Sequence record: PV295200.1 | Length of the DNA stretch: 64,000 nt | Strand: one strand, 5' to 3' | Origin: Escherichia phage vB_Eco_BCPEco_001 | Shown: positions 1-64,000 of the stretch, piece after piece | Layout of the letters: each line of letters starts with the position of its first letter | Position numbering within the stretch: the first letter of the stretch is position 1 | Notes under the pieces: model-generated | Seen by the model: the letters and a program-made list of their open reading frames with translations, nothing else | The model's database searches: none | Told to the model about the DNA's origin: nothing | Made by a program: the position numbers and the translations under genes

Positions 1-213
1 AATAGTTTCAACCTTGGCCACGTCTTCTTGTGAATTTATTGATGTCCATTTATTCAATTTCATCATAAAGTGTTCCTTTGATGCATACGTAATAGGAACA
101 CGTATAAACTTATCACCAGATTCTAACTGACGTTTGATTTGGATATTTGAAAACAAATCGCCCATCAAGGTAGCATATCGTCTAAAAGACGAATTATAAA
201 AATAACCAAACAT
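1..213 (-). CDS. 15: tail sheath stabiliser/tail completion protein gp15-like, N-terminal 71 codons; gene continues beyond window start
   Basis: Minus-strand ATG at 213 preceded by AGGAGA; open frame to base 1 reads MFGYFYNSSFRRYATLMGDLFSNIQIKRQLESGDK...; lies downstream of gp14 as in the T4 neck/tail cluster. Confidence 0.75.
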   Translation of the reverse strand, partial: MFGYFYNSSFRRYATLMGDLFSNIQIKRQLESGDKFIRVPITYASKEHFMMKLNKWTSINSQEDVAKVETI

Positions 214-254
214 GATTTCTCCTAATCTGGGCTTTAATTAGTTTATAATATTTA

Positions 255-2765
<2,511 letters not shown>

Positions 2766-2796
2766 TTAAAATCCTTTGGGGCCTTGCGGCCCCATG

Positions 2797-4254
2797 TTAT
2801 GCTGGTGATAAAAAGGTAGAAAGTAGTACCCATTCGCCGTCTTTACGAACGTAAGCTTGCCCATCTCTTGGAGCTTCAGGAATATAACCTGCTTCTTGTA
2901 GATCTTGAACGCTGCTCTGTAAAGAGGATATATCGTCTTTAACTGTATTTACTTCCTGCGTGACTGCCGCAATGTTAGTTTCATTCGTTTTTACAGAATT
3001 AGTTAATCCTCGTTCTTCAACAGTTGATCCGTCAGGATTATTTCCATTTATAAGTGAAGTAAGTTCAATAACTTGACCTTTAATTCCTGTTCTATTATTT
3101 CCTATTTCAACTTGTATATTTTGAACATTATTGTTTAAAACTGAAACTTCTCCTTCAAGCACTGAAACTTTATTTAATAGAGATCCAGAAGGAGACGGTT
3201 GTCCTCCGCTGGAGTCAGTTCCAACAATTTGATTTAACCACGAAACATTCGCTCTTAAACCAGACGAAGTGTTTTCACCAACAATTCCGTTTAAAGACTC
3301 AATAGAAGTTGTGTGATTTTTAATTTTTCCTTTAATACTAGAAGGAATATCATCTGAACCTATAGAAGTTTCAATAGCCGTTAAGCGCTGTTTAACACCT
3401 TCACTCTGATTTAATTCATTATTAATAGATTCAATGCTACTTTTGTTATTATTAATTTCTGTTATTATAGAAACATTTTCTGGGTATCCAATAGAAGATT
3501 TAATTTCTGCTATATCAGAATTTATTAAAGTTTGTTTATCATCTATAGTGTTTAATCTATTATAAATATTTGGTCCAAAATCTACTGGTTTATTACCAAG
3601 TTCATCGCGTAATTTACCAACTTCAACCGTCAATGATCCTACGTCAGATTCAGTAAATTTATTTTCTAATTCACTTAAACGAATGCCTTGTGAAGATAAT
3701 AATGTACTATTTGTTATTATTCTATGTTTCATTCCTGTGCTAGCATTACCAACAACAGGAAGACCGTTAATGTCTTGGCCAGAATATTGCCCTAGTTCTT
3801 GTTTAATCCACAATAAATCATTTCTAATTGTTCTATAAACAGAGTTTTCTTCATCATTAAATGGACCTATATCAGCAATAATTTTGTCAACTGTATTATT
3901 AGTTCCAGTTAATATATCAGTGTGTTCATTAGTAAGTGTCTTTAAATTTGATATGTCATTTTTATTAACACTGATCTGCGATAGTGCTTCTATATCTCCT
4001 GATACATCTAAAACTCCTTGAATTGTTTTAATATCTTTCTGCGATGTTTCAATGGCAGTTTTAAGAATTCCTATATTTTCGTCAAGAACCTCAACATTTT
4101 TAAACACGGAAACAATTGGTCTATTCATTGATCCATCGTTTCCATACTTAGTGCTAGCTCCTAGTATTTCTTCACCATTTTTAATCCATGAAATACGTTC
4201 CTGACCTTCATCAGGAACGCTATCAACAAAAGGTAACTCTTTTAATTCAATCAT
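2797..4254 (-). CDS. wac: fibritin (whisker antigen control protein)
   Basis: 485 aa, long Ser/Asn/Leu-rich coiled-coil repeats, C-terminal foldon [27 protein letters not shown]. Confidence 0.9.
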
Positions 4255-4263
4255 TTGTAATCC

Positions 4264-5814
4264 TTAGTAATGAATTTTAATAATATAGTTTAATGATATA
4301 TTCCATGGTCTAGTTTCATAACCAATTAATCCTTCACGATTAAGTGTACCATGAGCATCTCTCGGTCCACCTAATTCAAATCCATCATTAGTGAAGTATG
4401 AAGCATTATCCCAGTCGGAATATTTTCTAGTTCCAAGATATCCTTGATAAACTGACGCGCCAAATGGACCTTCACTTCTGTTATATTCTCCCCAACCACC
4501 GGCGTGTTTATGGTATGACATTTGTTGTGCCTGGACACCACCAACATGCATTCCGTCACATCCTACACCAAGTCTATCCTTTCCATAACCATCTTGTCCT
4601 CGTTGATTTAAAATATGACCGCCAGTACCGGCTCCTCTGACGAAAAGACCTCGCATATCAGGAATACCAGGATTATTCCAATCACCACCAAATCTTGATC
4701 CAACTACGTTTCTATAATCAGGAAATTGGTCACCTGACACGGTTCCACCGTGACACATAATCCAACCTGGAGGTGCTGAATCACCCGCAAACATCATAAT
4801 AGTTCCAACCGGAACTCGTTCGGACGCATATCTTTCAGTGGCAACAGGTTGATCGCCATTTTTCCACATTCCGCCGCGCGACCAAATTCCGTTTGCTGTA
4901 AGATGGTCTAAATTTAAAGAACCATTAATAGTTTGTCCACCACGCGTATTAATTACATCTGCGTTCCACGCTAATGCTCCAGAACTATCACCTTCAGGGG
5001 CAATACCGGCTTGCGTCGTTAATTTAACTACTCCACGCATAGAACCAGTAGCTCCTCGACCATTTAGTGTTTCACCTGTTACTGCAACATCTCCTAAATT
5101 ACTGTTAATTTCCGATTGTGTTCCTAAACGTATAACACCCTTATATTCTTGTGTTGCAACAGAATTCATAAAGGTATACGGAGAAATTGCATATCCTTCG
5201 CGGAGAGTTCCTTGACGAGTTTGCGCAACAGTTGATAATTGAACCACACCTCTCACAGATTCTGATGCAGTATCTTCGGAAGGAGCTATTTGTGAAATTA
5301 ATTTTATTGCGAGTTTTTGGGTTTTTAGCGGAGTCATCGCCGTAGTATCATCAACACCAGCCAAAGCTGCAGGTGTTGATGATATTTTAATAACCCCGTT
5401 TGATGACTCAGACGAATATCTATTTTGGAACACATCGTCAGTATGGTATTTCAGTTTTTGTGGCGTTATTGATGAATTATTATCTGAGCCTTCTAATGTT
5501 TCTTCATTTGTTGAATAGCGCGTTAAACCATACTTAGTTTCAGTAGCATTTGGATACAATAGTCTTGTTGCTAATGTAGCTGGTGTAACGATTTTAGAAT
5601 TATTTGTTCCATCTAAAACCTCTTGCTCCGATGCAATCATTGCTATTCCTTTAACTTCCATAGTTGCATCAGGAATACCATTTACGCCGATATTACTTAT
5701 TTTTGATAATGCAGACTGCACTGTCGTAACAGTGTCAGGAAAATTCGATCCTACTGGATCGAATTTAACATATTTTGATTCATTTGATACGTGCTGATAT
5801 GTATTGTTACTCAT
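4264..5814 (-). CDS. 12: short tail fibre protein gp12
   Basis: 516 aa ORF immediately upstream of wac and downstream of gp11 (ATGA overlap); Gly-rich C-terminal receptor-binding-like region. Confidence 0.8.
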
Positions 5815-6470
5815 GCTATTCTCTCAAAATAATAAAATACTGTAGGTTGTGTGTGACTATCTAGCGTGACAGTTTGCGCACCTAATAATTGCCACGTTCC
5901 GTACCCAGGTTTAGAAGGAGAAATTATTTCCTGTTTGAAAGTAATTCCTTTATCAGAGTATTGTTCTAAGATATGTTCTTGGTTATCTAAATACTTAACT
6001 TGTATTTTATTTCCTATGGTAGGATGGTCTTCAAATGAATCAATTGCAATAAATTTTACAACCATTTCCTGTAGAGCTATTCTAACAGCACTAGTAAATT
6101 CGATTGAAGTCATTCCATTAGTAGCTTTAACTGGAATACCAAACATGTTAACAATAACTGGATCACCTGGTTTGGCTGAAGTATCAGTAACGGTTCCTTC
6201 AAATGACCAATAGTCGGTTTGTTGCACGCCAGTAGGAGATACGCCGCTTATATTAATTAATACAGCTCCAACCTGTTGCTCTGCCATATTTCTAACATCA
6301 TTGATAGCAGATTCTACATTTGAGTCATAAAAACCTTTTGCTATTTGTGAAATTGTTACAGCGCCTACCGGCTGATTATTCATAACCGAAATATCATTTT
6401 TCTTAGTTCTAAAACCAAGAAAATCTGCTAAGCGGGAAATAACTCCCGCTTTATTATTAAGTAAACTCAT
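5811..6470 (-). CDS. 11: baseplate wedge protein gp11
   Basis: ORF track 5811..6488; start at internal Met ([19 protein letters not shown]...) gives 219 aa with TAATG overlap to gp10 stop. Confidence 0.8.
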
Positions 6471-8275
6471 TATGCAATCCTTATCCAACGGTATACAGTA
6501 ATAGACGGTTGAATATTACTAATATTAGTAGGAGGAGTATGTGAAGAGTTTGTTGTTGCGTAGTCTTCACGATATTTTGTATATATAGGACCAGTTTCGT
6601 CTGGGTCATATTGACATCCTCCAATAATAACTGATCCATTTTCGTCTTCAATTAAAACTCTTTCATCAGTTTTAGTCGCAGGAAGATTTGCGTTTTCAAG
6701 CGTTACTGATGTTGTACCAACTGTTCCACCGGCAGTATGTGAAGGATTTCCGCTAGAATCTAAATCATTATTGTTTAAAGCAAAGTTTGGATCCGTAACA
6801 TCATCATTCCATCCTACTAAAACTTGTCCTTTACCAAATAATTTCCATGAACCAAATCCCATATAAGTCACCGGATTATTTGGGTTTATAGCATTTTCAT
6901 AAATTGAACCAACAGGATAAATGCTGTCGAAAATAGATGATATTGAATTATATGTTCTAGTATAAGAATCAACTTTTTCAACATTTGGCCAACCGATTTT
7001 ATCAAAATCTGTTAAGGCTACATCCCCAGTAACTTCAGTAGATGATCCTTTACTAACATAACGGTCATCAGTTAATTCAATAATGTCATCTTTTTCTAAA
7101 AGAGTTCCTAAATCATTATTAAACCATGTTATAACGATTATATCACCTGATTCAAATTTTCTATCAAATAAAAGACTGACAGGTTTTCCATCTTCATATT
7201 CTATAGAATAATCTGTGTTCGATTCTTTCCATTCACCACCAAGAGATATACATCCTGCTTGCGTATCTGAGTTAGCACCTTCACACAAAAACAGAGGATA
7301 TCCTGCTGTTCCAGCTTGTTGTTGTAAAATTCCATTAAAACGAACTTCAAGAGAATTAGGATTAATAGGTTCTCCAGGAATTAATCCAAATGCAGAGAAT
7401 GGAATTGATTTCATTGTTGATAAATCAGTAACGTAAATACTTCCTTCTAAAGAAGTTTTTGACGTTAATTTTGAATCTAATACTTTTATTTGGCGTCTTG
7501 TATATGAACTTCTCCATTGTGATATACCATCCATAAATGTTTCAATTTGAACAGTGTCACCAATATTACAAGGCTGTCTTAACCTAATATTAAATCCATC
7601 AAGAGGAATCAATTCTCCTTCATTTTCCCCAGGAGAGCCAAAGTCACTGTTTTCACTAAATACATCGCCGTAATATAATTCATTACCACGGTGTTTTACT
7701 CGGATGTTATTAACATTATAGCTAGTTCCGCGGAAAACATCTAAAAAGTCTGTTTGTCCTTGAACTTCGACTAAAAATTCTTTACGTGCTACATTACTAA
7801 TATCTGAACTAATAATTTTGTCAATTTGTTTGTTTTTGACATATTCCCAGCGTCCTGGAGCACAATAAACTAACTCTAAATCGCTAAATTGAACATTAAT
7901 TTCAACTGATGACGATGATCCTTTAATAGTATCACCAGAAGCGGCTACTAGAGTAACTGGATTAACATTCCATGTTGCAAATACATCCCTAGCTTTAATT
8001 ACTTTATTATAATCATTAACGGTTCCTTTAGGAAGTTGTAGAGTTACTCTTCCAGATGAAGTGTTAATAGCATATGATTTTCCCCATTCTGCTGTTAATG
8101 TTTGTCCTGATGAAGCATTATAAGTTTTCCAGGCACCGGCTGAATATGGAACATCTCCATCACCAAGCTCGTAATAAAGTTCATCAAAGTTTTCATTTAT
8201 TTTTATACCACCTTTACGCAGGTAGTCACCGGTACCATCATCAACAACATTACCGATATTAATATTTTGTTTCAT
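6470..8275 (-). CDS. 10: baseplate wedge protein gp10
   Basis: 601 aa; position and size match T4 gp10 (602 aa). Confidence 0.8.
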
Positions 8276-9141
8276 TATTGAGCCACCCCGATTTTCTGCG
8301 TAGCGATAACTTTAACTGCTGCTCTCATACCGACAGTTGAAGAACTTATAGTCGCTGTTACATAATTTGTTTTAATACTAAATGCAATATTAGCGATTTC
8401 GTCTTCTTCGGTTTCATTCCCAACTCGCATGACAGCATATTCAGAAGAAATGACCTCTGAATTAACATTATCCACAAGAATATTTATTTCTGCTGTTTTA
8501 ATTTTTCTTCCATCTATCGATTGGCACGTAACTAACAATTTAGCCATGTTATATTCAGTACGGTGAAATAGTGGAATGTCAACTGATCCAGATGTAGAAA
8601 TATTCCATGTACCTTCAGCTGGTGATTCCTTTTGTCCAAACATACTTTCAATAGAATAATTCCAAACAGATGTAGAATTATCAGATGAAATACATCGTAA
8701 AGTAACTTTACTATATGGGCTAGTTACTACCAAATTACCCGAAACGCCTTTGATTGAATCAATAGCCTGAATTGTTAAAGGATTAGTAACTGATATTGAT
8801 CCATTTGAGTTAATAAATTCAACACAGTCGCCAAGTTCGCCTTTTTCAATGATAACTTTAACACCTACAGTAGAGGTATCAATATCATGTCTAGTGCCAA
8901 CTTTTACTGGAGTTGCGTACTCTGCTATAGAGTGCTTTTGATAATATCCAGTAGCATGGATAATTTGGCCATTTGCTCCAGTGCCATTTGCTACTGCCAT
9001 TTTGCGCTGATCGCCAAACGCATTATAAATTGCGTTAAAATCACTATTAATTTTATTACCACCGTCGAATAAGATATCACCAGTAGAAGCGTTACCAATT
9101 TCGCCGGTATCAATCAATTTCTTTGGTTCTTGAATGAACAT
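8275..9141 (-). CDS. 9: baseplate wedge protein gp9 (long tail fibre socket)
   Basis: 288 aa, same size as T4 gp9; preceded by late promoter and gp8 terminator. Confidence 0.8.
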   Translation of the reverse strand: MFIQEPKKLIDTGEIGNASTGDILFDGGNKINSDFNAIYNAFGDQRKMAVANGTGANGQIIHATGYYQKHSIAEYATPVKVGTRHDIDTSTVGVKVIIEKGELGDCVEFINSNGSISVTNPLTIQAIDSIKGVSGNLVVTSPYSKVTLRCISSDNSTSVWNYSIESMFGQKESPAEGTWNISTSGSVDIPLFHRTEYNMAKLLVTCQSIDGRKIKTAEINILVDNVNSEVISSEYAVMRVGNETEEDEIANIAFSIKTNYVTATISSSTVGMRAAVKVIATQKIGVAQ

Positions 9142-9165
9142 AGCGGTTTCCTTATGAGTTTATAA

Positions 9166-9173
9166 TATTTATA
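9166..9173 (-). promoter_or_regulatory. late promoter (TATAAATA) for gene 9
   Basis: Reverse complement of tatttata about 25 nt upstream of gp9 start; T4 late promoter consensus. Confidence 0.5.
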
Positions 9174-9201
9174 AAGAAAAAAAGGGAGCCCATGGGCTCC
9201 C
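9174..9201 (-). terminator. rho-independent terminator after gene 8
   Basis: GGGAGCCCATGGGCTCCC perfect hairpin followed by T7 run on the minus strand. Confidence 0.6.
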
Positions 9202-9206
9202 TTAAT

Positions 9207-10211
9207 TTAAAATGTAAACAGAATATTGATTTCTTCTGTTTGATCCATTGCCATAATAATAGGTGGCCTATTTTCCATATAAATCATTTCGCCCGAATGC
9301 CTCATTAAATCTTCTGGGTCATAATAATCCTTTTCAGCTTTAACGTTTGGGTCATTTGGATGAGCTTTAGCTTCAAGAGGATTCGTGATTATTGATATTT
9401 GTCTAAATCCTTTATTTCCTGGCAATGCAGCATCAGGAAAATAAACTGAATCTAAATATGCTTTAAAACGGATAGTATTTGCCTTAACCCGGTAAATTAA
9501 TCCAAAATCATCTTGCTGCCAAGTGAGATTATCTTCATATCCCCATCTAGTCGGGTCTTCTTTTAATTCCTCAGGCCAAGGAACCACAATATATTCATTC
9601 GTGCATCTATTTATAGATACATCGGGTGGAATCTCAAAAAGATATTCCCATACATACCCGTCCCCAGGTTCAATTGTTCCTTCAGCATCTCCTCGACCTT
9701 CAGGAGGAGTCATTGACCTAACAGAAGGTGTCCATTTTCCGCCTAATTTAAGGCATTCATCCTTATCAGTTAAAGATGCAATTGAACACATTCCAGTATC
9801 AGGAACATCTAAACAACGATATACTAACCAGCCTGCGCCTGATTCAGTAGCGTTGTAAGGAGCTGAGTTACACACTACAATATCGTTAATTCTAAATGTG
9901 TATGGATCCGGATATCTAGTATCTCCCCAATCTCGACGAGGAATAACTGCGTCAAGCATTGATGGAAGAACCTTTACTGTTCCCATCATATGCGTCCACA
10001 TGTCAGTTACGCCTAATACAGAATCAGTTGGATAAGGTGGAGCAAAGCCCACCTCATTTTCATTTGATGACCACGGTTCTGATCTTCCAAATGTGATAAA
10101 GATAGTGTTTTTATCCGGACCACTCCCAATTGAATTATAAAAATTCAACATTTTTTCTGTTCTAAATTTTGAAGTAACTATCGCACGATAGATAACACTT
10201 GAATCATTCAT
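9207..10211 (-). CDS. 8: baseplate wedge protein gp8
   Basis: 334 aa, same size as T4 gp8; conserved order 6-7-8-9. Confidence 0.8.
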   Translation of the reverse strand: MNDSSVIYRAIVTSKFRTEKMLNFYNSIGSGPDKNTIFITFGRSEPWSSNENEVGFAPPYPTDSVLGVTDMWTHMMGTVKVLPSMLDAVIPRRDWGDTRYPDPYTFRINDIVVCNSAPYNATESGAGWLVYRCLDVPDTGMCSIASLTDKDECLKLGGKWTPSVRSMTPPEGRGDAEGTIEPGDGYVWEYLFEIPPDVSINRCTNEYIVVPWPEELKEDPTRWGYEDNLTWQQDDFGLIYRVKANTIRFKAYLDSVYFPDAALPGNKGFRQISIITNPLEAKAHPNDPNVKAEKDYYDPEDLMRHSGEMIYMENRPPIIMAMDQTEEINILFTF

Positions 10212-13200
10212 CTATTTTAACCTGTGTTGGATTTTCAGGGTCTCTTGGATTTCCTATATTGTCTTTTAGACGTTTATTAACTAAATCTCTAAATTGTGCA
10301 AATGTTGTTCCAGAAGCATCAAATAGAGGACTCATTAATTTACGTCGTTCAGACGGCAATTGACCTTGAAACATTGAATTATTATTTTCAGCATTATAGT
10401 CATCAGGAAGAGGATATTCTACACCAGCCATTGGGCCAGGTTCATAAATTGCTTCTCCTGTTACTGAATCATGTTCAATTTCGCCAGTTGGAGTTAATTT
10501 AGCTACTCTATCAGCATATTCAGTAGGCAATCCAGAATCCCATTTGTAGTTTTTGTATTTATTAATTATAGTCTCTGTGTGTTTAAGAGTTAAACCAACA
10601 TTAATAAACATCGTTAAAAGGGTAATTGCTATAAATCCAAATCCTACTGGATGAACAAAACGAATAACGTCAGATTTCCAGCGAGAAGAAGGTAAATTGG
10701 ATTTAATTTTCATTACATAATATGATCGGCTTCTATTAATATAGTCTATATTATTTTGAAGCAAATCCTTTCCTTTAACCCCACGAATAATTTCGCCTTC
10801 AAAACTAGGAAGTCTTTCTGCTTTAACTTCTTGACCAGCAATTAATCTTCCCAAAAGATTATGAATAGTTACGGTCCATTGCAATTTACCATTAGAATAA
10901 CTTCTTTCTATATAAGTAACATTACATCTTCCTGTGGATGTATAAATCGTTTGTCCTACTAAATCTTCAGTCAAAGAATCAGATTGAACGATTATGTCAT
11001 ATTCAGTACCAGCCCCAGATTCAATTTCAATTTCAACTTCTTCATTATAAAGAACTTTAAAAAGAAACTTGTATGATGCTTCAATTCCTTTAGTAGAATA
11101 AAAATCATAGCTACGTGATTCAAAAAATCTTGCAACAGCATCTCGCTTATCCGCGTTCAAATAAATGTTTCTTTTATATATCTCTGACCACAAATATTCC
11201 CATGCATGCTCTTCTCGTGGATACTGATTACGAATTAAATTTCGTAAATTGTTATACTGAGTTCCATATCCATCAGAAAGATACTGAATATATGCTTCGC
11301 AAAATGCCTCAAAATTCGAATCCTGCAACAAATAAGAATCAGGCATCATTGTGCCAATTAATGGTCTTAAATCAGGATCAGCTAATCCATGCTCTTCTTC
11401 TGGTGACCAAGGAGTCTCATGCTCTTGGTTTTGTAAAAATGCTTTTAAAAATACTCCAGTCGGCTTCCAAATAATTTCTACTGTATCTCTCACACGATAG
11501 TTAAAATCATAGTAAGAAATTATTTCACCAGAGGCTTTATAGAAAAGCATTCCTGATGCATATTTTTTAAATCCAGTGAATTTAACATTTGGCATTACTA
11601 TAGTGCAATCACCATCATCCCAGTATTCATGAACTAATCTATCTGGTGATGTTTCCGGAATATTTTCTATAACTTTAGTGTATTTTAAATCAGCATAAAC
11701 TACTACAGCTCTATCAGAATTGTTTATCCAACAGCGTGTGTTAGATTTTTTAGACCAGTTAAAGAACGGTTCTGCGTAGTATTTCATTGGTTGAGGAGTA
11801 AAAGTCTCCCAATCAGATTTTTCATCCGCTATAAATGCCATCATATGATAATGCTTATCAGCTAACCATTCACGAGGAAATTCATATTTAACAGCACCGA
11901 TTAACTGATATTTTGCTGCAGTTTCAGGGTCATTAACAATGTTATCACTTAAAAATTTAAAATTACTCGAAGATAGAGAAACTAATTTACCGTCAGTTGA
12001 CATATTCGCATATCCGGGTTGAATACGTCTTCTTTCTTCTTCGGTATTACCGAAAACTCTTTTCCATGTTTTTTCGTCATGATTTAAAACATATATTCCT
12101 TTATCAGCAGAATCAATTATTTTTGAAGTTCTCGGATTGGCATTTAATGTTTCAACTTCACCAATAATAAGAGCAAAAACTTTATCACCGATAGAATCCA
12201 TTTTATAGCATACTGCTTTAGGATTTCCAGTTATAGTCATTGTATCAGGTTCAAAAAGTCTTTCCGAATATGTTGGAGATAATGGATCAGAATCTATAGG
12301 TGCATTACTCGTTTTTATGTATCTAACTTTATCTCTGGCGACAACGTAAATGTAATCATCGGTGCAAGTAATAGCTTCTGCAATGCGGTATACATTCGCT
12401 GGTAAAGTCGCGTAAGTGGCAAAAATTTCTACATCAAACCCTAGATGCAATTGGTCACCAAGTTTAGCAAATGTTATATCATGCGAACTAAATCTGACAT
12501 CATCGGCTGACCATCTAACATCAGTAGATTTACGGCCGTAGAAAATCTTGTCGTATCCTAGAACGTATGTCGTGTTTGCAGATTGGTAATATACTGTCTT
12601 AGATAAAGGATATCCTACACGGTCATTGAAGAGCTTTACAGCTTTCCAGGTTTGTCCTTTATCATTAGATACTTTAACCACGGGTTGATAACGCTCAAAA
12701 AGATATAGAATCCCTTCTGATTCCATCAAATAAACTCGGTTAATATCCTTACATACTTGCTGAATGGAACCTTGTATTTCATGATACTCATTTTCACCAA
12801 TAATAAAATTACTGATTGATGAAACATCAACATATGATGGGCTGAATTGGAACGATTCATTCATCAATGCAGCCATTATAGTGTCATTATTAAAATTGAC
12901 ATAATTAGAATTGTTAAGAGTAAATTTTTCCTGAATGAATTTATTGGCTAATTGCATTTCAATCATGTTTTGAAATGTGTAAGCATTCGTAGCAAAAGTT
13001 TCAAACTCTTCCGTATAAACCCAATCAGATTGCTCAAAATCTTGTGCAGCTGTAGCTACTCTAATGATGTATGATGTTAGTGGATCAGCATCATCAAAAA
13101 AGAAACTATTGTTTGCTGTATATCCTAAATTAATCCAACGATATTGATCACTCGGGAGATTTTCCCCCGAGTCTGTTTTTGTCTCAGCGATTTCTACAAA

Positions 13201-13302
13201 ATAGTAGAAATTAGCACCAACGTCATCCCAGCGTACTTGCACCTGATTTGCGGATAACTTGGAAATTCTGAGACTAGTGACTGAAGGTGCTTTTACTGTC
13301 AT
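10204..13302 (-). CDS. 7: baseplate wedge protein gp7
   Basis: 1032 aa, same length as T4 gp7; overlaps gp8 and gp6 starts. Confidence 0.85.
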   Translation of the reverse strand: MTVKAPSVTSLRISKLSANQVQVRWDDVGANFYYFVEIAETKTDSGENLPSDQYRWINLGYTANNSFFFDDADPLTSYIIRVATAAQDFEQSDWVYTEEFETFATNAYTFQNMIEMQLANKFIQEKFTLNNSNYVNFNNDTIMAALMNESFQFSPSYVDVSSISNFIIGENEYHEIQGSIQQVCKDINRVYLMESEGILYLFERYQPVVKVSNDKGQTWKAVKLFNDRVGYPLSKTVYYQSANTTYVLGYDKIFYGRKSTDVRWSADDVRFSSHDITFAKLGDQLHLGFDVEIFATYATLPANVYRIAEAITCTDDYIYVVARDKVRYIKTSNAPIDSDPLSPTYSERLFEPDTMTITGNPKAVCYKMDSIGDKVFALIIGEVETLNANPRTSKIIDSADKGIYVLNHDEKTWKRVFGNTEEERRRIQPGYANMSTDGKLVSLSSSNFKFLSDNIVNDPETAAKYQLIGAVKYEFPREWLADKHYHMMAFIADEKSDWETFTPQPMKYYAEPFFNWSKKSNTRCWINNSDRAVVVYADLKYTKVIENIPETSPDRLVHEYWDDGDCTIVMPNVKFTGFKKYASGMLFYKASGEIISYYDFNYRVRDTVEIIWKPTGVFLKAFLQNQEHETPWSPEEEHGLADPDLRPLIGTMMPDSYLLQDSNFEAFCEAYIQYLSDGYGTQYNNLRNLIRNQYPREEHAWEYLWSEIYKRNIYLNADKRDAVARFFESRSYDFYSTKGIEASYKFLFKVLYNEEVEIEIESGAGTEYDIIVQSDSLTEDLVGQTIYTSTGRCNVTYIERSYSNGKLQWTVTIHNLLGRLIAGQEVKAERLPSFEGEIIRGVKGKDLLQNNIDYINRSRSYYVMKIKSNLPSSRWKSDVIRFVHPVGFGFIAITLLTMFINVGLTLKHTETIINKYKNYKWDSGLPTEYADRVAKLTPTGEIEHDSVTGEAIYEPGPMAGVEYPLPDDYNAENNNSMFQGQLPSERRKLMSPLFDASGTTFAQFRDLVNKRLKDNIGNPRDPENPTQVKIDE

Positions 13303-15281
13303 TGTGATATAGGCTCCAAATCGATAGTTAAGTATTGCGGACGTAAATCATTTTCAAATACAATCAGTGAACCATCACGGGTAAAGATAACATCATCGGT
13401 TGGGTCAGAATATAATTCAATAGTCTGAACCTCAAATTTTTCAGATGTTAAATTAATTTTAGCGATATTCCAATAAATCATGTCAGTCGGATAATTTATT
13501 TCACCGATAACATAGTATTTGTCGCGTCCATCAGAATTTGCTAATTTATTAAAATCATTGCCTGTATATGGCTGAATGTTTTCATTTTCTGTAACATCGC
13601 CAGAAGCAAATGGACCAATAATAACTTTACCAATTCCTTTAGAATCTCGGTCTGTTGATACTATACGAACATCATATAATACATCTTCTTCTAAACCAGT
13701 ATCAGGATTTACAACCTTTCGTCCAGAATTAAATGAAAACGTATTAGATTCCATAGAACGATCTTTTATTTGATTATTATATTTAATACCCGCTTCAGGC
13801 GTTTTATAGAAGTTTTGTACTTCACGAACCATTTGAATAGTCGCTGATGAACCAATGACAGAATGATCTGCATCATCTACATATGTCAACATCTTAGATT
13901 TAGCGAAAGACGAGTTAAAAATTTCTACATCTTCGGTATAATAGCGATCAATTTTATCAATTATTTGACCTTCAAGCCACTGTTCGGATTCTTGCAGCTT
14001 ATTTAAAGCATATGTGACTTTTAAATTAGTCTTAATAAAAAGGTAATTAGGAGAAATAATTGATGGTGTAATAGGAGCTAAATTATAGTCTTTGAGATAA
14101 TTTTTAATATCTTCACGCTGTACGGTAGTTAAATACAGACCTGATTTAGGTTTAGCAGCAATAAATGCATACCCAGGTTTAGTAGAATCAGTGAAAGTTT
14201 GAACAGCTTGAATAATAGAACCAAATCTCTCTGAAACGAATGTATCATAGTCAGTCGCAGTTACGCATCGTTGCTGGGTTTCGCGTTTAATAGTACCCAA
14301 TTCGCGAATACGCTCAATATCTTCTGGATCACCGCCTCCATCTGCCCCAACAAAATCTGGGTCACCGTTTGGATTTTCATTAATATTGATGACAGTTATA
14401 TTTGTTAATGTGTCTGCGTATGAAAATCCGACTGCTCCGTTCGCGTCAGCACCATTAGTACTAATGTACTCAATAACAATCGTAGAGTTCTGAGTAGGTT
14501 TAAGACCTCCAATATAATTAGCAGTCAAAGCTCCTTCAGAAGCATTAACAGAAATTTCACCTTCACCAAAATAGAATTCAGTGTTTCCATCAATAGTTTC
14601 ACGCATATAGTAAATCGTTGATGTTGAACCAGCATGAACCATTGACTTTCTCGTCCAGTTAATCCATTCCGCTCCATCAACATATAATTTAACCTGGTTT
14701 CTATCAATATTTTTATCATAAATGATAATAGGTGTTAATTTATCATAAATGATTTCAGTTCTTACTATACGTCCCTGGGCCAATTTTAAACGTGGAAAAT
14801 ATTGGTTATTTTTATCACGAATAGCAATAACGTCTTCGGTAGAAACGAAGTTATATGGATTAACAGAAGTATCTTTTGCATATGCTAAAAAGCGAGTTCC
14901 GCGAGGAATTGTAATGTAATTCCTATTCAATGCGTCGGTGCATGTTAACATAATTTCGGTTTGCGCAGCGGATTTTGAAGTAGGTAAATATCCGTTATCT
15001 TGTGCAGCTTGAACAACTGAGCTTCGTAAGTTAGCAGTACGCATAAAGCTTTCATATACAGCAGCATTACCAAACTGCTGAATGTACAGCGTATTATAAG
15101 CCAAAAGGTCACACAGAACGTTTAATCTTGAGCCTTCAAAATCATAATCCAAAAATTCATTTTGGCCATTAAGCCATTCAATGAGGTTTTGTTTTATTTC
15201 AGCAAACGTACCCCCGACGAATATCTCGGGAATAGCATTTGCTGTTCTTGTTAATTGATAATTTACAGGGGTATTTGCCAT
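13299..15281 (-). CDS. 6: baseplate wedge protein gp6
   Basis: 660 aa, same length as T4 gp6. Confidence 0.85.
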   Translation of the reverse strand: MANTPVNYQLTRTANAIPEIFVGGTFAEIKQNLIEWLNGQNEFLDYDFEGSRLNVLCDLLAYNTLYIQQFGNAAVYESFMRTANLRSSVVQAAQDNGYLPTSKSAAQTEIMLTCTDALNRNYITIPRGTRFLAYAKDTSVNPYNFVSTEDVIAIRDKNNQYFPRLKLAQGRIVRTEIIYDKLTPIIIYDKNIDRNQVKLYVDGAEWINWTRKSMVHAGSTSTIYYMRETIDGNTEFYFGEGEISVNASEGALTANYIGGLKPTQNSTIVIEYISTNGADANGAVGFSYADTLTNITVININENPNGDPDFVGADGGGDPEDIERIRELGTIKRETQQRCVTATDYDTFVSERFGSIIQAVQTFTDSTKPGYAFIAAKPKSGLYLTTVQREDIKNYLKDYNLAPITPSIISPNYLFIKTNLKVTYALNKLQESEQWLEGQIIDKIDRYYTEDVEIFNSSFAKSKMLTYVDDADHSVIGSSATIQMVREVQNFYKTPEAGIKYNNQIKDRSMESNTFSFNSGRKVVNPDTGLEEDVLYDVRIVSTDRDSKGIGKVIIGPFASGDVTENENIQPYTGNDFNKLANSDGRDKYYVIGEINYPTDMIYWNIAKINLTSEKFEVQTIELYSDPTDDVIFTRDGSLIVFENDLRPQYLTIDLEPISQ

Positions 15282-15289
15282 TTTAAATC

Positions 15290-15583
15290 CTATTTAATGA
15301 ATACTTTAGATGATGCCTGAGCCACAGTATCACCACATGATATTGGATCAGCCATTTGAACAGCTTTCTTTCCAGTGACATATACCTTAGAAGTTCTGGG
15401 TTGTGTCACTCCGCCATGTGTTTCATATGGCTTTTTAATTTCTGTATGTTCTGTAATTGGATCGCCTTCTACTAGAACAGCAATTCCTCCAGTGAATACT
15501 TTACTTTGCGTAGCATTCACAACTGTTGGAGGCCACGCTTCATGGCCAGCAGTAACACACTTATCATAACTCAATCCTGACAT
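15290..15583 (-). CDS. 5.4: PAAR-repeat baseplate spike tip protein gp5.4
   Basis: 97 aa, same size as T4 gp5.4; small beta-rich protein between gp5 region and gp6. Confidence 0.75.
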
Positions 15584-16167
15584 TTATAATACCCCGCTTT
15601 AACTCGCCCCTTTAAGGTACTATAATTTATATTAAGAGCTTTAGCTGCGATTTTAATACTTTTATATAAAACGCCGTTGATAATAACAGATTTAGCATTA
15701 GGGGCTATTTTGCCATACCTTGGGTTATTGGCGCCACACATCTTCAGAGTTTTACCTCTAGGCCCTCTAGGCCCTCTTTTTCTAGACGATTTAATGCTAA
15801 TTTTCAATCTAGTTTCACGCGAATGAGATTTACCGTAAAATCCATTTTTAGCACCCGCTGTGTTATGTTTTGGGAAGCCACCGATACCGCCTAGTTTCAT
15901 ATTATAAGTTTTCTTAGATTTAACAAATTCCTCTGTGACTATTTCTGCCTCTGCGTCATACATAGCTTTTTCAGATTCAAAGAATTTTATAATATGCTTA
16001 TAAAAATTATCTATGCCATATTTTTTAATGGCATTTTTAATGGCAACGCCAGAACCCATATACCCATCATCCAAATTTGAAGTTTTGTGGACGCCTACAT
16101 AAATTTTTCCTGTTGTTTTATTAGTTATTGAATACAAATAAAAATATTTATGGTCTTGCATAGGCAT
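15571..16167 (-). CDS. GIY-YIG homing endonuclease (Seg-like)
   Basis: 198 aa; N-terminal [22 protein letters not shown]...DDGYMGSG matches the GIY-YIG module and resembles SegB in this window; basic C-terminal DNA-binding tail. Confidence 0.7.
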
Positions 16168-16705
16168 ATTCTCTCAATTTATTAGCCCAACGACTCCAAT
16201 TTCCAACTATAGTTTTTGTGTAATTTTTAACAAGAGTTTTTCTTATTGGAGCTGGAGGATCAGTTGGTTCAGTGGTATCAGAAGATGACCTAGAATTACT
16301 ACCAGAACCTCCAGATTCACTTTGTTCTTGGTAGTCATATATTAATGTTACTTCGTAAGTGAATGTCTTCTGGAGGTTCTGAGGAGCTTTCCATAAATAC
16401 AATTGGGTATTAGAATCAGTTGGAAGGTCTTCCCATGAAGCAGCAGTTTTAAATTCATTATCTAAACGATATTTCAACGCATCATTTCCAAATCCAAATA
16501 CAGATTCATACGTTCCATATAAACGATTTTCTTCTACTAAAACTCCAGGAGTTTCTTCGTAACTAGTTATATTTATAGATACTAACGTTTCACCTGTTTC
16601 TAATTGAGCGGTAAAGGTGACGTCGATAGAAGAACCTTCCATGGATTCTCCTAAATCAGCGCTCATTGGAAGTATATTAGCCAATGTCAATCCTCGATCC
16701 ATCAA
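16148..16705 (-). CDS. hypothetical protein at the gp5.1 position
   Basis: 185 aa ORF directly downstream of gp5; Ser/Gly/Thr-rich C-terminal tail. Confidence 0.5.
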   Translation of the reverse strand: MMDRGLTLANILPMSADLGESMEGSSIDVTFTAQLETGETLVSINITSYEETPGVLVEENRLYGTYESVFGFGNDALKYRLDNEFKTAASWEDLPTDSNTQLYLWKAPQNLQKTFTYEVTLIYDYQEQSESGGSGSNSRSSSDTTEPTDPPAPIRKTLVKNYTKTIVGNWSRWANKLREYAYARP

Positions 16706-18404
16706 TTGTGTATTGACCAGATGAAATAGAACTCATAGATGCCATTTTTTCCGTCCAATCACCACCAACGTCCCAATCAACTGTCCCAGCAACTTTCCAA
16801 GAAAGATTTCCATTTACTGTATTAGTCTGATTTCCTTCAACTAAAGTGGTAGCATCTCCTTTAACTGTAATGTCAGCATTACCTTCAACTACGATAGTAA
16901 CATTACCTTTGACTAGGATAGTTCCATTACCTTCAACCGTCTTAGTTTCATCGCCACGTACAAATATTGTATTGCTTCCATCTATTTGGTGAAGACGATT
17001 ATCCATGTTGTAATAAATTTCTGATCCACCGACGTTAGTCTTTTTATCACCGGCTACCAAAAAATTACCATCAGCGTTGGTTATATCATACAAATTATCA
17101 ACAGTTTTTCTTGTTCTTCTTCCTGAGGGTGATACTTCCTCATATGTTCCAGTCGGATGAACTAATCTGTATCGTTCTTGCCCAGGGGTATCATCAAATT
17201 CCTGAATATGACCGCTTTCAGTTTCCATTGTGTGAACATACGGATATTCACCTTTATATGAAGAAACAGGTTCTTTAAATAAAATTCTCGAATCATTCGG
17301 AATAGGAGGATCAGCTGGATCAGAAGACTTTGCTACAGTAGCAGCCATTGCTGACAAAGACCTAGACGGTGTTTTCACTTCAATACCGTATGATTCCAAA
17401 TTACCTGTAAGAATAATCATGGTAACACGAGATGCACGGCCTTTTGTTTGTTGATACCACAATGAATCACGACCAGCTTTATATGCCTTTTCCCAATCTC
17501 CGGCTAACATAGCAGTTAACATTGTGTTAAATTTAGCTACACCACCAACACCCATCTGAAATGCCATATTTTCTAATGCCATTTGACGAGAACGGTTGAC
17601 AGCTTGCCAGACTGGTCCTACTTTAGAATGTGATTTAATGTCACGTTGCATATCAGCCAAATCACGCTCAAATAAAGTTACCGCTTCTTCCATTGTAATA
17701 GAACCTGGATTTCCGGTAATTTCACGACCAACTTGTTTTGATAAAACTTTATTAATTTGGGTCATATCACGAACTGGCTGCTTCATGATAAGATGACCAA
17801 TACCAATTGTCGGATATCCTTCAGTATCCCAATAAACTTTTAGTCTTAATCCTTCATCGCGGCGAAGCATTTCAGCCATTGACATATTTGGATTATCATC
17901 AGTTGGAATCTCTGATAGTGGTCTATCATCAGGATTTATCGCAGTGTCTAGATTGCTATCTTGGATAATATTAGAAGACGAATCATATCCTACTTCTCCG
18001 CCTTGGTTTAATACGTTAGTATCATTTCCTAGACGTCTAGGATACTGTCCAGTCGGATCAGAAAATCCTTCGAGTCTATTAGGCTTTTCGCGAACTATTC
18101 CACCATACGTGCCAAGGACAATTCCGTTAGTTTTCCATTTGTCTAAAAAATGACCATAGACTCTAGTTCCTTCTACCGGACCAGTAACGGAGCCTCCAAT
18201 TCCAGACATTGCTGCGGAAGTTATGGGTTGAATAACTGACATCCACGGTAATTTATCAGTTGGAATACCCATTACATCGCCTTGTGCTCTTTGAGGTGGA
18301 TGCAGACCAACTACACGAACACGAACACGACCTAATTTTAATGGGTCCATTCTATCTTCAACAACACCAACAAACCAATTAAGGTTATTACTTATCATTT
18401 CCAT
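16677..18404 (-). CDS. 5: baseplate hub/central spike protein gp5 with lysozyme domain
   Basis: 575 aa; starts MEMISNNLNWFVGVVEDRMDPLKLGRVRVRV; central lysozyme domain (YWDTEGYPTIGIGHL) resembling the e lysozyme; C-terminal VEGN beta-helix repeats. Confidence 0.9.
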   Translation of the reverse strand: MEMISNNLNWFVGVVEDRMDPLKLGRVRVRVVGLHPPQRAQGDVMGIPTDKLPWMSVIQPITSAAMSGIGGSVTGPVEGTRVYGHFLDKWKTNGIVLGTYGGIVREKPNRLEGFSDPTGQYPRRLGNDTNVLNQGGEVGYDSSSNIIQDSNLDTAINPDDRPLSEIPTDDNPNMSMAEMLRRDEGLRLKVYWDTEGYPTIGIGHLIMKQPVRDMTQINKVLSKQVGREITGNPGSITMEEAVTLFERDLADMQRDIKSHSKVGPVWQAVNRSRQMALENMAFQMGVGGVAKFNTMLTAMLAGDWEKAYKAGRDSLWYQQTKGRASRVTMIILTGNLESYGIEVKTPSRSLSAMAATVAKSSDPADPPIPNDSRILFKEPVSSYKGEYPYVHTMETESGHIQEFDDTPGQERYRLVHPTGTYEEVSPSGRRTRKTVDNLYDITNADGNFLVAGDKKTNVGGSEIYYNMDNRLHQIDGSNTIFVRGDETKTVEGNGTILVKGNVTIVVEGNADITVKGDATTLVEGNQTNTVNGNLSWKVAGTVDWDVGGDWTEKMASMSSISSGQYTIDGSRIDIG

Positions 18405-18978
18405 AAGATTTCTCCATTATACGTATAAGGTCGTTCATAAATGAATTGATGTCTGATTTTGCTATTATTTTTATTTGACGAAGTTTTTCATTTTCAAGAA
18501 CAGCAGCTTCATACGTATCGACCGCAGCAAGTGCTCCTTCATATTGAGGATATTTTCTAGCTTTATCGCCTTTGTCATACCAAACATATGGATTATCATC
18601 GTATGATATTAAATTATAAAATTTTTCACCGTTCTCATTCACATGATATACTATTTGGTCTCCACCTACGTTTTTGTATTTTTGTATAGATGCTTGATAA
18701 GCAGCTTCTTGCGAAGTAATCCATCCATAATACGGATCATAATTATCATTACACATCAATAAAACCCAATACAACTGCGGATTTCCATATATAGCATTTG
18801 CTAATTCTTCCGGGCGCGGTGAACCTTTAATATAATAAGTACGTAAGCGGTATCCCGCAAGAGCACGTTTGAAATAGTCTTTATAGTTTCTAAAAATATC
18901 TGTCATAGGAATAGTCGGCGCGTTTTTATTCACCGTTTTGGCCGCATATTCAATCGGATCAAAAAATGTAAAGAGCAT
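18388..18978 (-). CDS. 53: baseplate wedge protein gp53
   Basis: 196 aa, same size as T4 gp53; first gene of the minus-strand late operon, divergent from gene 4. Confidence 0.75.
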   Translation of the reverse strand: MLFTFFDPIEYAAKTVNKNAPTIPMTDIFRNYKDYFKRALAGYRLRTYYIKGSPRPEELANAIYGNPQLYWVLLMCNDNYDPYYGWITSQEAAYQASIQKYKNVGGDQIVYHVNENGEKFYNLISYDDNPYVWYDKGDKARKYPQYEGALAAVDTYEAAVLENEKLRQIKIIAKSDINSFMNDLIRIMEKSYGNDK

Positions 18979-18989
18979 GGGCCCTCCTG

Positions 18990-19016
18990 TTTATAAATAT
19001 ATTATCTATTTATAAG
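18990..19016. promoter_or_regulatory. divergent late promoters (TATAAATA on both strands) for genes 4 and 53
   Basis: gtttataaatatattatctatttataagg carries TATAAATA on the plus strand and its reverse complement on the minus strand, each about 25-30 nt from the respective start codon. Confidence 0.5.
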
Positions 19017-19025
19017 GAGAATCCA

Positions 19026-19478
19026 ATGGCATATTCTGGAAAATGGGTTCCTAAAAATATATCAAAATATAGAGGTGACCCTAAAAAAATTACGTATAGA
19101 TCAAATTGGGAAAAATTCTTTTTTGAATGGTTAGATAAAAATCCAGAAATTATTGCATGGGGTAGTGAAACAGCAGTAATTCCTTATTTTTGTAATGCAG
19201 AAGGGAAAAAACGTAGATACTTCATGGATATTTGGATGAAAGATTCTTCTGGACAAGAATTTTTTATTGAAATAAAACCTAAAAAAGAAACACAACCACC
19301 AGTTAAACCAGCACATCTAACAACTGCAGCGAAGAAAAGATTTATGAATGAAATTTATACATATTCCGTTAATACTGACAAATGGAAAGCAGCGCAATCT
19401 TTAGCTGAAAAGCGTGGAATAAAATTTAGAATTTTAACAGAAGATGGATTACGAGCTCTTGGCTTTAAGGGGGCATAA
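19026..19478 (+). CDS. 4: head completion protein gp4
   Basis: 150 aa, same size as T4 gp4; conserved order 53 / 4-2-3. Confidence 0.75.
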
Positions 19479-20302
19479 TGGCTATTTTTCAAATAATTAA
19501 TGAAAGCACTCCCCAAGTTCCAAAGGTTAAGCAATCATTAAACGAAAAGAAATGGATTCAGATAGGTCTTGAATACAGAAAGGCCAAAGCAAAAGGAATG
19601 ACAGGAAAGCAATTTGCCGAAGAAAGAGGAATCAAATACTCTACGTTTACTTCAGCAATGTCAAAATATGCTTCAGGAATTAAAACAGCTGAAAAGATTC
19701 AAAAGCTTGAATCAAAACCAATGAATAAACTCAATAAGCAAGAAAGACAACTGCTTATGATAAATTCATTCAGACAAACATTGCGCGATAAAATTCGTAA
19801 TGAAGGCGCAGCAATTAATAATAAAACCAGAAAGTGGTTTGCTGAAACTATTAAGCAAGTAAAAGGACATAAAGTTGTTCGCCCGCAGCCGGGACGAATA
19901 TATGCTTTTGCTTATGATGCTAAACACAAGGAAACTCTTCCTTACTGGGATAAATTTCCTTTGATAATTTACCTTGGTTTAGGTAAGCATAACTTAATGT
20001 ACGGATTGAACTTGCACTATATTCCACCTAAAGCTCGTCAGCAATTCCTAGAAGAGCTTTTAAAGCAATATGCAAATACACCTACTATTACTAATAAAAC
20101 GAAATTAAAAATTGATTGGAGTCAAGTGAAAGGATTTAGGGGCGCAGACCAAATGATTAAGGCATATATACCTGGTAATATTATGGGTAGCCTTGTTGAA
20201 ATCGCCCCGAAAGACTGGGCGAACGTTGTGTTAATGCCACTTCAGCAGTTCGTTTCAAAAGGAAAACGTTTCTCTGCAAACAAAGTCTGGTCAAATATCT
20301 AA
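19478..20302 (+). CDS. 2: DNA end protector protein gp2
   Basis: 274 aa, same size as T4 gp2; ATGA-type overlap with gp4. Confidence 0.75.
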
Positions 20303-20408
20303 TTCTATTATCTTCCATTCTTTTCTGTTGTTTGTTCTAAATGGAATTGAATGGAAGGGACTTAGACCCATTATACCACCAACAGTTATAAAGCATTATG
20401 AGGAATAT

Positions 20409-20939
20409 ATGTCGCAAGCTCTGCAACAAATTTTTAACCAAGCAAATACAACTAACTTTGTAGTATCAATACCACATAGTAATACTACGTCTGCTTTTAC
20501 TTTAAATGCTCAGTCAGTTCCTATTCCAGGAATTAGAATACCTGTTACTGATACCGTGACTGGGCCGTTTGGACTGGGCCGAGCACAACGTCCAGGTGTT
20601 ACATTCGAGTATGATCCACTCATTGTGAGATTTATAGTTGATGAAGAACTTAAGTCGTGGATAGGAATGTATGAATGGATGCTAGGAACTAGCAACTATC
20701 TTACAGGTGAAAATACTGCCCAAAAAACAGGTCCTGAGTACATTACGCTTTACATCTTAGATAATAGCAAAACTGAAATCGTGATGTCAATAAATTTTTA
20801 TAAGCCTTGGGTTTCTGACCTGTCTGAAGTAGAATTTAGCTACACGGAAGATTCAGACCCGGCTTTAGTATGTACAGCAACGATTCCTTACACCTATTTT
20901 CAAGTAGAAAAAGATGGAAAAATTATAGCAGAAGTTTAA
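20409..20939 (+). CDS. 3: tail completion/sheath stabiliser protein gp3
   Basis: ORF track 20328..20939; ATG at 20409 with GAGGAA RBS gives 176 aa, the T4 gp3 size. Confidence 0.7.
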   Translation: MSQALQQIFNQANTTNFVVSIPHSNTTSAFTLNAQSVPIPGIRIPVTDTVTGPFGLGRAQRPGVTFEYDPLIVRFIVDEELKSWIGMYEWMLGTSNYLTGENTAQKTGPEYITLYILDNSKTEIVMSINFYKPWVSDLSEVEFSYTEDSDPALVCTATIPYTYFQVEKDGKIIAEV

Positions 20940-20988
20940 TGCTTCAGTTTTGTGTGTTATAATCTTAATTAAATTTGAGGAGAAACAC

Positions 20989-21713
20989 ATGAAACTAATC
21001 TTTTTAAGCGGTGTAAAGCGTAGTGGAAAAGATACTACTGCTGATTTTATCATGAGCAATTATTCTGCAGTTAAATACCAACTTGCTGGTCCTATTAAGG
21101 ATGCATTGGCTTATGCATGGGGAGTATTTGCTGCAAATACCGACTATCCTTGCTTAACTCGTAAAGAGTTTGAAGGAATTGACTATGATCGTGAGACTAA
21201 TTTAAATCTGACTAAATTAGAAGTAATCACGATTATGGAACAAGCATTTTGCTATCTTAATGGTAAAAGCCCAATTAAAGGTGTGTTTGTTTTTGATGAC
21301 GAAGGAAAAGAATCAGTTAATTTCGTAGCATTTAATAAGATTGCTGACGTTATAAATAATATTGAAGATCAATGGTCAGTCCGTCGTCTGATGCAAGCCC
21401 TAGGTACGGATTTGATTGTTAATAACTTCGACCGCATGTACTGGGTAAAATTATTTGCTTTAGATTATCTTGATAAATTTAACTCAGGTTATGATTATTA
21501 TATCGTTCCTGATACCCGTCAAGATCATGAAATGGATGCGGCTAGGGCGATGGGTGCTACAGTAATTCATGTAGTTCGTCCTGGTCAAAAATCCAATGAT
21601 ACACATATTACAGAAGCTGGATTGCCAATTCGTGATGGCGATTTAGTAATTACAAACGATGGTTCTCTTGAAGAACTTTTTTCTAAAATTAAAAATACAC
21701 TAAAGGTACTATA

Positions 21714-21714
<1 letters not shown>
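20989..21714 (+). CDS. 1: deoxynucleoside monophosphate kinase
   Basis: ATG at 20989 with GAGGAG RBS gives 241 aa; P-loop LSGVKRSGKDT. Confidence 0.85.
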
Positions 21715-22399
<685 letters not shown>

Positions 22400-22400
22400 T

Positions 22401-22452
22401 TTCACAAAGTTGTTTACATACTGATGAGGTAGTGATACTATTACCTCATCAA
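22401..22452 (+). promoter_or_regulatory. early promoter embedded in stem-loop (PeSL-type cassette, copy 1)
   Basis: TTTCACAAAGTT-GTTTAC, 18-nt spacer, TG-n-TACTAT; inverted repeat TGATGAGGTA...TACCTCATCA encloses the -10. Confidence 0.6.
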
Positions 22453-22472
22453 AATTAATTAGGAAAATAAAA

Positions 22473-22730
22473 ATGAAAACTTTCAAAGAGTTTGCTACAA
22501 AAACTACTATCACTGAATCTTCCCACGGTATGGAAGTAAAGCTTGGAATGGCTTTAGCTGAAGCTGAGCGTCTTTTCTCTCGTATTAAAGAACTTGCTGC
22601 TGCGGTCGATCCTTCATCTTTTAAAGGAGACCAAACTAAAGTTAAAGCACTTTTAGCATTATGCTCCGATGCAGGAGAAATTGCTAAAAATGGTTCTAAG
22701 ATGAAGAAACGATTAGAAGATTTAAAATAA
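22473..22730 (+). CDS. internal-protein-like protein with capsid-targeting-type N-terminus
   Basis: 85 aa; N-terminus MKTFKEFATKTTITE resembles the T4 internal protein leader MKTYQEFIAE cleaved after Glu. Confidence 0.5.
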   Translation: MKTFKEFATKTTITESSHGMEVKLGMALAEAERLFSRIKELAAAVDPSSFKGDQTKVKALLALCSDAGEIAKNGSKMKKRLEDLK

Positions 22731-22782
22731 TTTCACAAAGTTGTTTACATAGGGTTTTAGTTGTGATACTATTACCCTATCA
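22731..22782 (+). promoter_or_regulatory. early promoter in stem-loop (PeSL-type cassette, copy 2)
   Basis: Near-identical to copy 1 over about 35 nt including the preceding gene's last codons (gatttaaaataa); inverted repeat ATAGGGT...ACCCTAT. Confidence 0.6.
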
Positions 22783-22806
22783 AAACAAAACCAAATGGAA
22801 ATCAAA

Positions 22807-23040
22807 ATGAAAACTTTCAAAGAGTTTATCGCTGAAACTGCTGATGTAAAAGTTGAGTTTATTTACACTGGCAAGAAAGATAAAATGGGTGAAATGCCTC
22901 ATGGAGTTCTTCGTGATGCATTAGATAATTTCGGTCAACTCGCCGCAGAAGATTACGGTGATAAAATTGTTGTTACTGGTCCTGCTGCAGTTATTGAAAA
23001 ATGGGCAGCAGAAAATAAATCAATTTTTCGTAAAAAATAA
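22807..23040 (+). CDS. internal-protein-like protein with capsid-targeting-type N-terminus
   Basis: ATG at 22807 gives MKTFKEFIAETADV..., nearly identical to the T4 IP leader motif; 77 aa. Confidence 0.5.
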   Translation: MKTFKEFIAETADVKVEFIYTGKKDKMGEMPHGVLRDALDNFGQLAAEDYGDKIVVTGPAAVIEKWAAENKSIFRKK

Positions 23041-23076
23041 GTTTACTTTTAGATGGGGTAGTGATACTATTACCCT
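23041..23076 (+). promoter_or_regulatory. early promoter in stem-loop (PeSL-type cassette, copy 3)
   Basis: GTTTAC, 18 nt, TG-a-TACTAT with imperfect inverted repeat GATGGGGTA...TACCCTATC. Confidence 0.55.
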
Positions 23077-23098
23077 ATCAACTATTGAGGAGAATAAA

Positions 23099-23284
23099 AT
23101 GAAACGTTGTGAATTAATTCGAAATGTTGCTATTGCAATTTCTGCTTCTGCTTTCAGTTTTTCAATGTTTGTTGGATTTATATGCGGATTATTAACTACA
23201 GCAGAAAATGTGTTTTCACTTGTAGTAGCATTTTTAATTGGTTTAATCGCTATTGTTACGGATAAAATTTCTAAAGGTGAATAA
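23099..23284 (+). CDS. small hydrophobic membrane protein
   Basis: 61 aa from ATG at 23099 with GAGGAGA RBS; two hydrophobic segments (AIAISASAFSFSMFVGFICGLL and LVVAFLIGLIAIV). Confidence 0.4.
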   Translation: MKRCELIRNVAIAISASAFSFSMFVGFICGLLTTAENVFSLVVAFLIGLIAIVTDKISKGE

Positions 23285-23682
23285 TGAACGTTGAATATTA
23301 TGTATATGCGGATTACGAAAATAATCCGTCTAAAGATGAAGATAATCGTTTAGGTGTAGATGCTTTCGATTGCCCTGCAGCGGCATGGCAATGGGTTGAA
23401 AGAACCGATATTCCTTACCGTTATATTGAAGTGGTTGACCACGCAGGAAACAAGTATCCTAAGGAAGCATATGTTCCTTCCGTGAAGGTAAATTTCCTTT
23501 TGTTTGCAGGTGATAATTATTATCCACGTGGTGGGTATACCGATTTAATCGCTAAAGCATTCTCTGAAGATGAACTCCGTGACATTATCAAAGAAAATGA
23601 AAACAAACCGATGGGTTCTAATCGCTTTGACTGGTGGCAAATCGTAAATGCTCATACTCATGCTATTGTTGATAGAGGTTGA
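23284..23682 (+). CDS. hypothetical protein
   Basis: 132 aa ORF with ATGA overlap to the upstream gene; no recognised motif. Confidence 0.5.
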   Translation: MNVEYYVYADYENNPSKDEDNRLGVDAFDCPAAAWQWVERTDIPYRYIEVVDHAGNKYPKEAYVPSVKVNFLLFAGDNYYPRGGYTDLIAKAFSEDELRDIIKENENKPMGSNRFDWWQIVNAHTHAIVDRG

Positions 23683-23972
23683 TAATGATTCTTTATGCTA
23701 AAGTATCATCCATTGAAAATGGATATAAATATGATCAAGAAGCAGCTAAAGCCTTGATTGATGATTATGGCATTTTAACCTGTTTTGAAGTTGAAAAGGT
23801 TTACATTGACCGTTCATCTTCTCAAGTTAAATTAGTGAAGGAAGACCGTAAATTTAATACAGTAAATTTTGATTTCTTTATTGAAACGGAAAAAGGTCCT
23901 CTTGAATATAATATTTTCAAGAATCCTTTGGGTCTTGAATGTATCGTAAATACGTATTATCATAAATGGTAA
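23679..23972 (+). CDS. hypothetical protein
   Basis: 97 aa ORF; track start is TTG, ATG two codons downstream; no recognised motif. Confidence 0.4.
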   Translation: MIMILYAKVSSIENGYKYDQEAAKALIDDYGILTCFEVEKVYIDRSSSQVKLVKEDRKFNTVNFDFFIETEKGPLEYNIFKNPLGLECIVNTYYHKW

Positions 23973-24069
23973 ATATGCTTTAAGAATTATTTGTTATTAT
24001 TAACTCATACCGCACTGATTAATACCCTCTATCATCAAGGGTTCTTGTTAGAGAGCCTTTGTTAATAAT

Positions 24070-24142
24070 TGGGAATTAGCCAAGTTGGTAAGGCATAGCA
24101 CTTTGACTGCTAGATGCAAAGGTTCGAGTCCTTTATTCCCAG
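24070..24142 (+). tRNA. tRNA-Gln (anticodon UUG)
   Basis: Cloverleaf read by eye: acceptor tgggaat/attccca, anticodon loop ctTTGac, T-loop ggttcgagtcc. Confidence 0.8.
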
Positions 24143-24143
24143 C

Positions 24144-24230
24144 GCGAGAATGGTCAAATTGGTAAAGACACAGCACTTAAAATGCTGCGGAATGATTTCC
24201 TTGTGGGTTCGAGTCCCACTTCTCGTACCA
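24144..24230 (+). tRNA. tRNA-Leu (anticodon UAA), long variable arm, CCA encoded
   Basis: Acceptor gcgagaa/ttctcgt, anticodon loop ctTAAaa, T-loop gggttcgagtccc, 3' acca. Confidence 0.8.
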
Positions 24231-24236
24231 AAGTTT

Positions 24237-24308
<72 letters not shown>

Positions 24309-24320
24309 AAATTTAATTTA

Positions 24321-24394
24321 CTTCGTGTAGCTCAGTTTGGTAGAGCGTCTGCTTTGGGAGCAGAATGTCGCAGGTTCAAATCCTGCCGCGGAGA
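24321..24394 (+). tRNA. tRNA-Pro (anticodon UGG)
   Basis: Anticodon stem tctgc/gcaga with loop ttTGGga, T-loop caggttcaaatcctg; acceptor stem has G-U pairs. Confidence 0.75.
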
Positions 24395-24396
24395 CT

Positions 24397-24483
24397 GGAG
24401 GCGTGGCAGAGTGGTTTAATGCACCGGTCTTGAAAACCGGCAGTCGCTCCGGCGACTCATAGGTTCAAATCCTATCGCCTCCG
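24397..24483 (+). tRNA. tRNA-Ser (anticodon UGA), long variable arm
   Basis: Acceptor ggaggcg/cgcctcc, anticodon loop ctTGAaa, variable arm cagtcgctccggcgactc, T-loop aggttcaaatcct. Confidence 0.8.
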
Positions 24484-24490
24484 TAATTTC

Positions 24491-24563
24491 GCTGATTTAG
24501 CTCAGTAGGTAGAGCAACTCACTTGTAATGAGAAGGTCGGCGGTTCGATTCCGTCAATCAGCA
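24491..24563 (+). tRNA. tRNA-Thr (anticodon UGU)
   Basis: Acceptor gctgatt/aatcagc, anticodon loop ctTGTaa, T-loop cggttcgattccg. Confidence 0.8.
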
Positions 24564-24569
24564 TATCAA

Positions 24570-24641
24570 GGCCCTGTAGCTGGAAGGTTCAAGCAAGCGA
24601 CTCATAATCGCCAGATGGTGGTTCAATTCCACCCAGGGCCA
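24570..24641 (+). tRNA. tRNA-Ile (anticodon CAU, presumably modified to read AUA)
   Basis: Acceptor ggccctg/cagggcc, anticodon loop ctCATaa, T-loop tggttcaattcca; T4 is known to carry a CAU-anticodon tRNA-Ile. Confidence 0.75.
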
Positions 24642-24682
24642 TATTTTGAGAACATAAATACTCTTAGAAATAGGAGATATTT

Positions 24683-25348
24683 ATGTTCTATTACATTTAT
24701 AAAATAACAAATAAAATTAATAATAAAATCTATATAGGCGCTCATTCTACCGAAAATTTAGATGATGGATATATGGGTTCTGGTAAATTATTAAAAAGAG
24801 CCCAAGATAAGTATGGTATAGAAAATTTTTCTAAAGAAATATTAGAGTATTTTGACGATAAAACCTCTATGTTTGAGTCAGAAAAGAATATTGTGGCTGA
24901 AGAGTTTTTAAAGCGCCCTGATGTTTATAATTTGAAATTAGGTGGTGAAGGTGGTTGGGACCATTTAAACACTAAAGAATATTTGGATAAAAAGAAAGAA
25001 GCTTCCTTAAAAGGAGCTGCCGCTTTTAAAACCAGATTTGAGAACGACCCAGACCTTAAAGAAAAATATCGTAAAATGGGTTCAGAAAGGTTTAAACAGC
25101 TTTGGGATAATCCTAAGTATAGAGAGAAATTTTTAAATACTAAATCTTTCTTGGGTAAGACCCATACTCCTGAAACTATTAATAAAATGAAAGAATCTCA
25201 CGCCAGAAATAAACACCAACAAGGTGAAAAGAATTCCCAATTTGGTATGATGTGGATTCATTCATTAGATGAAAAAGTTTCTAAACGTATTAAGAAAACT
25301 GACCCAATTCCAGAAGGATGGTTTAAAGGTCGAAAAATGAAATTTTAA
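24683..25348 (+). CDS. segB: GIY-YIG homing endonuclease SegB
   Basis: 221 aa inside the tRNA cluster; N-terminal YYIYKITNKINNKIYIGAHS...DDGYMGSG module. Confidence 0.8.
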   Translation: MFYYIYKITNKINNKIYIGAHSTENLDDGYMGSGKLLKRAQDKYGIENFSKEILEYFDDKTSMFESEKNIVAEEFLKRPDVYNLKLGGEGGWDHLNTKEYLDKKKEASLKGAAAFKTRFENDPDLKEKYRKMGSERFKQLWDNPKYREKFLNTKSFLGKTHTPETINKMKESHARNKHQQGEKNSQFGMMWIHSLDEKVSKRIKKTDPIPEGWFKGRKMKF

Positions 25349-25351
25349 TTA

Positions 25352-25428
<77 letters not shown>

Positions 25429-25439
25429 AACAAGAAGCC

Positions 25440-25790
25440 GGGTCGCTACCGGCAAGTCGTCGGACTGATGTTCCCTGAGTAAGGACTGGCATTAATAAAT
25501 CTTTATGTTTTGTTAATGCCCCCTTATATCACAGCAGAAACGGCGCACCGAATTATCGATTCGAGGAAATATCTTTGCCGTAAGCCGAGTAGCGTTTTTG
25601 ACGGAACGTTCGGATATGGTCAAGATATGGCCTTTTAAAAATATTGAGTAGCGTCAACTGCTTAATAACCGGGTTCGAATCCCGGCGTTTCGTACAAACA
25701 CTTGCCTTAGCAGGTGGAACCCCGACAAGGTTGCCGCAAGGCTCAGTCCCGACCGAAAGGTTGGGGCTTTTTAGTATCTAGGCCTTTCCG
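25440..25790 (+). ncRNA. structured GC-rich non-coding region, probable stable small RNAs (T4 species 1/2, rnaC/rnaD position)
   Basis: No ORF over 60 aa; GC-rich versus flanks; tRNA-like T-arm ccgggttcgaatcccgg; ends with hairpin plus T-run (ggttggggcttttt); follows tRNA-Arg as in T4. Confidence 0.35.
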
Positions 25791-25894
25791 GGCCTCTCTA
25801 GGCATCATTTAGTTTATACCCTTTATAATATATTATCCTACCTTTTAATTGCCCCTCCTGACCCTAGAATTCCCTAAAACTTTTTAAAAATTTT

Positions 25895-25936
25895 TTCACA
25901 AAACTGTTTACAAGACTGTTCTTCTATGGTACTATA
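25895..25936 (+). promoter_or_regulatory. early promoter (repeat family B, copy 1)
   Basis: TTTTCACAAAACT-GTTTAC, 18 nt, TG-g-TACTAT; about 48 nt near-identical to copies at about 40,900 and 43,044. Confidence 0.6.
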
Positions 25937-25978
25937 CAACTATCAACTACTGATACAGAAAACAACTTGGAGAACGAA

Positions 25979-26242
25979 ATGGATAATTACGGCGAACTGT
26001 TCAACTTCTTTATGAAATGTGTTTCAGAAGATTTCGGTCGTACAGTGAATGATATTAAAGTTATCGGTCCTGACCATCCGATGTTTGAAACTTACGCAGT
26101 AATGGGGAATGAAGATGGTCAGTGGTATACTGTAAAGGTTGTGATTAACATGTTCACTGCTGAAAGTTATGTTAAACTGTCTTCTAAAGTTTACCATGAT
26201 AACGACGAAATCGCAGAAGAATATTTCAATAATATGAAATAA
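25979..26242 (+). CDS. hypothetical protein
   Basis: 87 aa from ATG at 25979 with GGAGAA RBS (track start 25967 is TTG); directly downstream of an early promoter. Confidence 0.5.
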   Translation: MDNYGELFNFFMKCVSEDFGRTVNDIKVIGPDHPMFETYAVMGNEDGQWYTVKVVINMFTAESYVKLSSKVYHDNDEIAEEYFNNMK

Positions 26243-26272
26243 GTTTACATAGGCTCATGATTGAGATATTAT
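26243..26272 (+). promoter_or_regulatory. early promoter in stem-loop (PeSL-type)
   Basis: GTTTAC, 18 nt, TATTAT; inverted repeat GGCTCAT...ATGAGCC encloses the -10. Confidence 0.55.
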
Positions 26273-26297
26273 GAGCCCATAATTTGAGGAGAACATT

Positions 26298-26633
26298 ATG
26301 AAACGTAACTTTAGTAAAGCTTTTTGTAATCGAAATTATTATCCTGAAGAGCTTTTTGAATCTAAGGAATTTAAAGAGTTTAACGAACGTTCTCAAAACA
26401 TGCCTGTACAATGGGTATTGGATTATGCTAACCGTATCTTTGAAGGCGTGCGGGATATTTGTCCTGATGATGAAGCTCCTTATTTTAAAAAGGCTTGGGA
26501 ACTTGCTAACCAAGCATATATCAATGCTTTAGAATCTTCTAAAGGCACTGACGATGATTTTACTTTATTGGCTATCAATGATGCCGTTATCGAGGCCATC
26601 GACGTCTTTATCGATGAGCTAGATGAAGAATAA
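26298..26633 (+). CDS. hypothetical acidic protein
   Basis: 111 aa ORF with GAGGAGAA RBS; no recognised motif. Confidence 0.5.
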   Translation: MKRNFSKAFCNRNYYPEELFESKEFKEFNERSQNMPVQWVLDYANRIFEGVRDICPDDEAPYFKKAWELANQAYINALESSKGTDDDFTLLAINDAVIEAIDVFIDELDEE

Positions 26634-26679
26634 GTTTACAATCTATTAAAATCTAATTGTATCAACCTAAGGAAATACT

Positions 26680-27273
26680 ATGAACACACTGAAGAAAATT
26701 GTTGAGTTTATTCGCACTAAACTTGGTTCTGCAATGGCTAAAAATCTATCTGTTGAAGAACAGTATACTGCTGCAGCAGCAAAACTGCTTGATAAAATTA
26801 AAGACCTAAAAACTGCTTCTGTTAAATCTATTAATGAAGAAAAACGTATTCGTGAACTTATTGTTGAAAAGAATAAGCAGGCCGAATCAAAAGAGCGTGA
26901 AATTCGCAAGCTTCTTTCTGAAGGTCAAGATGTAACAATGCATGCTAAACTCGGTTTACTATATCGTCGAACAGCTGAGCAGTTGACTACTAAAGCTGAT
27001 GGTTATGCTGAAATGCGAATTGAAATCGCCAAGAAAGTAGTTGAGTTAGATGATGCTCGCCAAGAACTTGCAGTTAAATTGGAATATATCCGTGAAACTC
27101 GTGCTGCGAATGCCCTTGGAATTAGTACTGCTGATGATGTAGTTGAAATTGCAGCACTGACTAAAGTTGATATTGAAGATACTCTCGCCCGAGTTGAAAC
27201 CTTTAATGGCAATATTTCTGGGGTTGAAACTACCTCTGCCGATGTTCAGGAATATATTAATTCTCTGAAATAA
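26680..27273 (+). CDS. coiled-coil protein (possibly PspA/IM30-like architecture)
   Basis: 197 aa, almost entirely heptad-like charged helices; followed by a terminator hairpin; similarity to PspA is impression only. Confidence 0.45.
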
Positions 27274-27278
27274 TGATA

Positions 27279-27300
27279 AGGGGCTTCGGCCCCTATTACT
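27279..27300 (+). terminator. terminator-like hairpin with UUCG loop
   Basis: AGGGGC-ttcg-GCCCCT followed by a weak T-rich tract. Confidence 0.45.
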
Positions 27301-27314
27301 TGGAGTAAGTAGGA

Positions 27315-27923
27315 ATGAAAATGCAAAGTGATTTCAATTCAATGTTTGAAGAGTTCCAAAGGCAGGTTGATGTTCCAGACCAATTGCTAAATGCTCTTAA
27401 ACGTATGGCAGAAGGACGTAATTATTATTGGGGTTCTTCATATGAAACTGATGAAAGTCTTTCTGGAAGATTTTCCAGAGGTAAAAAGTCTTTAATACGT
27501 CCTGGAATACTTATTAACAGTATTGAATCAATTTATTCATTGACATGCGATTTTGATGTTGAATTTACTGATTTCATTTCTCCTGAATGGACAGTTTGTT
27601 ATTTAAACGACGATTTTGATTATCTCGGTGTTTATAGTTTAAGTGACGCATGGTTTAAACGTAACTTACAAAAGTCAAATTTATTCTATATTGATACTAC
27701 AGTAAAATTTCAGGGAAAGAAATATTTCTTTACTCTTATAGTTGATTCTGAAACGAAGCATGAAAATAAACGTATTCTTAGTAAAAAGAATATCTTAACT
27801 ATTGTTGATGATCTTTTTGATAAATTCGTGGAAAATCCCAGTTTTGAAAGCGATTTATTACTAGAAAAATTTGTGAAGGAATGCAGAGAATATGTCAAAG
27901 CCATCAATGTATCTTCCAAGTAA
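27315..27923 (+). CDS. hypothetical protein; C-terminus shares FVKECR motif with the downstream membrane paralogs
   Basis: 202 aa; ends LLLEKFVKECREYVKAINVSSK. Confidence 0.5.
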   Translation: MKMQSDFNSMFEEFQRQVDVPDQLLNALKRMAEGRNYYWGSSYETDESLSGRFSRGKKSLIRPGILINSIESIYSLTCDFDVEFTDFISPEWTVCYLNDDFDYLGVYSLSDAWFKRNLQKSNLFYIDTTVKFQGKKYFFTLIVDSETKHENKRILSKKNILTIVDDLFDKFVENPSFESDLLLEKFVKECREYVKAINVSSK

Positions 27924-28284
27924 ACCGTTGAAGTATGAATTAAAGCGCCAGCTAATTTCTACTGATGTATTAATAGGTCCTGTGGTAGCTGTATCATTTG
28001 TAATTCTACTGGGGGTTGGAATAATTATAGATGTTATGACTAATATTGAATCTAATGTAATATTTGCGTCAACACTAATTCTTCCAATGATAGTTCCATT
28101 TTTATTAGTACCTGTAAATTGGATAGGATACTGGTATCAAGGAAGGCATTATCGTAAACGCGTACGTGATTGGAAAGCACAGTGTAAAAAGATTAAAAAG
28201 GAACATCAGCTTAAACTTGCTGCGTATGAATTTGATGAAATTATGAAATTTGTTAAGGAATCACGATGCAAAAGCCAAAACTAA
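27892..28284 (+). CDS. two-TM membrane protein, paralog family member 1
   Basis: 130 aa; two hydrophobic helices, basic tail ending FVKESRCKSQN. Confidence 0.5.
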   Translation: MSKPSMYLPSKPLKYELKRQLISTDVLIGPVVAVSFVILLGVGIIIDVMTNIESNVIFASTLILPMIVPFLLVPVNWIGYWYQGRHYRKRVRDWKAQCKKIKKEHQLKLAAYEFDEIMKFVKESRCKSQN

Positions 28285-28628
28285 ATAAAGTCAAATATTC
28301 GCTTCCTGAGTCATTTTTAATTTTTGCTGTGGCGTTGGCTGCAGCTCTTGCGGGTAGTCTTTTTGGATTGTTAATTGACTGTCTTATTTTAAACATTGAC
28401 GGCACAGTAAATATAATAGAAGTTTGGAGTGAACTTTGTTATACTAAAATTATTTCATTATTTTCATTCTTTGGTACCATGTTATATTTTCATTATGATA
28501 ATTTTAAAATAAATTGGCAAAGAAAAAAAGATTACAAAATACAATTAAAAGAATATAATAGCTACATGTCTTATATTGAAAATGAGTCAATGAAAGAGTT
28601 TGTGAGTGATTGTAGGAAAATTAAATGA
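28266..28628 (+). CDS. two-TM membrane protein, paralog family member 2
   Basis: 120 aa; two hydrophobic helices, tail ending EFVSDCRKIK; ATGA overlap with the next gene. Confidence 0.5.
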   Translation: MQKPKLNKVKYSLPESFLIFAVALAAALAGSLFGLLIDCLILNIDGTVNIIEVWSELCYTKIISLFSFFGTMLYFHYDNFKINWQRKKDYKIQLKEYNSYMSYIENESMKEFVSDCRKIK

Positions 28629-29113
28629 TTTTAAAAACTCGCTGGTATGATTTAGATGATGGGGATGATGGCATTTCAGTTGATAGAGTTGACTGGAATG
28701 GTTGTTCCGAAGATATGAAAAATTTGTTGATTAGGGAGTTTAGAATGGGATATCAAGCAGCTAAGCCATTTACTGTAACAGATGATAAGTTCGTATGTAT
28801 TCAAAACGGTCGCGCTAAGTTAACGAACGCTGATTGGTTCACAGATAAAATTATGATTCTGTGGTATATTATTAGTCTTCCTGTGACATCATTCGTATTT
28901 TACTTTTTTATAAAAAATCCAATGGACAGAATAGGAGATTGGATTCTTTTAACCATACTTGTTAATATTTTTACAGCAGCAATATTATCTGGGATATGGT
29001 ACACGTTCATTGAAATGCCATGGCGGCTACGCAGACAACAAAAGATTTTTGATGAAAAGAAATACGTTCAAAATTTAAATAACTTTATCACTGAATGCAG
29101 GAAATTAAAATGA
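28625..29113 (+). CDS. two-TM membrane protein, paralog family member 3
   Basis: 162 aa; two hydrophobic helices, tail ending FITECRKLK; ATGA overlap with nudE. Confidence 0.5.
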   Translation: MILKTRWYDLDDGDDGISVDRVDWNGCSEDMKNLLIREFRMGYQAAKPFTVTDDKFVCIQNGRAKLTNADWFTDKIMILWYIISLPVTSFVFYFFIKNPMDRIGDWILLTILVNIFTAAILSGIWYTFIEMPWRLRRQQKIFDEKKYVQNLNNFITECRKLK

Positions 29114-29550
29114 AAACACTATCAGCTGGTATTATCTTTATGACAGAAGATAGAGATTTATTTATGGGTCGGGTTACTGGTTCTCGTAAGCCTGGAATGA
29201 TGGCACATCGCTGGGATATTCCAAAGGGCCGCGTAGAAAATTCTGATTTGAATGCACTGGAAGCTGCAAAAAGAGAATGCTTAGAAGAGACTGGCTTTAG
29301 CAATTATAATCCAGACCTTCTAGAAGACCTAGGTGTATTTAAATATTCTAGTAATAAAGACTTACAGTTATTTTATTATACGATTCCAGTAGAGCATGAG
29401 ATGTTTAGAAATTGTCGTTGCGAGTCTTATTTTGAAAATAAAGATGGTGTTATGATTCCAGAGATGGATGCTTTTGCTCTTATTCCTCGTATTCAGTGGC
29501 AATATGTGATGGGTCCTTCACTTTACCGAATAATGAACAACCTCTTTTAA
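29110..29550 (+). CDS. nudE: Nudix hydrolase NudE
   Basis: Nudix box GRVENSDLNALEAAKRECLEETG; ATG at 29110 overlaps upstream stop (alternative start 29095); immediately upstream of lysozyme e as in T4. Confidence 0.75.
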   Translation: MKTLSAGIIFMTEDRDLFMGRVTGSRKPGMMAHRWDIPKGRVENSDLNALEAAKRECLEETGFSNYNPDLLEDLGVFKYSSNKDLQLFYYTIPVEHEMFRNCRCESYFENKDGVMIPEMDAFALIPRIQWQYVMGPSLYRIMNNLF

Positions 29551-30081
<531 letters not shown>

Positions 30082-30085
30082 AGTT

Positions 30086-30115
30086 GTTTACTTTCTCCTA
30101 GAATTGTGATAGTAT
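30086..30115 (+). promoter_or_regulatory. early promoter upstream of denV
   Basis: GTTTAC, 18 nt, TG-a-TAGTAT. Confidence 0.5.
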
Positions 30116-30140
30116 ATTCACAGTTACTTGGAGGGATAAA

Positions 30141-30557
30141 ATGACTCGTATTAATTTGACTTTAGTATCTGAACTTGCTGATCAACATTTAATCGCAGAA
30201 TACCGTGAATTGCCGCGTGTTTTTGGTATAGTTCGTAAGCATGTGGCAAACGGTAAGCGCGTTAAAGATTTTAAAATATCTTCTAAATTTATTTTAGGTT
30301 CTGGTCATGTTACTTTCTTTTACGATAAGTTAGAATTTTTGCGAAAGCGTCAATCGGACATTATAACGGAATGCTTAAAACGCGGGTTCAGTATAAAAGA
30401 TACTGAAGTTCCTGACATCAGCGATATTCCAGCAGAATGGAAAAATGATTATAACCCATGCAAATCGGCTATTAAATTGAGTCAACAACGACTCGATGAA
30501 AAAATTTTAATGAAGCCACACTGGTATAAATACTACGGCAAAAATATTTACATTTAA
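30141..30557 (+). CDS. denV: endonuclease V (pyrimidine dimer DNA glycosylase)
   Basis: 138 aa; [29 protein letters not shown]... recognisably T4 DenV with scattered substitutions. Confidence 0.85.
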
Positions 30558-30703
30558 ATAACATGGGAATAACCTGGACCTCATGATTCTGTGAGGGATT
30601 CCCGCCAACCTGTAATAAGGTCGAGCCCAAGTGCGGTAATGGGTAAATACAGAAATGGACAATTCATGCGCCATGGAATGGCCCAAACCTAGAGAGAACA
30701 AAA

Positions 30704-31243
30704 ATGAGAACATTTTTAACTGGTCCTTATCTATCCCTGATGAATGCTTTTACACACCATTCTGATGCTAGAGTAGAAGAAATTTGTAAAAACGATTATA
30801 TCCTATCATTTGAAGACTTACTTAAACAGTATTGCACACTTCGACTAGATGGTGGACGTCAATCCGGTAAATCAATTGCTGTGACTAACTTTGCTGCTAA
30901 TTGGTTGTATGATGGCGGAACAGTTATTGTTCTTTCTAATACTTCAGCTTACGCTAAAATTTCTGCAAATAACATCAAAAAGGAATTTTCGCGTTATTCT
31001 AATGATGATATACGTTTTCGTTTATTTACTGATTCTGTACGCAGTTTTATTGGTAATAAAGGAAGCAAGTTCAGAGGTTTATCGCTTTCGCGAATTTTGT
31101 ATATAATTGATGAGCCTGTCAAATCTCCTGATATGGATAAGATTTATGATGCTCATATTGACACTGTACAGTACTGCTGCAATAGTAAATGCTGCATTGG
31201 CGGTATTACTCGTCCGCAGTTTTTCGTAATTGGAATGCAATGA
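30704..31243 (+). CDS. small P-loop NTPase-like protein
   Basis: 179 aa; Walker A-like DGGRQSGKS and Walker B-like ILYIIDEP; Cys-rich C-terminus (CCNSKCC). Confidence 0.45.
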   Translation: MRTFLTGPYLSLMNAFTHHSDARVEEICKNDYILSFEDLLKQYCTLRLDGGRQSGKSIAVTNFAANWLYDGGTVIVLSNTSAYAKISANNIKKEFSRYSNDDIRFRLFTDSVRSFIGNKGSKFRGLSLSRILYIIDEPVKSPDMDKIYDAHIDTVQYCCNSKCCIGGITRPQFFVIGMQ

Positions 31244-31569
31244 TGACAGATACGCAACTTTTCGAATATCTTTATTTTTCGCCAAAAACTATTAAAAATA
31301 AATTGGTGAATCATTTTGAAATTTTGGCAAATAACAACGTCTTGAGCGAATTTTATCCCAAGCAATACAAATTACAAAAAGGTGTATTCAAAGGATGCAG
31401 AGTTTTGTGCACTGCTCCTAATGCAAGATTAATGAATAAAATTCCATATTTTACCATGGAATTTATTGATGGACCATTTAAAGGATTAATTACTCAAAGT
31501 TTAATGGCATATGATTCTGAGCCATTTTTAATTAAAGAACAATCTTGGATAAAATTATTTTCTAATTGA
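31240..31569 (+). CDS. hypothetical protein
   Basis: 109 aa from ATG at 31240 (ATGA overlap with upstream gene). Confidence 0.45.
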   Translation: MMTDTQLFEYLYFSPKTIKNKLVNHFEILANNNVLSEFYPKQYKLQKGVFKGCRVLCTAPNARLMNKIPYFTMEFIDGPFKGLITQSLMAYDSEPFLIKEQSWIKLFSN

Positions 31570-31575
31570 GGTTAT

Positions 31576-31938
31576 ATGAAAGCATATCAAATTCTTGAAG
31601 GCACACATAAAGGTACTATTTATTTTGAAGATGGTATTCAAGCACGAATTATTGTCTCTAAAACCTTTAAAGAGGACTCTTTTGTAGACCCAGAAATTTT
31701 CTATGGTTTGCATGCCCGTGAAATTGAAATTGAGCAACAGCCTACAGTTAAAATTGAAGGTGGTCAACACCTGAACGTTAACGTTCTGCGTCGTGAAACT
31801 CTGGAAGATGCAGTTAAGCATCCGGAAAAATATCCGCAGCTGACCATCCGTGTATCCGGTTATGCAGTTCGCTTTAACTCTCTGACTCCGGAACAGCAGC
31901 GCGACGTTATCGCTCGTACCTTTACCGAGAGTTTGTAA
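31576..31938 (+). CDS. autonomous glycyl radical cofactor (GrcA/YfiD-like) protein
   Basis: 120 aa; C-terminal about 64 residues ([60 protein letters not shown]) carry the glycyl radical motif RVSGY and match E. coli GrcA as recalled; this part uses GC-rich host-like codons. Confidence 0.8.
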
Positions 31939-32159
31939 TGGCAAAGATAATTATTGAAGGTTCTGAAGATGTGCTAAATGCTTTCGCCGAGTGGTTTAGT
32001 AATTCAGGCGAACAGCAATTTAATGAAGCCTGGAATATGGGTGATATTGATGGAATTTATCCTACGACAGAAATTTCTGTTCAGGGATATGGCATTCATG
32101 AACCTATTCGTTTAGTTGAATACGATTTATGCACTGGTGAGGAAGTCAAATATGATTGA
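31938..32159 (+). CDS. hypothetical acidic protein
   Basis: 73 aa ORF, ATGG overlap with upstream stop. Confidence 0.45.
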   Translation: MAKIIIEGSEDVLNAFAEWFSNSGEQQFNEAWNMGDIDGIYPTTEISVQGYGIHEPIRLVEYDLCTGEEVKYD

Positions 32160-32418
32160 AGATATTAAGGGTTATAAGCCACATACTGAAGAGAAAATCG
32201 GTAAAGTGAATGCTATCAAAGATGCTGAAGTTCGTTTAGGACTTATCTTTGACGCTTTATATGACGAATTCTGGGAAGCACTAGATAATTGTGAAGACTA
32301 TGAATTCGCGAAGAATTATGCTGAAAGCCTCGATCAGTTAGCTATTGCTAAAACGAAACTCAAAGAAGCCAGTATGTGGGCTTGTCGTGCTGTGTTCCAA
32401 CCAGAGGAAAAATACTAA
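32152..32418 (+). CDS. hypothetical acidic protein
   Basis: 88 aa from ATG at 32152 with GAGGAAG RBS. Confidence 0.45.
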
Positions 32419-32696
32419 TGGCTCAATTAAGCGCAGGGTTTGGTTATGAGTATTATACTGCCCCTCGTCGTGTGTCTGCTGCTCCTAAGAAAATTCAAAG
32501 TCTTGATGATTTCCAGGAAGTAGTCCGTAAAGCTTTCCAGGACTATGCACGTTATCTTAAAGAAGATTCACAGGACTGTCTCGAAGAAGATGAAATTGCT
32601 TATTATGAGCAGCGTCTTGAACAGCTTAAAAACTTACATGAGGTCCGTGCAGAAGTTTCAAAGTCTATGAATAAATTGATTAGATTTAAAGAATAA
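32418..32696 (+). CDS. hypothetical protein
   Basis: 92 aa from ATG at 32418 ([16 protein letters not shown]...), overlaps upstream stop. Confidence 0.45.
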
Positions 32697-32698
32697 CT

Positions 32699-32728
32699 GT
32701 TTACTTTTCCTCTTGACTGTGGTATAAT
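32699..32728 (+). promoter_or_regulatory. early promoter upstream of regB
   Basis: GTTTAC, 18 nt, TG-g-TATAAT. Confidence 0.55.
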
Positions 32729-32755
32729 TTTTCTATCAGTTAAGAGGAGAATAAC

Positions 32756-33217
32756 ATGACTATCAATACAGAAGTTTTTATCCGTCGAAATAAGCTTCGT
32801 CGTCACTTTGAGTCGGAGTTTCGTCAAATTAACAATGAGATTCGTGAGGCATCAAAAGCAGCAGGGGTCTCATCGTTTCATCTAAAATATTCTCAGCATC
32901 TTCTTGATCGTGCAATTCAACGGGAGATTGATGAGACATATGTTTTTGAATTATTCCACAAAATAAAAGACCATGTTTTAGAAGTTAATGAATTCCTGAG
33001 TATGCCTCCGCGTCCTGACATTGATGAGGATTTTATTGATGGGGTTGAATACCGTCCTGGACGTTTAGAAATCACAGATGGAAATCTTTGGCTTGGATTT
33101 ACAGTTTGTAAACCTAATGCGAAGTTCAAAGACCCGTCGCTTCAATGCAGGATGGCAATTATCAATAGTCGTCGTTTACCAGGAAAGGCTTCTAAAGCAG
33201 TAATTAAAACTCAATGA
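32756..33217 (+). CDS. regB: site-specific endoribonuclease RegB
   Basis: 153 aa, the T4 RegB size; sequence recalled as RegB-like; position between denV-side ORFs and tk as in T4. Confidence 0.6.
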   Translation: MTINTEVFIRRNKLRRHFESEFRQINNEIREASKAAGVSSFHLKYSQHLLDRAIQREIDETYVFELFHKIKDHVLEVNEFLSMPPRPDIDEDFIDGVEYRPGRLEITDGNLWLGFTVCKPNAKFKDPSLQCRMAIINSRRLPGKASKAVIKTQ

Positions 33218-33224
33218 GGTAAGC

Positions 33225-33770
33225 ATGAGAAAAGCACTACTCGCTGGTCTATTGGCCATTTCAATGATGGCACATAGCTCCGAGCATACTTTCAGTAATG
33301 TCCAACTCGATAACATGCGTTACGCGTATCAATTCGGGGAACAATTTTCTAAGGATGGAAAATATAAAACACACAAAAACATCCACAAGAGTGGATTAGG
33401 TCATATAATGGCAGCCATTTTATGGCAAGAAAGCTCTGGCGGAGTTAATTTAAAATCTAAACCAAAGCATCACGCCTACGGAATGTTCCAAAATTATTTG
33501 CCTACTATGCGAGCGAGAGTTAAGGAACTTGGTTATAATATGACCGATGCTGAAATAAAAAGAATGTTGAATAAACGATCCAATTCAGCTTCCTGGGCGT
33601 ACATTGAACTTTCTTATTGGTTAAATATACATAAGGGCGATATAAGAAAAGCAATATCCTCTTATAATTCGGGATGGAATGTTAAAGCAGGTTCTAAATA
33701 TGCTTCTGAAGTCCTAGAAAAGGCTAATTACCTTAAAAATAATAAACTTTTGGAAATAGTAAATGACTAA
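33225..33770 (+). CDS. secreted protein with lytic-transglycosylase-like motif
   Basis: 181 aa; N-terminal signal peptide (MRKALLAGLLAISMMAHS); ILWQESSGG resembles the catalytic E-S motif of family GH23 transglycosylases. Confidence 0.4.
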   Translation: MRKALLAGLLAISMMAHSSEHTFSNVQLDNMRYAYQFGEQFSKDGKYKTHKNIHKSGLGHIMAAILWQESSGGVNLKSKPKHHAYGMFQNYLPTMRARVKELGYNMTDAEIKRMLNKRSNSASWAYIELSYWLNIHKGDIRKAISSYNSGWNVKAGSKYASEVLEKANYLKNNKLLEIVND

Positions 33771-34104
33771 AATTTTGGTTTTATGTATAGGATTAATTTC
33801 ATTTTCTGCGTTAGCAGATACATCATATACTGAAATTAGAGAGTATGTAAACCGTACTGCAGCGGATTATTGCGGGAAAAATAAAGCATGCCAAGCTGAA
33901 TTTGCGCAGAAATTAATATATGCATATAAAGACGGAGAAAGAGATAAATCAAGCAGATACAAAAATGATACATTGTTAAAACGATATGCTAAAAAGTGGA
34001 ATACCTTAGAATGTTCAGTTGCGGAGGAGAAAGATAAAGCCGCTTGTCATTCAATGGTTGACCGTTTAGTAGATTCTTATAATCGAGGATTGAGTACTAG
34101 ATGA
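33763..34104 (+). CDS. secreted cysteine-containing protein
   Basis: 113 aa; signal peptide MTKILVLCIGLISFSALA; four Cys. Confidence 0.4.
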   Translation: MTKILVLCIGLISFSALADTSYTEIREYVNRTAADYCGKNKACQAEFAQKLIYAYKDGERDKSSRYKNDTLLKRYAKKWNTLECSVAEEKDKAACHSMVDRLVDSYNRGLSTR

Positions 34105-34580
34105 TTGTAAAATATATCAAGGGCGATATTGTCGCCCTATTTCTTCAAGGTAATATTATTGCGCACGGGTGCAATTGCTTCCACACAATGGGCTCTGGCG
34201 TAGCAGGTCAATTAGCAAGAGCCTATCCCAAAATTTTAGAAATAGATAAAACCACTACCGAGTACGGTTCTCGTGATAAATTAGGCGATATGTCTATTGT
34301 TTTTAAACATAGTCCTACGGGATTTGGTATATGCTATAACCTGTATACACAATACGAACCGGGTCCTAATCTTGATTATGGTGCTTTAGTAAACTGCATG
34401 ATAGAATTAAATCTACAGGCAGAAACCCTTTTGTTTAAACCAGTAATTTACATTCCACGCATAGGTTGCGGTATTGCTGGCGGCGATTGGGATAAGGTTT
34501 CTAAATTAATCGACATGTTTACTCCTGATATTGATTTAATAGTGGTGGATTATGAAAGTACATTACCCGCATCCGTTTGA
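34101..34580 (+). CDS. macro-domain protein (ADP-ribose binding/processing fold)
   Basis: 159 aa; AHGCNCFHTMGSGVAGQLARAYP and IPRIGCGIAGGDWDKV resemble the two glycine-rich phosphate-binding loops of macro domains. Confidence 0.5.
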   Translation: MIVKYIKGDIVALFLQGNIIAHGCNCFHTMGSGVAGQLARAYPKILEIDKTTTEYGSRDKLGDMSIVFKHSPTGFGICYNLYTQYEPGPNLDYGALVNCMIELNLQAETLLFKPVIYIPRIGCGIAGGDWDKVSKLIDMFTPDIDLIVVDYESTLPASV

Positions 34581-34764
34581 TCCTAAAAACAAAGTGGAAA
34601 TTATTCGTCAATGGGAACGCATTTGCCGTACTAAATGCCCAATTAATAGTCCACATGATGTAGATAAAGACTATATTGGAACATTCGTTGAATATACCTT
34701 TATTGATAGGAAAGGTCGTAAACAACATGTAGAAGAATATTGTTTAAAGGTTACATGGTTATGA
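34552..34764 (+). CDS. hypothetical protein
   Basis: 70 aa ORF overlapping the macro-domain gene end. Confidence 0.35.
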   Translation: MKVHYPHPFDPKNKVEIIRQWERICRTKCPINSPHDVDKDYIGTFVEYTFIDRKGRKQHVEEYCLKVTWL

Positions 34765-34967
34765 GCCAAACTAGTATTCTTAAAAATGCCCACTGCGAAA
34801 AGTGTGAATGGCCAGTTGTTTTTGCTTTATGTAATGATGAAATGGCTTGTGATTTCGATTATTGGTGCTATTGTTCTAATAAAGGATGCATCAATCATAA
34901 AGGTGAAGGATTTTATTCAGGATTTTATCCTTATCCTGATTTCGTTAAAGAAGGTAAACCGAAATGA
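34761..34967 (+). CDS. cysteine-rich small protein (possible zinc binding)
   Basis: 68 aa from ATG at 34761 (ATGA overlap); nine Cys including CEKCEW and CYCSNKGC. Confidence 0.4.
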   Translation: MSQTSILKNAHCEKCEWPVVFALCNDEMACDFDYWCYCSNKGCINHKGEGFYSGFYPYPDFVKEGKPK

Positions 34968-35133
34968 ATAGTTTTGAGTTACAATATGAAGTGTTACGTG
35001 AGCTTGATAATTTAATTGAACTCGCTGTCAATAAAGGTTTTGCCATTGGAATCGGTCAAAAAGATACTGGTCATTTAACTATGGAAATATTTAAGCAAAA
35101 GCGAATTATTTTAAAACTCCTGGAAATTAATAT

Positions 35134-35319
35134 ATGAGTCTGAGTAAAGAACAAAAAGATAAATTGTTTGAGCTTATCCATGAACTTCTAGATGAGCATA
35201 CAGAAGCAAACACCTTTTATGATGAATACGGCCCGCTATCTCCCGAACAGCAAGAAGAATTTGCTGATCGGTTTGATAAGAAAGAAAACGAATTAATAGC
35301 TTATGTGAATATGCTTTAA
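35134..35319 (+). CDS. hypothetical acidic protein
   Basis: 61 aa ORF immediately upstream of tk. Confidence 0.4.
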   Translation: MSLSKEQKDKLFELIHELLDEHTEANTFYDEYGPLSPEQQEEFADRFDKKENELIAYVNML

Positions 35320-35328
35320 GAAGGTGAT

Positions 35329-35910
35329 ATGGCGAGTTTAATTTTTACTTACGCAGCAATGAATGCTGGAAAATCTGCTTCTCTTTTGACTGCTGCACAT
35401 AATTATAAAGAACGCGGAATGGGTGTATTAGTTCTTAAGCCTGCTATTGATACTCGCGATTCTGTCTGTGAAGTCGTTTCTCGCATTGGAATTAAGCAGG
35501 AAGCGAATATTATTACGGATGATATGGATATTTTTGAGTTCTATAAATGGGCTGAAGCACAAAAAGATATTCATTGTGTATTTGTAGATGAAGCCCAGTT
35601 TTTAAAAACTAAACAGGTGCATCAATTAAGCCGAATTGTTGATACATATAATGTTCCTGTTATGGCTTATGGACTAAGGACTGATTTCGCTGGAAAATTA
35701 TTTGAAGGTTCTAAAGAACTTTTGGCGATTGCAGATAAACTTATTGAACTAAAGGCAGTTTGTCATTGTGGTAAAAAGGCTATTATGACAGCTCGATTAA
35801 TGGAAGATGGAACACCGGTTAAAGAAGGTAATCAAATCTGTATTGGTGATGAAATTTATGTTTCTTTGTGTAGAAAACATTGGAATGAATTAACTAAAAA
35901 GCTCGGTTAG
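35329..35910 (+). CDS. tk: thymidine kinase
   Basis: 193 aa; P-loop MNAGKSASLL, Walker B VFVDEAQF, C-terminal zinc motif CHCGKKA...C. Confidence 0.9.
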   Translation: MASLIFTYAAMNAGKSASLLTAAHNYKERGMGVLVLKPAIDTRDSVCEVVSRIGIKQEANIITDDMDIFEFYKWAEAQKDIHCVFVDEAQFLKTKQVHQLSRIVDTYNVPVMAYGLRTDFAGKLFEGSKELLAIADKLIELKAVCHCGKKAIMTARLMEDGTPVKEGNQICIGDEIYVSLCRKHWNELTKKLG

Positions 35911-35952
35911 TGCAAAAGTTATAAATAGGTTTATCTAACTAAAGGGGTATAT

Positions 35953-36165
35953 ATGCTACAATTAACTGAAAAGCAACTTCGCAATCTTACTGTGCTTCAA
36001 TTAGATGAAATTCGTAGGGAAGTTGGAAATATCATTTCAGCTTTGCGTCGAGAAGTATCACTCAACCAATCTCCGGCAGACTATACTAGATTGCGAAATT
36101 TTGAAAAATACCTTGATAAAGTTAAGGCCGTGCATCGGCATAAAGTAAATACAGGACAAAAATGA
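35953..36165 (+). CDS. hypothetical protein
   Basis: 70 aa basic helical ORF between tk and rI. Confidence 0.4.
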
Positions 36166-36177
36166 TAGGAGGCCTTT

Positions 36178-36471
36178 ATGGCCTTAAAAGCAACGGCACT
36201 ATTTGCCATGCTAGGATTAGCGTTTGCTTTATCTCCATCGATTGAAGCGAATGTCGATCCTCATTTTGATAAATTTATGGAATCTGGTATTAGACACGTT
36301 TATATGCTTTTTGAAAATAAAAGCGTAGAATCATCTGAACAGTTCTATAGTTTTATGCGAACGACTTATAAAAATGACCCGTGCTCTTCCGATTTTGAAT
36401 GTATAGAGCGAGGCGCGGAGATGGCACAATCATACGCTAGAATTATGAACATTAAATTGGAGACTGAATGA
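36178..36471 (+). CDS. rI: lysis inhibition regulator RI (periplasmic antiholin)
   Basis: 97 aa; MALKATALFAMLGLAFALSPSIEANVDPHFDKFMESGIRHVYMLFENKS... matches T4 RI as recalled, including signal-anchor and conserved Cys. Confidence 0.85.
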   Translation: MALKATALFAMLGLAFALSPSIEANVDPHFDKFMESGIRHVYMLFENKSVESSEQFYSFMRTTYKNDPCSSDFECIERGAEMAQSYARIMNIKLETE

Positions 36472-36854
36472 AATTCAGCGACTTTTCACAAAGTGGAAAA
36501 CCTTCAAAGGCAGATGAATACTTAGGTTTATTAATGGCTGCACAAGCTTATTTTCATTCTGCACATTTTGAAACTAAAAGTTATGCTAGACACAAAGCAT
36601 ACGATTTTATTTTCTCTGAATTGCCAGATTTGATTGATAAATTTGGTGAGCAATATTTAGGGTATTCTGGTAGAAAATACACGCCTTCTATTCCAGACGC
36701 CAGTAAACTTCCTACCGATACAATTAAAATGATTGATCACATACTAGATCAATCTAACAGCATTTATAAAGAAATGCCTCCAGCCATTCAAAGCACGATA
36801 GATGATATCACTGGGATGTTTTACCAGAGTAAATATCTTCTTTCCCTCGAATAA
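36468..36854 (+). CDS. hypothetical protein (rI.1 position)
   Basis: 128 aa ORF with ATGA overlap to rI, followed by a strong terminator. Confidence 0.5.
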
Positions 36855-36858
36855 CATT

Positions 36859-36882
36859 AGTCTCCTTCGGGAGACTTTTTTC
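36859..36882 (+). terminator. rho-independent terminator
   Basis: AGTCTCC-ttcg-GGAGACT followed by TTTTTTCATTTT. Confidence 0.75.
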
Positions 36883-36891
36883 ATTTTACCG

Positions 36892-36921
36892 GTTTACTTT
36901 CCATTTGAGCTGTGATACTAT
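36892..36921 (+). promoter_or_regulatory. early promoter
   Basis: GTTTAC, 18 nt, TG-a-TACTAT. Confidence 0.55.
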
Positions 36922-36949
36922 ACAAATATCGGATAAAGAGGAGAACATC

Positions 36950-37138
36950 ATGAAAATTGAAGCACTTAATCAAGAAGGAAATATCTACGTCATCATTAAT
37001 GGTGATTTTTTCGTCGACATGGATGAAGTTACTAGTGAAGAACTTGTAGAACTTCTTAAGAAACGTTATGATATGTGTGATGAAGCTGCAACTCATATGG
37101 CGTGTGCAATATTCTCTCTTTCATATGTGGTGGAATAA
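36950..37138 (+). CDS. small acidic protein
   Basis: 62 aa from ATG at 36950 with GAGGAGAA RBS. Confidence 0.45.
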
Positions 37139-37341
37139 TGACTAGAATTGAACAAGCAGATAAAATTAAAGAATTGGTAGCTTTAATTCGCAAAGCAGAT
37201 GAGGAACTTAGTGACTTTGCTTGGTTTTCGGCAGGCATTGCAAATAAAGGTATTGAAAAATTTGAAGCTAAAGTTGATAATGCTGTAGAAGCTTTAGATA
37301 TGTTTCTTGATGAAATTATCGATCATAATACGAGAGTTTAA
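37138..37341 (+). CDS. small helical protein, paralog family (about 60 aa)
   Basis: 67 aa from ATG at 37138; IKELVALIRKADEELSD... Confidence 0.45.
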   Translation: MTRIEQADKIKELVALIRKADEELSDFAWFSAGIANKGIEKFEAKVDNAVEALDMFLDEIIDHNTRV

Positions 37342-37343
37342 GT

Positions 37344-37538
37344 ATGCTAACACGTAAACAGTTTGAAAAAATCATTAAATTAGCACGTGATATTGAAATA
37401 GATTCATACCAATTGGCAGTTGAGCATTGTGAAGGATACTCATACGATGGTATAGAAGCAGCTAAAAAGGATTTGGATAAATCCAAAGCTAAGTTAGTTC
37501 AATATCTTGAAATGATTAGGTGGAATAATGAAAACTGA
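37344..37538 (+). CDS. small helical protein, paralog family
   Basis: 64 aa; KQFEKIIKLARDIEID... Confidence 0.45.
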   Translation: MLTRKQFEKIIKLARDIEIDSYQLAVEHCEGYSYDGIEAAKKDLDKSKAKLVQYLEMIRWNNEN

Positions 37539-37700
37539 AAAGCAGATGTTTTTAATGAAGCTAATTGAAGAATATGCTAATGCAGTTTCTGACTATGAAT
37601 GTTCTTCTCGTGAAAGAGGTACAGCTTTCGCTAAAGAAGAATTGAAAATCATGGTTGATGCTCATACAAAGCTTCAGAATTTTATTGAAAACGTCATTTA
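37527..37700 (+). CDS. small helical protein, paralog family
   Basis: 57 aa ORF not in track (under 60 aa), read from ATG at 37527: MKTEKQMFLMKLIEEYANAVSDYE... Confidence 0.35.
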
Positions 37701-37703
37701 ATG

Positions 37704-37733
37704 GTTTACAAGTTGGCAAGGTTATGGTATAGT
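37704..37733 (+). promoter_or_regulatory. early promoter
   Basis: GTTTAC, 18 nt, TG-g-TATAGT. Confidence 0.5.
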
Positions 37734-37865
37734 AATCTTGTCAACTGTCAAGGAGAAGAGAATGAAAATTTTGTTTGTTGTGTATGTGATGATTCAATAT
37801 AATTACCCAATGTTTACTTATAATCTGGTGAACAACATTATTGATATTATTCAAAGGAGTATGTA

Positions 37866-38051
37866 ATGACAAGTGAGCAGGCTTTTAAATTAAGAGAATT
37901 AATTGAGACGTATAGTAAAGCTGTTCATACATCAACAATTATTGATGAATCAGCTTTCTCCGGACATGCCAACAAGATTAAATACAAAACTCTTATGGAA
38001 GAAGCTAAAGTAAATCTTGATTCTTATATTGAAACTTTAATTGGTGAATAA
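37866..38051 (+). CDS. small helical protein, paralog family
   Basis: 61 aa; MTSEQAFKLRELIETYSKAVHTS... Confidence 0.45.
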   Translation: MTSEQAFKLRELIETYSKAVHTSTIIDESAFSGHANKIKYKTLMEEAKVNLDSYIETLIGE

Positions 38052-38052
38052 C

Positions 38053-38319
38053 ATGGGCTTTCCTAAATTAGAAGTAGGTGATTTGGTCTTAACAAAATTA
38101 TGGAATGATGTTCAATCAGTAGAAATCTGTCAATATCGTGGAGCAACAGGTAATTTGATGTACACGATTTATAATCCAGAAATTTTATTAGAGTGTCATT
38201 TGGAACGCTTTATAAAAGACACCGATAGTATGCCGTATAGTGTATCGATTGTACGTAAATCTGATACAAAGGAATACTCTAAAATTTTAGAACAAATCAG
38301 CGCAAATAAAAAGGATTAA
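38053..38319 (+). CDS. hypothetical protein
   Basis: 88 aa from ATG at 38053 (track start 38041). Confidence 0.4.
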   Translation: MGFPKLEVGDLVLTKLWNDVQSVEICQYRGATGNLMYTIYNPEILLECHLERFIKDTDSMPYSVSIVRKSDTKEYSKILEQISANKKD

Positions 38320-38320
38320 T

Positions 38321-38854
38321 ATGAAACGATTAGTATTAGAAGTTAGTCCACTTTTTGGTGAATTGGCTATAGAAAAAGTAAATAATATGTATCGTTTGAC
38401 GCAAGAAGACGATATGCTGTATTTTACACCTAGTGAAATTATTCATTTAACCCAAATTGAATATCCTTATACTGATAAAATAGTAAGCATCAATGATGAG
38501 CACAAAATTCATTTTTATTCTTCATGCCCAGGATTTAATATTAAAAGTGAGTCAATGTGTTTATCAGTTATCCATTGGGATAGTTTTATAGATAAGATTA
38601 AATATTTTTATTATTCTAATGAAAGAAAACATAGTTTAAAATGGCTCAAAAATTGCAATGCTATTATTACTAACGCTTGCAATCAGAATGATGAAACTGT
38701 TTTAAACGTATCAAAATGCTATGAAGATGGTGATGTCTTAACTATTCGTCAAATTGATGATTTTCGATCGCATATTGTCACATTTACCAAAGACGAAGCT
38801 ATTGCGCTAAAGACTTATCTCGATTCTGTCATTCCAACTATGATTTCAAAGTGA
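38321..38854 (+). CDS. hypothetical protein, paralog of the following gene
   Basis: 177 aa; C-terminus ...FTKDEAIALKTYLDSVIPTMISK. Confidence 0.45.
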   Translation: MKRLVLEVSPLFGELAIEKVNNMYRLTQEDDMLYFTPSEIIHLTQIEYPYTDKIVSINDEHKIHFYSSCPGFNIKSESMCLSVIHWDSFIDKIKYFYYSNERKHSLKWLKNCNAIITNACNQNDETVLNVSKCYEDGDVLTIRQIDDFRSHIVTFTKDEAIALKTYLDSVIPTMISK

Positions 38855-38860
38855 GGAAAT

Positions 38861-39382
38861 ATGTTTATTTCAAGTGGAAGTGGTTTAATTCGTGTTGAAT
38901 TTAAAAATGACATCTTCCTTATTCAAGGAGATGATATTATTAAAATGAGTTATGATGAAATTAAGAAAATTTGTAATGCTCTTGAAAGTCATGGAAAAGT
39001 GAACGCTGTTATTGATATTGGTGATTTATGGGTGACACTTTATGAAGTATCCGAAGGATTTAATATTGAAGATGAAAACAACATCTTAGCTATTGATAAA
39101 AGAAGCGATTTGTTTGATGTGTTAAAAGTTTATGAACAGTCAAACGGTGGAAGAAAAGCTGTATTGATTTATCAAAAACCACATTCATGTGGAACTGCTT
39201 CAATCATTTCAGATATTGAAGATGAAACTGATACTTATATGTGTGTTTTAAAAGCTGGTGGTGACCGTCATCCGGATTTTATTTCTATTCGTCAAAACAA
39301 TGGAGAAATTTCATTGTCAAAATCAGAAGCTGAAGCTATGATTAAGTATTTAACAACCGTTACGCCTTCAATGAAAGGATAA
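38861..39382 (+). CDS. hypothetical protein, paralog of the preceding gene
   Basis: 173 aa; C-terminus ...SLSKSEAEAMIKYLTTVTPSMKG. Confidence 0.45.
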   Translation: MFISSGSGLIRVEFKNDIFLIQGDDIIKMSYDEIKKICNALESHGKVNAVIDIGDLWVTLYEVSEGFNIEDENNILAIDKRSDLFDVLKVYEQSNGGRKAVLIYQKPHSCGTASIISDIEDETDTYMCVLKAGGDRHPDFISIRQNNGEISLSKSEAEAMIKYLTTVTPSMKG

Positions 39383-39384
39383 TT

Positions 39385-39846
39385 ATGATTATTAATGAAA
39401 ACTCTTGGCACTATAAATTATTCAAATTGTTTAACGATGAATGGCAACGACCTAAGACACTATGCGCATATTTTTGGTCTATTGTTATCCCTACATTTTT
39501 CGTTTCTATTTTTGGGTGTGCTATACTCGTAGGGCTAACAATTATTTGTGCAGAAAGCTTACAACGATGGCTTATTTTCGGTAGTTTATGGACTTTGCTT
39601 CCATCAGCATTTATACTTGCCATTTTGCTTGTTTTACTTATTATTGGTTCATTTGTTATTCCTGTACATTTGCGTGAAAAATATAAAGATTATAAATGGA
39701 AAAAGGATTATGCTTTACACGTAGAAAACATTGATAGGAAAAATAAAGGTTTACCTCCTATTCAACCCAAGAAATCGATTATCGTTGAATTTTTAAAAGC
39801 TCGTAAAGCTAAAGTATGTCCTGTTATTGAATATAAGGCTGAATGA
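39385..39846 (+). CDS. membrane protein
   Basis: 153 aa; two to three hydrophobic helices, Lys-rich C-terminal tail. Confidence 0.45.
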   Translation: MIINENSWHYKLFKLFNDEWQRPKTLCAYFWSIVIPTFFVSIFGCAILVGLTIICAESLQRWLIFGSLWTLLPSAFILAILLVLLIIGSFVIPVHLREKYKDYKWKKDYALHVENIDRKNKGLPPIQPKKSIIVEFLKARKAKVCPVIEYKAE

Positions 39847-40856
39847 TGAAAACAGTAATGAAAAGCTATTTTGGTAGCCATCTTTATGGAACTTCTACCC
39901 CAGAATCTGATGTAGATTTTAAAGAAATCTTTGTTCCTCCTGCTCGCGATATTCTTATCGGAAATGTCAAAGAGCATATGAGTAAAAACACTAACAATAC
40001 ATCATCTAAAAACACTAAAGATGATATTGACCATGAACTATACAGTCTTAAATATTTCTTTAAATTAGCAGCAGATGGTGAAACTGTAGCATTAGATATG
40101 CTTCACACTCCACCTGAACTAGTGGTTAAATCTGATTTGCCTGATGTGTGGAAGTTTATTCAAGACAACCGTTCTCGTTTTTATACGACTAACATGAAAT
40201 CATATTTAGGATATGTCCGCAAGCAAGCTTCTAAATACGGTGTCAAGGGTTCTCGTTTGGCCGCATTACGTGATGTATTGAAAGTAGTTAATCAAATCCC
40301 TGAGCAATGGGTTGATTACCAAGAAGACGGTTCCATTAAGCAGCGTCGAACTAAAGTTGAAGATATTAAGCATCGTCTTCCAGAGAACGAATTCTGTGAA
40401 TGGGTATTCCATAATCATGAGAAAACAGGCCCACAAACGTTCTACACTGTGTTGGGTCGTAAATATCAAACAACACTTTCTCTTATTGAGCTTAAGCAAT
40501 CTTTGAATAAACTTGATGCTGAATACGGCGAACGTGCTCGTAAGGCTGAAGCGAATGAGGGCATTGACTGGAAAGCTCTGAGTCATGCTTGCCGTGGTGG
40601 ACTCCAACTATTGGAAATTTACAAAACTGGCGACTTGGTTTACCCACTTCAAGACGCTCCATTTATTCTCGACGTGAAGTTGGGTAAACATCCATTTAAA
40701 ACCGTTCAAGAGTTTTTGGAAGATGTGGTCGATCAAGTAGAAGCAGCATCTACTGAAGCTTCTAAGAACGGTATGCAGCAAAAAGTAGACATGGGTTTCT
40801 GGGATGACTTCCTTGAGAAGGTCTATCTTGAAAACCACCGAAGTTATTATAAATGA
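39843..40856 (+). CDS. Pol-beta superfamily nucleotidyltransferase-like protein
   Basis: 337 aa; N-terminal GSHLYGTSTPESDVDF fits the G[SG]-x9-13-D-x-[DE] nucleotidyltransferase signature; possible third acidic residue in GETVALDMLH. Confidence 0.5.
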   Translation: MMKTVMKSYFGSHLYGTSTPESDVDFKEIFVPPARDILIGNVKEHMSKNTNNTSSKNTKDDIDHELYSLKYFFKLAADGETVALDMLHTPPELVVKSDLPDVWKFIQDNRSRFYTTNMKSYLGYVRKQASKYGVKGSRLAALRDVLKVVNQIPEQWVDYQEDGSIKQRRTKVEDIKHRLPENEFCEWVFHNHEKTGPQTFYTVLGRKYQTTLSLIELKQSLNKLDAEYGERARKAEANEGIDWKALSHACRGGLQLLEIYKTGDLVYPLQDAPFILDVKLGKHPFKTVQEFLEDVVDQVEAASTEASKNGMQQKVDMGFWDDFLEKVYLENHRSYYK

Positions 40857-40858
40857 TA

Positions 40859-40884
40859 GGGAGCCTTCGGGCTCCCTTTTTTTA
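40859..40884 (+). terminator. rho-independent terminator
   Basis: GGGAGCC-ttcg-GGCTCCC followed by TTTTTTTATTT. Confidence 0.75.
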
Positions 40885-40907
40885 TTTCAAAAATTTTTCA
40901 CAAAACG

Positions 40908-40937
40908 GTTTACAAGCATAAAGCTTTATGGTACTAT
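40908..40937 (+). promoter_or_regulatory. early promoter (repeat family B, copy 2)
   Basis: TTTTTCACAAAACG-GTTTAC, 18 nt, TG-g-TACTAT then ACAACTATCAACT shared with copies 1 and 3. Confidence 0.6.
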
Positions 40938-40971
40938 ACAACTATCAACTGATACGGATTTGGAGAATAAA

Positions 40972-41940
40972 ATGAAAACTGTAACTATCAATAAGGGTAT
41001 CTACTTTGGTAAAGAAATCTCTGGAACTTTTGAGCTCTTAGGCGAATGGTTCCCAGATAATGCTCCGGTGGATGCACAAGGAGATGGTAAAGTTTTTGTT
41101 GAAATTGACGGTAAGCGTCGCGGTGTTTGGGTTTACAAATCAGACATTTCATATGATGGTGTAAAAGTTGAAGAAGTTAAAGAATCATATGAAGATATGA
41201 AAACCCGCATTAATAAAAGATTTAATGTTATGGGAATGATGACGAATGGTATTATTAACGGAAACATTCGTTCATTAATTATCTCTGGTGCGGCGGGTAT
41301 TGGTAAAACGTATTCTTTAGATAAAGCTTTAAATAAAGCAAATGATATTGGATACATTGAGTATAAAAGCATTAATGGTAAAATCTCAGGTATCGGTCTT
41401 TATGAGCAGCTCTGGAATAATCGTGAAGAGAATTCTGTCCTTTTGATTGATGATGTGGATGTTTTCTCTGATATGGACATTCTTAATCTTCTGAAAGCTG
41501 CTCTGGACACTGGAGAGACCCGTAAAGTCTGCTGGAGCACTGCATCTTCTTACTTAGAAGAAAAAGGCATTGACCGTGAGTTTGAATTTAAAGGAACAAT
41601 TGTTTTTATCACAAACGTTGATATTGACCGCGAATTAGACCGTGGTACTAAACTTGCTCCACATTTACAAGCATTAGTGTCCCGCTCAGTTTATTTAGAT
41701 TTGGGTGTTCACACTAATGAAGAAATTATGGTCAGGGTTGAAGATGTTATTCTTTCAACCGACATGATGCAAAAGCGCGGTCTTTCTGATGAAGAAACTT
41801 ATAAAGCATTATCATGGATGAAAGTCAATGTTAACCGTTTACGTAATGTTTCACTGCGTACTGCACTTTATCTTGCTGACTTTATTATGACCGACAAAAA
41901 CGGTTGGGAAGAAATCGCTGAAACGGTATTGTTAAAATGA
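40972..41940 (+). CDS. P-loop NTPase (AAA-like ATPase)
   Basis: 322 aa from ATG at 40972; Walker A ISGAAGIGKTYS, Walker B VLLIDDVD. Confidence 0.5.
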   Translation: MKTVTINKGIYFGKEISGTFELLGEWFPDNAPVDAQGDGKVFVEIDGKRRGVWVYKSDISYDGVKVEEVKESYEDMKTRINKRFNVMGMMTNGIINGNIRSLIISGAAGIGKTYSLDKALNKANDIGYIEYKSINGKISGIGLYEQLWNNREENSVLLIDDVDVFSDMDILNLLKAALDTGETRKVCWSTASSYLEEKGIDREFEFKGTIVFITNVDIDRELDRGTKLAPHLQALVSRSVYLDLGVHTNEEIMVRVEDVILSTDMMQKRGLSDEETYKALSWMKVNVNRLRNVSLRTALYLADFIMTDKNGWEEIAETVLLK

Positions 41941-42656
41941 AAAAATATTTTACTATCTATAAAACTGAAATATTAAATTTAAAGACTGGCGTTAAGAAAT
42001 ATTATTATGGTCGACATATAACTAATAATATCAATGATTCGTATGTTGGTAGTGGAAATTATATAGAACGTGTAAAAGTGTCAAATGACCACATATTATC
42101 AAAAACGGTTTTAGAAGTTTTTGATAATTATGATAAAATGGTACAAGCTGAAATATTATATATCATGGCAGGTAAATTGAAATATGGAAAAAACTGTGTT
42201 AACCTGTCATACGGGGGTGAAGGAGGAAAGGTTGCAGATGAAACTAGAATAAAATGCAAAAAGCATTCTATAAATTTATGGAAAAATCCTAATCATATAC
42301 AGCATATGAAGAAAAAGATGAAAGAGGTCACATCCACGCCGGAAGCTAAATTAAACACTTCAATAAAAACTTCGCAACGATATAAGGACCCGGTTTTTGT
42401 TAGAAAAGTTAGTAATATTATTAAAAAGAAACTAAGCAATCCTGCAGTAAAAGAAAAGCATATTAATGGAATTAAAGCTGCAAAGCGTTCTCATTTAACT
42501 ATATGGCAGTATGAAGATGAATTATTCGAGCTTTGGAAAGAAACTAAATGTGGATGGAGAAAATTTACAAAGGAAGCTATAAAACACGGATATCCAAATG
42601 AACCGTATCGTAGTATGGTATCAACTTTTCAGAAAAGACATTTAGAAGAATCCTAA
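41937..42656 (+). CDS. Seg-like GIY-YIG-type homing endonuclease (diverged)
   Basis: 239 aa; N-terminal FTIYKTEILNLKTGVKKYYYGRHITNN...YVGSG aligns with SegB and the 15571 ORF; Lys-rich C-terminal tail. Confidence 0.5.
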   Translation: MKKYFTIYKTEILNLKTGVKKYYYGRHITNNINDSYVGSGNYIERVKVSNDHILSKTVLEVFDNYDKMVQAEILYIMAGKLKYGKNCVNLSYGGEGGKVADETRIKCKKHSINLWKNPNHIQHMKKKMKEVTSTPEAKLNTSIKTSQRYKDPVFVRKVSNIIKKKLSNPAVKEKHINGIKAAKRSHLTIWQYEDELFELWKETKCGWRKFTKEAIKHGYPNEPYRSMVSTFQKRHLEES

Positions 42657-42738
42657 GACAAAAAGGCAGTTCAGAAATAGATTATATGGACTGCCATCAA
42701 AAAGATGACTAGAATTAAACTGGTAAATGGAGGTAGTG

Positions 42739-43041
42739 ATGTTATACTCAAAGGCTCGTGAAATTTACGAAACTAAAATTAAAGAAGCTGTACTTCAATT
42801 CGCAACAACGATGCGATGGACAAATGATTGGGAATATTCAAAAAATCATAAGAAGCCCCTGGTGACAAGAAAGGCTCATATGTTAGTGTTAATAGACCGT
42901 GAGCAGATTAAAGCCCGAGAAGCCCTCCAGAATCATAAAAAGGCTGCCTTTGAATGGTTTATGGATAACACTGCTCCTGAGACTAAGAAAGCAGTGAGCG
43001 CGTGGTTCAGTGGAAAAAATTGTGAAAGAAGTTTCTTTTAG
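42739..43041 (+). CDS. hypothetical protein
   Basis: 100 aa from ATG at 42739 with GGAGG RBS. Confidence 0.45.
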   Translation: MLYSKAREIYETKIKEAVLQFATTMRWTNDWEYSKNHKKPLVTRKAHMLVLIDREQIKAREALQNHKKAAFEWFMDNTAPETKKAVSAWFSGKNCERSFF

Positions 43042-43043
43042 TG

Positions 43044-43073
43044 GTTTACAAGACTGTTCCTCTGTGGTACTAT
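43044..43073 (+). promoter_or_regulatory. early promoter (repeat family B, copy 3)
   Basis: GTTTACAAGACTGTTCCTCTGTGGTACTATACAACTATCAACTAC, nearly identical to copy 1. Confidence 0.6.
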
Positions 43074-43101
43074 ACAACTATCAACTACGGAGGAATACAA
43101 A

Positions 43102-43629
43102 ATGAACGCTAAAGATATTTTCAACCTGGTAAATTACAACGATGGTAAATTTAAATCAGAAGCACAAAGCAAGTTCTTTAATGACATCTCAATTGGAGGT
43201 GAAATCACGGTTGATGGAGGACAAATTTACAAATCCCGTTGGAATTGGATCGTTATTATTGATGAGATTGGTATTGTAGAAATTTACAAGAATACGAATA
43301 AAAATCGTACATTACACTGGTCTCGTGATACTAACGAACAGTACAAAAAGGATAAAGCATCTAAATTATCTCGTGTAACTCAAGAAGATATTGAGTTCAT
43401 CAAGAAAGATATTTTGATGTATGATAACTTAATTGCTGAAGAGCAAGCTGTTATTGATAAATTTGATGAGATTAAAGCTTCTCGTGAAATTCCTGATTTT
43501 ATGAAAGAATCAGTAAATGAACGATACACTCTCATTTCAGAGCGTATTGAAACTTACAAAAAGCAAAGAGCTGAACGCCAGAATACTCTTCGGAAATTTG
43601 AAGAACGGTTAAAGACGGTACTCGCATAA
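43102..43629 (+). CDS. hypothetical protein with C-terminal coiled coil
   Basis: 175 aa. Confidence 0.5.
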   Translation: MNAKDIFNLVNYNDGKFKSEAQSKFFNDISIGGEITVDGGQIYKSRWNWIVIIDEIGIVEIYKNTNKNRTLHWSRDTNEQYKKDKASKLSRVTQEDIEFIKKDILMYDNLIAEEQAVIDKFDEIKASREIPDFMKESVNERYTLISERIETYKKQRAERQNTLRKFEERLKTVLA

Positions 43630-43684
43630 CCGCTTTATACCAAGGATGGTATAATGGTTCTAAGCCCTTTTAATTGAGATTATT

Positions 43685-44086
43685 ATGAAACAGTTGATAA
43701 TTAAAAGATTGAATTTATTGATATGTTGTTTATGTATAGTAATTGCATATGGTTATTACGCAATTAATGATTATATGCATTATAAAGATTATGATGTTAC
43801 TGTAGTTAATACCCTTACAGGAACTCAAGGAAAGGGGTCTAGTTTATCGTTTATTGCCGTATATGAACTCAAAGACGGTTATAGATTTAGCGAATATATT
43901 TCCCCAGAGATGTATTCATCAATAGAAAAAGGCGATAATATTACTGTAAGTTTACGTCCTTTCGACGTAAAACAGACATGGTTTGATAATATTGTTTGGT
44001 TCTTTGGAATGGCATTAGTTCAATCTATATGTGGTACTTATATAGTTTGTTCAATCTTATTCCGCGTAATTGGTAAAATTGAGTGA
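43685..44086 (+). CDS. membrane protein
   Basis: 133 aa; N-terminal signal-anchor LLICCLCIVIAYGYYAI and C-terminal hydrophobic helix. Confidence 0.45.
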   Translation: MKQLIIKRLNLLICCLCIVIAYGYYAINDYMHYKDYDVTVVNTLTGTQGKGSSLSFIAVYELKDGYRFSEYISPEMYSSIEKGDNITVSLRPFDVKQTWFDNIVWFFGMALVQSICGTYIVCSILFRVIGKIE

Positions 44087-44093
44087 GGAAAAT

Positions 44094-44981
44094 ATGTCAG
44101 TAGTAATTAATAATATCAATGCAGTAATTAAATCTTTAGTTAATAAAAAATTAAATGAATGGACTGTACTTCGTCGTGGAGAGCCAGATAAATTTTTTCA
44201 TAGATTTAACCCAACTTTGGATTTGAATGCTATTGACAGAGATGTTCATGCTGAAATTTTAGATAAATTTAAAGTTGATATTGGGTTTGGATTAGAAAAA
44301 CATTTACAGCGAACAAATGGGTCTGGAATGAGTTTATCTAATCGCATCATGAAAGCCCTTAATAAAATTGGAGCGTTGTCTCGTATTAACGCGAGTGAAA
44401 TCCTTCGTAATTATAATAAAGGATATGACCTTTATGGTCGACTAATGCCGAAATTGTCATTCGATCAAATGATTGCGGATTTGTGGGAAAATCAACGACG
44501 ATTATTAGCATTAGGCGCTCGATTGGCTAAAGGTCTAGATAAACAAATGATTTTTAAAACTAATAATACAGAAGACCTTAAATGCTTTAAATTTAGTACT
44601 CGTGGAGATGATTATTACGTCAGAGCTCACTCTACAGATTATGTCAATATGGGTCATCATCTCTGTTTAGCTTTTGAAATTTTAAAAGAAGCTGGAACAT
44701 TAGAATATGTGTCTGGTGCTAAATGCCCGATTGGTTCAAGTTGTATTTTAATTTATCGCCCGGATGAATCCAGTTCAACTAAATTGTCTACAAAACCTGC
44801 GCCAGTTCGTAGTAACGAAAAACATTCTGAGCAAATTGATTATTTTAATAAGCAAATTGAAGAGCTGAATATTTCTATTCAACAGTATGACGATGAAATT
44901 TTCAGACTATCTGGACTGAGTAGTAAAGCTAAATCTGAGCGTGAAAAGTTAATTAAAATTGTTGATTTACTTAAATCTTAA
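44094..44981 (+). CDS. hypothetical protein, tandem paralog A (C-terminal coiled coil)
   Basis: 295 aa from ATG at 44094 with GAGGAA RBS. Confidence 0.5.
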   Translation: MSVVINNINAVIKSLVNKKLNEWTVLRRGEPDKFFHRFNPTLDLNAIDRDVHAEILDKFKVDIGFGLEKHLQRTNGSGMSLSNRIMKALNKIGALSRINASEILRNYNKGYDLYGRLMPKLSFDQMIADLWENQRRLLALGARLAKGLDKQMIFKTNNTEDLKCFKFSTRGDDYYVRAHSTDYVNMGHHLCLAFEILKEAGTLEYVSGAKCPIGSSCILIYRPDESSSTKLSTKPAPVRSNEKHSEQIDYFNKQIEELNISIQQYDDEIFRLSGLSSKAKSEREKLIKIVDLLKS

Positions 44982-44989
44982 GGAACACC

Positions 44990-46012
44990 ATGAAAACTCG
45001 TTCTCAAATTGAAGATATGGTTCGTAATGCCAGCTATAATCGTGATGTTATGACATTTTTGTGTGAAAATAATTTAGACCTTAATAAAGTTAATTGTTCC
45101 ATTCACGCCTTTAAACATCTAAACAGCAGTGAATGGGTGCGTAATTTTAATGAAGCGGGGTATATTACACAAATGACTGCTCGCGAGCAGCTCACCGATT
45201 TCTGTAAAACTATTGATTATAAAAATCCTCTATTTGTTCAAGGCGTTGGTCAAAGTAAGGTCGATTTATCATCTGGATTTTTCAATCCAAATCATTATCG
45301 TCTTGAATGGAGATTTATTGCTCTATTCCGTAAACAATTAAAGCAAATTTTGTCGACGGCTAGTCGATTAAAAGGTTCTGACATTAACTTAAAGAACCTG
45401 AAATTTGATGGTTATACTCTTCAGATGGAAGTAAGACCATTAAAAGAAAATAATAGAACTGCACGAATTAGCTTTAAACCTAATACAAAAAATTCTCTTT
45501 CAATTTGCGAATGCCTTAAATCGCAGTTGACAGAAGCATTTAAGTATATGGATGTTGTTGCTGCAGTTCAGTCTAAGATTTTACCTCATTTTGAGCGAAA
45601 TTGGGAACATACAACAACGTATGAACTTGATATGATCGTTTCATTTAAATATGATTTTTTGAGAAAGGATGAAGTCCCGCAAGAGAAAAAGCAGGAAGTG
45701 CAAGATAACTTAAATTTATCTAATTGCTCATCAAACGATCCTAAATTTTGGATGTATAGCTCAGGTAATAAAGATGCATGGAAATTCAATAAAGTGAATT
45801 TTCTTCCTATTGAAAATCCGAGTCTTAAACCTGTTGAAAAATGGCACGCGGATGCGATTGAGAAGTCTATCAAGGCAGTAGATGATGAACTCGTTAAAGC
45901 GACCAATGAAGTGCTAGAAGCTGAAAAGATGCTAGAAAAAGCTCAAGAAAAAGTCAAAAATCTCACGAAGCAACGTTCTAAACTGAACAACGCACTAAAT
46001 GCACTAAACTAG
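44990..46012 (+). CDS. hypothetical protein, tandem paralog B (C-terminal coiled coil)
   Basis: 340 aa. Confidence 0.5.
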   Translation: MKTRSQIEDMVRNASYNRDVMTFLCENNLDLNKVNCSIHAFKHLNSSEWVRNFNEAGYITQMTAREQLTDFCKTIDYKNPLFVQGVGQSKVDLSSGFFNPNHYRLEWRFIALFRKQLKQILSTASRLKGSDINLKNLKFDGYTLQMEVRPLKENNRTARISFKPNTKNSLSICECLKSQLTEAFKYMDVVAAVQSKILPHFERNWEHTTTYELDMIVSFKYDFLRKDEVPQEKKQEVQDNLNLSNCSSNDPKFWMYSSGNKDAWKFNKVNFLPIENPSLKPVEKWHADAIEKSIKAVDDELVKATNEVLEAEKMLEKAQEKVKNLTKQRSKLNNALNALN

Positions 46013-46042
46013 TTTACTTCGCCACAAGGATGTGGTATAATG
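46013..46042 (+). promoter_or_regulatory. early promoter
   Basis: GTTTAC, 18 nt, TG-g-TATAAT; spacer contains hairpin CCACA-agga-TGTGG. Confidence 0.55.
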
Positions 46043-46069
46043 TTCTTACTTTCTACTGAGGAGATTAAT

Positions 46070-47071
46070 ATGACTCGTAACGAATATATCAAATCATTCA
46101 ATAGCGTTATTGATGATAAAGTTAAACCTATGTCTAGTCAGAATAGTGTTCTTTCTATTATCAATCAGTGGCTCAACAATACTGATGCAAGTATTGTTTC
46201 TTCCAGCAAATTTATTCATGAAGTTCATAAAATTTCTAGTCGTGTAGATAAAGATGATATTAAGGAAACCTTTAAAGGGTCTCGTCTTCTTTCATATTTA
46301 GTTAATCAAGATATTCTTAGTAAATTTGGGAAAGAAATTAAACGAACTAAAGATGTAGTAGGATACAATTGGTTCGGAGATGTTAATTCTTATCATCTTA
46401 ATAATAAAGAAGACCCTGAGAATATTTTTACTCGTCGTTGGGTTAGTAATTTCAGGCTTTTCAAGAAGCAACTTCTAAAATCAGCTTCTAAATTATGTTA
46501 TGGCGATTATCGTCAAATTCATCCTTTGGCTTCTGATATGATTATCATAAAAGAATATGAACTTGATAAAAATAAAGCAGCTATTTTTGTGAATTATGAA
46601 TTTTTTACACCAGAAGCTAATCAAAAGAACATTAATAAATTTTTCTCAATTGCTAGTGATATAACTCGTCAGTTAGAGACTGCATTACTTTGTATGGAAA
46701 CAGTAGAAAATATTCATACTTATCCTTTTAAGAATATATGCGGTTGGGAAGGATATAAAATTGTAGTTAGTCTTCGTGAAGTAAAGTGTGCGTACTCACC
46801 GACTGATAAAGAAATTTACCAACAAAAATGTGATGAAATTGTGAATACTCCTAAAGAAGAAACTACCCTTGAGGAACTAATGGAATGTCTTGACGATTCA
46901 CCTGAACCGATAGAAATTCGTCCAGAAGTTATTGCATTAGAAAAAGCTTATAAAGAAGTTCTAGAAATTTCTAATAAAGCACAGAAAGAATATGAGCAGG
47001 CTAAAAGGATTTGGGAAGAATCTGTTAATCGCCTGGATCGTCTTGAACAAGCTTTACAGTTAATTAAGTAA
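46070..47071 (+). CDS. hypothetical protein, tandem paralog C (C-terminal coiled coil)
   Basis: 333 aa from ATG at 46070 with GAGGAG RBS (track start 46040 lies inside the -10). Confidence 0.5.
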   Translation: MTRNEYIKSFNSVIDDKVKPMSSQNSVLSIINQWLNNTDASIVSSSKFIHEVHKISSRVDKDDIKETFKGSRLLSYLVNQDILSKFGKEIKRTKDVVGYNWFGDVNSYHLNNKEDPENIFTRRWVSNFRLFKKQLLKSASKLCYGDYRQIHPLASDMIIIKEYELDKNKAAIFVNYEFFTPEANQKNINKFFSIASDITRQLETALLCMETVENIHTYPFKNICGWEGYKIVVSLREVKCAYSPTDKEIYQQKCDEIVNTPKEETTLEELMECLDDSPEPIEIRPEVIALEKAYKEVLEISNKAQKEYEQAKRIWEESVNRLDRLEQALQLIK

Positions 47072-47125
47072 AATTTAAAGCCAAGGATGGCTCGGAGTAT
47101 AAACCATTAACCAAGTGAGAAGAAC

Positions 47126-48055
47126 ATGAAAACTCGTAAACATTATATTGATTATTTTGACAGTCTTATTACTAAACATCGTGATTATCAGATAGGACAC
47201 AGAGCAGTAATCAATAATATTCTTCGTGATTTCCTTCAGTATGTTGGCCAGGAAAATCATATCTGTAAAGATACTCAGAACGCTTATTCTCATTCGTTAG
47301 GCAATTTACTTGAATGGTTTAAACGTTCTCGTATGTTATCTTCTACTGTAGCTCGTGATAACATTGAAAACTTTATGAAGCCGAGCTTCATTAAATCTGC
47401 GACATCTATAACCGATTTGGTTGAATTTACTATTGTTAACGATGTTAAAAAGACCCATTTGGCTGATTGGTTATCTACCATTCCCGAAACTAAATTTGCT
47501 GATAAATTCGCTTGTCAATTCAATGACCAAGTGAATATGCTTTTTAAGCATGCTCGTAAACTATTTACCGCGGGCGATGACCGTACAAATACAGTTCATG
47601 TTAAGGATTGGGTTATTGCTGATGAAGTAACACACAAGCCAGGTGGTTCATCAGTATTAATTAATATCCAGGTTCCTTATTATTACTCACGTAATCTCGG
47701 CACCATGACAGCTAGAGAAATTAATAAGCACAACAAAATTATTCGTTCGTTGTCTTATAAACTCTGCACGATGGTGGAGATGATGGACGTAGTGGAAATG
47801 TATGACGAAACCGAAGATAATGGTTCAATGCTGTACAGTTCACGCATTCTAATTAAACTGAAGAACCCTAATACATATAAGCAAGTTGTAAAAGAACCTA
47901 AAGCAGAAAAGGCTGATAATCTGAGTGAAGAACGCGAATATCTCAATGCTCGTTTGATTGAAGTTGAAGCCCAAATTGCAGAACACACCAAATTGTTAAA
48001 AGCTCTTAATGCAAAAGCAAATGGTTTACGCAATGCTATTGAGGTATTGAAATGA
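47126..48055 (+). CDS. hypothetical protein, tandem paralog D (C-terminal coiled coil)
   Basis: 309 aa. Confidence 0.5.
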   Translation: MKTRKHYIDYFDSLITKHRDYQIGHRAVINNILRDFLQYVGQENHICKDTQNAYSHSLGNLLEWFKRSRMLSSTVARDNIENFMKPSFIKSATSITDLVEFTIVNDVKKTHLADWLSTIPETKFADKFACQFNDQVNMLFKHARKLFTAGDDRTNTVHVKDWVIADEVTHKPGGSSVLINIQVPYYYSRNLGTMTAREINKHNKIIRSLSYKLCTMVEMMDVVEMYDETEDNGSMLYSSRILIKLKNPNTYKQVVKEPKAEKADNLSEEREYLNARLIEVEAQIAEHTKLLKALNAKANGLRNAIEVLK

Positions 48056-48366
48056 AAAAGCGTCTATTAGAAGACATTGCAGCTTCAAGTAATTCTAGTC
48101 TAATTAAAATTATTATGGCTGGTGAAGAAGACAATCTGGAAATGCGTGGAAAGATTTATGGTTGTGATGATTATAGCCCTCCTGTTAATTGGGATTCTGT
48201 AATGGTCATGGTTGAACGTCGTGAAAGGGCTTCTAAAAACGTTCTTAATTGCCCTGAATGTGGAACTGAACAGGTTCAATTGATTCATTGGCAGACTAGT
48301 ATTCTTCGTTATAAATGTCGCCATTGTAAACACCGATTTGACCGAGAAGAAAATGACAAAGCGTAA
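48052..48366 (+). CDS. zinc-ribbon protein
   Basis: 104 aa; CPECGTEQ...CRHCKHRF four-Cys zinc ribbon. Confidence 0.45.
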
Positions 48367-48595
48367 AGAATATATGGAGACTGCTGAAAAGGCAGTCCGT
48401 GAATTAGCAATAGCTTATTATAATGAACATGGTAAATTTCCTGATAGATACAGCGTGCTTAAATCTGCTTTAACTCGTTCATATAAAAATATGCTATCAG
48501 AAGTAAGTGATATTATATACAAACATAAAGAACAAACGGGCCAAAGTCTTGATTACGACGAGACTTTTAAACAAGTACTAGGAATTAAGGAATAA
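48338..48595 (+). CDS. hypothetical protein
   Basis: 85 aa ORF immediately upstream of nrdC. Confidence 0.4.
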
Positions 48596-48596
48596 T

Positions 48597-48860
48597 ATGT
48601 TTAAAGTATATGGTTATGATAGCAACATCCATAAATGTGTGTATTGCGATAATGCAAAACGTCTTTTGACCGTGAAGAAACAGCCGTTTGAATTTATCAA
48701 TATTATGCCGGAAAAAGGTGTTTTTGATGATGAGAAAATCGCTGAGCTTCTGACTAAACTAGGTCGTGATACTCAAATCGGCTTAACAATGCCTCAGGTA
48801 TTTGCTCCTGATGGAAGTCATATTGGTGGATTTGACCAATTGCGGGAATACTTTAAATGA
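48597..48860 (+). CDS. nrdC: phage thioredoxin/glutaredoxin
   Basis: 87 aa; MFKVYGYDSNIHKCVYCDNAKRLL... with CVYC redox motif, matching T4 NrdC as recalled. Confidence 0.9.
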   Translation: MFKVYGYDSNIHKCVYCDNAKRLLTVKKQPFEFINIMPEKGVFDDEKIAELLTKLGRDTQIGLTMPQVFAPDGSHIGGFDQLREYFK

Positions 48861-49072
48861 TTCTCGAAGGAACTGATTATATTCATGATTACCGCGGAAG
48901 CGCGGTATATGTAGGTGATGAAGTTGCAGTTTATTATGGGTATGGAACTTTGATGACAGCCAAGGTTATTCAAATTAAAAATAATCGTGCTAAACTCGAA
49001 GTTTATTATTCTAATGGTGAAAAGTCTATTTCTAAGTGGAAATACGGTGATTGCATGGTCAAACTGGGGTAA
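48857..49072 (+). CDS. hypothetical protein
   Basis: 71 aa ORF with ATGA overlap to nrdC. Confidence 0.4.
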   Translation: MILEGTDYIHDYRGSAVYVGDEVAVYYGYGTLMTAKVIQIKNNRAKLEVYYSNGEKSISKWKYGDCMVKLG

Positions 49073-49367
49073 ATATGATTTACGATATTAGTGTATCAAG
49101 AACTCCATCAATGGTTACTATTCCAGCTGAAGAATTAGATCGTCTTCATAAAATTGAAGAACTTCTTTGGGAAATTGAATGTGACCTGCCATCAGGATTA
49201 GAATCCTGGGTTGATTATGAAGAACTTAATAAGCTTCGGGGTTAAACCTTGGTGGGCGGCTAGATGGGAAACTGTAGAGCCAGAGCCGGAAGAACCGGTT
49301 TACACTGATGAAGAAACAGTATATAATGAACCAACGATAAATGACTTAATTGATATGGAGATGGGAC

Positions 49368-49853
49368 ATGATTACAGTAGATAAGTGGTTTAGAATTAAT
49401 CGTGCTGATACAGGGCTGTGTAATTACTGGCCGGAACTTAGTGCAGGTACTGTCTTTAAAGTTCGTGAACTTGCAAAAGAATGCGAAGATGATATAGAAC
49501 CTGATACTGGAATTATTGAAATTGAACTTTCCGACGGAAAGATTATTAACATCTATGATAAGCCAATTACATACTGGTGTTTGTGGAATACTGAATCCGT
49601 TGAAAATGGCGAAATCGAGGAAGTTGTAGAGCGAACTAATCAAGTTGTTCAGAAGCCTAAAGCCGCTTTTCAAGGTGAACGTATTTCATACGCATTAGCT
49701 AAATTAGCTGCGCAAGAAAATAACGATGGCTATGAAGGTAACCTGATGCAAGCTGCCGCAGAGTACATTGAATGGCTTGAAACTCAAATTTCTTTTTCTG
49801 ACCAAATGATTCGGCAATATAAGCGATTGCATCAAATGTTTTACAATACTTGA
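49368..49853 (+). CDS. pin: protease inhibitor Pin (Lon inhibitor)-like
   Basis: 161 aa from ATG at 49368 (track start 49350 is TTG); size and position between nrdC and gene 49 match T4 pin. Confidence 0.5.
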   Translation: MITVDKWFRINRADTGLCNYWPELSAGTVFKVRELAKECEDDIEPDTGIIEIELSDGKIINIYDKPITYWCLWNTESVENGEIEEVVERTNQVVQKPKAAFQGERISYALAKLAAQENNDGYEGNLMQAAAEYIEWLETQISFSDQMIRQYKRLHQMFYNT

Positions 49854-49889
49854 AAAAACTCAAAATTCTTTTTCTGACAGGACATTTTA

Positions 49890-50066
49890 ATGAAAACCGA
49901 ATTGGTTTATACTGAAAAGTTAAATGGCGGTAAGGTTTGGAAACTTTTTATTAAAGGACATTCTACGGACCCTCATATGACCACTTGCGTAGGAACCTAT
50001 TCTCGTCCTACTAAAAAGATGATTCGACAGTATAAACGATTGAATCAAATGTTTTACAATACTTAA
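49890..50066 (+). CDS. small ORF sharing its C-terminal 15 residues with Pin
   Basis: 58 aa; ends KKMIRQYKRLNQMFYNT versus Pin QMIRQYKRLHQMFYNT; arises from a local duplication. Confidence 0.35.
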   Translation: MKTELVYTEKLNGGKVWKLFIKGHSTDPHMTTCVGTYSRPTKKMIRQYKRLNQMFYNT

Positions 50067-50105
50067 ATAATAAATACCCTTATCTATTTAAGGTAAGGGT
50101 TTATT

Positions 50106-50579
50106 ATGTTATTGACTGGCAAATTATATAAAGAAGAAAAACAGAAATTTTATGATGCACAAAACGGTAAATGCTTAATTTGCCAACGTGAATTAAATCC
50201 TGATGTTCAAGCTAATCACCTCGATCATGACCATGAATTAAATGGACCAAAAGCAGGAAAGGTACGTGGATTGCTTTGTAATCTCTGCAATGCTGCAGAA
50301 GGTCAAATGAAGCACAAATTTAATCGTTCTGGCTTAAAGGGACAAGGTGTTGATTATCTTGAATGGTTAGAAAATTTACTTACTTACTTAAAATCCGATT
50401 ACACCCAAAATAATATTCACCCTAACTTTGTTGGAGATAAATCAAAGGAATTTTCTCGTTTAGGAAAAGAGGAAATGATGGCTGAGATGCTTCAAAGAGG
50501 ATTTGAATATAATGAATCTGACACTAAAACACAATTAATAGCTTCATTTAAGAAGCAGCTTAGAAAGAGTTTAAAATGA
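50106..50579 (+). CDS. 49: endonuclease VII (Holliday junction resolvase)
   Basis: 157 aa; zinc motif CLICQRELNPDVQANHLDHDHELNG...CNLCN. Confidence 0.9.
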   Translation: MLLTGKLYKEEKQKFYDAQNGKCLICQRELNPDVQANHLDHDHELNGPKAGKVRGLLCNLCNAAEGQMKHKFNRSGLKGQGVDYLEWLENLLTYLKSDYTQNNIHPNFVGDKSKEFSRLGKEEMMAEMLQRGFEYNESDTKTQLIASFKKQLRKSLK

Positions 50580-52393
50580 CAATTGAAAAAGAAATTGAAG
50601 GATTGATTCATAAAACTAATAAAGACCTTTTGAACGAGAATGCTAATAAAGATTCTCGTGTTTTTCCAACTCAACGGGACCTTATGGCTGGTATTGTGTC
50701 TAAGCACATTGCCAAAAATATGGTCCCGTCTTTTATTATGAAAGCGCATGAAAGCGGAATTATTCATTTCCATGATATTGATTATTCCCCTGCTCTTCCA
50801 TTTACTAATTGCTGTTTAGTAGATTTAAAAGGAATGCTTGAGAACGGATTTAAGCTCGGTAATGCACAGATTGAAACTCCTAAATCAATCGGTGTTGCTA
50901 CTGCAATTATGGCACAAATTACTGCGCAAGTTGCTTCCCATCAATATGGCGGAACGACTTTTGCGAATGTAGATAAAGTACTTTCTCCTTATGTTAAACG
51001 CACCTATGCAAAACATATCGAGGACGCAGAAAAATGGCAAATCGCTGATGCACTGAATTATGCTCAATCTAAAACAGAAAAAGATGTATACGATGCATTC
51101 CAAGCTTATGAATATGAAGTAAATACTCTCTTTAGTTCAAACGGACAAACGCCTTTTGTAACAATTACATTTGGTACGGGAACTGACTGGACTGAACGAA
51201 TGATTCAGAAAGCAATTCTGAAAAATCGTATTAAAGGTCTTGGTCGTGATGGGATAACTCCTATTTTCCCTAAGCTTGTTATGTTTGTTGAAGAAGGTGT
51301 TAATCTTTATAAAGACGATCCGAACTATGATATTAAGCAGCTTGCTCTAGAGTGTGCAAGCAAAAGAATGTATCCTGATATTATTTCAGCTAAGAACAAT
51401 AAAGCTATCACTGGTTCATCTATTCCTGTTTCTCCAATGGGTTGCCGTAGTTTCTTGAGCGTATGGAAAGATTCGACCGGTAATGAAATTCTTGATGGAC
51501 GTAATAATCTTGGTGTTGTAACACTGAATCTTCCTCGCATCGCGTTAGATTCTTATATTGGAACACAGTTCAATGAACAGAAATTTGTTGAATTATTCAA
51601 TGAACGAATGGATTTATGTTTTGAAGCTTTGATGTGTAGAATTAGTTCCTTAAAAGGAGTTAAAGCGACTGTTGCTCCTATTCTTTACCAAGAAGGTGCA
51701 TTCGGGGTTCGTCTTAAACCTGATGACGATATAATTGAGTTATTTAAAAATGGTAGAAGTTCAGTGTCCCTAGGATACATTGGTATTCACGAATTGAATA
51801 TTCTTGTCGGTCGTGATATTGGACGAGAAATTTTAACTAAAATGAATGCTCATCTTAAACAGTGGACTGAAAGAACCGGATTTGCTTTTAGTTTATATTC
51901 GACTCCTGCTGAAAACCTTTGTTATCGCTTCTGTAAACTCGATACAGAAAAATATGGAAGTGTAAAAGATGTTACCGATAAAGGTTGGTACACTAACAGT
52001 TTCCATGTTTCAGTAGAAGAAAATATTACTCCGTTTGAAAAGATTTCCCGCGAAGCACCATATCATTTCATTGCGACAGGTGGTCACATTTCTTATGTTG
52101 AACTTCCTGATATGAAAAATAACTTAAAAGGTCTTGAGGCCGTGTGGGATTATGCTGCACAACATTTAGATTATTTTGGTGTTAATATGCCAGTAGATAA
52201 ATGTTTTACATGCGGAAGTACCCATGAAATGACTCCTACTGAAAACGGATTTGTTTGTTCTATTTGTGGAGAAACTGATCCTAAAAAGATGAATACCATA
52301 AGAAGAACATGCGGCTATCTTGGAACTCCTAGCGTTGTTCCATGGAATTTAGGTAAAATGAAAGAAATGGTAAAACGAGTAAAACATGCATAG
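50576..52393 (+). CDS. nrdD: anaerobic ribonucleoside-triphosphate reductase (class III), uninterrupted
   Basis: 605 aa continuous ORF; C-terminal glycyl radical motif RRTCGYLG and Cys zinc ribbon CFTCGS...CSICG. Confidence 0.9.
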   Translation: MTIEKEIEGLIHKTNKDLLNENANKDSRVFPTQRDLMAGIVSKHIAKNMVPSFIMKAHESGIIHFHDIDYSPALPFTNCCLVDLKGMLENGFKLGNAQIETPKSIGVATAIMAQITAQVASHQYGGTTFANVDKVLSPYVKRTYAKHIEDAEKWQIADALNYAQSKTEKDVYDAFQAYEYEVNTLFSSNGQTPFVTITFGTGTDWTERMIQKAILKNRIKGLGRDGITPIFPKLVMFVEEGVNLYKDDPNYDIKQLALECASKRMYPDIISAKNNKAITGSSIPVSPMGCRSFLSVWKDSTGNEILDGRNNLGVVTLNLPRIALDSYIGTQFNEQKFVELFNERMDLCFEALMCRISSLKGVKATVAPILYQEGAFGVRLKPDDDIIELFKNGRSSVSLGYIGIHELNILVGRDIGREILTKMNAHLKQWTERTGFAFSLYSTPAENLCYRFCKLDTEKYGSVKDVTDKGWYTNSFHVSVEENITPFEKISREAPYHFIATGGHISYVELPDMKNNLKGLEAVWDYAAQHLDYFGVNMPVDKCFTCGSTHEMTPTENGFVCSICGETDPKKMNTIRRTCGYLGTPSVVPWNLGKMKEMVKRVKHA

Positions 52394-52405
52394 GGTTAAA
52401 CACCA

Positions 52406-53038
52406 ATGAATTATGACAGAATCTATTCAAATCTAGTTAATTCTGCTGAACACCCATCTAAGCCCCGTCAAACTAAAGCCGGGTATGAACTTCATCATAT
52501 AATTCCAAGAAGCATGGGTGGTCCAGATGATTTAGACAACTTAGTATTTTTAACTTATAAGGCCCACTATACTGCTCATCATTTATTGGCTAAAATATAT
52601 GGTGGAAAGATGTATGATGCATATTGGATAATGAGTAATAGTAAGCATAGAAAAGTTACTTCTTCACAATACGCGTATGCAAAAGCTAAGAAATTTGAAA
52701 ATCAGCGTGGCGCAAAAAGAAGCGATAAAACTAAGAAGCTAATGAGCATAGCTAGGTCTAAAGTAACTCTTCCTGATGATTTTGGAAAAAGGATATCTGA
52801 TGGGCTAACAGGAAGAACTTTGTCTACTAGTCATAAAGAGCATATCAAAAATAGTTCTAGAAATCGCTTTAACACCAAAACGGTTATTGGCTATTCACCA
52901 GACGGAAATACAATAGAACTAACTGGAGCAACTGAAATAAGAAATGCAGGATTTTTTCATTCTGCTGTTTATAAATGTTGCAAAGGAATTCAATCTATTC
53001 ATAAGGGATATACTTGGAAATATAAAGATGAATTATGA
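52406..53038 (+). CDS. HNH homing endonuclease
   Basis: 210 aa; HNH motif ELHHIIPRSMGGPDDLDNLVFLTYKAHYTAHH; between nrdD and nrdG, overlapping the nrdG start by 11 nt. Confidence 0.7.
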   Translation: MNYDRIYSNLVNSAEHPSKPRQTKAGYELHHIIPRSMGGPDDLDNLVFLTYKAHYTAHHLLAKIYGGKMYDAYWIMSNSKHRKVTSSQYAYAKAKKFENQRGAKRSDKTKKLMSIARSKVTLPDDFGKRISDGLTGRTLSTSHKEHIKNSSRNRFNTKTVIGYSPDGNTIELTGATEIRNAGFFHSAVYKCCKGIQSIHKGYTWKYKDEL

Positions 53039-53498
53039 TAGAATATACCCGTGCTGCTTTGTTAATGGTCCTGGATGCAGGGTCGTTCTCTTCGTCACTG
53101 GATGTTTGCATAAATGCGAAGGTTGTTATAATCGTAGTACTTGGAATGCTCGTAACGGACAGTTATTCACTATGAATACCGTTAAAGAACTTGCGTCCCA
53201 TTTAAGCAAATCGTATATCCAAGGCCTTACCTTAACCGGTGGTGACCCACTTTATCCACAGAACCGAGAAGAGATTTCAAATTTAGTTTCTTGGGTTAAA
53301 GCAAGATTTCCGGAGAAAGATATCTGGTTGTGGACAGGATATAAGTTTGAAGATATTAAACAGCTAGAAATGCTTAAATATGTTGATGTTATTATTGATG
53401 GGAAGTATGAGAAAAATCTTCCGACTAAAAAGCTGTGGCGAGGATCAGATAATCAGCGACTTTGGTCAAATACCGATGGGGTGTGGAAACATGATTAA
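53028..53498 (+). CDS. nrdG: anaerobic ribonucleotide reductase activating protein (radical SAM)
   Basis: 156 aa from ATG at 53028; CxxxCxxC-type cluster GCLHKCEGCYN. Confidence 0.85.
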   Translation: MNYDRIYPCCFVNGPGCRVVLFVTGCLHKCEGCYNRSTWNARNGQLFTMNTVKELASHLSKSYIQGLTLTGGDPLYPQNREEISNLVSWVKARFPEKDIWLWTGYKFEDIKQLEMLKYVDVIIDGKYEKNLPTKKLWRGSDNQRLWSNTDGVWKHD

Positions 53499-53613
53499 AT
53501 TGAATTACATTATGGATACTATAAATGATATGATTTTTCATTTTGGTCCAGAATTTTATTCGCAGTATAGTTTAGTGCTTATCAATGCTTGGTTAATTAA
53601 TTAAGGGTAAAAT

Positions 53614-53826
53614 ATGTATAAATTTCGTAAAGGTTTAGCTGATTTTCTTACAACTGTAACATTCTTTCTGTTTATGGCAGTTGGAGCTATTTTCCTTATT
53701 CCTTTTATTGCTATATTTTTCGTGATTAGTTTAATTTCTCCAGAAAAGGGCTTATCTTCCAGTGAGTTCAATGAGCGCCTGGATAAAATTACTAACAAGC
53801 TGAATGCTGCTCTTAGTAAGGAATAG
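53614..53826 (+). CDS. small membrane protein
   Basis: 70 aa; hydrophobic helix TVTFFLFMAVGAIFLIPFIAIFFVISLI. Confidence 0.4.
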   Translation: MYKFRKGLADFLTTVTFFLFMAVGAIFLIPFIAIFFVISLISPEKGLSSSEFNERLDKITNKLNAALSKE

Positions 53827-53828
53827 TT

Positions 53829-54137
53829 GTGAAACAAAATAAGATTGAAGTCTATGGAATTCCAGATGAAGTAGGTCGTTGTCCTGGATGTCAATCAGTT
53901 ACAAAACTTCTAAAGGAGCTCAATGCTCCTTTTACTTTCTATAAAGTTCTTACAAATAATGGTAAGATTGAGTATGATCGTCCACTGATTGTATCTCTTG
54001 CTAAACGTGCTGGATTCACATCTCTTAACATTCGTTACCCAGTCATTTTCATTAATGATTCTAGACAAAAGAACATTAAACACTTCAAAGAAACTCTCAT
54101 TTCACTTGGATATGATAGAGATATCATAGAAGACTAA
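53829..54137 (+). CDS. nrdH: glutaredoxin-like protein NrdH
   Basis: 102 aa, GTG start; CPGC redox motif near the N-terminus. Confidence 0.6.
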   Translation: MKQNKIEVYGIPDEVGRCPGCQSVTKLLKELNAPFTFYKVLTNNGKIEYDRPLIVSLAKRAGFTSLNIRYPVIFINDSRQKNIKHFKETLISLGYDRDIIED

Positions 54138-54140
54138 GAC

Positions 54141-54162
54141 GGGCCCTCTGGGCCTTTCTTTC
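54141..54162 (+). terminator. terminator-like hairpin
   Basis: GGCCC-tct-GGGCC followed by TTTCTTTCTT. Confidence 0.45.
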
Positions 54163-54235
54163 TTACATTCTGTATATTACCATTCTAAGCTATCGTTCCT
54201 TTCTTATCATTCCCTAAAATATTTTTCACAAAGTT

Positions 54236-54265
54236 GTTTACAACAAGTTCAAACCATGGTATTAT
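54236..54265 (+). promoter_or_regulatory. early promoter
   Basis: TTTTCACAAAGTT-GTTTAC, 18 nt, TG-g-TATTAT. Confidence 0.55.
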
Positions 54266-54295
54266 TAACATATGAATTACCTTTGAGGAATTGAT

Positions 54296-54478
54296 ATGGT
54301 TGTGGTTGATAAAGAAATTAAAAAGGGACAGTATTATCTCGTGAATGGTAATGTTGTTCGTGTTACTTATGTAAATGGTTTTGATGTTTACTATCTTATA
54401 CTCAAGTTACATAAACGCATGATTTGTGATCGTGCTGTATTTAGTTCAGTTGCTAAGGAAATTAAACTCCATGGGTAA
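54296..54478 (+). CDS. hypothetical protein
   Basis: 60 aa ORF with GAGGAA RBS. Confidence 0.35.
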   Translation: MVVVDKEIKKGQYYLVNGNVVRVTYVNGFDVYYLILKLHKRMICDRAVFSSVAKEIKLHG

Positions 54479-54764
54479 AACGTATCGTCGTAAAGACTTA
54501 AAAGTGCGTGATTATGACTATTTCGGAAAGCGTAAAGCTCCTGCTGGGGTAAGTCATAAAGATATGGTTGAAAACATTTTTCGCTCAGATAAATGGCGTA
54601 GAATGAAAGGTATTGATTCAGAAGTTAAAGATGAGCTAAATCGCCAATTACGTGGTGAAGTAAGAAAGTTGAAAAAATCAGTTTACATTGACGATGATTT
54701 TGATTATAATACTTCTCAACGAGTTGCTAAACGTAAATCAAACGAGTGTTATCGTTACAGCTGA
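54471..54764 (+). CDS. hypothetical basic protein
   Basis: 97 aa from ATG at 54471. Confidence 0.4.
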   Translation: MGKTYRRKDLKVRDYDYFGKRKAPAGVSHKDMVENIFRSDKWRRMKGIDSEVKDELNRQLRGEVRKLKKSVYIDDDFDYNTSQRVAKRKSNECYRYS

Positions 54765-54771
54765 GGAAAAT

Positions 54772-54906
54772 ATGAATATCAAACGAATGCTTTTTAAACA
54801 AGGGTTATACACTTTAAATGTTACTCCAAAAGGCGATACAACTAAGTGGTCAGTAAATGACTGGATTAAATTTATTGATGAAAATGGTAATTGGTGGGAA
54901 ATTTAA
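54772..54906 (+). CDS. small hypothetical protein
   Basis: 44 aa from ATG at 54772 with GAGGAAAA RBS (track 54688 start lies in the upstream gene). Confidence 0.3.
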   Translation: MNIKRMLFKQGLYTLNVTPKGDTTKWSVNDWIKFIDENGNWWEI

Positions 54907-55107
54907 ATGAATCCTGAATCTAAATTATCGCAGCGAATTGCCGAAGCTCGTCGTCAGTTCTTTGAAAATATGATAGCCCAAGGTATTGATGACGAAGTTT
55001 TTCTGAACTGGTTTTGGAATCACAAATATTCAAGTTGCTCAGGAGCAATATTAATATCAGCCGCAATGATGTATGAAGGCTGGAAGGGTGCCAAAAAGTT
55101 TAGCTAA
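54907..55107 (+). CDS. hypothetical protein
   Basis: 66 aa, followed by a terminator. Confidence 0.4.
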   Translation: MNPESKLSQRIAEARRQFFENMIAQGIDDEVFLNWFWNHKYSSCSGAILISAAMMYEGWKGAKKFS

Positions 55108-55125
55108 GGGCTTCGGCCCTTTTTG
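55107..55125 (+). terminator. rho-independent terminator
   Basis: AGGGC-ttcg-GCCCT followed by TTTTTGG. Confidence 0.65.
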
Positions 55126-55159
55126 GATAATAAAATTTTAACGTAATTGAGGATAATAT

Positions 55160-55486
55160 ATGACTATTCAAATTAAAAACGCCATCAATTCTTACGCATA
55201 TGATAAAGTAGTTTCTTTGTTAGAAAAAGGCGATATTGTAACTCCTCAAATTTTGGATAAATGGGAAAAAGAGCTTCATCAGACGATGAAACAGAATGAT
55301 CAGAAGATTGGACGCAATACTGTCCGTGAATTGCTGGTTCAATATATCTTGTCAGAATTTGATGTTAAAGCTTTTGGTGTAGAATCTAAAGCTTATCAAA
55401 AGCATGAAATTTCCGATAAAACTATTCGTCGCATGAAAAATCAACGCAAGAAAAAATTTGCAGACCTGAAAATTACTAAGGTATAA
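55160..55486 (+). CDS. hypothetical protein
   Basis: 108 aa with GAGGA RBS. Confidence 0.45.
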   Translation: MTIQIKNAINSYAYDKVVSLLEKGDIVTPQILDKWEKELHQTMKQNDQKIGRNTVRELLVQYILSEFDVKAFGVESKAYQKHEISDKTIRRMKNQRKKKFADLKITKV

Positions 55487-55488
55487 TT

Positions 55489-55704
55489 ATGAACGAAGCT
55501 CTTATTAACGATTTACGTCTTGCTGGATATGAAGTAAATACAAATGGCATTGGTTTAACTCAAATTGAAGGAAACGGATTCATCCTTGAGTATGAATTTA
55601 GCCAATGGTGGTTATACGCTAATTACGGCGAATTAATTGAATATGTTGACCAATTCGATTCACTAGATGCAGCTCTTGAAGCGGCTAAGTTGATGAATGT
55701 ATGA
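55489..55704 (+). CDS. hypothetical protein
   Basis: 71 aa. Confidence 0.4.
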   Translation: MNEALINDLRLAGYEVNTNGIGLTQIEGNGFILEYEFSQWWLYANYGELIEYVDQFDSLDAALEAAKLMNV

Positions 55705-55970
55705 AATTTATTAATATTTCTATTACTATTGAAAATTATGGCATTTTCTATGTTGATCAATGCATGAAAATTTCATTTTTCCCAAATAAGACTGGTGTTG
55801 GATATTGGGAAAGCCATGTTTCTGAATTAAATGAAAGTGAATATGTTAGTACACATGAAAAGTTTTTAGACTTTTTATATCATGCTGATCTAACTAGTCA
55901 TTATATAGATATTCATGAATTTAAAAAGATGATGGAGAAAGTGTTCCAAGCATACTGTTTACTTAGATAA
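55701..55970 (+). CDS. hypothetical protein
   Basis: 89 aa, ATGA overlap. Confidence 0.4.
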   Translation: MKFINISITIENYGIFYVDQCMKISFFPNKTGVGYWESHVSELNESEYVSTHEKFLDFLYHADLTSHYIDIHEFKKMMEKVFQAYCLLR

Positions 55971-56048
55971 CTGATATCCTCTATGCTTTAAGATAGATCT
56001 TCAAATATTATGATATAATAGATCTATGAATTGAGCTAAGAGGTGAAA

Positions 56049-56606
56049 ATGTCAGAAACTAAGCCTAAATATAATTACGTAAACAATAAAGAGCTTTTAC
56101 AAGCTATTATTGATTGGAAAACAGAATTAGCAAATAATAAAGACCCAAATAAAGTAGTTCGTCAGAATGATACTATCGGATTAGCCATTATGCTTATTGC
56201 AGAAGGCTTATCTAAACGTTTCAACTTTTCAGGATACACCCAGTCTTGGAAACAAGAAATGATTGCAGATGGTATAGAAGCTTCTATTAAAGGGCTTCAT
56301 AATTTTGATGAAACGAAATATAAAAACCCACATGCGTATATAACTCAAGCTTGTTTTAATGCATTCGTCCAACGTATTAAAAAAGAACGTAAGGAAGTTG
56401 CAAAGAAATATAGTTACTTCGTTCACAATGTCTATGACAGTCGTGACGACGATATGGTTGCGTTAGTAGATGAAACTTTTATTCAAGACATCTACGATAA
56501 AATGACGCATTACGAAGAATCAACCTATAGAACACCGGGGGCTGAAAAGAAAAGTGTTGTAGACGATTCTCCTAGTTTGGATTTTTTATATGAGGCTAAC
56601 GATTAA
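56049..56606 (+). CDS. 55: late-transcription sigma factor gp55
   Basis: 185 aa from ATG at 56049; [33 protein letters not shown]... matches T4 gp55 as recalled. Confidence 0.9.
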
Positions 56607-56808
56607 CCTCTCCGGATTCTTGGAAGAAATACCTGAAGTTGAAGCTATTCCCTATTTACTTAAAATGTATCTCAGGGAAGTTTTAGCTTTTGACATTGAT
56701 ATTGATCCAGAAAATCCGTATGATACCGCTTTTAAATCTAATGGTGTAGAATTAAACTATCGGTATCATTTAACAGATGATGATTTTTATTTTATATTAG
56801 AGAAATAA
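56590..56808 (+). CDS. hypothetical protein
   Basis: 72 aa. Confidence 0.4.
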
Positions 56809-56809
56809 T

Positions 56810-57127
56810 ATGACTGATAAACCCGAAATTAACGATGAAGTGGAAAAGCTTATTTTTTCTATTGAAGAAAAGAACCGTCTTGAAGCAGAAAGAAAAGCAA
56901 ATAAGTTATTGTCTAAAAACAAACGCGAACTGAATCGTCTTTATAAGCACGCTCAGATCGCAGCTGAAAATAATAATTTTGCTCAATACGAATATGCTAT
57001 CAAGAAAAGTCGGGATATTCTAAAACAGCCATATAACGATGAACTCATCAGTATTCTTTGGAAGACTACTAGATCGCAAATTGAGGATATGATTGATGCT
57101 TACACACATAAAATTCAAGCGTCTTAA
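56810..57127 (+). CDS. hypothetical protein
   Basis: 105 aa helical. Confidence 0.4.
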   Translation: MTDKPEINDEVEKLIFSIEEKNRLEAERKANKLLSKNKRELNRLYKHAQIAAENNNFAQYEYAIKKSRDILKQPYNDELISILWKTTRSQIEDMIDAYTHKIQAS

Positions 57128-57542
57128 AATTAATGCAGGATTTACTGAATCTTTGAATGGTCATCTTTGTGTGAAAATTTCTGAAAAAGAATACCATGAT
57201 AGTTCAATTAAAGAAGTTAATCCTCCTATTGTAAGAGCAGACCCTAATATGAAAGTGTGGGTTGATTCTTATCAAGTCAAAAAATGGTGGCAGTTATGAA
57301 AGATGAACACCCAGACTTCTGAAATGGATTATAATAAAAGTCGTTCCTCTAAAGTAGAAATGATGAGACGCTCTAAAGAGTCTTATGATAAAGCTAAAGC
57401 AGAAGGAACTATAACATATAAGCGCAGAAAATTTAGAAGCTCTAATGAGCCTCTATACGGTGTATTATGCGGATAGGAGCTTCGGCTCCTATATTGCTTT
57501 ACAAAATTTTGGTAAAATAAACCAAAACAAAGAGGATATTAA

Positions 57543-58745
57543 ATGAAAGTATGTATTTTTATGGCTCGAGGTCTTGAAGGTTGCGGTGTAACTAAATTTT
57601 CTCTTGAGCAACGTGATTGGTTCATTAAAAATGGCCATGAAGTAACTCTAGTTTATGCTAAAGATAAATCATTTACTCGTACAAGTTCTCATGACCACAA
57701 ATCATTTTCAATTCCAGTTATTTTAGCTAAAGAATACGATAAAGCACTTAAACTGATTAATGATTGTGATATTTTAATTATTAATTCTGTTCCTGCTACT
57801 TCCGTTCAAGAAGCCACGATTAATAACTATAAAAAAATTATTGATAACATTAAACCTTCAGTTCGTGTTGTAGTTTATCAACATGACCATTCTTCTCTTT
57901 CTTTGCGCCGAAATTTGGGATTAGAAGAAACTGTTCGTCGAGCTGATGTTATTTTTAGTCATTCTGATAATGGTGATTTTAATAAAGTTCTGATGAAAGA
58001 ATGGTATCCAGAAACTGTTTCTTTGTTTGATGATATTGAAGAAGCACCGACTGTATACAACTTTCAGCCTCCTATGGATATTGCGAAGGTTCGATCAACC
58101 TACTGGAAAGATGTTTCTGAAATTAACATGAATGTCAACCGCTGGATTGGTCGTACGACTACATGGAAAGGTTTTTATCAGATGTTTGATTTTCACGAAA
58201 AACATCTTAAACCTGCTGGGCTAAGTACTATTATGGAAGGTCTGGAACGTTCTCCAGCGTTCATTCCTATTAAAGAAAAAGGAATTCCATATGAGTATTA
58301 TCGTCTTCATCAAGTAGACCAAATTAAAATTGCTCCTAATTTGCCAACGCAAATTCTTGACCGTTATGTAAATAGCGAAATGCTTGAACGCATGAGTAAA
58401 TCTGGATTTGGTTATCAGCTGAGTAAGTTGGACAAAAAATATCTACAACGTTCTTTAGAATATACTCATCTCGAGCTTGGTGCATGTGGAACAATTCCAG
58501 TATTTTGGAAATCTACTGGCGAAAATTTAAAATTCCGTGTTGATAATACTCCGTTAATTTCTCATGATAGTGGTATCGTTTGGTTTGATGAAAATGACAT
58601 GGAATCAGCATTTGAGCGTATTAAAGAACTGTCATCTGACCGAACTCTTTATGACCGTGAACGCGAAAAAGCTTATGAATTTTTGTATCAGCATCAAGAT
58701 TCAAGCTTCTGCTTTAAAGAACAGTTTGACATTATTACAAAATAA
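57543..58745 (+). CDS. agt: DNA alpha-glucosyltransferase
   Basis: 400 aa; MKVCIFMARGLEGCGVTKFSLEQRDWFIKNGHEVTLVYAKDKSF... near-identical to T4 alpha-gt as recalled. Confidence 0.9.
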   Translation: MKVCIFMARGLEGCGVTKFSLEQRDWFIKNGHEVTLVYAKDKSFTRTSSHDHKSFSIPVILAKEYDKALKLINDCDILIINSVPATSVQEATINNYKKIIDNIKPSVRVVVYQHDHSSLSLRRNLGLEETVRRADVIFSHSDNGDFNKVLMKEWYPETVSLFDDIEEAPTVYNFQPPMDIAKVRSTYWKDVSEINMNVNRWIGRTTTWKGFYQMFDFHEKHLKPAGLSTIMEGLERSPAFIPIKEKGIPYEYYRLHQVDQIKIAPNLPTQILDRYVNSEMLERMSKSGFGYQLSKLDKKYLQRSLEYTHLELGACGTIPVFWKSTGENLKFRVDNTPLISHDSGIVWFDENDMESAFERIKELSSDRTLYDREREKAYEFLYQHQDSSFCFKEQFDIITK

Positions 58746-58766
58746 AGGGCTTCGGCCCTTTAGCTT
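58746..58766 (+). terminator. terminator-like hairpin
   Basis: AGGGC-ttcg-GCCCT followed by TTAGCTTTAT. Confidence 0.45.
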
Positions 58767-58921
58767 TATACGGAGTTTGATATAATGATATTTCTTGGAT
58801 ATGTGATACTTTTTCTCGCATTTTATCTATTCACTAGAGCATGTTGGATTGGGTTCTTTAGCACTCCAGATGGATTTATTTCAATAATTTTATTTTGCAT
58901 TTCAATGACGGTTCTTGATAT

Positions 58922-59941
58922 ATGAAAATACTAAACTTGGGTGATTGGCATTTAGGCGTTAAAGCTGATGATGAGTGGATTCGCGGTATTCAAATTGATG
59001 GAATTAAGCAAGCGATAGAATATTCTAAGAAAAATGGAATTACGGTATGGATTCAATACGGTGATATTTTTGATGTACGAAAAGCGATCACGCATAAAAC
59101 TATGGAGTTTGCCCGTGAAATAGTTCAAATGCTTGATGGTGCTGGAATCACATTACATACTATTGTAGGAAATCACGATCTCCACTACAAAAATGTAATG
59201 CATCCAAATGCTTCTACTGAGCTTTTGGCTAAATATCCTAATGTTAAAGTATATGATAAGCCTACTACAGTAGATTTTGACGGGTGTTTGATTGATTTAA
59301 TTCCTTGGATGTGTGAAGAAAATACTGGTGAAATTCTTGAGCATATCAAAACTTCATCTGCTTCTTTTTGTGTTGGTCACTGGGAACTGAATGGATTTTA
59401 TTTTTATAAAGGAATGAAATCTCACGGTCTTGAACCTGATTTCCTTAAGACTTATAAAGAAGTGTGGTCTGGTCACTTCCATACTATCTCTGAGGCTGCT
59501 AACGTTAGATATATTGGGACACCATGGACACTAACTGCAGGTGACGAGAATGACCCTCGTGGGTTCTGGATGTTTGATACAGAAACAGAACGAATGGAAT
59601 TTATTCCAAACAATACTACCTGGCATCGTAGAATTCATTATCCATTTAAAGGAAAAATTGACTATAAAGATTTTACAAATCTATCAGTACGTGTTATAGT
59701 AACTGAAGTAGACAAAAATCTGACGAAGTTCGAATCTGAACTAGAAAAAGTTGTGCATTCATTACGAGTTGTGTCAAAGATTGATAACTCTGTCGAGTCA
59801 GATGACAGTGAAGAAGTTGAAGTTCAATCGCTTCAGACATTAATGGAAGAGTATATTAATGCAATTCCAGACATCACCGATTCTGACCGTGAAGCACTTA
59901 TTCAATATGCAAATCAGCTATATGTAGAGGCAACACAATGA
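58922..59941 (+). CDS. 47: recombination endonuclease subunit gp47 (Mre11-like)
   Basis: 339 aa; phosphoesterase motifs LGDWHLG, GDIFD, GNHD, GHWE, GHFH. Confidence 0.9.
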   Translation: MKILNLGDWHLGVKADDEWIRGIQIDGIKQAIEYSKKNGITVWIQYGDIFDVRKAITHKTMEFAREIVQMLDGAGITLHTIVGNHDLHYKNVMHPNASTELLAKYPNVKVYDKPTTVDFDGCLIDLIPWMCEENTGEILEHIKTSSASFCVGHWELNGFYFYKGMKSHGLEPDFLKTYKEVWSGHFHTISEAANVRYIGTPWTLTAGDENDPRGFWMFDTETERMEFIPNNTTWHRRIHYPFKGKIDYKDFTNLSVRVIVTEVDKNLTKFESELEKVVHSLRVVSKIDNSVESDDSEEVEVQSLQTLMEEYINAIPDITDSDREALIQYANQLYVEATQ

Positions 59942-60201
59942 CTTTTGATGAATTTAAAAATGTTATGATGAGTCAGCATTTTGAATGCGAAGTAAAAGAT
60001 GATATTGGGCATAAAGAAATTATTGAATATTGGTTTGAACCACTAGAGGTTGAAGATAATTGTATTAAAAAGGTTACGGTCTGCACTGACTGGGCTGTAT
60101 CTTTTAACTTCAACATTTTAGATAATGACACACCTAAATCATTACAAGATATGGCTGTATCTTGTATTAAGGATGCATACTGTGAAGTTTTCGACATTTG
60201 A
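59938..60201 (+). CDS. hypothetical protein
   Basis: 87 aa, ATGA overlap with gp47. Confidence 0.45.
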   Translation: MTFDEFKNVMMSQHFECEVKDDIGHKEIIEYWFEPLEVEDNCIKKVTVCTDWAVSFNFNILDNDTPKSLQDMAVSCIKDAYCEVFDI

Positions 60202-60388
60202 CATTAATGATGAATTCATAGCAAACATTGATTATACCGAAGAAGATTCTAGATATGTTGGAATAATTTATATTACATCAAAAACAGCACAAGGTGTTGT
60301 TTGCATGGCTGAATTTGATGAATACTTTTTAGATTATGATGATATGATAGAATGGTCTAAAAGATACATTAAAAGGAATCTTTTGTGA
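60125..60388 (+). CDS. hypothetical protein (start uncertain; possible GTG start at 60182)
   Basis: ORF track 60125..60388; the GTG at 60182 with AAGGAT RBS reproduces the start context of the downstream HNH gene. Confidence 0.35.
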   Translation: MTHLNHYKIWLYLVLRMHTVKFSTFDINDEFIANIDYTEEDSRYVGIIYITSKTAQGVVCMAEFDEYFLDYDDMIEWSKRYIKRNLL

Positions 60389-61239
60389 AGAATTTTAAAC
60401 TTGACATTAATGATGAATTTTTAATAAAGGAATTAGTTGAAAAATTAGCGTTGAGTGAAGAAGACGCCAAGTCTTACATTAATTTTATTTCTATGAATTC
60501 AACTGTTAAAACTCCAGGTAAAACGGAAGCACACCACGTGCTTCCTAAATCAATATTTCCTGAATATTTAAAATCTACATGGAATTTAGTTAATTTAAGT
60601 CATTTTAATCATTTTAAAGCACACTTCTTATTAGCAAAAGGTAAAAATGGAAAAATGCTAAATGCTTTAAATAGAATGATGTCAGGGAAAACATATAAAA
60701 ATTTATCTTTAGCCGAAGTTGATTTAATAGCTGCTGAATATAGTTTTATAAAACAAGATGTAAGTGACACAATATCAAAAAGGCTTCAACAGTATTATTC
60801 AAATCCGCAAAATAGAAATGCTGCTAGAGAAAGGGCATTAAAATATTTTTCAGTAGCAAAAAATAGGAAAGATAACAAAGAAAGATTAAATAATTTTAAA
60901 ACAAAACAAAAAATTTCAATGGCTTCAAGGGAATGGTTTAATAACGAAGAAAACAAAATTAAACACCAAAAGGCTGTTCGTGCTGCTTTATCAAAACCTG
61001 AATATAAAATAGCTATATCAAATTCAGTAGCTGCTAGTTGGAAAAATCCGGAGATTAGAAAAGCTCATATAGCATCTAGACGAAAAGGCTATCATTGGGA
61101 TAATAAAGATAAATTGTATGAATTGTGGATATCATATAATCGTCCTAAACATGTGATGTTTAGGAAAATGTTAGTTAAGAATGGATATCCAATAGAGGCT
61201 TCATTACAGGCTTTAGTTAAAGAATTTTCTTCATTGTGA
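60385..61239 (+). CDS. HNH homing endonuclease
   Basis: 284 aa, GTG start with AAGGAA RBS; HNH motif EAHHVLPKSIFPEYLKSTWNLVNLSHFNHFKAH; Lys-rich repeated C-terminal modules; between genes 47 and 46. Confidence 0.7.
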   Translation: MKNFKLDINDEFLIKELVEKLALSEEDAKSYINFISMNSTVKTPGKTEAHHVLPKSIFPEYLKSTWNLVNLSHFNHFKAHFLLAKGKNGKMLNALNRMMSGKTYKNLSLAEVDLIAAEYSFIKQDVSDTISKRLQQYYSNPQNRNAARERALKYFSVAKNRKDNKERLNNFKTKQKISMASREWFNNEENKIKHQKAVRAALSKPEYKIAISNSVAASWKNPEIRKAHIASRRKGYHWDNKDKLYELWISYNRPKHVMFRKMLVKNGYPIEASLQALVKEFSSL

Positions 61240-61254
61240 ACAATTGGATACAAA

Positions 61255-62937
61255 ATGAAATCATTTAAACTTAATAGAGTAAAATATAAAAATATAATGT
61301 CAGTTGGTCAAAATGGAGTTGACATTCAATTAGATAAGGTTCAAAAAACTCTTATTACTGGACGAAATGGCGGTGGTAAGTCTACTATGCTAGAAGCCAT
61401 CACATTTGGGCTTTTTGGCAAGCCATTTCGTGATGTAAAGAAAGGCCAATTAATAAACAGCACAAATAAGAAAGAACTTTTAGTTGAACTGTGGATGGAA
61501 TATGATGAGAAAAAGTACTATATCAAAAGAGGACAAAAACCAAACGTTTTCGAAATCACCGTTAACGGTACACGTCTTAATGAATCTGCCAGCAGTAAAG
61601 ATTTCCAAGCAGAATTTGAACAGCTTATCGGAATGTCATATTCCAGTTTCAAGCAGATTGTTGTCCTTGGTACAGCAGGGTATACCCCTTTCATGGGTTT
61701 GTCGACCCCTGCGCGAAGAAAGCTTGTGGAAGACCTGCTTGAGGTAGGAACATTAGCTGAAATGGATAAGCTTAATAAAGCACTAATACGTGAATTAAAT
61801 TCGCAGAACCAAGTGCTTGATGTTAAAAAAGATAGTATTATCCAACAAATTAAAATATATAATGATAATGTTGAACGCCAGAAAAAATTAACTGGCGACA
61901 ACCTTACTCGTCTACAAAATATGTATGATGATTTGGCAAAAGAAGCTAGAACGCTAAAATCGGAAATAGAAGAAGCTAATGAAAGATTAGTTAATATTGT
62001 TTTAGATGAAGACCCAACTGATGCATTTAATAAAATCGGTCAAGAAGCAGTTTTAATTAAATCAAAAATTGACTCGTATAATAAAGTCATTAATATGTAT
62101 CACGAAGGTGGATTATGTCCAACCTGCTTGTCACAATTAAGTTCCGGTGATAAAGTTGTTTCTAAAATTAAAGATAAAGTTTCTGAATGTACGCATTCGT
62201 TTGAACAGCTTTCAACACACCGTGATAATTTAAAAGTTCTTGTTGATGAATACCGAGATAATATTAAAACCCAACAGTCGTTGGCAAATGATATTCGCAA
62301 TAAAAAGCAATCTCTAATCACGACAGTAGATAAAGCTAAAAAAGTTAAAGCGGCTATAGAAAAAGCATCTTCTGAGTTTATTGACCATGCTGATGAAATA
62401 GCACTGCTTCAAGAAGAACTTGATAAAATTGTTAAGACAAAAACTAATTTAGTAATGGAAAAATACCACCGAGGAATTTTGACTGATATGCTCAAAGATT
62501 CTGGTATTAAAGGTGCTATTATTAAAAAGTACATTCCATTATTTAATAAGCAGATTAACCATTATCTTAAAATAATGGAAGCGGATTATGTGTTTACATT
62601 AGATGAAGAATTTAATGAGACAATTAAATCCCGCGGTCGTGAAGATTTTAGTTATGCTTCATTTAGTGAAGGTGAAAAAGCACGAATTGATATTGCTCTT
62701 TTATTTACTTGGCGTGATATTGCTTCTATTGTATCTGGTGTTAGTATTAGTACATTAATACTCGATGAAGTGTTTGATGGGTCATTTGATGCCGAAGGTA
62801 TTAAAGGTGTAGCTAATATTATAAATTCAATGAAAAACACTAATGTTTTTATAATTTCACATAAAGACCATGACCCGCAAGAATATGGTCAGCATCTTCA
62901 AATGAAGAAAGTTGGTCGATTTACTGTAATGGTTTAA
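61255..62937 (+). CDS. 46: recombination endonuclease subunit gp46 (Rad50-like ATPase)
   Basis: 560 aa; Walker A GRNGGGKST, central coiled coil with CPTC zinc hook, signature SGGE-like FSEGEKAR, Walker B LILDEVFD. Confidence 0.9.
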   Translation: MKSFKLNRVKYKNIMSVGQNGVDIQLDKVQKTLITGRNGGGKSTMLEAITFGLFGKPFRDVKKGQLINSTNKKELLVELWMEYDEKKYYIKRGQKPNVFEITVNGTRLNESASSKDFQAEFEQLIGMSYSSFKQIVVLGTAGYTPFMGLSTPARRKLVEDLLEVGTLAEMDKLNKALIRELNSQNQVLDVKKDSIIQQIKIYNDNVERQKKLTGDNLTRLQNMYDDLAKEARTLKSEIEEANERLVNIVLDEDPTDAFNKIGQEAVLIKSKIDSYNKVINMYHEGGLCPTCLSQLSSGDKVVSKIKDKVSECTHSFEQLSTHRDNLKVLVDEYRDNIKTQQSLANDIRNKKQSLITTVDKAKKVKAAIEKASSEFIDHADEIALLQEELDKIVKTKTNLVMEKYHRGILTDMLKDSGIKGAIIKKYIPLFNKQINHYLKIMEADYVFTLDEEFNETIKSRGREDFSYASFSEGEKARIDIALLFTWRDIASIVSGVSISTLILDEVFDGSFDAEGIKGVANIINSMKNTNVFIISHKDHDPQEYGQHLQMKKVGRFTVMV

Positions 62938-62992
62938 TTTATAAGAGATTATGCTTTAATTTATTAGAGTATAATCTCTATGGAGGAAAAAC

Positions 62993-63181
62993 ATGGAATA
63001 TTCAACTGGACAACATCTATTAACTATTCCTGAAATAAAACGATATATTCTGAGAAATAATTTTTCTAATGAAGAGCATATAGTTACTGAATCTATGCTT
63101 AGGAATGCATTTAAAGCAGAATATACAAAAATAATGTCCAATAGAAATGAAGCTTGGACTGTTACTGATTATTATGACTAA
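62993..63181 (+). CDS. hypothetical protein
   Basis: 62 aa with GGAGGAAAA RBS. Confidence 0.4.
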   Translation: MEYSTGQHLLTIPEIKRYILRNNFSNEEHIVTESMLRNAFKAEYTKIMSNRNEAWTVTDYYD

Positions 63182-63190
63182 AGGTGTATT

Positions 63191-63580
63191 ATGACTAAAA
63201 TTACTGTGAATTATAACGTTGATGTAAAAGATATTCAGCCAAAACACGTGCGTTCTGAATCAAATCCACAAAACCAAAATAAAATTCGTCGAGCTTGGGT
63301 TTTGTCTCTTTCTGATAACGCAATGGAAGTTATTCAGAATAAAATTAAATCTGCACCTGCTCGTCATGCGTATTATGAAGCTATCGATCGTGAAGTAAGT
63401 AATAAATGGATTGAACTAATGCGCAAACATACTACAGAATCCCTAAACGCCGGTGCTAAATTTATTATGACTTCATGTGGTGAACGCCTTGAAGATGATT
63501 ATTGCGGTAATGCAGATGAACGTCTAATTGTTGCTGCTCAAATTGTTGCGGAAACAATTGCGGCTGATTTTAATCGTTAA
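63191..63580 (+). CDS. rpbA: RNA polymerase binding protein RpbA
   Basis: 129 aa, the T4 RpbA size; position between 46 and 45. Confidence 0.6.
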
Positions 63581-63635
63581 TTGCTTTATTAAATTAGTTA
63601 TAAAATTAAATCTCATTTGAATTGAAGGAAATTAC

Positions 63636-64000
63636 ATGAAACTGTCTAAAGATACTACTGCTCTGCTTAAAAATTTCGCTACTATTAACTCTGGTATTAT
63701 GCTTAAATCCGGTCAATTTATTATGACTCGCGCAGTTAATGGTACAACTTATGCGGAAGCAAATATTTCTGACGTTATTGACTTTGATGTAGCAATTTAC
63801 GATTTGAACGGTTTTCTCGGTATTCTGTCTCTAGTTAATGATGATGCAGAAATTTCCCAGTCAGAAGATGGAAATATTAAAATTGCTGATGCCCGCTCAA
63901 CAATTTTTTGGCCAGCAGCCGATCCGAGTACAGTAGTTGCTCCTAATAAACCAATTCCATTCCCGGTAGCATCTGTTGTTACTGAAATTAAAGCTGAAGA
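63636..64000 (+). CDS. 45: sliding clamp gp45 (N-terminal part; continues beyond window end)
   Basis: MKLSKDTTALLKNFATINSGIMLKSGQFIMTRAVNGTTYAEANISDVIDFDVAIYDLNGFLGILSL... matches T4 gp45 as recalled. Confidence 0.9.
   Translation, partial: MKLSKDTTALLKNFATINSGIMLKSGQFIMTRAVNGTTYAEANISDVIDFDVAIYDLNGFLGILSLVNDDAEISQSEDGNIKIADARSTIFWPAADPSTVVAPNKPIPFPVASVVTEIKAE

Follow-up and report, generated by a model that had tools for sequence, protein, structure and literature searches.

A conserved pseudoknotted RNA structure of phages, located between denV and vs.8 in a T4-like genome

Phage T4 is probably the most closely studied of all phages. Its tRNA cluster gives rise to two further stable RNAs, rnaC and rnaD (also called 'species 1 and 2'), which are co-transcribed with the tRNAs and undergo processing of the tRNA type. 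Small ribozymes of the hammerhead, twister, pistol and HDV-like 'theta' types also appear in phages, in a scattered manner and near tRNAs, and the orphan RNAs GOLLD and ROOL are found near phage tRNAs as well. The element described here is a new family within a known kind, the orphan structured phage RNAs. Non-coding and conserved, this RNA structure contains a pseudoknot and is specific to phages, among which it is widely distributed. With its approximately 120 nt it is conserved better than almost any T4 protein, and it has seemingly been overlooked in T4. The locus analyzed lies in a 64,000-nt stretch of DNA (below, the window) whose source phage is a Tequatrovirus.

The rV5-like, PsgM04F-like and some siphophage copies of the element sit in tRNA arrays of the kind that contain rnaC and rnaD. 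However, no relation to these two RNAs in sequence or structure was found, a covariance model (CM) of the core of the element finds nothing in the tRNA cluster of the window (eight tRNAs at 24070-25428, according to ARAGORN), and the T4-like element is about 5 kb away from the tRNAs, inside an mRNA. GOLLD, ROOL and the aptamers of riboswitches (purine, THF, ZTP) resemble the element in having an invariant junction, covarying helices, a pseudoknot and tandem copies. GOLLD and ROOL are far larger, whereas the size of the element fits an aptamer. Yet riboswitches are leaders of functionally related genes, while the element is without a consistent class of downstream gene and without a match in Rfam 15. 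The small phage ribozymes share with it a junction plus a tertiary contact, scattered occurrence, proximity to tRNAs and tandem copies, but their core consensus sequences are missing from it, and it has no Rfam hits.

Another RNA that comes to mind is the pRNA of phi29. About 120 nt, a three-way junction and loop-loop pairing are common to both, and the T4-like element adjoins the gene for a putative small P-loop ATPase, Vs.8, which shows weak similarity to terminase ATPases (phrog_2, E 9e-6; Pfam Terminase_6N, E 0.11) and has no match in NCBIfam or PDB. There is no sequence similarity to pRNA, however, and the relatives of the element outside the T4-likes lack vs.8, a gene confined to T4-likes. 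We know of no RNA requirement in T4 packaging. Finally, the hyperplastic regions of T4-type phages reportedly contain the PeSL regulatory cassettes that Arbiol et al. are said to have described in 2010. Like a PeSL, the element is a conserved non-coding sequence that borders on a region of variable gene content and may lie beside an insertion, as in Klebsiella phage UTI-K1, where an additional ipII-like gene has a copy on either side. But a PeSL is a multi-copy stem-loop with an early promoter, whereas the element is single-copy, lacks a promoter match and has a far more elaborate fold.

The plus strand of the window corresponds to the T4 early direction, and the stretch used as a query is 100% identical (blastn) to Shigella phage vB_Shso_BCPShso_001. 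The surroundings of the element are as follows.

29095-29550, plus strand: nudE
29587-30081, plus strand: e
30141-30557, plus strand: denV (138 aa; TAA stop at 30555-30557)
30558-30703: gap between denV and vs.8, 146 nt
30690-30706, plus strand: translation start region of vs.8 (TAG 30690-30692, purine-rich SD-like GAGAGA, ATG 30704)
30704-31243, plus strand: vs.8 homologue (179 aa; ATG at 30704)

DenV of the window is 78% identical to T4 DenV in amino acids, and the Vs.8 homologue is 96% identical to residues 41-219 of T4 Vs.8. The gene is followed by vs.7 and then by the grcA-like vs.6. A reading of this DNA made from the sequence only had singled out the gap as a GC-rich intergenic island of 145 nt. 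The enrichment is real (46% versus 35% GC; 0.459 in the gap against a window mean of 0.347 with sd 0.047 for 146-nt windows, 1.8% of which reach the value of the gap), and the length has to be corrected to 146 nt. For the structured part, 30565-30684, GC content is 0.50, which places it in the top 0.6% of the window. The same reading set the locus against T4, where ipIII and ipII lie between e and denV. In the window e and denV are indeed adjacent, but the implied contrast is wrong, for T4 has the same element directly after denV, inside an over-extended vs.8 annotation. Positions 30560-30700 of the window correspond to about 64,814-64,938 of T4, on the complement. There are no promoter-like hexamers on the plus strand in or beside the gap and no terminator-like site within 30558-30703, where neither P2 nor the 3' hairpin (see below) has a U-tract. 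Since no such site flanks the element in the window, a discrete RNA would need processing there.

Could the gap be coding after all, either as an N-terminal extension of Vs.8 or as a small ORF on one of the strands? The T4 record (NC_000866) starts vs.8 at an ATG inside the element and so annotates the element as residues 1-40 of a Vs.8 of 219 aa. Furthermore, mechanical ORFs overlap the gap: two on the plus strand, the only ones there to touch it (GTG 30591-30692, 33 aa; ATG 30655-30765, 36 aa), and one of 68 aa on the minus strand. Neither plus-strand ORF is conserved and stops are present in all three plus frames; the earlier statement that the gap contains no plus-strand ORF is true in substance. 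An insertion of about 10 nt is the sole reason why the T4 frame is open through the element. That frame is closed by the TAG at 30690 in the window and is closed or shifted in other Tequatroviruses. Three subtypes of the 5' domain, A, B and C, exist in T4-likes (the window and T4 are A), and copies of the B/C, rV5 and D types differ by indels whose lengths are not divisible by three. The PHROG 1488 profile, 177 positions long, extends over no more than residues 3-179 of Vs.8 in its 179-aa form, and variation is seen in paired columns and in the P5 loop, not at third codon positions. We regard a coding role as extremely unlikely; the misread frame that the sequence-only reading had allowed for is closed in the window and in most relatives. 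The start of vs.8 is thereby corrected for T4 and for many annotations derived from it. In other T4-like genera the region was left unannotated, as an intergenic gap of 160-200 nt. We also considered rV5 ORF74 as a homologue of Vs.8 and rejected it, the proteins being unrelated.

The gap would be the template of a compact pseudoknotted RNA that, like denV, vs.8 and the tRNA genes, is encoded on the plus strand. Its parts in the window are listed here.

30565-30684, plus strand: whole RNA element, Tequatrovirus 'A-type' (P1/P2 domain, three-way-junction core, tail, T4-like-specific 3' module)
30565-30570, plus strand: P1 5' strand GGGAAU, pairs with 30598-30603
30571-30578, plus strand: 5' internal loop of the P1 domain, 8 nt, AACCUGGA; the pseudoknot 5' strand in relatives
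30579-30596, plus strand: P2 hairpin CCUCA-UGAUUCUG-UGAGG
30598-30603, plus strand: P1 3' strand AUUCCC, partner of 30565-30570
30604-30644, plus strand: three-way-junction core P3/P4/P5
30604-30607, plus strand: P3 5' strand GCCA, closing helix of the three-way junction
30608-30621, plus strand: P4 hairpin ACCU-GUAAUA-AGGU, stem 30608-30611/30618-30621
30622-30634, plus strand: J4/5 (CGA) and P5 mini-hairpin (G30625-C30634, C30626-G30633; 6-nt loop CCAAGU)
30635-30639, plus strand: J5/3 junction strand GGUAA, the same in every copy obtained with patterns requiring GGUAA
30640-30644, plus strand: P3 3' strand U-(G)-GGU with the invariant bulged G30641
30645-30654, plus strand: 3' tail AAAUACAGAA; pseudoknot 3' strand CAG at 30650-30652
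30655-30684, plus strand: 3' module (AUGGA 30655-30659; hairpin GCC-AUGGAAU-GGC 30670-30682, then CC)

The evidence for the core comes from 53 distinct sequences, gathered by pattern scans of IMG/VR and of metagenomes and from GenBank phages. They were aligned with 8-9 nt of flank on each side, and the flanks were unconstrained by the search patterns. P3 is kept by compensatory changes. The pair A30607-U30640 is AU in 33 cores, UA in 8, UG in 8 and CG in 4, and is never unpaired; C30606-G30642 is likewise always paired (CG 36, UA 7, GC 6, AU 3, GU 1), and C30605-G30643 is unpaired once (CG 40, GC 12). Only G30604.U30644 is less regular than the other P3 pairs. The covariation score of P3 is 0.294, to be compared with 0.079 +/- 0.013 for shuffled alignments (0 of 500 reach it) and with no more than 0.07 for slid controls. 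In this best register G30641 (column 42 of alignment A2) is an invariant, unpaired G; a register without the bulge scores 0.200 and was discarded. So were two early pairings, CCGC/GCGG and GCCC/GGGU, which B-type sequences fail to keep. The G.U pairs in the covarying helices indicate that the plus strand is the one that folds.

P4, P5 and the junction have to be judged with more caution. The scans of the sequence collections required the sequence of all three, and because the search patterns fixed these parts their constancy is over-stated in the sample. The P4 stem is unchanged in the 53 cores, in part by construction of the searches, and its hexaloop follows G-Y-R-N-N-A throughout the family. 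P5 has 2 bp and a loop whose sequence is free to vary, whereas AGC...GCG does not change. The P4 and P5 pairings rest on a few divergent copies: a compensatory P4 GCCU/AGGC was found by CM in one divergent tandem copy, and the C-G of P5 is changed to U-A in tandem second copies. At J5/3 a hybrid second copy (L027; CM, 36 bits) reads GGCAA. The CM of the core (R1) aligns to 30600-30648 with 69.9 bits (E 2e-24), the next best score in the 64-kb window being 9.6 bits.

The P1/P2 hairpin domain abuts P3 on its 5' side. P2 is the hairpin CCTCA-tgattctg-TGAGG that had been noticed from the sequence, and it is there, with its arms at 30579-30583 and 30592-30596. It is compensated as CCUUA/UAAGG in L116 and as CACAU/AUGUG in rV5; in four B/C-type sequences one P2 base pair is missing both partners. 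P1 is compensated as GGGAG/CUCCC (L018), GGGG/CCCC (rV5) and GGAAC/GUUCC (L035), and the equivalent closing pair in B/C-type T4-likes (pair 7-56) is CG in 14 sequences, GC in 14 and AU in 1. The pseudoknot is formed, in 30 sequences of the B/C types, between the internal loop of the P1 domain and the tail, 8-12 nt 3' of P3. Here too both partners change: pair 12-112 is CG 27, UA 2 and GU 1; pair 13-111 is CG 14, AU 8, UA 6 and GC 1; pair 14-110 is GC 20 and CG 9. The helix takes such forms as CCGA/UCGG, CGCCGA/UCGGUG, ACAC/GUGU, CCUGA/UCAGG and CUCGA/UCGAG. The alignment of these 30 sequences (A3) has a covariation score of 0.214 against 0.073 +/- 0.008, computed over the pseudoknot, P1, P2, P4, P5 and a single P3 pair. 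The long-range helix was also proposed by RNAalifold independently, and comparable loop-tail helices are seen in rV5-likes and in L055, L056, L065, L034 and L141. In the A subtype of the window the pseudoknot is weak, with 3 bp (C30574-G30652, U30575-A30651, G30576-C30650). A comparison of duplex energies did not separate cognate from non-cognate pairings (means of -8.9 and -9.0 kcal/mol) with the regions that were used, which were too long and included other stems; the column test in a fixed register was used for the pseudoknot in its place. As a separate observation, CAGAA at 30650-30654 is also complementary to UUCUG at 30587-30591 in the P2 loop, a pairing that is absent from T4.

The 3' module is kept in all T4-like subtypes, where the consensus of its hairpin is GCC-ANGGAAY-GGC, and is missing from the rV5-like, D-type and siphophage copies. 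Presumably it has a role.

Folding of the single sequence tells much less than the alignments. The z-scores, which cover either strand and the core, are +0.28 (30555-30705), -0.05 and -0.21 (core), and the minimum free energy (MFE) fold differs from the covariation fold. Hence the hairpin of the sequence-only reading makes up little of the actual fold. The check on structure and conservation proposed with that reading came out positive for conservation and covariation, with an unremarkable single-sequence folding energy. Its guess of a small RNA or a regulatory structure is borne out to the extent that a conserved fold at the RNA level, with compensatory base changes, does exist. That the element is a structure selected at the level of RNA is highly probable in our opinion.

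How far does the family extend? The proposed search of phage databases gave 1034 matching phage records (blastn, 181-nt query). A virtually identical core is shared by Tequatrovirus, Jiaodavirus, Kanagawavirus, Yersinia T4-likes, rV5-likes and Pseudomonas phage PsgM04F. It is also present in contigs related to the 46-kb Klebsiella siphophages DP01, MK54 and BUCT541, to phiEap-2/FSL SP-031-like siphophages and to Pseudoalteromonas siphophages. The junction is found in at least six phage lineages, with Gammaproteobacteria as hosts (Escherichia, Klebsiella, Yersinia, Enterobacter and Pseudomonas), and in contigs related to phages of Pseudoalteromonas and Edwardsiella. Among T4-likes the core is about 100% identical even where Vs.8 identity drops to 37%. 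Some relatives have tandem pairs; the window has a single copy in its 64 kb, even when 3 mismatches are allowed or the CM is used.

The suggestion that the segment might be captured host DNA did not survive the search of bacterial genomes. No blastn match was obtained in 20,395 E. coli records (5,426 complete genomes). A 19-nt pattern run against a GTDB collection with one genome per species, 185,579 bacterial and archaeal species in all, gave 6 matches, all by chance, with the rest of the motif missing and scores of 16-23 bits. The sole match labelled as 'plasmid' is a 137.6-kb record of rV5 size. With the 4227 models of Rfam 15 there was no overlap with the element at E<=10 in 29000-32000, nothing at the element at the gathering score in the whole window, and nothing at E<=1 in nine diverse relatives. 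Neither ARAGORN nor the Rfam tRNA model places a tRNA at the element. It is undescribed in the published literature that we searched; large lists of candidates may include it. A covariance-model seed is now available for annotating more than 1000 genomes.

The genes around the element differ from lineage to lineage, and its orientation is always that of the neighbouring tRNAs and genes. In every T4-like examined it ends about 20 nt before the start of vs.8, while the gene on its 5' side may be denV, ipIII, an internal virion protein or a hypothetical gene. Elsewhere it is located between or beside tRNA genes (L026, L034, L056, L141, L045, L064, L073), and some copies are enclosed by inverted repeats of about 20 bp, as are neighbouring tRNA-like units. 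In L076 the element lies 3' of an endolysin gene, between a promoter-like site on its 5' side and a 13-bp terminator on its 3' side; in L056 a terminator begins about 15 nt past the core. Such signals of a small RNA gene, among which the tRNA-flanked copies of L026 and L141 may also be counted, are lacking in the window. On the 3' side the genes are unrelated to each other (tail protein, major tail protein, HNH endonuclease, holin/spanin, vs.8), and in rV5 an annotated promoter stands between the element and the next ORF.

What might such an RNA do? The junction, the bulged G and P4 are frozen while the helices covary and while the accompanying proteins are unrelated or have diverged to 37% identity. 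This suggests that a conserved partner probably contacts the junction. The partner, which would have to be highly conserved itself, could be a protein of either host or phage, an RNA or a small ligand, and it would read the invariant junction directly. The occurrence in tRNA arrays, the processing-type stems, the promoter and terminator contexts and the unrelated downstream genes together make a discrete stable RNA the most likely product. Such an RNA, of about 100-130 nt, would act by binding its partner. In T4-likes, the phage of the window among them, it would form the vs.8 leader within a polycistronic early transcript, from which it would have to be released by processing, unless it acts in cis as well. 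That the same junction recurs in many lineages, often in tRNA arrays, argues for an important function at the RNA level that can be moved between phages. Taken as a whole, we lean towards a compact pseudoknotted plus-strand RNA that is most likely a discrete small RNA with a conserved binding partner. For the narrower claim that the element acts as a stable trans-acting RNA we would go a little less far, and put it forward tentatively as a possibility to be taken seriously.

The main rival is a cis-acting leader of vs.8, either riboswitch-like or a protein operator. Through a ligand or protein bound by its folded junction, it would control how well the vs.8-vs.7-vs.6 (grcA) mRNA is translated or how stable this mRNA is; other phages would have this sensor coupled to terminators. 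The constant distance to vs.8 whatever gene lies 5' speaks for it, and so do the T4-like-specific 3' module, which bridges to the SD region, and the presence of both element and vs.8 in roughly the same 1000 genomes. In those approximately 1000 T4-likes, with the element glued to the vs.8 start and followed by a specific 3' module, a cis leader fits at least as well as a discrete RNA. A pseudoknotted junction of aptamer size with invariant nucleotides is typical of riboswitches, the element also occurs in tandem copies, and the covariation of P3, the pseudoknot and P1 is what an aptamer fold would show. Terminators 3' of the element in L056 and L076 would suit the same idea. One may add that both AUGGA and the loop A-N-GGA-A of the hairpin are similar to CsrA binding sites. 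But the supposed expression platform is without covariation. In the MFE fold the SD of vs.8 is free, like the rest of the start region, and the search for a conserved alternative pairing gave none. Outside T4-likes the downstream genes have no common function, several copies between tRNA genes or in processing-type stems have no ORF to regulate, and the rV5 promoter separates the element from the gene next to it. A cis leader in general is, in our estimate, unlikely.

If the element is not a leader, it might cut. A self-cleaving ribozyme, or a processing signal of a new class, could divide polycistronic or tRNA-array transcripts at a set site. A small junction with a tertiary pseudoknot and about 20 invariant nucleotides, most of them in the junction, would be in keeping with this, as would the scattered occurrence in phages without a constant gene neighbour, near tRNAs and in tandem copies. 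Still, no ribozyme family of Rfam 15 matched, and by inspection the core motifs of hammerhead, twister and HDV ribozymes are missing, which leaves this proposal with a low probability. A role of the DNA itself, as a recombination hotspot or cassette boundary (PeSL-like), as a target of a homing endonuclease or as a small mobile element, is very improbable. It is true that the element borders a region of changing gene content among T4-likes (the hyperplastic ip/denV region), that the UTI-K1 copies bracket a gene, and that recombination would be favoured by 40-nt blocks that are almost the same in phages otherwise unrelated. However, the compensatory changes, with G.U pairs, are strand-specific and keep RNA helices rather than a DNA site; the element is always co-directional with transcription; and the window has one copy and no promoter hexamers. 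The conservation more plausibly gives rise to recombination than the other way round.

A broader suggestion can be made as well. The element may represent a new class of functional RNA with a biochemical activity of its own, either a self-cleaving or processing ribozyme or a sensor or decoy whose invariant three-way junction binds a universal molecule of the cell or a component of the machinery for translation or RNA processing; it would be shared and exchanged as a module. The phages concerned would be virulent ones of Gammaproteobacteria, namely T4-, rV5- and phAPEC8-like myoviruses and several groups of siphoviruses. We consider this rather unlikely, somewhat more so than the cis leader. 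Three further ideas were dropped by inspection, being not conserved across contexts: a stimulator of stop-codon readthrough or frameshifting, a late promoter TTTAAATA at 30553-30560, and a mimic of an anticodon loop.

A comparison with the E. coli rrnH operon (16S, 23S, 5S and three tRNAs) gave similarity and complementarity to the element within chance. The longest shared word is 9 nt, a length that 80-90% of shuffles reach. Pieces of the 16S 3' end and the 23S GUAAUA loop look similar to the element by eye. The latter, a hexaloop in the GTPase-associated centre of 23S rRNA (nt 1093-1098), has the same sequence as L4, and both cap one arm of a small three-way junction, though the order of the arms differs.

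The region of the window in which the element lies differs in its gene order from that of T4. Between positions 29587 and 30557 of the window denV adjoins e, and the ipII and ipIII genes are absent from between them. DenV shares only 78% identity with its T4 counterpart, as against about 96-97% for the element and Vs.8 beside it, which suggests a mosaic junction in the e-denV region. In the T4 reference (NC_000866, our locus L002) vs.8 is annotated on the minus strand at 3254-3913 of the locus (64253-64912 of the record) as a gene for 219 aa, and the conserved length of the Vs.8 protein is about 179 aa. This annotation appears to be over-extended by 40 codons that are in reality the RNA element.

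Other phages offer possible examples of rearrangement at the element. In Klebsiella phage UTI-K1 (L027, 1035-1607) an extra gene for an internal virion protein is bracketed by two copies of the element, the first scoring 65 bits with the covariance model of the core and the second, hybrid or degenerate, 36 bits. The arrangement has the look of a gene cassette that entered at the element via recombination. Some phages carry the element in tandem pairs with a spacing of about 40-65 nt, and in these the second copies are the more divergent (37-48 bits). Repeats of other kinds surround the element elsewhere. The features concerned are as follows.

Extra genes, tandem copies and inverted repeats at the element in relatives (L numbers denote loci or contigs)
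L027 1162-1464: extra ipII-like internal virion protein gene (phrog_7857)
L065 829-962: tandem element pair
L067 9020-9180: tandem element pair
L059 5092-5251: tandem element pair
L026 2440-2640 (PsgM04F): inverted repeats round the element
L045, L047, L064, L073: inverted repeats round the element

In PsgM04F and in contigs resembling 46-kb Klebsiella siphophages, long inverted repeats of about 20 bp (...GUGCUCUUAUCGUUGUGA / UCACAACACACAACAGGUAAGAGCA...) enclose the element and, likewise, each tRNA-like unit next to it. These repeats look like processing stems of the RNase III type. In one rV5-like subgroup (L035, L036, L037, L055) the element is flanked by a direct repeat, TAGAGGGCTTGA(T/A)AGTGC, about 60 nt to each side.

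Two alternative pairings within the element can be mentioned. In the window, the apical loop of P2 (UUCUG, 30587-30591) and the tail sequence CAGAA (30650-30654) are complementary, and a helix between them could reach 7 bp by continuing into P2. Such a helix would give the window phage an alternative pseudoknot; it is impossible in T4, which has UUAUA at that place. The other is a GUAA/UUAC hairpin proposed by RNAalifold from an alignment of 30 T4-like sequences of subtypes B and C (columns 93-96 with 103-106; in the window, G30636-A30638 with U30648-C30650). It would compete with P3. The hairpin has zero covariation in this alignment; UUAC is conserved directly 3' of P3 in these phages.

Other RNA features were noted too. 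In the tRNA cluster of the window, tRNA-Met and tRNA-Arg are separated by 710 nt (24642-25351), an interval without a match in Rfam; in T4 rnaC and rnaD, both stable RNAs, are encoded in the corresponding interval. In L047 a tRNA with the anticodon CTA (9535-9610), amber-suppressor-like and called 'Pyl' by ARAGORN, belongs to a phage tRNA array close to a copy of the element. Contig L056 holds, besides a copy of the element, a match to group I introns (12784-13079; Rfam RF00028, 54 bits).

Follow-up and report, generated by a model that had tools for sequence, protein, structure and literature searches.

Locus and gene context

Positions 30704–31569 of the DNA analysed here encode a small protein with Walker-like motifs followed by an overlapping second gene, and raise the question of what a standalone minimal ATPase does in the early region of a phage genome. 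The window, by which we mean the whole 64,000-nucleotide stretch taken from Escherichia phage vB_Eco_BCPEco_001 (PV295200.1), matches Shigella phage SHFML-11 in this region at 100% and many Tequatroviruses at approximately 98% identity, and it has the gene order nudE-e-denV-vs.8-vs.7-vs.6...regB-vs.1-vs in common with T4. As judged from these comparisons, 30704–31569 is the vs.8–vs.7 gene pair of a T4-like (Tequatrovirus) phage. The genes of the locus are as follows.

30141–30557 (+): denV (endonuclease V), upstream neighbour; from the ORF translation, the T4 map and the annotations of matching records
30704–31243 (+): vs.8 orthologue, 179 aa, predicted single-domain P-loop (ASCE-type) ATPase-like protein; from T4 identity, PHROG 1488, an AF2 model and a profile match to gp17
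31240–31569 (+): vs.7 orthologue, 109 aa (MMTDTQ...); from T4 identity, PHROG 2049 and family alignment
31576–31938 (+): vs.6 orthologue, GrcA-like autonomous glycyl-radical cofactor, downstream neighbour; from Pfam Gly_radical (E 2.5e-18) and T4 annotation

The 179-aa and 109-aa ORFs, with their 4-nt ATGA overlap at 31240–31243, are as an earlier sequence-only reading of this DNA described them. That reading also presented the ATPase as unexplained, which holds for its function but not as a discovery, because vs.8 and vs.7 are already named genes of T4. The T4 annotations of Vs.8 (NP_049732, T4p119) and Vs.7 (NP_049731) record no function, and a literature search by the gene name vs.8, which collides with the clinical 'vs.', found nothing pertinent. 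The accessory early-gene block around vs.8 includes denV, vs.6/GrcA, regB and tk.4 (macro-domain-like). Across 1009 phage records the Vs.8–Vs.7 module is confined to one phage lineage, in which it is near-universal, and about 1000 phage genomes carry an intact Vs.8 ORF.

Conserved motifs and predicted fold of Vs.8

Vs.8 is 96% identical to residues 41–219 of T4 Vs.8 and belongs to PHROG 1488 both by a full-length profile match (E 4.4e-80, residues 3–179) and by synteny with denV and vs.7. The family comprises 50 representative clusters with lengths of 66–259 aa. We judged conservation on 36 members, down to 21% identity, and on a closer subset of 18 members. The following features of the protein are discussed below.

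30848–30874 (+): Walker A or P-loop, D49-GGRQSGKS-57, with a terminase-style Arg-Gln in the loop; from conservation and alignment to SRQLGKTT of gp17
31040–31078 (+): arginines R113 and R124-G125, candidate arginine finger or sensor; from conservation and the gp17 alignment
31094–31117 (+): Walker B, I131-LYIIDEP-138, with D136 and catalytic-type E137; from conservation and alignment to MIYIDE of gp17 (3ezk)
31175–31195 (+): Cys-rich stretch C158–C164 (C158, C159, C163, C164), a lineage-specific variable loop that varies or is deleted in relatives

The Walker A-like and Walker B-like segments picked out by the sequence-only reading, DGGRQSGKS (residues 49–57) and ILYIIDEP (131–138), are conserved beyond chance among the 36 members. 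Together with the arginines they form the best-conserved columns of the family, whose near-invariant signature is GRQxGK[ST], hhhh[DE]E-P, R113 and R124-G125. GGRQSGKS fits the Walker A pattern GxxxxGK[ST] exactly, and L132-YIIDE-137 is an hhhhDE Walker B with the Glu expected of an ASCE ATPase. Among all 36 members K56 is invariant, with conservation of at least 90% at G51, R52, Q53, G55, R113 and E137; the 18 closer members show no variation at R113, R124 and G125. The residue classes needed for ATP binding and hydrolysis (P-loop Lys/Ser, Walker B Asp-Glu and conserved arginines) are thus all retained. The Cys-rich C terminus that had also been pointed out is present in the window protein, but its variation or deletion in relatives indicates that it is not a feature of the family. 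It also falls in the only segment of Vs.8 modelled with a pLDDT below 50 (residues 161–167).

Two distant relatives were seen in other settings. A Vs.8-like gene (P0051) lies between gene 39 and rIIA in a distant T4-like phage, and a Vs.8-like variant with His in place of Lys (P0056) occurs on contigs of about 0.5 kb. The context of both gave no functional clue.

The AF2 model of Vs.8 (pLDDT 82.5, pTM 0.83) has an N-terminal helical region followed by an alpha/beta core of five strands alternating with helices, and the chain ends at residue 179 immediately after strand 5. The predicted model is consistent with a three-layer alpha/beta architecture built on a parallel sheet, as in solved ASCE ATPases. 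All Foldseek matches are ASCE ATPases (the SLFN11 helicase domain, RecD/RecD2, the phi29 gp16 N-domain, UvsW and F1); helicases, not terminases, rank highest among them, and the TM-scores reach only 0.40–0.48. The phi29 gp16 N-domain (5hd9), which is similar in size to Vs.8 (TM 0.44–0.47), and domain 1A of SF1 helicases (RecD, RecD2, SLFN11) share the fold with Foldseek probabilities of 0.98–1.0, but at an identity of 11–19%. Unlike the helicases, Vs.8 lacks both a second RecA-like domain and motifs Ia, V and VI, so that the SF1 pattern of two RecA-like domains with motifs I–VI is absent. Its match to Pfam AAA_30 has an E value of 0.24, and weak matches to AAA_30 and AAA_19 occur in 10 and 4 of the 36 members, respectively. 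By sequence and predicted fold, Vs.8 is a bona fide ASCE-type P-loop ATPase with a single domain, and the description 'P-loop NTPase-like' is supported by the conserved motifs, the predicted fold and a profile match to the solved ATPase gp17.

Proteins of similar size (approximately 145–175 aa) and predicted fold were found in BFVD for many large phages, including Proteus phiP4-3, Vibrio JSF10, Aeromonas phiAS5 and Aes012, Pseudomonas 201phi2-1 and PhiPA3, Acinetobacter 133 and Bacillus SPO1 (gp34.44), with TM-scores of 0.5–0.7 and identities of 10–26% to Vs.8. Because all of them are uncharacterised, they add to the spread of Vs.8-like proteins and not to their function.

Relationship of Vs.8 to the large terminase

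The closest detectable sequence relative of Vs.8 is the ATPase subdomain of gp17, the T4-type large terminase. In searches of the PDB the single Vs.8 sequence gave marginal results and an 18-member profile did no better; only the 36-member profile reached gp17. It matched RB49 gp17 (3ezk, E 1.8e-5, profile positions 24–144) in an alignment that takes in both Walker motifs and the RG, and T4 gp17 (2o0h, E 3.6e-5; 3cpe, E 9.5e-5). Vs.8 also matches PHROG_2 (terminase large subunit; E 9.3e-6, residues 46–150). Pfam Terminase_6N was matched below threshold by 17 of the 36 members, at best with an E value of 1.4e-4, and by the window protein with an E value of 0.11 and 12.6 bits, below the gathering score of 22. 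An hhalign comparison of the Vs.8 family with an unrelated large terminase (L084) gave no match. The link to terminases thus consists of E values of 1e-5 to 1e-4 that are partly driven by the P-loop.

Vs.8 and gp17 (2o0h, 3cpe, 3ezk; Terminase_6N) have in common the Arg-Gln before the Gly-Lys-Ser/Thr of the P-loop and the RG a few residues before an hhhhDE Walker B, which in Vs.8 is R124-G125, with the elements in the same order. However, gp17 has approximately 610 aa, and Vs.8 lacks its subdomain II and its RNase-H-like nuclease domain. In gp17 the next strand after Walker B leads into a coupling (C) motif of small polar residues, TTT; at this place Vs.8 instead ends with F-F-V-I-G-M-Q-stop. 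Vs.8 also differs from gp17 in being encoded in an early-gene block on the T4 map.

These results bear on two other readings of the protein. If the Walker-like motifs were fortuitous, and the ORF a decaying remnant or not an NTPase at all, profile searches should have exposed them as chance matches; the outcome was the opposite, because no positions in a family of 50 representative clusters are more conserved than these motifs, and gp17 was matched. Although Vs.8 and Vs.7 matched no Pfam, NCBIfam or PADLOC model above threshold (the Pfam set was scanned without PF26834), the conservation, the confident ATPase-like fold prediction, the gp17 match and an intact protein in about 1000 phage genomes already contradict this reading, which we find hardly credible. 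That Vs.8 might be a small P-loop kinase of nucleotides, nucleosides or polynucleotides is suggested by its length, as around 180 aa is typical of such enzymes, by the nucleotide-metabolism enzymes encoded in T4 early regions, and by weak PDB profile matches to uridine-cytidine kinases (E 0.1–0.9) and to an SRP receptor GTPase (E 0.009). However, the conserved Glu after Walker B (IIDEP) is a hallmark of ASCE ATPases, every significant fold match is an ASCE ATPase and none a kinase, and by sequence Vs.8 is best matched by gp17, which makes a kinase highly improbable.

A structured RNA upstream of vs.8 and the start of the gene

The spacer between denV and vs.8 is 146 nt long and contains a conserved, pseudoknotted RNA with strong covariation. 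Its elements are as follows.

30565–30685 (+): conserved structured RNA, approximately 120 nt, pseudoknotted; from a covariance model and covariation
30565–70 and 30598–603 (+): helix H0, GGGAAU paired with AUUCCC
30579–83 and 30592–96 (+): helix H1, CCUCA paired with UGAGG
30605–07 and 30640–42 (+): helix H3, CCA paired with UGG
30608–11 and 30618–21 (+): helix H2, ACCU paired with AGGU
30622–39 (+): invariant joiner CGAGCCCAAGUGCGGUAA
30670–73 and 30679–82 (+): helix H5, GCCA paired with UGGC

Helix H4 and the register of the pseudoknot are ambiguous in the T4-type copy in the window. A covariance model from which all T4-type copies had been left out identified this copy at 83 bits (E 3e-21), as its sole match in the window. 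The structure emerged only from manual covariation analysis: a plain minimum-free-energy fold of the spacer is no better than those of shuffled sequences (z 0.45), and RNAalifold on the raw MAFFT alignment of spacers returned only 9 pairs. The RNA precedes vs.8 in T4 and in 34 of 35 metagenomic loci; it ends 10–30 nt 5' of the start codon in T4 and in 30 of the 35 loci, and lies approximately 410 nt upstream in 4 more.

The RNA also occurs in at least 19 contigs of non-T4 phages that have no Vs.8 homologue within the flanks examined, which makes it an independent element. Its neighbours there are heterogeneous and include tRNA, lysis and tail genes and an HNH endonuclease; in one contig it lies between tRNA genes and the large terminase (L084), and in another after the terminase gene (L081). 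Conversely, two loci have Vs.8-like genes without the RNA (L035 and L150).

A search of Rfam 15 (4227 families) with E values up to 10 over 30400–30850 gave no relevant match, and neither did a search at gathering score of the whole window and of six non-T4 loci with the motif. A T4 early promoter (GTTTAC...AATTAT) inside the RNA was considered as the cause of its conservation and rejected because T4-type copies lack it, and a scan for promoters and terminators from denV to vs.8 gave nothing convincing. The nearest known counterparts are H-type pseudoknotted phage RNAs such as the gene 32 leader pseudoknot, the phi29 pRNA and the unnamed candidates in a large phage RNA catalogue (PMC10690425). 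The spacer RNA is like them compact, pseudoknotted and intergenic, with covariation support, but it matches no Rfam 15 family. We did not find it in the searchable literature, and it may figure among the 10,006 unnamed candidates of that catalogue (PMC10690425). A covariation-supported pseudoknotted RNA in T4 and in unrelated phages is of interest apart from the proteins. Short stretches of it resemble the lambda boxB hairpin, the 16S 530 loop and a segment of RNase P, presumably by chance.

The RNA defines the real start of vs.8. T4 annotates Vs.8 as a 219-aa protein, with a 40-aa N-terminal extension compared with the 179 aa found here, and the 40 additional codons run through the conserved structured RNA. 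In the window a TAG closes the frame of this extension, which a 7-nt deletion also disrupts. A coding origin of the conservation of the spacer is further contradicted by indels that are not multiples of three and by ORF lengths that, counted from the first ATG, vary from 170 to 199 aa across loci. In addition, every member of the Vs.8 family starts with M-(K/R)-x-x-L-T. We therefore take the vs.8 product to be 179 aa, translated from the following start.

30692–30706 (+): Shine-Dalgarno-like GAGAG (30692–96) with the AUG of vs.8 (30704), taken as the true translation start

The corrected start matters for expression constructs and bears on published knock-down work. In a genome-wide knock-down screen of T4, vs.8 and vs.7 were scored 'Not Fit' and 'unknown function', by which both genes count as dispensable in the laboratory, another difference from gp17 (PMC11879866). 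The guides against vs.8 in that screen are directed at the mis-annotated start, which falls within the RNA, and Vs.8 may therefore not have been silenced (PMC11879866).

The vs.8–vs.7 junction

Vs.7 is 97% identical to T4 Vs.7 and matches PHROG 2049 over residues 1–109 (E 2.8e-54), placing it in that family; its homologues carry the precomputed label PF26834. The conserved core reads roughly Y.F..GPFKG...AP...LMN..P.F..EFI.GP.KG..T.SL..YD. An AF2 model from a 4-sequence alignment (pLDDT 54.7) was too poor for a fold search. Although the vs.7 frame is also open from an upstream ATG at 31189 (126 aa), homologue alignment and the T4 annotation support a start at 31240. The gene order and the ATGA junction are the same in T4 as in the window.

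31232–31245 (+): vs.8/vs.7 junction GGAATGCAATGATG, the same or near-identical across loci

This sequence encodes the conserved G-M-Q-stop at the Vs.8 C terminus and at the same time carries the GGA and ATG for vs.7. The same or a near-identical junction (ATGA or TAATG) is present in approximately 33 of 35 loci, even where protein identity has fallen to approximately 40%, and a Vs.7-like ORF lies directly 3' of vs.8 in 31 of the 34 complete loci. The suggestion that the downstream gene is a translationally coupled partner is thus borne out as far as conserved neighbourhood goes. The ATGA overlap that prompted it is ordinary here and by itself weak evidence: stop/start overlaps of 1–11 nt occur at 23 of 89 (26%) plus-strand ORF junctions in the window. 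Because such overlaps are common and Vs.8 occurs without Vs.7 in some loci (L021, L035, L036 and L150), we regard the Vs.8–Vs.7 partnership as putative.

Possible roles of Vs.8 and Vs.7

Our best guess is that Vs.8 is an oligomeric accessory ATPase; its activity, oligomeric state and substrate are inferred. It would derive from a gp17-like ATPase core and probably form a homo-oligomer in which an arginine (R124 and/or R113) completes the active site of the next subunit, as in packaging motors. ATP would be spent on a nucleic-acid or protein substrate before the late phase of infection. Vs.7, which may be translated by re-initiation at the overlapping stop and start, would be the usual but not obligatory adaptor or regulator of Vs.8, and the module as a whole would be accessory, dispensable in the laboratory and, like its neighbours, probably concerned with host take-over or counter-defence. 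We consider this overall picture, in which a terminase-related mini-ATPase that is probably oligomeric and usually partnered by Vs.7 forms an accessory module with an independent RNA upstream, to be moderately probable.

An alternative is that Vs.8 is a counter-defence protein and not a motor. Made early, and either resembling the terminase ATPase domain or being a generic NTPase, it could bind, titrate or mis-activate an immune sensor of the host, or else act by depleting or modifying a nucleotide signal, with Vs.7 as the specificity subunit. The similarity to gp17 suits this idea, since some Avs immune sensors recognise the ATPase domains of large terminases, as do the location of vs.8 among accessory early genes and the near-universal presence of the module in a single lineage. 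The same block contains vs.4, which in T4 has been reported to be an anti-CBASS sponge. Dispensability in the laboratory also fits (PMC11879866). Set against these points, the strictly conserved catalytic Lys, Asp-Glu and Arg residues point to an active enzyme and not to a passive decoy, an Avs-type sensor bound by Vs.8 would be expected to be triggered and not blocked, and the searches matched no anti-defence family, the best PADLOC hit being a non-significant one to HerA (E 0.007). We regard counter-defence without a motor as unlikely. A working partnership of Vs.8 with the upstream RNA, by analogy with the pRNA and gp16 ATPase of phi29, or a riboswitch-like control of vs.8–vs.7 translation in cis, seems to us very unlikely. 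The close spacing of RNA and gene in most loci and the position of the RNA near terminase genes in some unrelated phages speak for it, but the RNA is found with heterogeneous neighbours where Vs.8 is absent, two Vs.8-like genes lack it, and no conserved alternative pairing with the vs.8 ribosome-binding site was seen by inspection. A broader proposal, to which we give only limited credence, is that the RNA represents a new functional class, hidden in T4 by the Vs.8 annotation. It would be a self-cleaving ribozyme, an element that senses a ligand or a sponge for host factors, and in T4-like phages it might act with Vs.8 and Vs.7 as an RNA–protein module.

Vs.8 and Vs.7 occur in about 1000 sequenced T4-like phages, therapeutic candidates among them, and recognising Vs.8 as a probable intact minimal terminase-related ATPase provides a concrete handle on its function.

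The vs.8-vs.7 gene pair

We compared window positions 30141-31944 with database sequences and found 100% identity to Shigella phage SHFML-11 and two further phages, and about 98% identity to many Tequatrovirus genomes. Translation of the ORFs gave the order NudE, lysozyme e, DenV, a 179-aa protein, a 109-aa protein and a GrcA-like protein, with RegB, Vs.1 and Vs further on.

Features of the locus (window positions unless stated otherwise)
30141-30557, + strand: denV (ORF translation)
30565-30685, + strand: pseudoknotted upstream RNA, about 120-140 nt (covariance model and covariation)
30704-31243, + strand: 179-aa ORF, vs.8 orthologue
31240-31569, + strand: 109-aa ORF, vs.7 orthologue
31576-31938, + strand: GrcA-like protein, vs.6 orthologue (Pfam Gly_radical, E 2.5e-18)
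T4 NC_000866 ~64,818-64,938 (positions 4319-4439 of L001, our T4 locus), minus strand: upstream RNA in T4, inside the annotated vs.8 CDS (covariance model)

What is the + strand here is the minus (early) strand in T4, whose map has the same order (denV, vs.8, vs.7, vs.6 ... regB, vs.1, vs). With T4 Vs.8 (residues 41-219) the 179-aa protein shares 96% identity, and the 109-aa protein shares 97% with T4 Vs.7. Gene order and identities thus establish the locus as the vs.8-vs.7 pair; both ORFs are already named in T4 but functionally blank. A sequence-only reading of this DNA had the two ORFs, their lengths and their ATGA overlap (31240-31243) right.

That reading had also proposed the 109-aa protein as a translationally coupled partner. 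We compared 35 related IMG/VR loci, and in nearly all of them the vs.8 stop overlaps the next start as ATGA or TAATG. However, such overlaps occur often in this genome (at 23 of the window's 89 + strand junctions), so the vs.8/vs.7 overlap alone says little. What really argues for a functional pair is the conserved adjacency: a Vs.7 HMM finds a Vs.7-like ORF directly downstream of vs.8 in 31 of 34 complete loci. A vs.5-like ORF replaces vs.7 in the three loci L021, L035 and L036, and a distant Vs.8-like gene between gene 39 and rIIA lacks Vs.7. Among GenBank phages, Vs.8 occurs in 1009 records and Vs.7 in 929. Vs.7 is a conserved downstream partner, and the pair has accessory status.

The conserved core of Vs.7 spans about 55 residues with two GPxKG-like turns, and its N-terminal 40 residues are optional among homologues. 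Its predicted structure (pLDDT 54.7) is too low in confidence to use, and Pfam, NCBIfam, PADLOC and PHROGs yielded no function for it. Vs.7 homologues (P0069-P0077) carry the precomputed Pfam label PF26834.

Other features of the neighbourhood were also observed. The vs.6 orthologue, a notable neighbour for an ATPase pair, is an autonomous glycyl-radical cofactor (GrcA/YfiD-like), as already known for T4. Lysozyme gene e is followed directly by denV (window 29587-30557, compared with T4 64,939-66,997); the internal-protein genes ipIII and ipII, which lie between them in T4, do not occur at this position. Inside the denV 3' end, 30 nt before the upstream RNA, positions 30526-30533 read TATAAATA, the T4 late-promoter consensus. 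The T4 counterpart reads TACAAATA, and the match could be chance in an A+T-rich genome.

Vs.8 is a predicted ASCE ATPase

A word-indexed search returned 27 Vs.8 homologues, and a profile search run exhaustively over 1.84 billion representatives gave only 50 at E <= 0.001. All 50 are small (66-259 aa), and every genomic context recovered for Vs.8 homologues was a T4-like phage. We counted conservation on an alignment of 36 members, the most distant at 21% identity. K56 never varies, at least 90% of members keep G51, R52, Q53, G55, R113, E137 and G177, and most keep R124-G125, P138 and a C-terminal F-F-V-I-G-M-Q. The Walker motifs recognized earlier both stand: GGRQSGKS (residues 50-57) fits GxxxxGK[ST], and LYIIDE (residues 132-137) is a canonical Walker B motif with the adjacent Glu. 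A fortuitous origin of these motifs, for which profile searches had been suggested as the test, is unlikely because they are the most constrained positions of the family.

An AlphaFold2 model from an 18-sequence alignment (pLDDT 82.5, pTM 0.83) has two predicted N-terminal helices followed by five strands alternating with helices. Foldseek matched it in the PDB exclusively to ASCE P-loop ATPases, including the SLFN11 helicase domain, RecD, RecD2, the phi29 gp16 N-domain, UvsW, F1 and KaiC, with probabilities near 1 yet TM-scores of just 0.40-0.48. Among predicted viral structures it matches many uncharacterised 145-175-aa proteins (TM 0.5-0.7) from large phages of Proteus, Vibrio, Aeromonas, Acinetobacter, Pseudomonas (jumbo) and Bacillus (SPO1). 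The ATPase active site is intact and sits on one predicted ASCE domain. A kinase reading of Vs.8 is unlikely. The earlier core interpretation, a P-loop ATPase with a downstream partner, holds.

A Cys-rich C-terminus had also been pointed out. Residues 158-164 do hold four Cys, but the segment is variable or deleted in relatives and is the sole part of the model with pLDDT < 50. This makes it a loop specific to the lineage rather than a family feature, and we rejected a family metal site at C158-C164.

Seven distant relatives (P0056, P0058, P0060, P0063, P0066, P0067 and P0068; E 1e-6 to 5e-4) have His for the Walker A Lys (RxSGH[ST]T) and VD[CV]A or IDCS for DEP. They may form a sister family whose catalysis is altered or lost. 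The context of P0056 was seen only on contigs of about 0.5 kb.

Relationship to terminases and proposed mechanism

The window protein alone gave sub-threshold Pfam matches to AAA_14 (0.014), Terminase_6N (0.11) and AAA_30 (0.24). When the 36 members were scanned singly, 26 showed some match to AAA_14, 17 to Terminase_6N below its threshold (best 1.4e-4) and 10, weakly, to AAA_30. In PHROGs, the top match was PHROG 1488, of unknown function (4e-80), and the second was PHROG_2, 'terminase large subunit' (9e-6, residues 46-150). A search with the 36-member profile placed gp17 large terminases above all other PDB sequences: RB49 gp17 (3ezk) had E 1.8e-5, in an alignment that begins before Walker A and takes in the RG and Walker B, and T4 gp17 had 3.6e-5 (2o0h) and 9.5e-5 (3cpe). 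T4-type gp17 shares with Vs.8 an Arg-Gln in the P-loop before Gly-Lys (SRQLGKTT in the aligned gp17). Counting against the link, helicases are the best fold matches, and hhalign of the family with one unrelated large terminase (from the non-T4 locus L084) was negative. With moderate confidence, we regard the T4-type terminase ATPase core as the nearest detectable sequence relative of Vs.8, a probable ASCE ATPase. Unlike gp17, Vs.8 has no subdomain II, nuclease domain or coupling motif, and we therefore rejected its being an actual terminase. Its classification as a minimal terminase-related ATPase is new.

A single-domain ASCE ATPase would need a second subunit to complete its site. In the profile alignment, the conserved R124-G125 falls on the RG that gp17 has immediately before Walker B, and in other large terminases the Arg at this position acts in trans. 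We therefore propose that Vs.8 would assemble into a homo-oligomeric, perhaps ring-shaped ATPase, for which Vs.7 would serve as adaptor or regulator. Its substrate, before the late genes are expressed, may be DNA, RNA or a host protein. The main alternative, a role in counter-defence, is compatible with such an oligomeric ATPase.

The vs.8 start and an upstream structured RNA

T4 Vs.8 is annotated as 219 aa (NC_000866 64,253-64,912; L001 3754-4413). In the window, the counterpart of its 40-codon extension (30594-30703) is closed by TAG and put out of frame by a 7-nt deletion. Yet the DNA of this stretch matches T4 at about 94% identity and has an unusually high G+C content. In other phages, gene callers give 170-199 aa, varying with the AUG chosen in the RNA. 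The protein actually made probably has about 175-181 aa and begins M-(K/R)-x-x-L-T. We conclude that vs.8 starts at 30704, a correction of the start that is likewise new, and that the T4 N-terminal extension is the upstream structured RNA.

Even between loci with just 35-45% identity in Vs.8 protein, the nucleotide sequence of the 146-nt denV/vs.8 spacer is conserved, and its indels are not multiples of three. Manual comparison revealed a closing stem H0, hairpin H1, stems H3, H4 and H5, and hairpin H2. H3 encloses the invariant H2 (ACCU-GUAAUA-AGGU) and an invariant joiner, CGAGCCCAAGUGCGGUAA, and a pseudoknot pairs the 5' internal loop with the H4 loop. In the 18 sequences compared, pairing holds in 91.3% of cells but in only 23-46% once partners are slid, and nine pairs, including all four of the pseudoknot, show double changes. 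Covariation scores 0.213, whereas shuffles give 0.072 and none of 500 reached the observed value.

A covariance model built from non-T4-type copies only found the window copy as the sole match in 64 kb (83 bits, E 3e-21) and detected the RNA in 34 of 35 Vs.8 loci. It also matched, at 22-43 bits, at least 19 non-T4-like viral contigs, in which the neighbours are tRNA, lysis or terminase genes and the flanks fetched held no Vs.8 homologue. In this set, on an alignment fitted to the model, 88.5% of cells pair (30-46% slid) and 16 of 22 pairs show compensatory changes. As a negative control, 100 seed-pattern matches in bacterial genomes gave one marginal match. We found no Rfam 15 match for the spacer region, the whole window at gathering score or six non-T4 loci, and the sequence was not found in the searchable literature. 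A structured RNA with no Rfam family match adjoins vs.8, a further new finding. We conclude that it is an independent, phage-specific element; its varied neighbours argue against a dedicated vs.8 regulator.

In some T4-like phages the copies differ in arrangement. Two tandem, diverged copies precede vs.8 in L012 (2716-2969), L022 (2723-2976), L014 and L033, and L010-L016 and L020 have an extra hairpin within the H4 loop. In L017-L019 and L030 (~2590-2995), an extra ORF (MKTYKEFITEAKAP...) separates the RNA from vs.8, so that the two do not directly adjoin there.

Published data and annotation

The searchable literature yielded no functional study of vs.8 or vs.7. In supplementary files 8, 15 and 25 of a genome-wide CRISPRi-ART knock-down of T4, both genes carry the label 'unknown function' and the call 'Not Fit' (PMC11879866), with scores of 0.37 for vs.8 (p 0.38) and -0.11 for vs.7 (p 0.54). 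File 25 places the three vs.8 guides at T4 64887-64937, on the annotated start (PMC11879866). This site is probably not the real ribosome-binding site, lying about 100 nt upstream of the likely true one. As the guides listed there sit inside the upstream RNA, the 'Not Fit' call for vs.8 may tell more about the RNA than about the protein.

Some GenBank records label homologues 'endoribonuclease' or 'helicase-like', labels for which we found no support. The former appears on Vs.8 or Vs.7 homologues in records under the GenBank matches H27, H36 and H60 and on proteins P0005, P0006 and P0070, and is probably a carry-over from the nearby RegB annotation, as the sequences themselves offer nothing in its favour.

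Follow-up and report, generated by a model that had tools for sequence, protein, structure and literature searches.

A segment nearly identical to host grcA within the phage gene vs.6: evidence for an internal replacement in a long-resident GrcA homologue

How does a gene of a virulent T-even phage come to carry a stretch of DNA that is, letter for letter, that of its host's chromosome? The question is raised by an open reading frame of 120 codons in a 64,000-nt stretch of Escherichia phage vB_Eco_BCPEco_001 (PV295200.1), the whole of which is referred to here as the window. The gene, its parts and one other gene of the window that bears on its function are as follows.

31576–31938, plus strand: coding sequence of vs.6 (Y06I), a GrcA homologue of 120 aa, identified from the ORF list and from Pfam, NCBIfam, phrog and PDB matches
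31568–31571, plus strand: GAGG, a Shine-Dalgarno-like motif 4 nt before the vs.6 ATG, seen in the sequence and of putative role
31576–31753, plus strand: phage-type 5' part (codons 1–59 plus 1 nt; GC 0.33, GC3 0.20), a diverged homologue of the GrcA N-terminus
31723–31734, plus strand: tandem hexamer GAAATT x2 (encoding EIEI) in the linker 5' of the tract, seen in the sequence, its copy number varying among relatives
31754–31925, plus strand: the host-derived tract encoding the glycyl-radical domain (homologous to PflB 697–759), 172/172 identical to E. coli grcA nt 200–371
31849–31863, plus strand: glycyl-radical motif RVSGY (residues 92–96), from the sequence and from GrcA and PflB alignments
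31926–31938, plus strand: phage-type 3' end (ACC GAG AGT TTG TAA), with four synonymous differences from E. coli ACT GAA AGC CTG
50576–52393, plus strand: NrdD, anaerobic ribonucleotide reductase, itself a glycyl-radical enzyme (context; Pfam NRDD 1.5e-171)

Judged by its sequence and its neighbours, the ORF is the already known gene vs.6 (Y06I) of a Tequatrovirus, encoding a phage autonomous glycyl-radical cofactor. It had been recognized beforehand as a GrcA-like ORF with an RVSGY motif, and this is borne out by the Pfam Gly_radical domain of its 120-aa product (2.5e-18, residues 60–101) and by the motif itself, whose Gly95 codon, GGT at 31858–31860, aligns with GrcA G102 and PflB G734. The protein is also matched by phrog_1209 (5.7e-63) and by the GrcA structure 6OWR in the PDB (9e-42), and its RefSeq name is GrcA. 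By the membership criteria taken from NCBIfam TIGR04365 and InterPro IPR011140, TIGR04365 GrcA is the top-scoring NCBIfam family (154.9 bits, E 1.2e-45); this score lies below the curated equivalog cut-off of 170 bits, because the N-terminus is diverged (E. coli GrcA scores 233.9), so that the protein is better classed with the phage-type GrcA homologues (phrog_1209) than among strict equivalogs. It is a small stand-alone protein without a catalytic barrel, and its matches in glycyl-radical enzymes span only the last ~60 residues of these enzymes (PflB 697–759, 5e-26). The T4 ORF that the original prediction called homologous is in fact the same gene, T4 Y06I differing from the window protein by the single change Q54P (119/120 identical). 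Shigella phage SHFML-11 is 100% identical across the 1,501 bases 31000–32500 around vs.6, and in Shigella phage vB_SsoM_113 the same gene is annotated vs.6. More widely, the vs.6 ORF is conserved among T4-like genomes (PMC1524935), homologues occur in 1,588 phage records, and full-length diverged homologues of the same architecture are found in Straboviridae, T5-like Demerecviridae and jumbo phages.

The gene is tightly packed between vs.7 and vs.5. Its GAGG motif overlaps the vs.7 stop codon (31567–31569), and its own TAA overlaps the vs.5 ATG (TAATG, 31936–31940), the reading frame being intact and translationally coupled to vs.5. A scan for promoters and terminators near vs.6 gave no excess of sites over shuffled sequence, and Rfam matched only tRNAs across the window.

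What sets the gene apart is its 3' half. Residues 61–120 are 100% identical to residues 68–127 of E. coli GrcA, as had been predicted for the C-terminal half, and the identity extends to the DNA: nt 179–363 of the gene align at 97.8% identity with grcA in all 5,426 complete E. coli genomes, the alignment consisting of a perfect run of 172 nt followed by four synonymous differences in the final 13 nt. Among the E. coli genomes sampled from those listed, the tract is 172/172 in the upper-ranked half and 171/172 in lower-ranked ones, a K-12-type strain among them; it is matched at 99% or more in 5,156 of the 5,426. The host-like DNA had previously been placed at about 31,740–31,938, and most of that interval is indeed host-identical, the exceptions being its first ~14 nt and the end of the gene. 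Megablast of the window, in three pieces, against the same 5,426 genomes returned no other E. coli-identical DNA, the grcA tract being accompanied only by a weak echo from pflB, which is about 80% identical to the tract at the nucleotide level.

Composition tells the same story, in agreement with the earlier description of GC-rich DNA with E. coli-type codons. At 0.494, the GC content of the tract stands well above the mean of the window, 0.347 (z = 3.3, the top 0.46% of 172-nt windows; equally GC-rich windows occur as one group in the tRNA cluster and at 4711–4911 and 25577–25842), and its GC3 is 0.42, about twice that of the N-terminal part. All five of its Leu codons are CTG and all three of its Pro codons CCG, whereas in the ORFs of the window CTG makes up 5% of Leu codons and CCG 15% of Pro codons. 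The dS of this 3' region to E. coli grcA, 0.07, is located entirely in the last four codons, as compared with a grcA dS of 0.36 between E. coli and Citrobacter and of 0.56 between E. coli and Klebsiella; the tract is far closer to E. coli grcA than to that of Citrobacter, Salmonella or Klebsiella.

Could such identity have come about without any transfer of DNA, through extreme purifying selection or convergence at the level of codons? The encoded domain is extremely conserved, with a pN of about 0 across all lineages, as such an explanation would have it. Phage HK6 provides a natural yardstick: its residues 61–119 are those of E. coli GrcA, only the last residue differing, and its DNA matches E. 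coli at 143/170 nt, with a dS of 1.9. Conservation of the protein alone therefore yields about 84% nucleotide identity, not 100%. Slopekvirus, too, encodes the same or nearly the same domain, and in both phages the synonymous divergence from the hosts is saturated (dS 1.9 and above). CAA, AAG and GTA are non-preferred codons in E. coli, and the window phage agrees with E. coli even at these. Taken together with the Klebsiella-specific synonymous states of a Klebsiella phage described below, these comparisons leave the idea of identity without transfer effectively refuted. The two contrasts, 100% against about 84% identity and a GC of 0.494 against 0.347, both support the observation of a host-identical grcA segment, which is confirmed; given its identity to E. 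coli grcA, this GC-rich 3' segment was acquired from the host very recently.

An artefact of assembly or contamination, with host reads merged into the phage contig, would likewise produce perfect host identity, and nothing further points to it. Matches to E. coli grcA at 95% identity or more occur in 638 phage records, the T4 reference AF158101 among them; these were deposited separately and share identical junctions, and the frame of the window gene is intact and its coupling to vs.5 preserved. This recurrence across independent genomes refutes an artefact, whose probability we regard as negligible. The match begins at grcA nt 200 in 37 of the 40 records listed, and in none of the 638 does it cover 80% or more of E. 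coli grcA.

What kind of event, then, brought the host segment in? The original prediction took the N-terminal 55 residues to be phage-specific and the whole to be a recent capture of the 3' part of grcA. In its explicit form this means that an unrelated phage ORF acquired only the 3' end of the host gene by illegitimate recombination and became a chimera, and both the abrupt change of GC and identity near 31754 and the lack of any megablast-level phage match to E. coli grcA upstream of about nt 200 are as expected from it. The 48 nt directly upstream of the tract show about 50% nucleotide identity to E. coli or Klebsiella grcA. At the protein level, however, the N-terminal parts are homologous: hhalign aligns the N-terminal 60 residues of the phage proteins with the N-terminal 67 of bacterial GrcA over 62 columns (probability 97.9%, E 5e-13), blastp and phmmer alignments to GrcA begin at residue 22, and identity in this region is about 27–36%. 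The 5' part is under purifying selection, since its pN/pS between Tequatrovirus and Mosigvirus is about 0.15, and the linker varies by whole EI units, with one fewer in OES_C-2 (357-nt gene) and one more in VIPECOOM02 (369-nt gene). Distant phages, moreover, possess the full-length architecture without any host-identical DNA.

The other end of the gene is equally telling. Its last four codons are of phage type, and the GAG and AGT choices found there are also present in distant, unconverted phage homologues; 3' of the vs.6 stop codon no host homology was found. The ribosome-binding site of the next gene, vs.5, probably lies within 31926–31938, the equivalent GAG codon being annotated as such in Klebsiella phage Matisse. 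An N-terminus homologous to GrcA, full-length diverged homologues elsewhere and phage-type last codons together imply an internal replacement and not a 3' capture, which renders the chimera quite improbable. The earlier interpretation is thus partly supported by these sequences: the DNA is recent and of host origin, and it would have entered a gene that was already a GrcA homologue.

We therefore favour, with a probability of about 0.8, the view that vs.6 is a long-resident, full-length phage homologue of GrcA, a spare part for pyruvate formate-lyase (PFL), whose glycyl-radical domain has been overwritten from host grcA. As its sequence shows, the gene is a mosaic in which codons 1–59 and the last four codons represent old AT-rich phage sequence and 31754–31925, the whole glycyl-radical domain, was replaced by E. 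coli grcA via homologous recombination (gene conversion), a mechanism that we infer from the pattern of the sequence. The 5' edge would mark the point at which phage–host similarity suffices for recombination, and the 3' edge would fall within the last ~0–25 nt of vs.6. With a Klebsiella donor, the same replacement occurred independently in Jiaodaviruses. T-even phages carry modified cytosine and degrade host DNA. That T4 degrades the DNA of its host, and that recombination at the 3' edge would have had very little homology to use, speak against conversion.

In Jiaodaviruses that infect Klebsiella, the site of the E. coli-type patch is occupied by one derived from K. pneumoniae. For K. pneumoniae grcA there are matches in 106 phage records, at 95–98.2% identity, starting at nt 202 in 24 of the 25 records listed. 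In KPV15 the agreement with K. pneumoniae grcA is 166/170, including a perfect run of 140 nt, and the GC content is 0.57 in the tract against 0.36 upstream. At the 20 sites that separate E. coli from K. pneumoniae grcA, the window and T4 have the E. coli base at 20/20 and KPV15 the Klebsiella base at 19/20, unconverted genera being mixed. It is the Jiaodaviruses of the KPV15 type that give this clear signal; another Klebsiella phage, KP179, is only 91% identical to grcA of K. pneumoniae or K. aerogenes and 88% to that of the best of 80 other species. A Salmonella-type patch was also sought: Salmonella grcA gave no match above 84% among all phage records, and host tracking is therefore not universal. 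Tequatrovirus and Mosigvirus have the E. coli-type patch, and this holds also for isolates whose names refer to Yersinia, Salmonella or Shigella.

Is the exchange still going on? It is conceivable, and we hold it as a tentative reading somewhat short of even odds, that the glycyl segment of vs.6 is a standing recombination interface between phage and host, repeatedly re-converted by the grcA allele of the current host. If so, the ~170 bp of perfect homology would let re-conversion recur once a patch exists, the evolution of vs.6 would stay coupled to that of host GrcA, PFL and the PFL-activating enzyme (PFL-AE), and E. coli and Klebsiella phages would each keep the type of their own host despite phage AT mutation pressure. 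As far as found, this would also be the first time that ongoing gene conversion from host to phage is described in the T4 model; a literature search for host tracking, a patch, mosaicism or conversion in grcA found no description, and subscription journals may hold one.

The alternative, that the segment was captured once per host genus (E. coli and Klebsiella) long ago, then spread from phage to phage without continuing exchange and has had too little time to change, is in our view rather unlikely. It accommodates the one common 5' junction among the matching records listed. It also draws on the flanks of Tequatroviruses, which are about 96% identical among themselves, so that few substitutions are to be expected in 170 nt, and on the tracts of Mosigviruses, where the 183-nt block shows 3–10 changes at scattered positions, often from G/C to A/T, as an ageing insert would. 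These Mosigvirus differences from E. coli are mostly G/C to A/T transitions and also match outgroup phages, and may be either bases kept from the phage ancestor or newer mutations biased towards AT. Between Tequatrovirus and Mosigvirus, however, identity rises from about 74% in the flanks to 89% in the N-terminal part of the gene (dS 0.45) and 97.4% in the tract (dS 0.17). A patch about 97% identical between flanks of about 74% must be younger than the split of the two genera, and a dS of 0.17 as against 0.45 means that a later transfer took place at least once. Where the tract ends on its 3' side also varies between phages. Finally, a common E. coli polymorphism, CGT/CGC, is mirrored in the phages, with C in the O157 typing phage 13 and in L100 from IMG/VR; L102 has G at this site, and repeated mutation there is therefore possible. 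No E. coli allele with all the variants of L100 was found, the best match being 98.8% and sharing only the CGC SNP. For Tequatrovirus taken by itself, one conversion in an ancestor and little change since then may suffice, and the E. coli-type patch could have moved between Tequatrovirus and Mosigvirus by phage–phage recombination instead of separate host-to-phage events.

How does the gene compare with known systems? With T4 Vs.6/Y06I there is no difference of substance: it is the same gene in the same place, between vs.7 and vs.5 and downstream of denV, and the E. coli-identical tract is present in the T4 copy as well (181/183), where it ends two codons later than in the window (ACC GAG in the window, ACT GAA in T4). 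E. coli GrcA (YfiD; NMR structure 6OWR) is a protein of the same stand-alone glycyl-radical type, with an identical C-terminal stretch of 60 residues and a homologous N-terminus. Unlike it, vs.6 is 7 residues shorter, has an AT-rich N-terminal half that is about 30% identical, and lies in the early-gene cluster of a virulent phage and not beside ung. In PflB the segment mimicked by vs.6 and GrcA is the C-terminal glycyl-radical domain (697–759) of a 760-aa enzyme; vs.6, which lacks the catalytic barrel, cannot act alone. The mosaicism itself has a likely precedent in cyanophages: work attributed to Sullivan et al. in 2006 is said to have found intragenic host–phage exchange in psbA and psbD that left mosaic genes with GC discontinuities. 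There, as in vs.6, a phage copy of a host metabolic gene swaps segments with the host copy; the patch in vs.6 differs in belonging to an enterobacterial T-even phage and in being short (about 170 nt), perfectly delimited and specific to the host genus.

Why would a phage maintain such a gene? T4 Y06I restores O2-cleaved PFL in vitro (work of Wagner et al. 2001, BBRC 285:456, cited by PMC8683613), and PMC8683613 describes the same in vitro repair of O2-cleaved PflB by E. coli GrcA. The one-residue difference from Y06I suggests the same function for the window protein. Host PflA would place the radical on Gly95 in the RVSGY loop, and vs.6 would dock on PFL molecules that have lost their own C-terminal glycyl-radical domain to cleavage by oxygen, thereby restoring catalysis. 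Perhaps the benefit lies in the shut-off of the host by T4, which would leave the cell unable to remake PflB or GrcA; a spare part made by the phage would then sustain acetyl-CoA, ATP and formate during micro-oxic infection of the gut. The literature consulted documents no in vivo role of vs.6 in phage growth.

Formate leads to the anaerobic ribonucleotide reductase NrdD, which is, as the original prediction had it, 19 kb away (18.6 kb downstream). Formate is the electron donor of the T4 class III enzyme (PMC4390871), and formate from repaired PFL would feed phage NrdD as reductant. Might vs.6 instead serve NrdD directly, as a spare domain for O2-cleaved NrdD or as a protein activated by NrdG, and not in the repair of PFL? 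NrdD, too, works by a glycyl radical, and its gene lies in the window; Nolan et al. (2006) proposed that vs.6 takes part in nucleotide metabolism; and in Aeromonas phage Ah1 the vs.6 homologue sits between nrdG and nrdC in an nrdB-nrdD-nrdG-vs.6-nrdC-nrdH cluster, its start overlapping the nrdG stop. This position is compatible with a closer tie of vs.6 to the anaerobic reductase than the one proposed here; it would be equally explained by PFL repair securing the formate of NrdD. The direct role is nevertheless highly improbable. In blastp, vs.6 has no significant similarity to the glycyl-radical segment of the window's NrdD (E 2.4), whose motif reads RRTCGYLG; no NrdD chain occurs among the PDB matches of vs.6 at E <= 0.001; and the domain is identical to that of GrcA, matches PflB 697–759 as noted, and belongs to a protein credited in PMC8683613 with restoring cleaved PFL. 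NrdD, put forward earlier as a possible repair target, is thus not a likely one by these comparisons.

As a gene and an activity, vs.6 is textbook-level knowledge for T4, and no new system is therefore described here. Its interest lies elsewhere, in offering a clean example of a virulent, host-DNA-degrading phage that has nevertheless incorporated part of the host chromosome, apparently through homologous exchange, with precise edges and with parallel events from two host genera. The patch would also be a natural marker of the host genus recently used by a T-even lineage, of E. coli type in Tequatrovirus and Mosigvirus and of Klebsiella type in Jiaodavirus. The suggested physiological link, in which repair of PFL by the phage yields formate and formate the reductant for NrdD, could explain both why T4-like and T5-like phages of gut bacteria have conserved vs.6 and why it is found inside the nrd cluster of at least one Aeromonas phage.

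The gene under study lies in a segment of a Tequatrovirus (T4-type) genome and is already known: it is vs.6 of T4 (product Y06I), named GrcA in RefSeq phage records. Over the 1,501 bases from 31000 to 32500 around the gene, identity is 100% with Shigella phages SHFML-11 and vB_Shso_BCPShso_001 and ~98% with many T4-like phages, and an annotated relative has the gene order denV, vs.8, vs.7, vs.6, vs.5, vs.4, vs.3, regB. Between denV and vs.8 lies a gap of 146 nt (30558-30703) with locally raised GC, 0.44-0.49 in 100-nt windows; Rfam gave no match there, and neither a promoter nor a terminator could be recognised convincingly. The features to which the text refers are as follows.

31576-31938, plus strand: vs.6, an ORF of 120 aa
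31849-31863, plus strand: RVSGY motif, read from the sequence
31858-31860, plus strand: codon of the radical glycine, read from the sequence
31936-31940, plus strand: TAATG, in which the vs.6 stop and vs.5 start overlap
24070-25428: cluster of eight tRNA genes (Gln, Leu, Gly, Pro, Ser, Thr, Met/Ile-type CAT, Arg)

The product differs from T4 Vs.6/Y06I by a single residue (Q54P), contains a Pfam Gly_radical domain (2.5e-18), and is matched over its whole length by phrog_1209. Solved structures that it matches include E. coli GrcA (6OWR, 9e-42, residues 22-120) and pyruvate formate-lyase, PflB, in its final 63 residues (5e-26). It is homologous to E. coli GrcA over the full length and probably works alike, but falls below the strict NCBIfam equivalog cut-off: its top family there is the GrcA equivalog TIGR04365 (1.2e-45), with a score of 154.9 bits against a curated threshold of 170.

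When the gene was compared by blastn with 5,426 complete E. coli genomes, grcA was matched in every one, at 97.8% over nt 179-363 of the gene, the upstream part remaining unmatched. The original prediction had placed host-like DNA at about 31,740-31,938; this observation is confirmed with slightly different edges, as the perfect run of 172 nt spans 31754-31925 and the last 13 nt of vs.6 hold four synonymous differences (phage ACC GAG AGT TTG, E. coli ACT GAA AGC CTG). Of the genomes sampled, the top-ranked half match the 172-mer in full (172/172) and those ranked lower, a K-12-type strain among them, at 171/172, while 5,156 of the 5,426 match at 99% or better; one E. coli grcA allele used for comparison shows a CGT/CGC polymorphism against the phage tract. 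As a control, the entire 64-kb window, searched in three pieces against the same genomes, gave this tract as the sole match besides an 80% echo of pflB. The anticipated GC-rich composition and E. coli-type codons are likewise present: GC is 0.494, the window as a whole averaging 0.347 (z = 3.3, within the top 0.46% of 172-nt windows), GC3 is 0.42 against 0.20 in the N-terminal part, and CTG encodes all five Leu and CCG all three Pro, both rare choices in this phage. Equally GC-rich windows occur elsewhere in one group within the tRNA cluster (part 24275-24643) and at 4711-4911 and 25577-25842.

Could conservation of the protein alone account for such identity? The comparison of synonymous sites argues firmly that it could not. 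In Enterobacter phage HK6, residues 61-119 are those of E. coli GrcA, the last residue alone differing, yet its DNA matches the E. coli tract at only 143/170 nt (dS 1.9), and between Slopekvirus and K. pneumoniae synonymous sites are saturated with pN = 0. Nucleotide identity no higher than the protein's general conservation, which would have spoken against a host origin, is thus not what was found. Between Tequatrovirus and E. coli dS is 0.07, entirely within the last four codons, as compared with 0.36 for E. coli-Citrobacter, 0.56 for E. coli-Klebsiella and 1.0 for E. coli-Salmonella, which identifies Escherichia itself as the donor.

The N-terminal half, by contrast with its description as phage-specific, proved homologous to the corresponding region of GrcA by blastp, phmmer and profile-profile comparison. 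Pairwise blastp and phmmer align GrcA from residue 22 onward, and profiles of 22 phage and 14 bacterial N-terminal parts align from residue 1 across 62 columns (probability 97.9%, E 5e-13). Homologues built in this way over their full length are present in 1,588 phage records, which come from Tevenvirinae, Slopekvirus, Karamvirus, Aeromonas and Vibrio Straboviridae, T5-like Demerecviridae and jumbo Yersinia phages. When these were set against 80 grcA genes of Enterobacteria or Pasteurellaceae, the glycyl domain of most reached a DNA identity of only 72-84% with any of them, and no GC jump at that domain was seen. vs.6 had earlier been counted among the ORFs conserved in T4-like genomes (PMC1524935). 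The window's vs.6 ends in four non-host-like codons, whose GAG and AGT choices recur in distant, unconverted phages, and no similarity to the E. coli locus was found past the stop codon. The layout is therefore old phage sequence, host patch, old phage sequence: an internal stretch of a resident homologue has been replaced. Accordingly, the proposed recent capture of the 3' part of grcA is partly supported: the segment is host-derived, but it is internal, lying between a homologous N-terminus and phage-type final codons. In the linker immediately upstream lies a tandem GAAATT hexamer (EIEI, 31723-31734), whose unit number varies among close relatives (one fewer in OES_C-2, one more in VIPECOOM02).

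Is the patch peculiar to coliphages? E. coli grcA matched 752 phage records, none over 80% or more of the gene, and the match begins at grcA nt 200 in all but three of 40 records listed. At 95-99.5% identity stand 638 of the 752, which in the sampled listing are phages of Tequatrovirus and Mosigvirus, some of them bearing the names of Shigella and Yersinia. With K. pneumoniae grcA, matches of 95-98.2% reaching from nt 202 to ~369 came from 106 phage records, all of Klebsiella phages (KPV15, KP17, Nispero and the 15882 series, for example). The KPV15 tract agrees with K. pneumoniae at 166/170 nt and with E. coli at 148/170, has a 140-nt perfect run with the former, and has a GC of 0.57 against 0.36 just upstream. 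Twenty tract positions distinguish E. coli from K. pneumoniae. In the window phage, T4 and OES_C-2 the E. coli base stands at 20/20 of them, and in KPV15 the Klebsiella base at 19/20, with a departure only at the final site, on the edge of the patch; in unconverted genera the bases are mixed. A Salmonella-type patch was not found in any phage record searched. The KPV15 homologue (L123:601-962) has a frameshift at about codon 43 in its N-terminal part, a sequencing error or a pseudogene. In Klebsiella phage KP179, a Jiaodavirus (L086:481-663), the patch is also GC-rich (0.54) but reaches no more than 91% identity with grcA of K. pneumoniae or K. aerogenes, and has 14 Klebsiella-type, 4 E. coli-type and 2 other bases at the 20 sites; it is either older or from an unsampled donor. 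A 19-kb IMG/VR contig (L126) holds a GrcA-like block that shares 91% identity with the grcA of Yersinia artesiana and shows no upstream GC drop; it may be a piece of host DNA or a further host-like copy from a phage.

Tequatrovirus and Mosigvirus share 74% identity in the 290-nt flanks and 89% in the N-terminal part of vs.6 (dS 0.45), whereas their tracts are 97.4% identical (dS 0.17), so that the patch is younger than the genera sharing it. Its 3' edge varies: OES_C-2 is E. coli-like as far as the stop codon, T4 has two differences from E. coli, the window four, and UFV-AREG1 seven in the last 20 nt. The common E. coli CGT/CGC SNP is also polymorphic in phages, the C allele occurring in O157 typing phage 13 and an IMG/VR locus (L100); since another viral record (L102) has G there, this sharing is only suggestive of exchange.

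The phage gene probably recombined homologously with host grcA DNA during infection, with the 5' limit set where phage-host similarity collapses (identity upstream of the tract is ~50%) and the 3' limit by the gene end. Perhaps the phage-type GAG was kept for the ribosome-binding site of the overlapping vs.5, as the equivalent codon is annotated as such in phage Matisse; the idea is a weak one, because T4 itself has GAA there. The closest evolutionary precedent is cyanophage psbA, with its host-phage intragenic recombination (PMC1484495).

What might the protein do? According to PMC8683613, citing Wagner et al. 2001, PFL-activating enzyme installs a glycyl radical on T4 Y06I in vitro, and the small protein then complexes with O2-cleaved PflB and restores its activity. 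Given the one-residue difference, the window's vs.6 product probably has the same activity. As T4 shuts off host gene expression, PflB or GrcA destroyed by oxygen could not be replaced, and a phage-encoded spare part would maintain fermentative acetyl-CoA, ATP and formate output. Formate is the electron donor of T4 class III ribonucleotide reductase (PMC4390871), so PFL repair would also supply phage NrdD. In Aeromonas phage Ah1 (L185:4001-4384) the vs.6 homologue lies inside the cluster nrdB-nrdD-nrdG-vs.6-nrdC-nrdH, its start overlapping the nrdG stop codon; the formate link would explain this placement between nrdG and nrdC without NrdD as a repair target. In the window phage, vs.6 lies instead 18.6 kb from nrdD (50576-52393), close to the 19 kb first estimated. 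NrdD itself is not a likely target: its glycyl segment, with the motif RRTCGYLG, shows no significant similarity to vs.6 (E 2.4). Between nrdD and an apparent nrdG (about 53028-53498) lies a 210-aa ORF (52406-53038) with an HNH-like motif recognised by eye only (HHIIPRSMGG...DNLVFL...HYTAHH), whose residues 1-7, MNYDRIY, equal those at the likely true nrdG start (MNYDRIYPCCFVNGPGC...); it resembles a free-standing homing endonuclease that came in with a duplicated nrdG 5' end.

In the literature searched, neither the grcA patch nor its specificity for the host genus was found described; an earlier mention may exist. Continuing concerted evolution of the patch with the host gene is a tentative reading, to which we give roughly two chances in five. 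An ordinary, known gene thus appears to bear the mark of host-to-phage gene conversion, unusually clean and seemingly not described before, and the same has happened in Klebsiella phages.

Follow-up and report, generated by a model that had tools for sequence, protein, structure and literature searches.

Results

Two overlapping genes between regB and tk.4

The window analyzed here is a 64,000-nucleotide stretch of the Escherichia phage vB_Eco_BCPEco_001 genome (PV295200.1), which is of the genus Tequatrovirus; a 2-kb query taken from it (positions 32700–34700) was 100% identical to Shigella phage SHFML-11. The initial annotation had placed two open reading frames (ORFs) at positions 33225–34104, and both are present there and match the genes called by RefSeq in SHFML-11 (Table 1). 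The protein encoded by the first ORF is 100% identical to T4 ORF 61.4. Their sequences identify the two ORFs as vs.1 and vs, early genes already catalogued in phage T4, and the earlier guess of a correspondence to ORFs located between regB and tk in T4 was correct.

The start codon of vs lies within the end of vs.1, leaving an overlap of 8 nt through which the translation of the two genes is possibly coupled, and the stop codon of vs is in turn overlapped by tk.4, the product of which has been named AdfM, an anti-DarTG2 factor (preprint 10.1101/2025.11.20.689424). In other genera, vs.1 and vs also abut or overlap. The sigma-70-type promoter-like site upstream of regB, together with the tightly packed gene order on the same strand, suggests that vs.1 and vs are expressed early. 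This site is likely the early promoter of a regB-vs.1-vs-tk.4 transcript, and vs.1 and vs would then probably be transcribed together with regB.

Table 1. Features of the regB-tk.4 region (positions in the window; aa, amino acids; a slash marks a predicted cleavage site)
Feature	Position	Strand	Basis
Promoter-like site, TTTACT-17-TATAAT with upstream TG, just before regB	32700..32728	+	Consensus scan, 10/12 matches
regB, site-specific endoribonuclease, upstream neighbour	32756..33217	+	Pfam REGB_T4, E 1.4e-68; RefSeq annotation
vs.1 CDS, 181 aa; product predicted to be the precursor of a periplasmic GH23/SLT lytic transglycosylase	33225..33770	+	Identity to T4 ORF 61.4; Pfam SLT; AlphaFold/Foldseek
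Vs.1 putative signal peptide, residues 1-18, predicted cleavage AHS/SE	33225..33278	+	n/h/c-region and -3,-1 rule test; low pLDDT at residues 1-20
Vs.1 ILWQESSGG motif, residues 65-73; codon of predicted catalytic Glu69 at 33429-33431	33417..33443	+	E69 invariant
Vs.1 G86-M-F-Q89, counterpart of GH23 G-L-M-Q	33480..33491	+	Aligns with SGLMQ of Slt70
Vs.1 Y147-N-S-G150, counterpart of GH23 A-Y-N-x-G	33663..33674	+	Aligns with AYNAG of EtgA and goose-type lysozyme
vs.1/vs overlap, 8 nt (ATGACTAA)	33763..33770	+	Sequence
vs CDS, 113 aa, annotated valyl-tRNA synthetase modifier	33763..34104	+	PHROG 1256, E 5.2e-40; PF26829 on homologues; alignments; model
Vs putative signal peptide, residues 1-18, predicted cleavage ALA/DT	33763..33816	+	Rule test; pLDDT <50 at residues 1-3 and 10-18
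Vs invariant Cys span: C37 33871-33873, C43 33889-33891, C84 34012-34014, C95 34045-34047	33871..34047	+	Alignment
tk.4, macro-domain gene, downstream neighbour, overlaps vs stop codon	34101..34580	+	Pfam Macro, E 1.3e-7

Signal-like N-termini of Vs.1 and Vs

The N-terminal sequences of Vs.1 (MRKALLAGLLAISMMAHS/SEHTF) and Vs (MTKILVLCIGLISFSALA/DTSYT) were examined with a rule-based test for Sec signal peptides, which demands a basic n-region, a hydrophobic core of 10–15 residues, a small-x-small site, and no block of charged residues thereafter. Both proteins passed this crude test: in each, a basic n-region is followed by a core of 12–14 residues, none of them acidic, and residue 18 ends a small-x-small site that accords with the -3,-1 rule. 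As a control, the same test was applied to the 104 ORFs of the window that are non-nested and have 60 amino acids or more, and only four passed, namely vs.1, vs, rI, and one other ORF; rI, which we take to be a periplasmic/SAR protein, served as the positive control. Because so few ORFs pass, the signals of Vs.1 and Vs are not a chance product of an AT-rich genome.

A signal-like N-terminus was found in 75 of the 76 homologues of Vs.1 and in 75 of the 79 full-length homologues of Vs, while the sequence of the segment itself diverges. The N-termini to which the initial annotation had assigned signal peptides behave as cleavable Sec signals in the two proteins and throughout both families. Furthermore, both proteins carry the remark 'putative periplasmic secretion signal' in the independent annotation of Acinetobacter phage Apostate. 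We found no localisation data for Vs.1 or Vs in the searchable literature; the N-terminal sequences suggest that both proteins are cleaved and exported.

Vs.1 belongs to the GH23/SLT family

Vs.1 matched the Pfam SLT profile (PF01464) with a score of 25.1 bits (E of 1.4e-5), above the gathering score of 21.3, and residues 61–154 were aligned with positions 16–101 of the 117 in the profile. Several homologues of Vs.1 carry a precomputed PF01464 assignment. The ILWQESSGG motif, likened in the initial annotation to the catalytic Glu-Ser region of GH23 enzymes, lies within this match, and its E69 is invariant in 24 close and 18 distant homologues. E69-S70, located at the end of a helix (residues 59–70) in the structural model, aligns with QES of Escherichia coli Slt70, ES of MltE, NES of EtgA, and RES of goose-type lysozyme. 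In the homologue alignments, G86 is invariant and F88 and Q89 are nearly so; across the 18 distant sequences, which are of Straboviridae, Ackermannviridae, Felixounavirus, and a Vibrio phage, E69, G86, Y147, N148, G150, and Y159 are all invariant. Altogether, the GH23 motifs are carried by 74–76 of the 76 full-length homologues, and those of the substrate groove (G-L-M-Q and A-Y-N-x-G type) by all 76.

The searches against individual proteins were weaker but placed the same residues in register. A profile search of PDB sequences led from Vs.1 to EtgA and goose-type lysozymes with E values of 0.07–0.3, which are not significant alone, and the alignments matched both the catalytic Glu and the YNAG motif to their counterparts. 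Likewise, hhalign comparisons of the Vs.1 alignment with Slt70 (E of 0.2) and MltE (E of 0.023) gave weak statistics with the catalytic motif in register. Single-sequence PDB searches with Vs.1 and Vs returned noise only (centrin and a ribosomal protein), and neither protein matched any NCBIfam entry.

The AlphaFold model of Vs.1 (pLDDT of 88.2 and pTM of 0.83) pointed to the same family. The top 20 Foldseek matches in PDB were all of GH23 type, comprising MltD, Ra-ChiC, Slt/LtgA, and phi6 P5, with probabilities of 0.87–1.0, albeit the E values were modest (5.6e-3 at best) and the TM scores ranged from 0.44 to 0.55. Thus, the check for an SLT fold proposed along with the initial annotation turned out in favor of the assignment, as the best matches are GH23 lytic transglycosylases or lysozyme-like enzymes without exception.

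The homologue alignments show no conserved Asp in the segment from E69 to G86, and in 53 of the 77 homologues the stretch that separates the catalytic Glu from G-x-F-Q lacks Asp altogether. As there is no conserved second acidic residue after the catalytic Glu, Vs.1 is most likely a lytic transglycosylase in its chemistry. That the product of vs.1 looks like a secreted, SLT-type cell-wall enzyme is already on record: publications of 2003 and 2006 describe its similarity to SLT (PMC1524935), and some GenBank records of vs.1 already state 'SLT domain' or 'periplasmic secretion signal'.

Vs is a family of small cysteine-containing proteins

Besides the match to PHROG 1256 (Table 1), the family membership of Vs rests on PF26829, which is precomputed on 82 of 82 relatives, albeit the local Pfam copy returned this entry neither for Vs nor for any of 11 aligned relatives. 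The second ORF had been described as coding for a Cys-containing protein, and the alignments bear this out in a more specific form. Vs has five Cys residues; C8 lies within the signal peptide and is not conserved, while C37, C43, C84, and C95 are invariant in 11 sequences. Exactly four Cys residues are found in the mature part of 75 of the 79 full-length members, with the spacing C-x5/6/10-C ... C-x8/10-C. Mature Vs is predicted to be 95 amino acids (11.0 kDa), processed from a 13-kDa precursor. We also considered and rejected a lipoprotein modified at Cys8 (in LVLC): Leu occupies position -1, the hydrophobic core before the Cys is not long enough, and the Cys itself is not conserved.

The structural model of Vs, built from a six-sequence alignment, comprised four helices with a pLDDT of 79. 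It had no recognisable structural relatives, the best Foldseek probability in PDB being 0.25, and a search of BFVD with the model retrieved relatives of Vs only. Profile searches of Pfam and PDB sequences with the Vs family gave only noise (nothing better than E of 0.036), and an exhaustive profile search for remote relatives recovered eight representatives, all of which were phage Vs and none a cellular homologue. Spackle, Ivy, PliG, MliC, and LprI/DUF1311 are small exported proteins, as Vs is predicted to be, and DUF1311 proteins are helical with four conserved Cys residues. We detected no similarity of Vs to any of these inhibitor families in sequence or fold: the DUF1311 chain 3gi7 was compared with the Vs model at a Foldseek probability of 0.03–0.05, and no other inhibitor family was matched. 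Thus, we rejected Vs as a DUF1311/LprI-type or other lysozyme inhibitor.

Published insertion data

In a HIDEN-SEQ transposon preprint of 2025, both vs.1 and vs were non-essential. In the LB control of that study, insertions in the two genes were approximately 7- to 29-fold rarer than those in regB, tk.4, and vs.3, and they dropped further in both genes in M9 and in strain CFE299. Of the two, vs mattered most in minimal medium (LB versus M9, log2FC of -2.19 and adjusted p of 0).

Discussion

A probable exported pair of early proteins

Taking these data together, we consider it probable that the locus comprises the T4-type early genes vs.1 and vs, which encode a Sec-exported GH23 enzyme and an exported four-helix protein stabilized by disulfides, respectively. 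Both proteins would be synthesized as precursors, and their cleavable Sec signals would direct them into the periplasm of the infected host. Mature Vs.1 is predicted to be a soluble, single-domain, lysozyme-like member of GH23/SLT of approximately 163 amino acids (18.8 kDa, pI of approximately 9.6) without Cys. Glu69 in W-Q-E-S would act as the single catalytic acid/base, with the G-M-F-Q and Y-N-x-G motifs lining the substrate groove, and the enzyme would most likely cleave the MurNAc-GlcNAc bond to leave a 1,6-anhydroMurNAc end rather than hydrolyze it. Since Vs.1 would reach murein independently of the holin, remodelling or pre-weakening of the sacculus during infection is a likelier role than that of an endolysin. 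In mature Vs (approximately 95 amino acids, 11 kDa), the four invariant Cys residues are predicted to flank the loops between helices 1 and 2 and between helices 3 and 4; in the periplasm, DsbA most likely pairs them into two disulfides.

If Vs.1 is an active transglycosylase, phages of three groups (T4-like, Ackermannviridae, and FelixO1-like) deliver a third enzyme that cleaves murein to the periplasm at an early stage of infection, and its action would be independent of the holin, endolysin e, and the gp5 tail lysozyme. We regard the conflict surrounding Vs as the more useful point of this locus, as a family-wide signal and four invariant Cys residues are hard to square with the textbook annotation.

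Where does Vs reside?

The initial annotation read the product of the second ORF as periplasmic. The evidence for a signal peptide agrees with this reading, but the annotation of the gene as vs had been overlooked, and an exclusively periplasmic location is in conflict with it because the annotated target, valyl-tRNA synthetase, is cytoplasmic. We found no paper discussing the predicted export of Vs against its cytoplasmic target.

It is a real possibility, although we lean away from it, that Vs is the cytoplasmic 10-kDa peptide (tau) binding host valyl-tRNA synthetase, with an N-terminus that is non-productive for export or with a part of the protein staying inside, and with the four Cys residues binding metal instead of forming disulfides. 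The purified tau factor is approximately 10 kDa, closer to mature Vs than to its precursor, and four clustered Cys residues could bind zinc in the cytoplasm. [quoted passage not shown] Moreover, the specific impairment of the vs knockout on minimal glucose medium fits a role related to aminoacylation.

The same N-terminus argues for export. It is signal-like in nearly the entire family, down to 24–30% identity, and a segment that keeps this character while its sequence drifts behaves as a functional signal peptide does. Its basic n-region puts the C-terminal domain outside the membrane, and as M98 is the only other Met in Vs, no signal-less isoform is evident. Even the size match to tau cuts both ways: if tau is processed Vs, signal peptidase, which faces the periplasm, must have acted on it. 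His-tagged Vs produced in the cytoplasm was insoluble (PMC8076793), which fits an exported protein dependent on disulfides.

We go one step further only as a speculation that we hold to be unlikely, namely that the 'valyl-tRNA synthetase modifier' is instead a Sec-exported, disulfide-bonded periplasmic envelope protein, possibly acting with Vs.1. If this were true, the tau/valyl-tRNA synthetase modification would be encoded elsewhere or reflect an association after cell breakage, and the defect that vs mutants show in minimal medium would be a phenotype of the envelope and not of translation. The location of Vs would either correct an annotation copied into hundreds of genomes or reveal a protein with dual locations.

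Other readings of the two proteins

Vs may be a dedicated periplasmic partner of Vs.1, i.e., an inhibitor/immunity protein or an activator, so that the two genes constitute a single module, but we regard this as distinctly unlikely. In Tequatrovirus, Mosigvirus, Dhakavirus, Gaprivervirus, Mosugukvirus, and Acinetobacter phage Apostate, vs.1 and vs lie next to each other or overlap, and the periplasm is the predicted location of both proteins. T4 itself offers a precedent in Spackle, which acts on the gp5 lysozyme. Spackle is made early, resides in the periplasm, and inhibits a hydrolase of peptidoglycan (PMC7677548). Against this reading, Kuttervirus, Felixounavirus, Tulanevirus, and a Vibrio phage possess Vs.1 without an adjacent Vs, two other genes separate vs.1 from vs in Pseudotevenvirus, and vs overlaps tk.4 as well, so that the overlap is not specific to this pair. 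In LB, depletion was confined to vs.1 and vs, the neighbouring genes being spared, with a further fall in M9 and CFE299, which suits a module; on the other hand, a simple toxin-antidote model predicts neutral insertions in vs.1, and these were depleted. The similar depletion could stem from polarity or lost translational coupling, not from a shared function. Finally, Vs bears no likeness to the known lysozyme inhibitors in fold or sequence.

As for Vs.1 itself, we find it quite improbable that the protein is a muramidase (i.e., a hydrolytic lysozyme of goose or EtgA type) or a catalytically dead murein-binding protein. EtgA and goose-type lysozymes are its best profile matches among the sequences of solved structures, and both chemistries occur within GH23. 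Yet the region between E69 and G86, where goose-type lysozymes and EtgA carry the accessory acid, retains no Asp in the Vs.1 family, and MltD and Slt lead the fold matches. E-S, G-x-x-Q, and Y-N-x-G are the motifs of family 1 lytic transglycosylases, and their invariance argues against a dead enzyme.

It is very improbable that the N-terminal segments are uncleaved anchors or SAR domains as in rI and SAR endolysins, which would imply tethering to the inner membrane and release only on depolarisation: the h-region of Vs.1 is of SAR-like composition, rich in Ala, Gly, and Ser (ALLAGLLAISMMA), and rI, the SAR protein encoded 2.4 kb downstream, passes the same crude test, but the cores are too short for a membrane span and are followed by good small-x-small sites in nearly all homologues.

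Comparison with known transglycosylases

Vs.1, a predicted exported lytic transglycosylase, shares with the family 1 GH23 enzymes (Slt70, MltE/EmtA, and MltD) E-S, G-x-x-Q, and Y-N-x-G in register and the Pfam SLT domain, as well as a modelled lysozyme-like, all-helical fold and a periplasmic location that is predicted for Vs.1. Unlike these cellular enzymes, Vs.1 is encoded by a phage in a putative early operon and is a single, small, soluble domain without a lipobox, LysM, or superhelical U/L domains. The N-terminal helix of the Vs.1 family, F-S-x-x-Q-L-D-N-x-x-Y-A-Y-x-F-G, was not seen in the cellular enzymes, and the identity of Vs.1 to any solved structure is approximately 15%.

The small transglycosylases specialised for secretion systems, namely EtgA of the type III system and also VirB1, IpgF, and P19 of plasmid R1, are similar in size to Vs.1 (150–190 amino acids) and combine a Sec signal with one GH23 domain, as is predicted for Vs.1. 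EtgA is the best profile match of Vs.1 among PDB sequences, aligned over the whole domain with an E of 0.073, which is not significant alone. EtgA bears an accessory Asp and combines features of lysozymes and transglycosylases; Vs.1 differs in having no conserved Asp at that place and no link to an envelope-spanning machine.

Among phage enzymes of GH23 type, T7 gp16 and phi6 P5 appeared among the Foldseek matches of Vs.1 (ranks 19–25 and 40–43). Such enzymes are carried by the virion to act from outside at entry, or else act at lysis, in contrast to Vs.1, which carries a putative Sec signal and is probably made early inside the cell. T4 uses the gp5 lysozyme for entry and gp e for lysis. Compared by description, a further parallel is Tgl of Kayvirus, the Staphylococcus phages, which according to PMC7150955 has transglycosylase motifs, is exported by host secretion, and is separate from the endolysin; it differs from Vs.1 in serving a Gram-positive host and in motifs that were likened to those of IsaA and SceD.

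Identity and transcription of the gene pair

The initial annotation described two adjacent ORFs for secreted proteins, the first bearing a lytic-transglycosylase-like motif, and its interpretation as a whole was supported. We regard it as likely that the pair encodes an exported GH23 transglycosylase (Vs.1) and an exported four-Cys helical protein (Vs), and the biological role of the two can only be inferred. Both ORFs are present as described, and the alignment to T4 identified them as the ORFs between regB and tk (see the table). The assignment of Vs.1 is not new, being already published and annotated: the SLT similarity of vs.1 was reported by Nolan et al. (2006; PMC1524935), who credit earlier PSI-BLAST matches to the T4 genome review. 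UniRef names the protein 'Uncharacterized 20.7 kDa protein in vs-regB intergenic region', and identical copies are named 'transglycosylase SLT domain-containing protein' by the NCBI pipeline. No experimental study of Vs.1 was found in the literature searched.

Shigella phage SHFML-11 matched the 2-kb query covering 32700-34700 at 100% identity, and nearly 500 further phage records, mostly of Tequatrovirus, did so at 95-99%. The gene order on the + strand of SHFML-11 is regB, a hypothetical protein, a 'valyl tRNA synthetase modifier', a macro-domain 'phosphatase', several small ORFs, tk, and rI. As vs.1 and vs overlap by 8 nt (ATGACTAA), the 3' end of vs also overlaps the start of tk.4, and a promoter-like site lies just upstream of regB, early co-transcription with regB is plausible. 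The hairpin inside tk.4 may act on the translation of tk.4, or it may lie at a transcript or processing boundary that follows vs. The RefSeq label of tk.4 is still 'phosphatase'; a 2025 preprint named the protein AdfM and showed that it guards T4 from the DarTG2 defence system. The GrcA likeness of vs.6 was noted earlier by Nolan et al. (2006; PMC1524935).

Features of the locus and of related phage loci (positions in the window unless a locus is named, in which case its own numbering applies)
Feature	Position	Strand	Remarks
vs.6	31576-31938	+	GrcA-like autonomous glycyl-radical cofactor; RVSGYAVRF present; GrcA in RefSeq
Promoter-like site	32700-32728		TTTACT-17-TATAAT, TG-extended
vs.1	33225-33770	+	181 aa; 100% identical to T4 ORF 61.4 (= vs.1)
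vs	33763-34104	+	113 aa; 97% identical to T4 form
tk.4	34101-34580	+	adjoins vs downstream; macro-domain protein (Pfam Macro E 1.3e-7)
Hairpin	34120-34138		perfect, G+C-rich (AGGGCGATATTGTCGCCCT); 20 nt within tk.4 coding sequence; flagged on both strands by terminator scan
Hydrophobic ORF	43685-44086	+	133 aa; 5 Cys; strongly hydrophobic N-terminus (MKQLIIKRLNLLICCLCIVIAYGYY...)
Acinetobacter phage Apostate gene run (L007)	1441-3287		Vs.1, remote Vs homologue orf134, orf133, orf132, rI
Kuttervirus SJ2 Vs.1 homologue (L008)	1453-2070		distant, Cys-bearing
Felixounavirus RPN213 Vs.1 homologue (L009)	1501-2049		distant, Cys-bearing
Vibrio phage VPALA Vs.1 homologue (L011)	1453-1959		distant, Cys-bearing

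Predicted export

Signal peptides had been proposed for both proteins, and this was borne out by a rule-based test, which demanded a basic residue ahead of a 10-residue window with a mean Kyte-Doolittle hydropathy of at least 1.6, a core without acidic residues, and a small-x-small site within range. The N-termini of Vs.1 (MRKALLAGLLAISMMAHS|SE) and Vs (MTKILVLCIGLISFSALA|DT) both passed, with the site following residue 18 in each case. When the test was run on every non-nested ORF of 60 aa or more in the 64-kb window (104 in all), only four passed, namely vs.1, vs, rI (which encodes a periplasmic/SAR protein), and the hydrophobic ORF in the table, the product of which is probably membrane-anchored. 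Despite sequence divergence, the property is kept by nearly all full-length homologues (75/76 for Vs.1, 75/79 for Vs), and the exceptions look like truncated gene calls. AlphaFold confidence is low for both proteins over roughly their first 20 residues. In Acinetobacter phage Apostate, Vs.1 and the next ORF (a remote Vs) are annotated with a 'putative periplasmic secretion signal'. All five consecutive genes of the Apostate run carry such an annotation, and the run looks like a small periplasmic-protein cluster beside the lysis-inhibition gene.

The Vs family and its annotated function

Vs belongs to a family restricted to phages (Pfam PF26829/PHROG 1256). When 1.84 billion representatives were searched exhaustively with a profile, 8 members were recovered; a word-seeded profile search gave 82 relatives, PF26829 being found on 82/82. 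The family extends to Pseudotevenvirus, Gelderlandvirus-type, and Acinetobacter phages at 24-34% identity. Exactly four Cys follow the predicted signal peptide in 75/79 full-length members (C-x5/6/10-C ... C-x8/10-C). The model (pLDDT 79) comprises helices 20-37, 41-60, 69-84, and 89-111; C37 and C43 border the first loop, and C84 (end of helix 3) and C95 (early helix 4) bracket the third. Its BFVD matches were solely other 'Vs' entries, and no recognisable relatives were found in PDB or Pfam. The T4 protein (115 aa) has two extra residues inserted in the signal peptide. Mature Vs is predicted to have 95 aa (11.0 kDa), and no signal-less isoform is evident since M98 is the sole other Met.

These features point to an exported, disulfide-bonded periplasmic protein. 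A serious rival is the classical cytoplasmic role: Vs is annotated as the factor binding host valyl-tRNA synthetase (PMC8076793, which cites Muller and Marchin 1975, 1977). Against that role stand the signal-like N-terminus, the four conserved Cys, and the apparent lack of a signal-less isoform. When produced in the cytoplasm, His-tagged Vs proved insoluble (PMC8076793). The literature searched yielded neither a mention of a Vs signal peptide nor the basis on which vs mutations were assigned to this ORF. The purified synthetase-binding factor is reportedly about 10 kDa, a size that matches processed Vs, not the 13-kDa precursor. The predicted location of Vs does not fit its textbook function, and it is this unexplained conflict that merits further attention.

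Linkage and shared fitness signature

Tequatrovirus, Mosigvirus, Dhakavirus, Gaprivervirus, Mosugukvirus, a Klebsiella phage, and Acinetobacter phage Apostate have the two genes next to each other or overlapping; in Pseudotevenvirus, two other genes stand between them. In Kuttervirus, Felixounavirus, Tulanevirus, and a Vibrio phage, vs.1 has no vs beside it. This linkage suggests, and does not establish, a connection between them.

In the HIDEN-SEQ preprint (10.1101/2025.11.20.689424; per-gene figures from Extended Data Table 6), vs.1 and vs were non-essential (46/52 and 30/32 TA sites hit). Mean counts per site in the LB control were 22.6 for vs.1 and 26.6 for vs, against 178.6, 289.6, and 652 for the flanking regB, tk.4, and vs.3, so that insertions in the pair were ~7- to 29-fold rarer than in flanking non-essential genes after LB competition. 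Relative to LB, vs was the most strongly depleted T4 gene in M9 glucose (log2 -2.19, adjusted p 0), its knockout plaquing poorly on M9; vs.1 changed by -0.87 (p 0.0055, adjusted 0.155). With the clinical E. coli strain CFE299 as host, depletion was significant for vs.1 (-1.20, adjusted p 0.015) but not for vs (-1.04). Of these two genes, the preprint text discusses vs alone, in M9. Thus vs.1 and vs have a common fitness signature that is absent from their neighbours. It could reflect a common pathway, or insertions in vs.1 could lower the expression of translationally coupled vs. A simple model in which Vs neutralises a toxic Vs.1 is disfavoured because vs.1 insertions were depleted rather than neutral.

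Vs.1 as a probable GH23/SLT enzyme

The reading of ILWQESSGG as a lytic-transglycosylase motif held: Vs.1 matched Pfam SLT (PF01464) at 25.1 bits (gathering score 21.3; E 1.4e-5), and the best 20 PDB matches of its confident AlphaFold model (pLDDT 88.2, pTM 0.83) were all GH23-type, including MltD, a Ralstonia GH23 chitinase, Slt/LtgA, and the phi6 P5 lysin. The Foldseek probabilities were 0.87-1.0, yet E was 5.6e-3 at best with TM-scores of ~0.5; T7 gp16 appeared further down. A profile search of PDB sequences retrieved EtgA and goose-type lysozymes (E 0.07-0.2), in alignments that matched up the catalytic Glu and YNAG, and hhalign placed WQES on ARQES and YGMFQ on SGLMQ of E. coli Slt70. In PHROGs, Vs.1 falls in an unannotated family with lytic tail proteins and endolysin domains as secondary matches. 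By tblastn, it is present in 2,013 phage records, spanning T4-like phages of enterobacteria, Aeromonas, and Acinetobacter, Kuttervirus, Felixounavirus, and a Vibrio phage. Among 18 aligned sequences from these groups (29-73% identity), E69, G86, Y147, N148, G150, and Y159 were among the invariant residues; the residues named fall at the family-defining E-S, G-x-x-Q, Y-N-x-G, and Tyr positions. Membership in GH23/SLT is therefore well supported.

Mature Vs.1 is predicted to be basic (163 aa, 18.8 kDa) and has no Cys, hence a predicted soluble protein and not a lipoprotein. The precursors of distant homologues from outside Straboviridae contain 3-4 Cys, among them a mid-domain C-x5/6-C pair, in contrast to the Cys-free T4-type Vs.1. 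The Felixounavirus homologue lies between rIIB and pnk, with a spanin gene nearby.

Transglycosylase chemistry is what we infer from the sequence. The stretch from the catalytic Glu to the G-x-F-Q motif contains no Asp in 53/77 Vs.1 homologues, and none is conserved there; goose-type lysozymes have an accessory acid in this region, and for this reason a single-acid transglycosylase mechanism is favoured for Vs.1.
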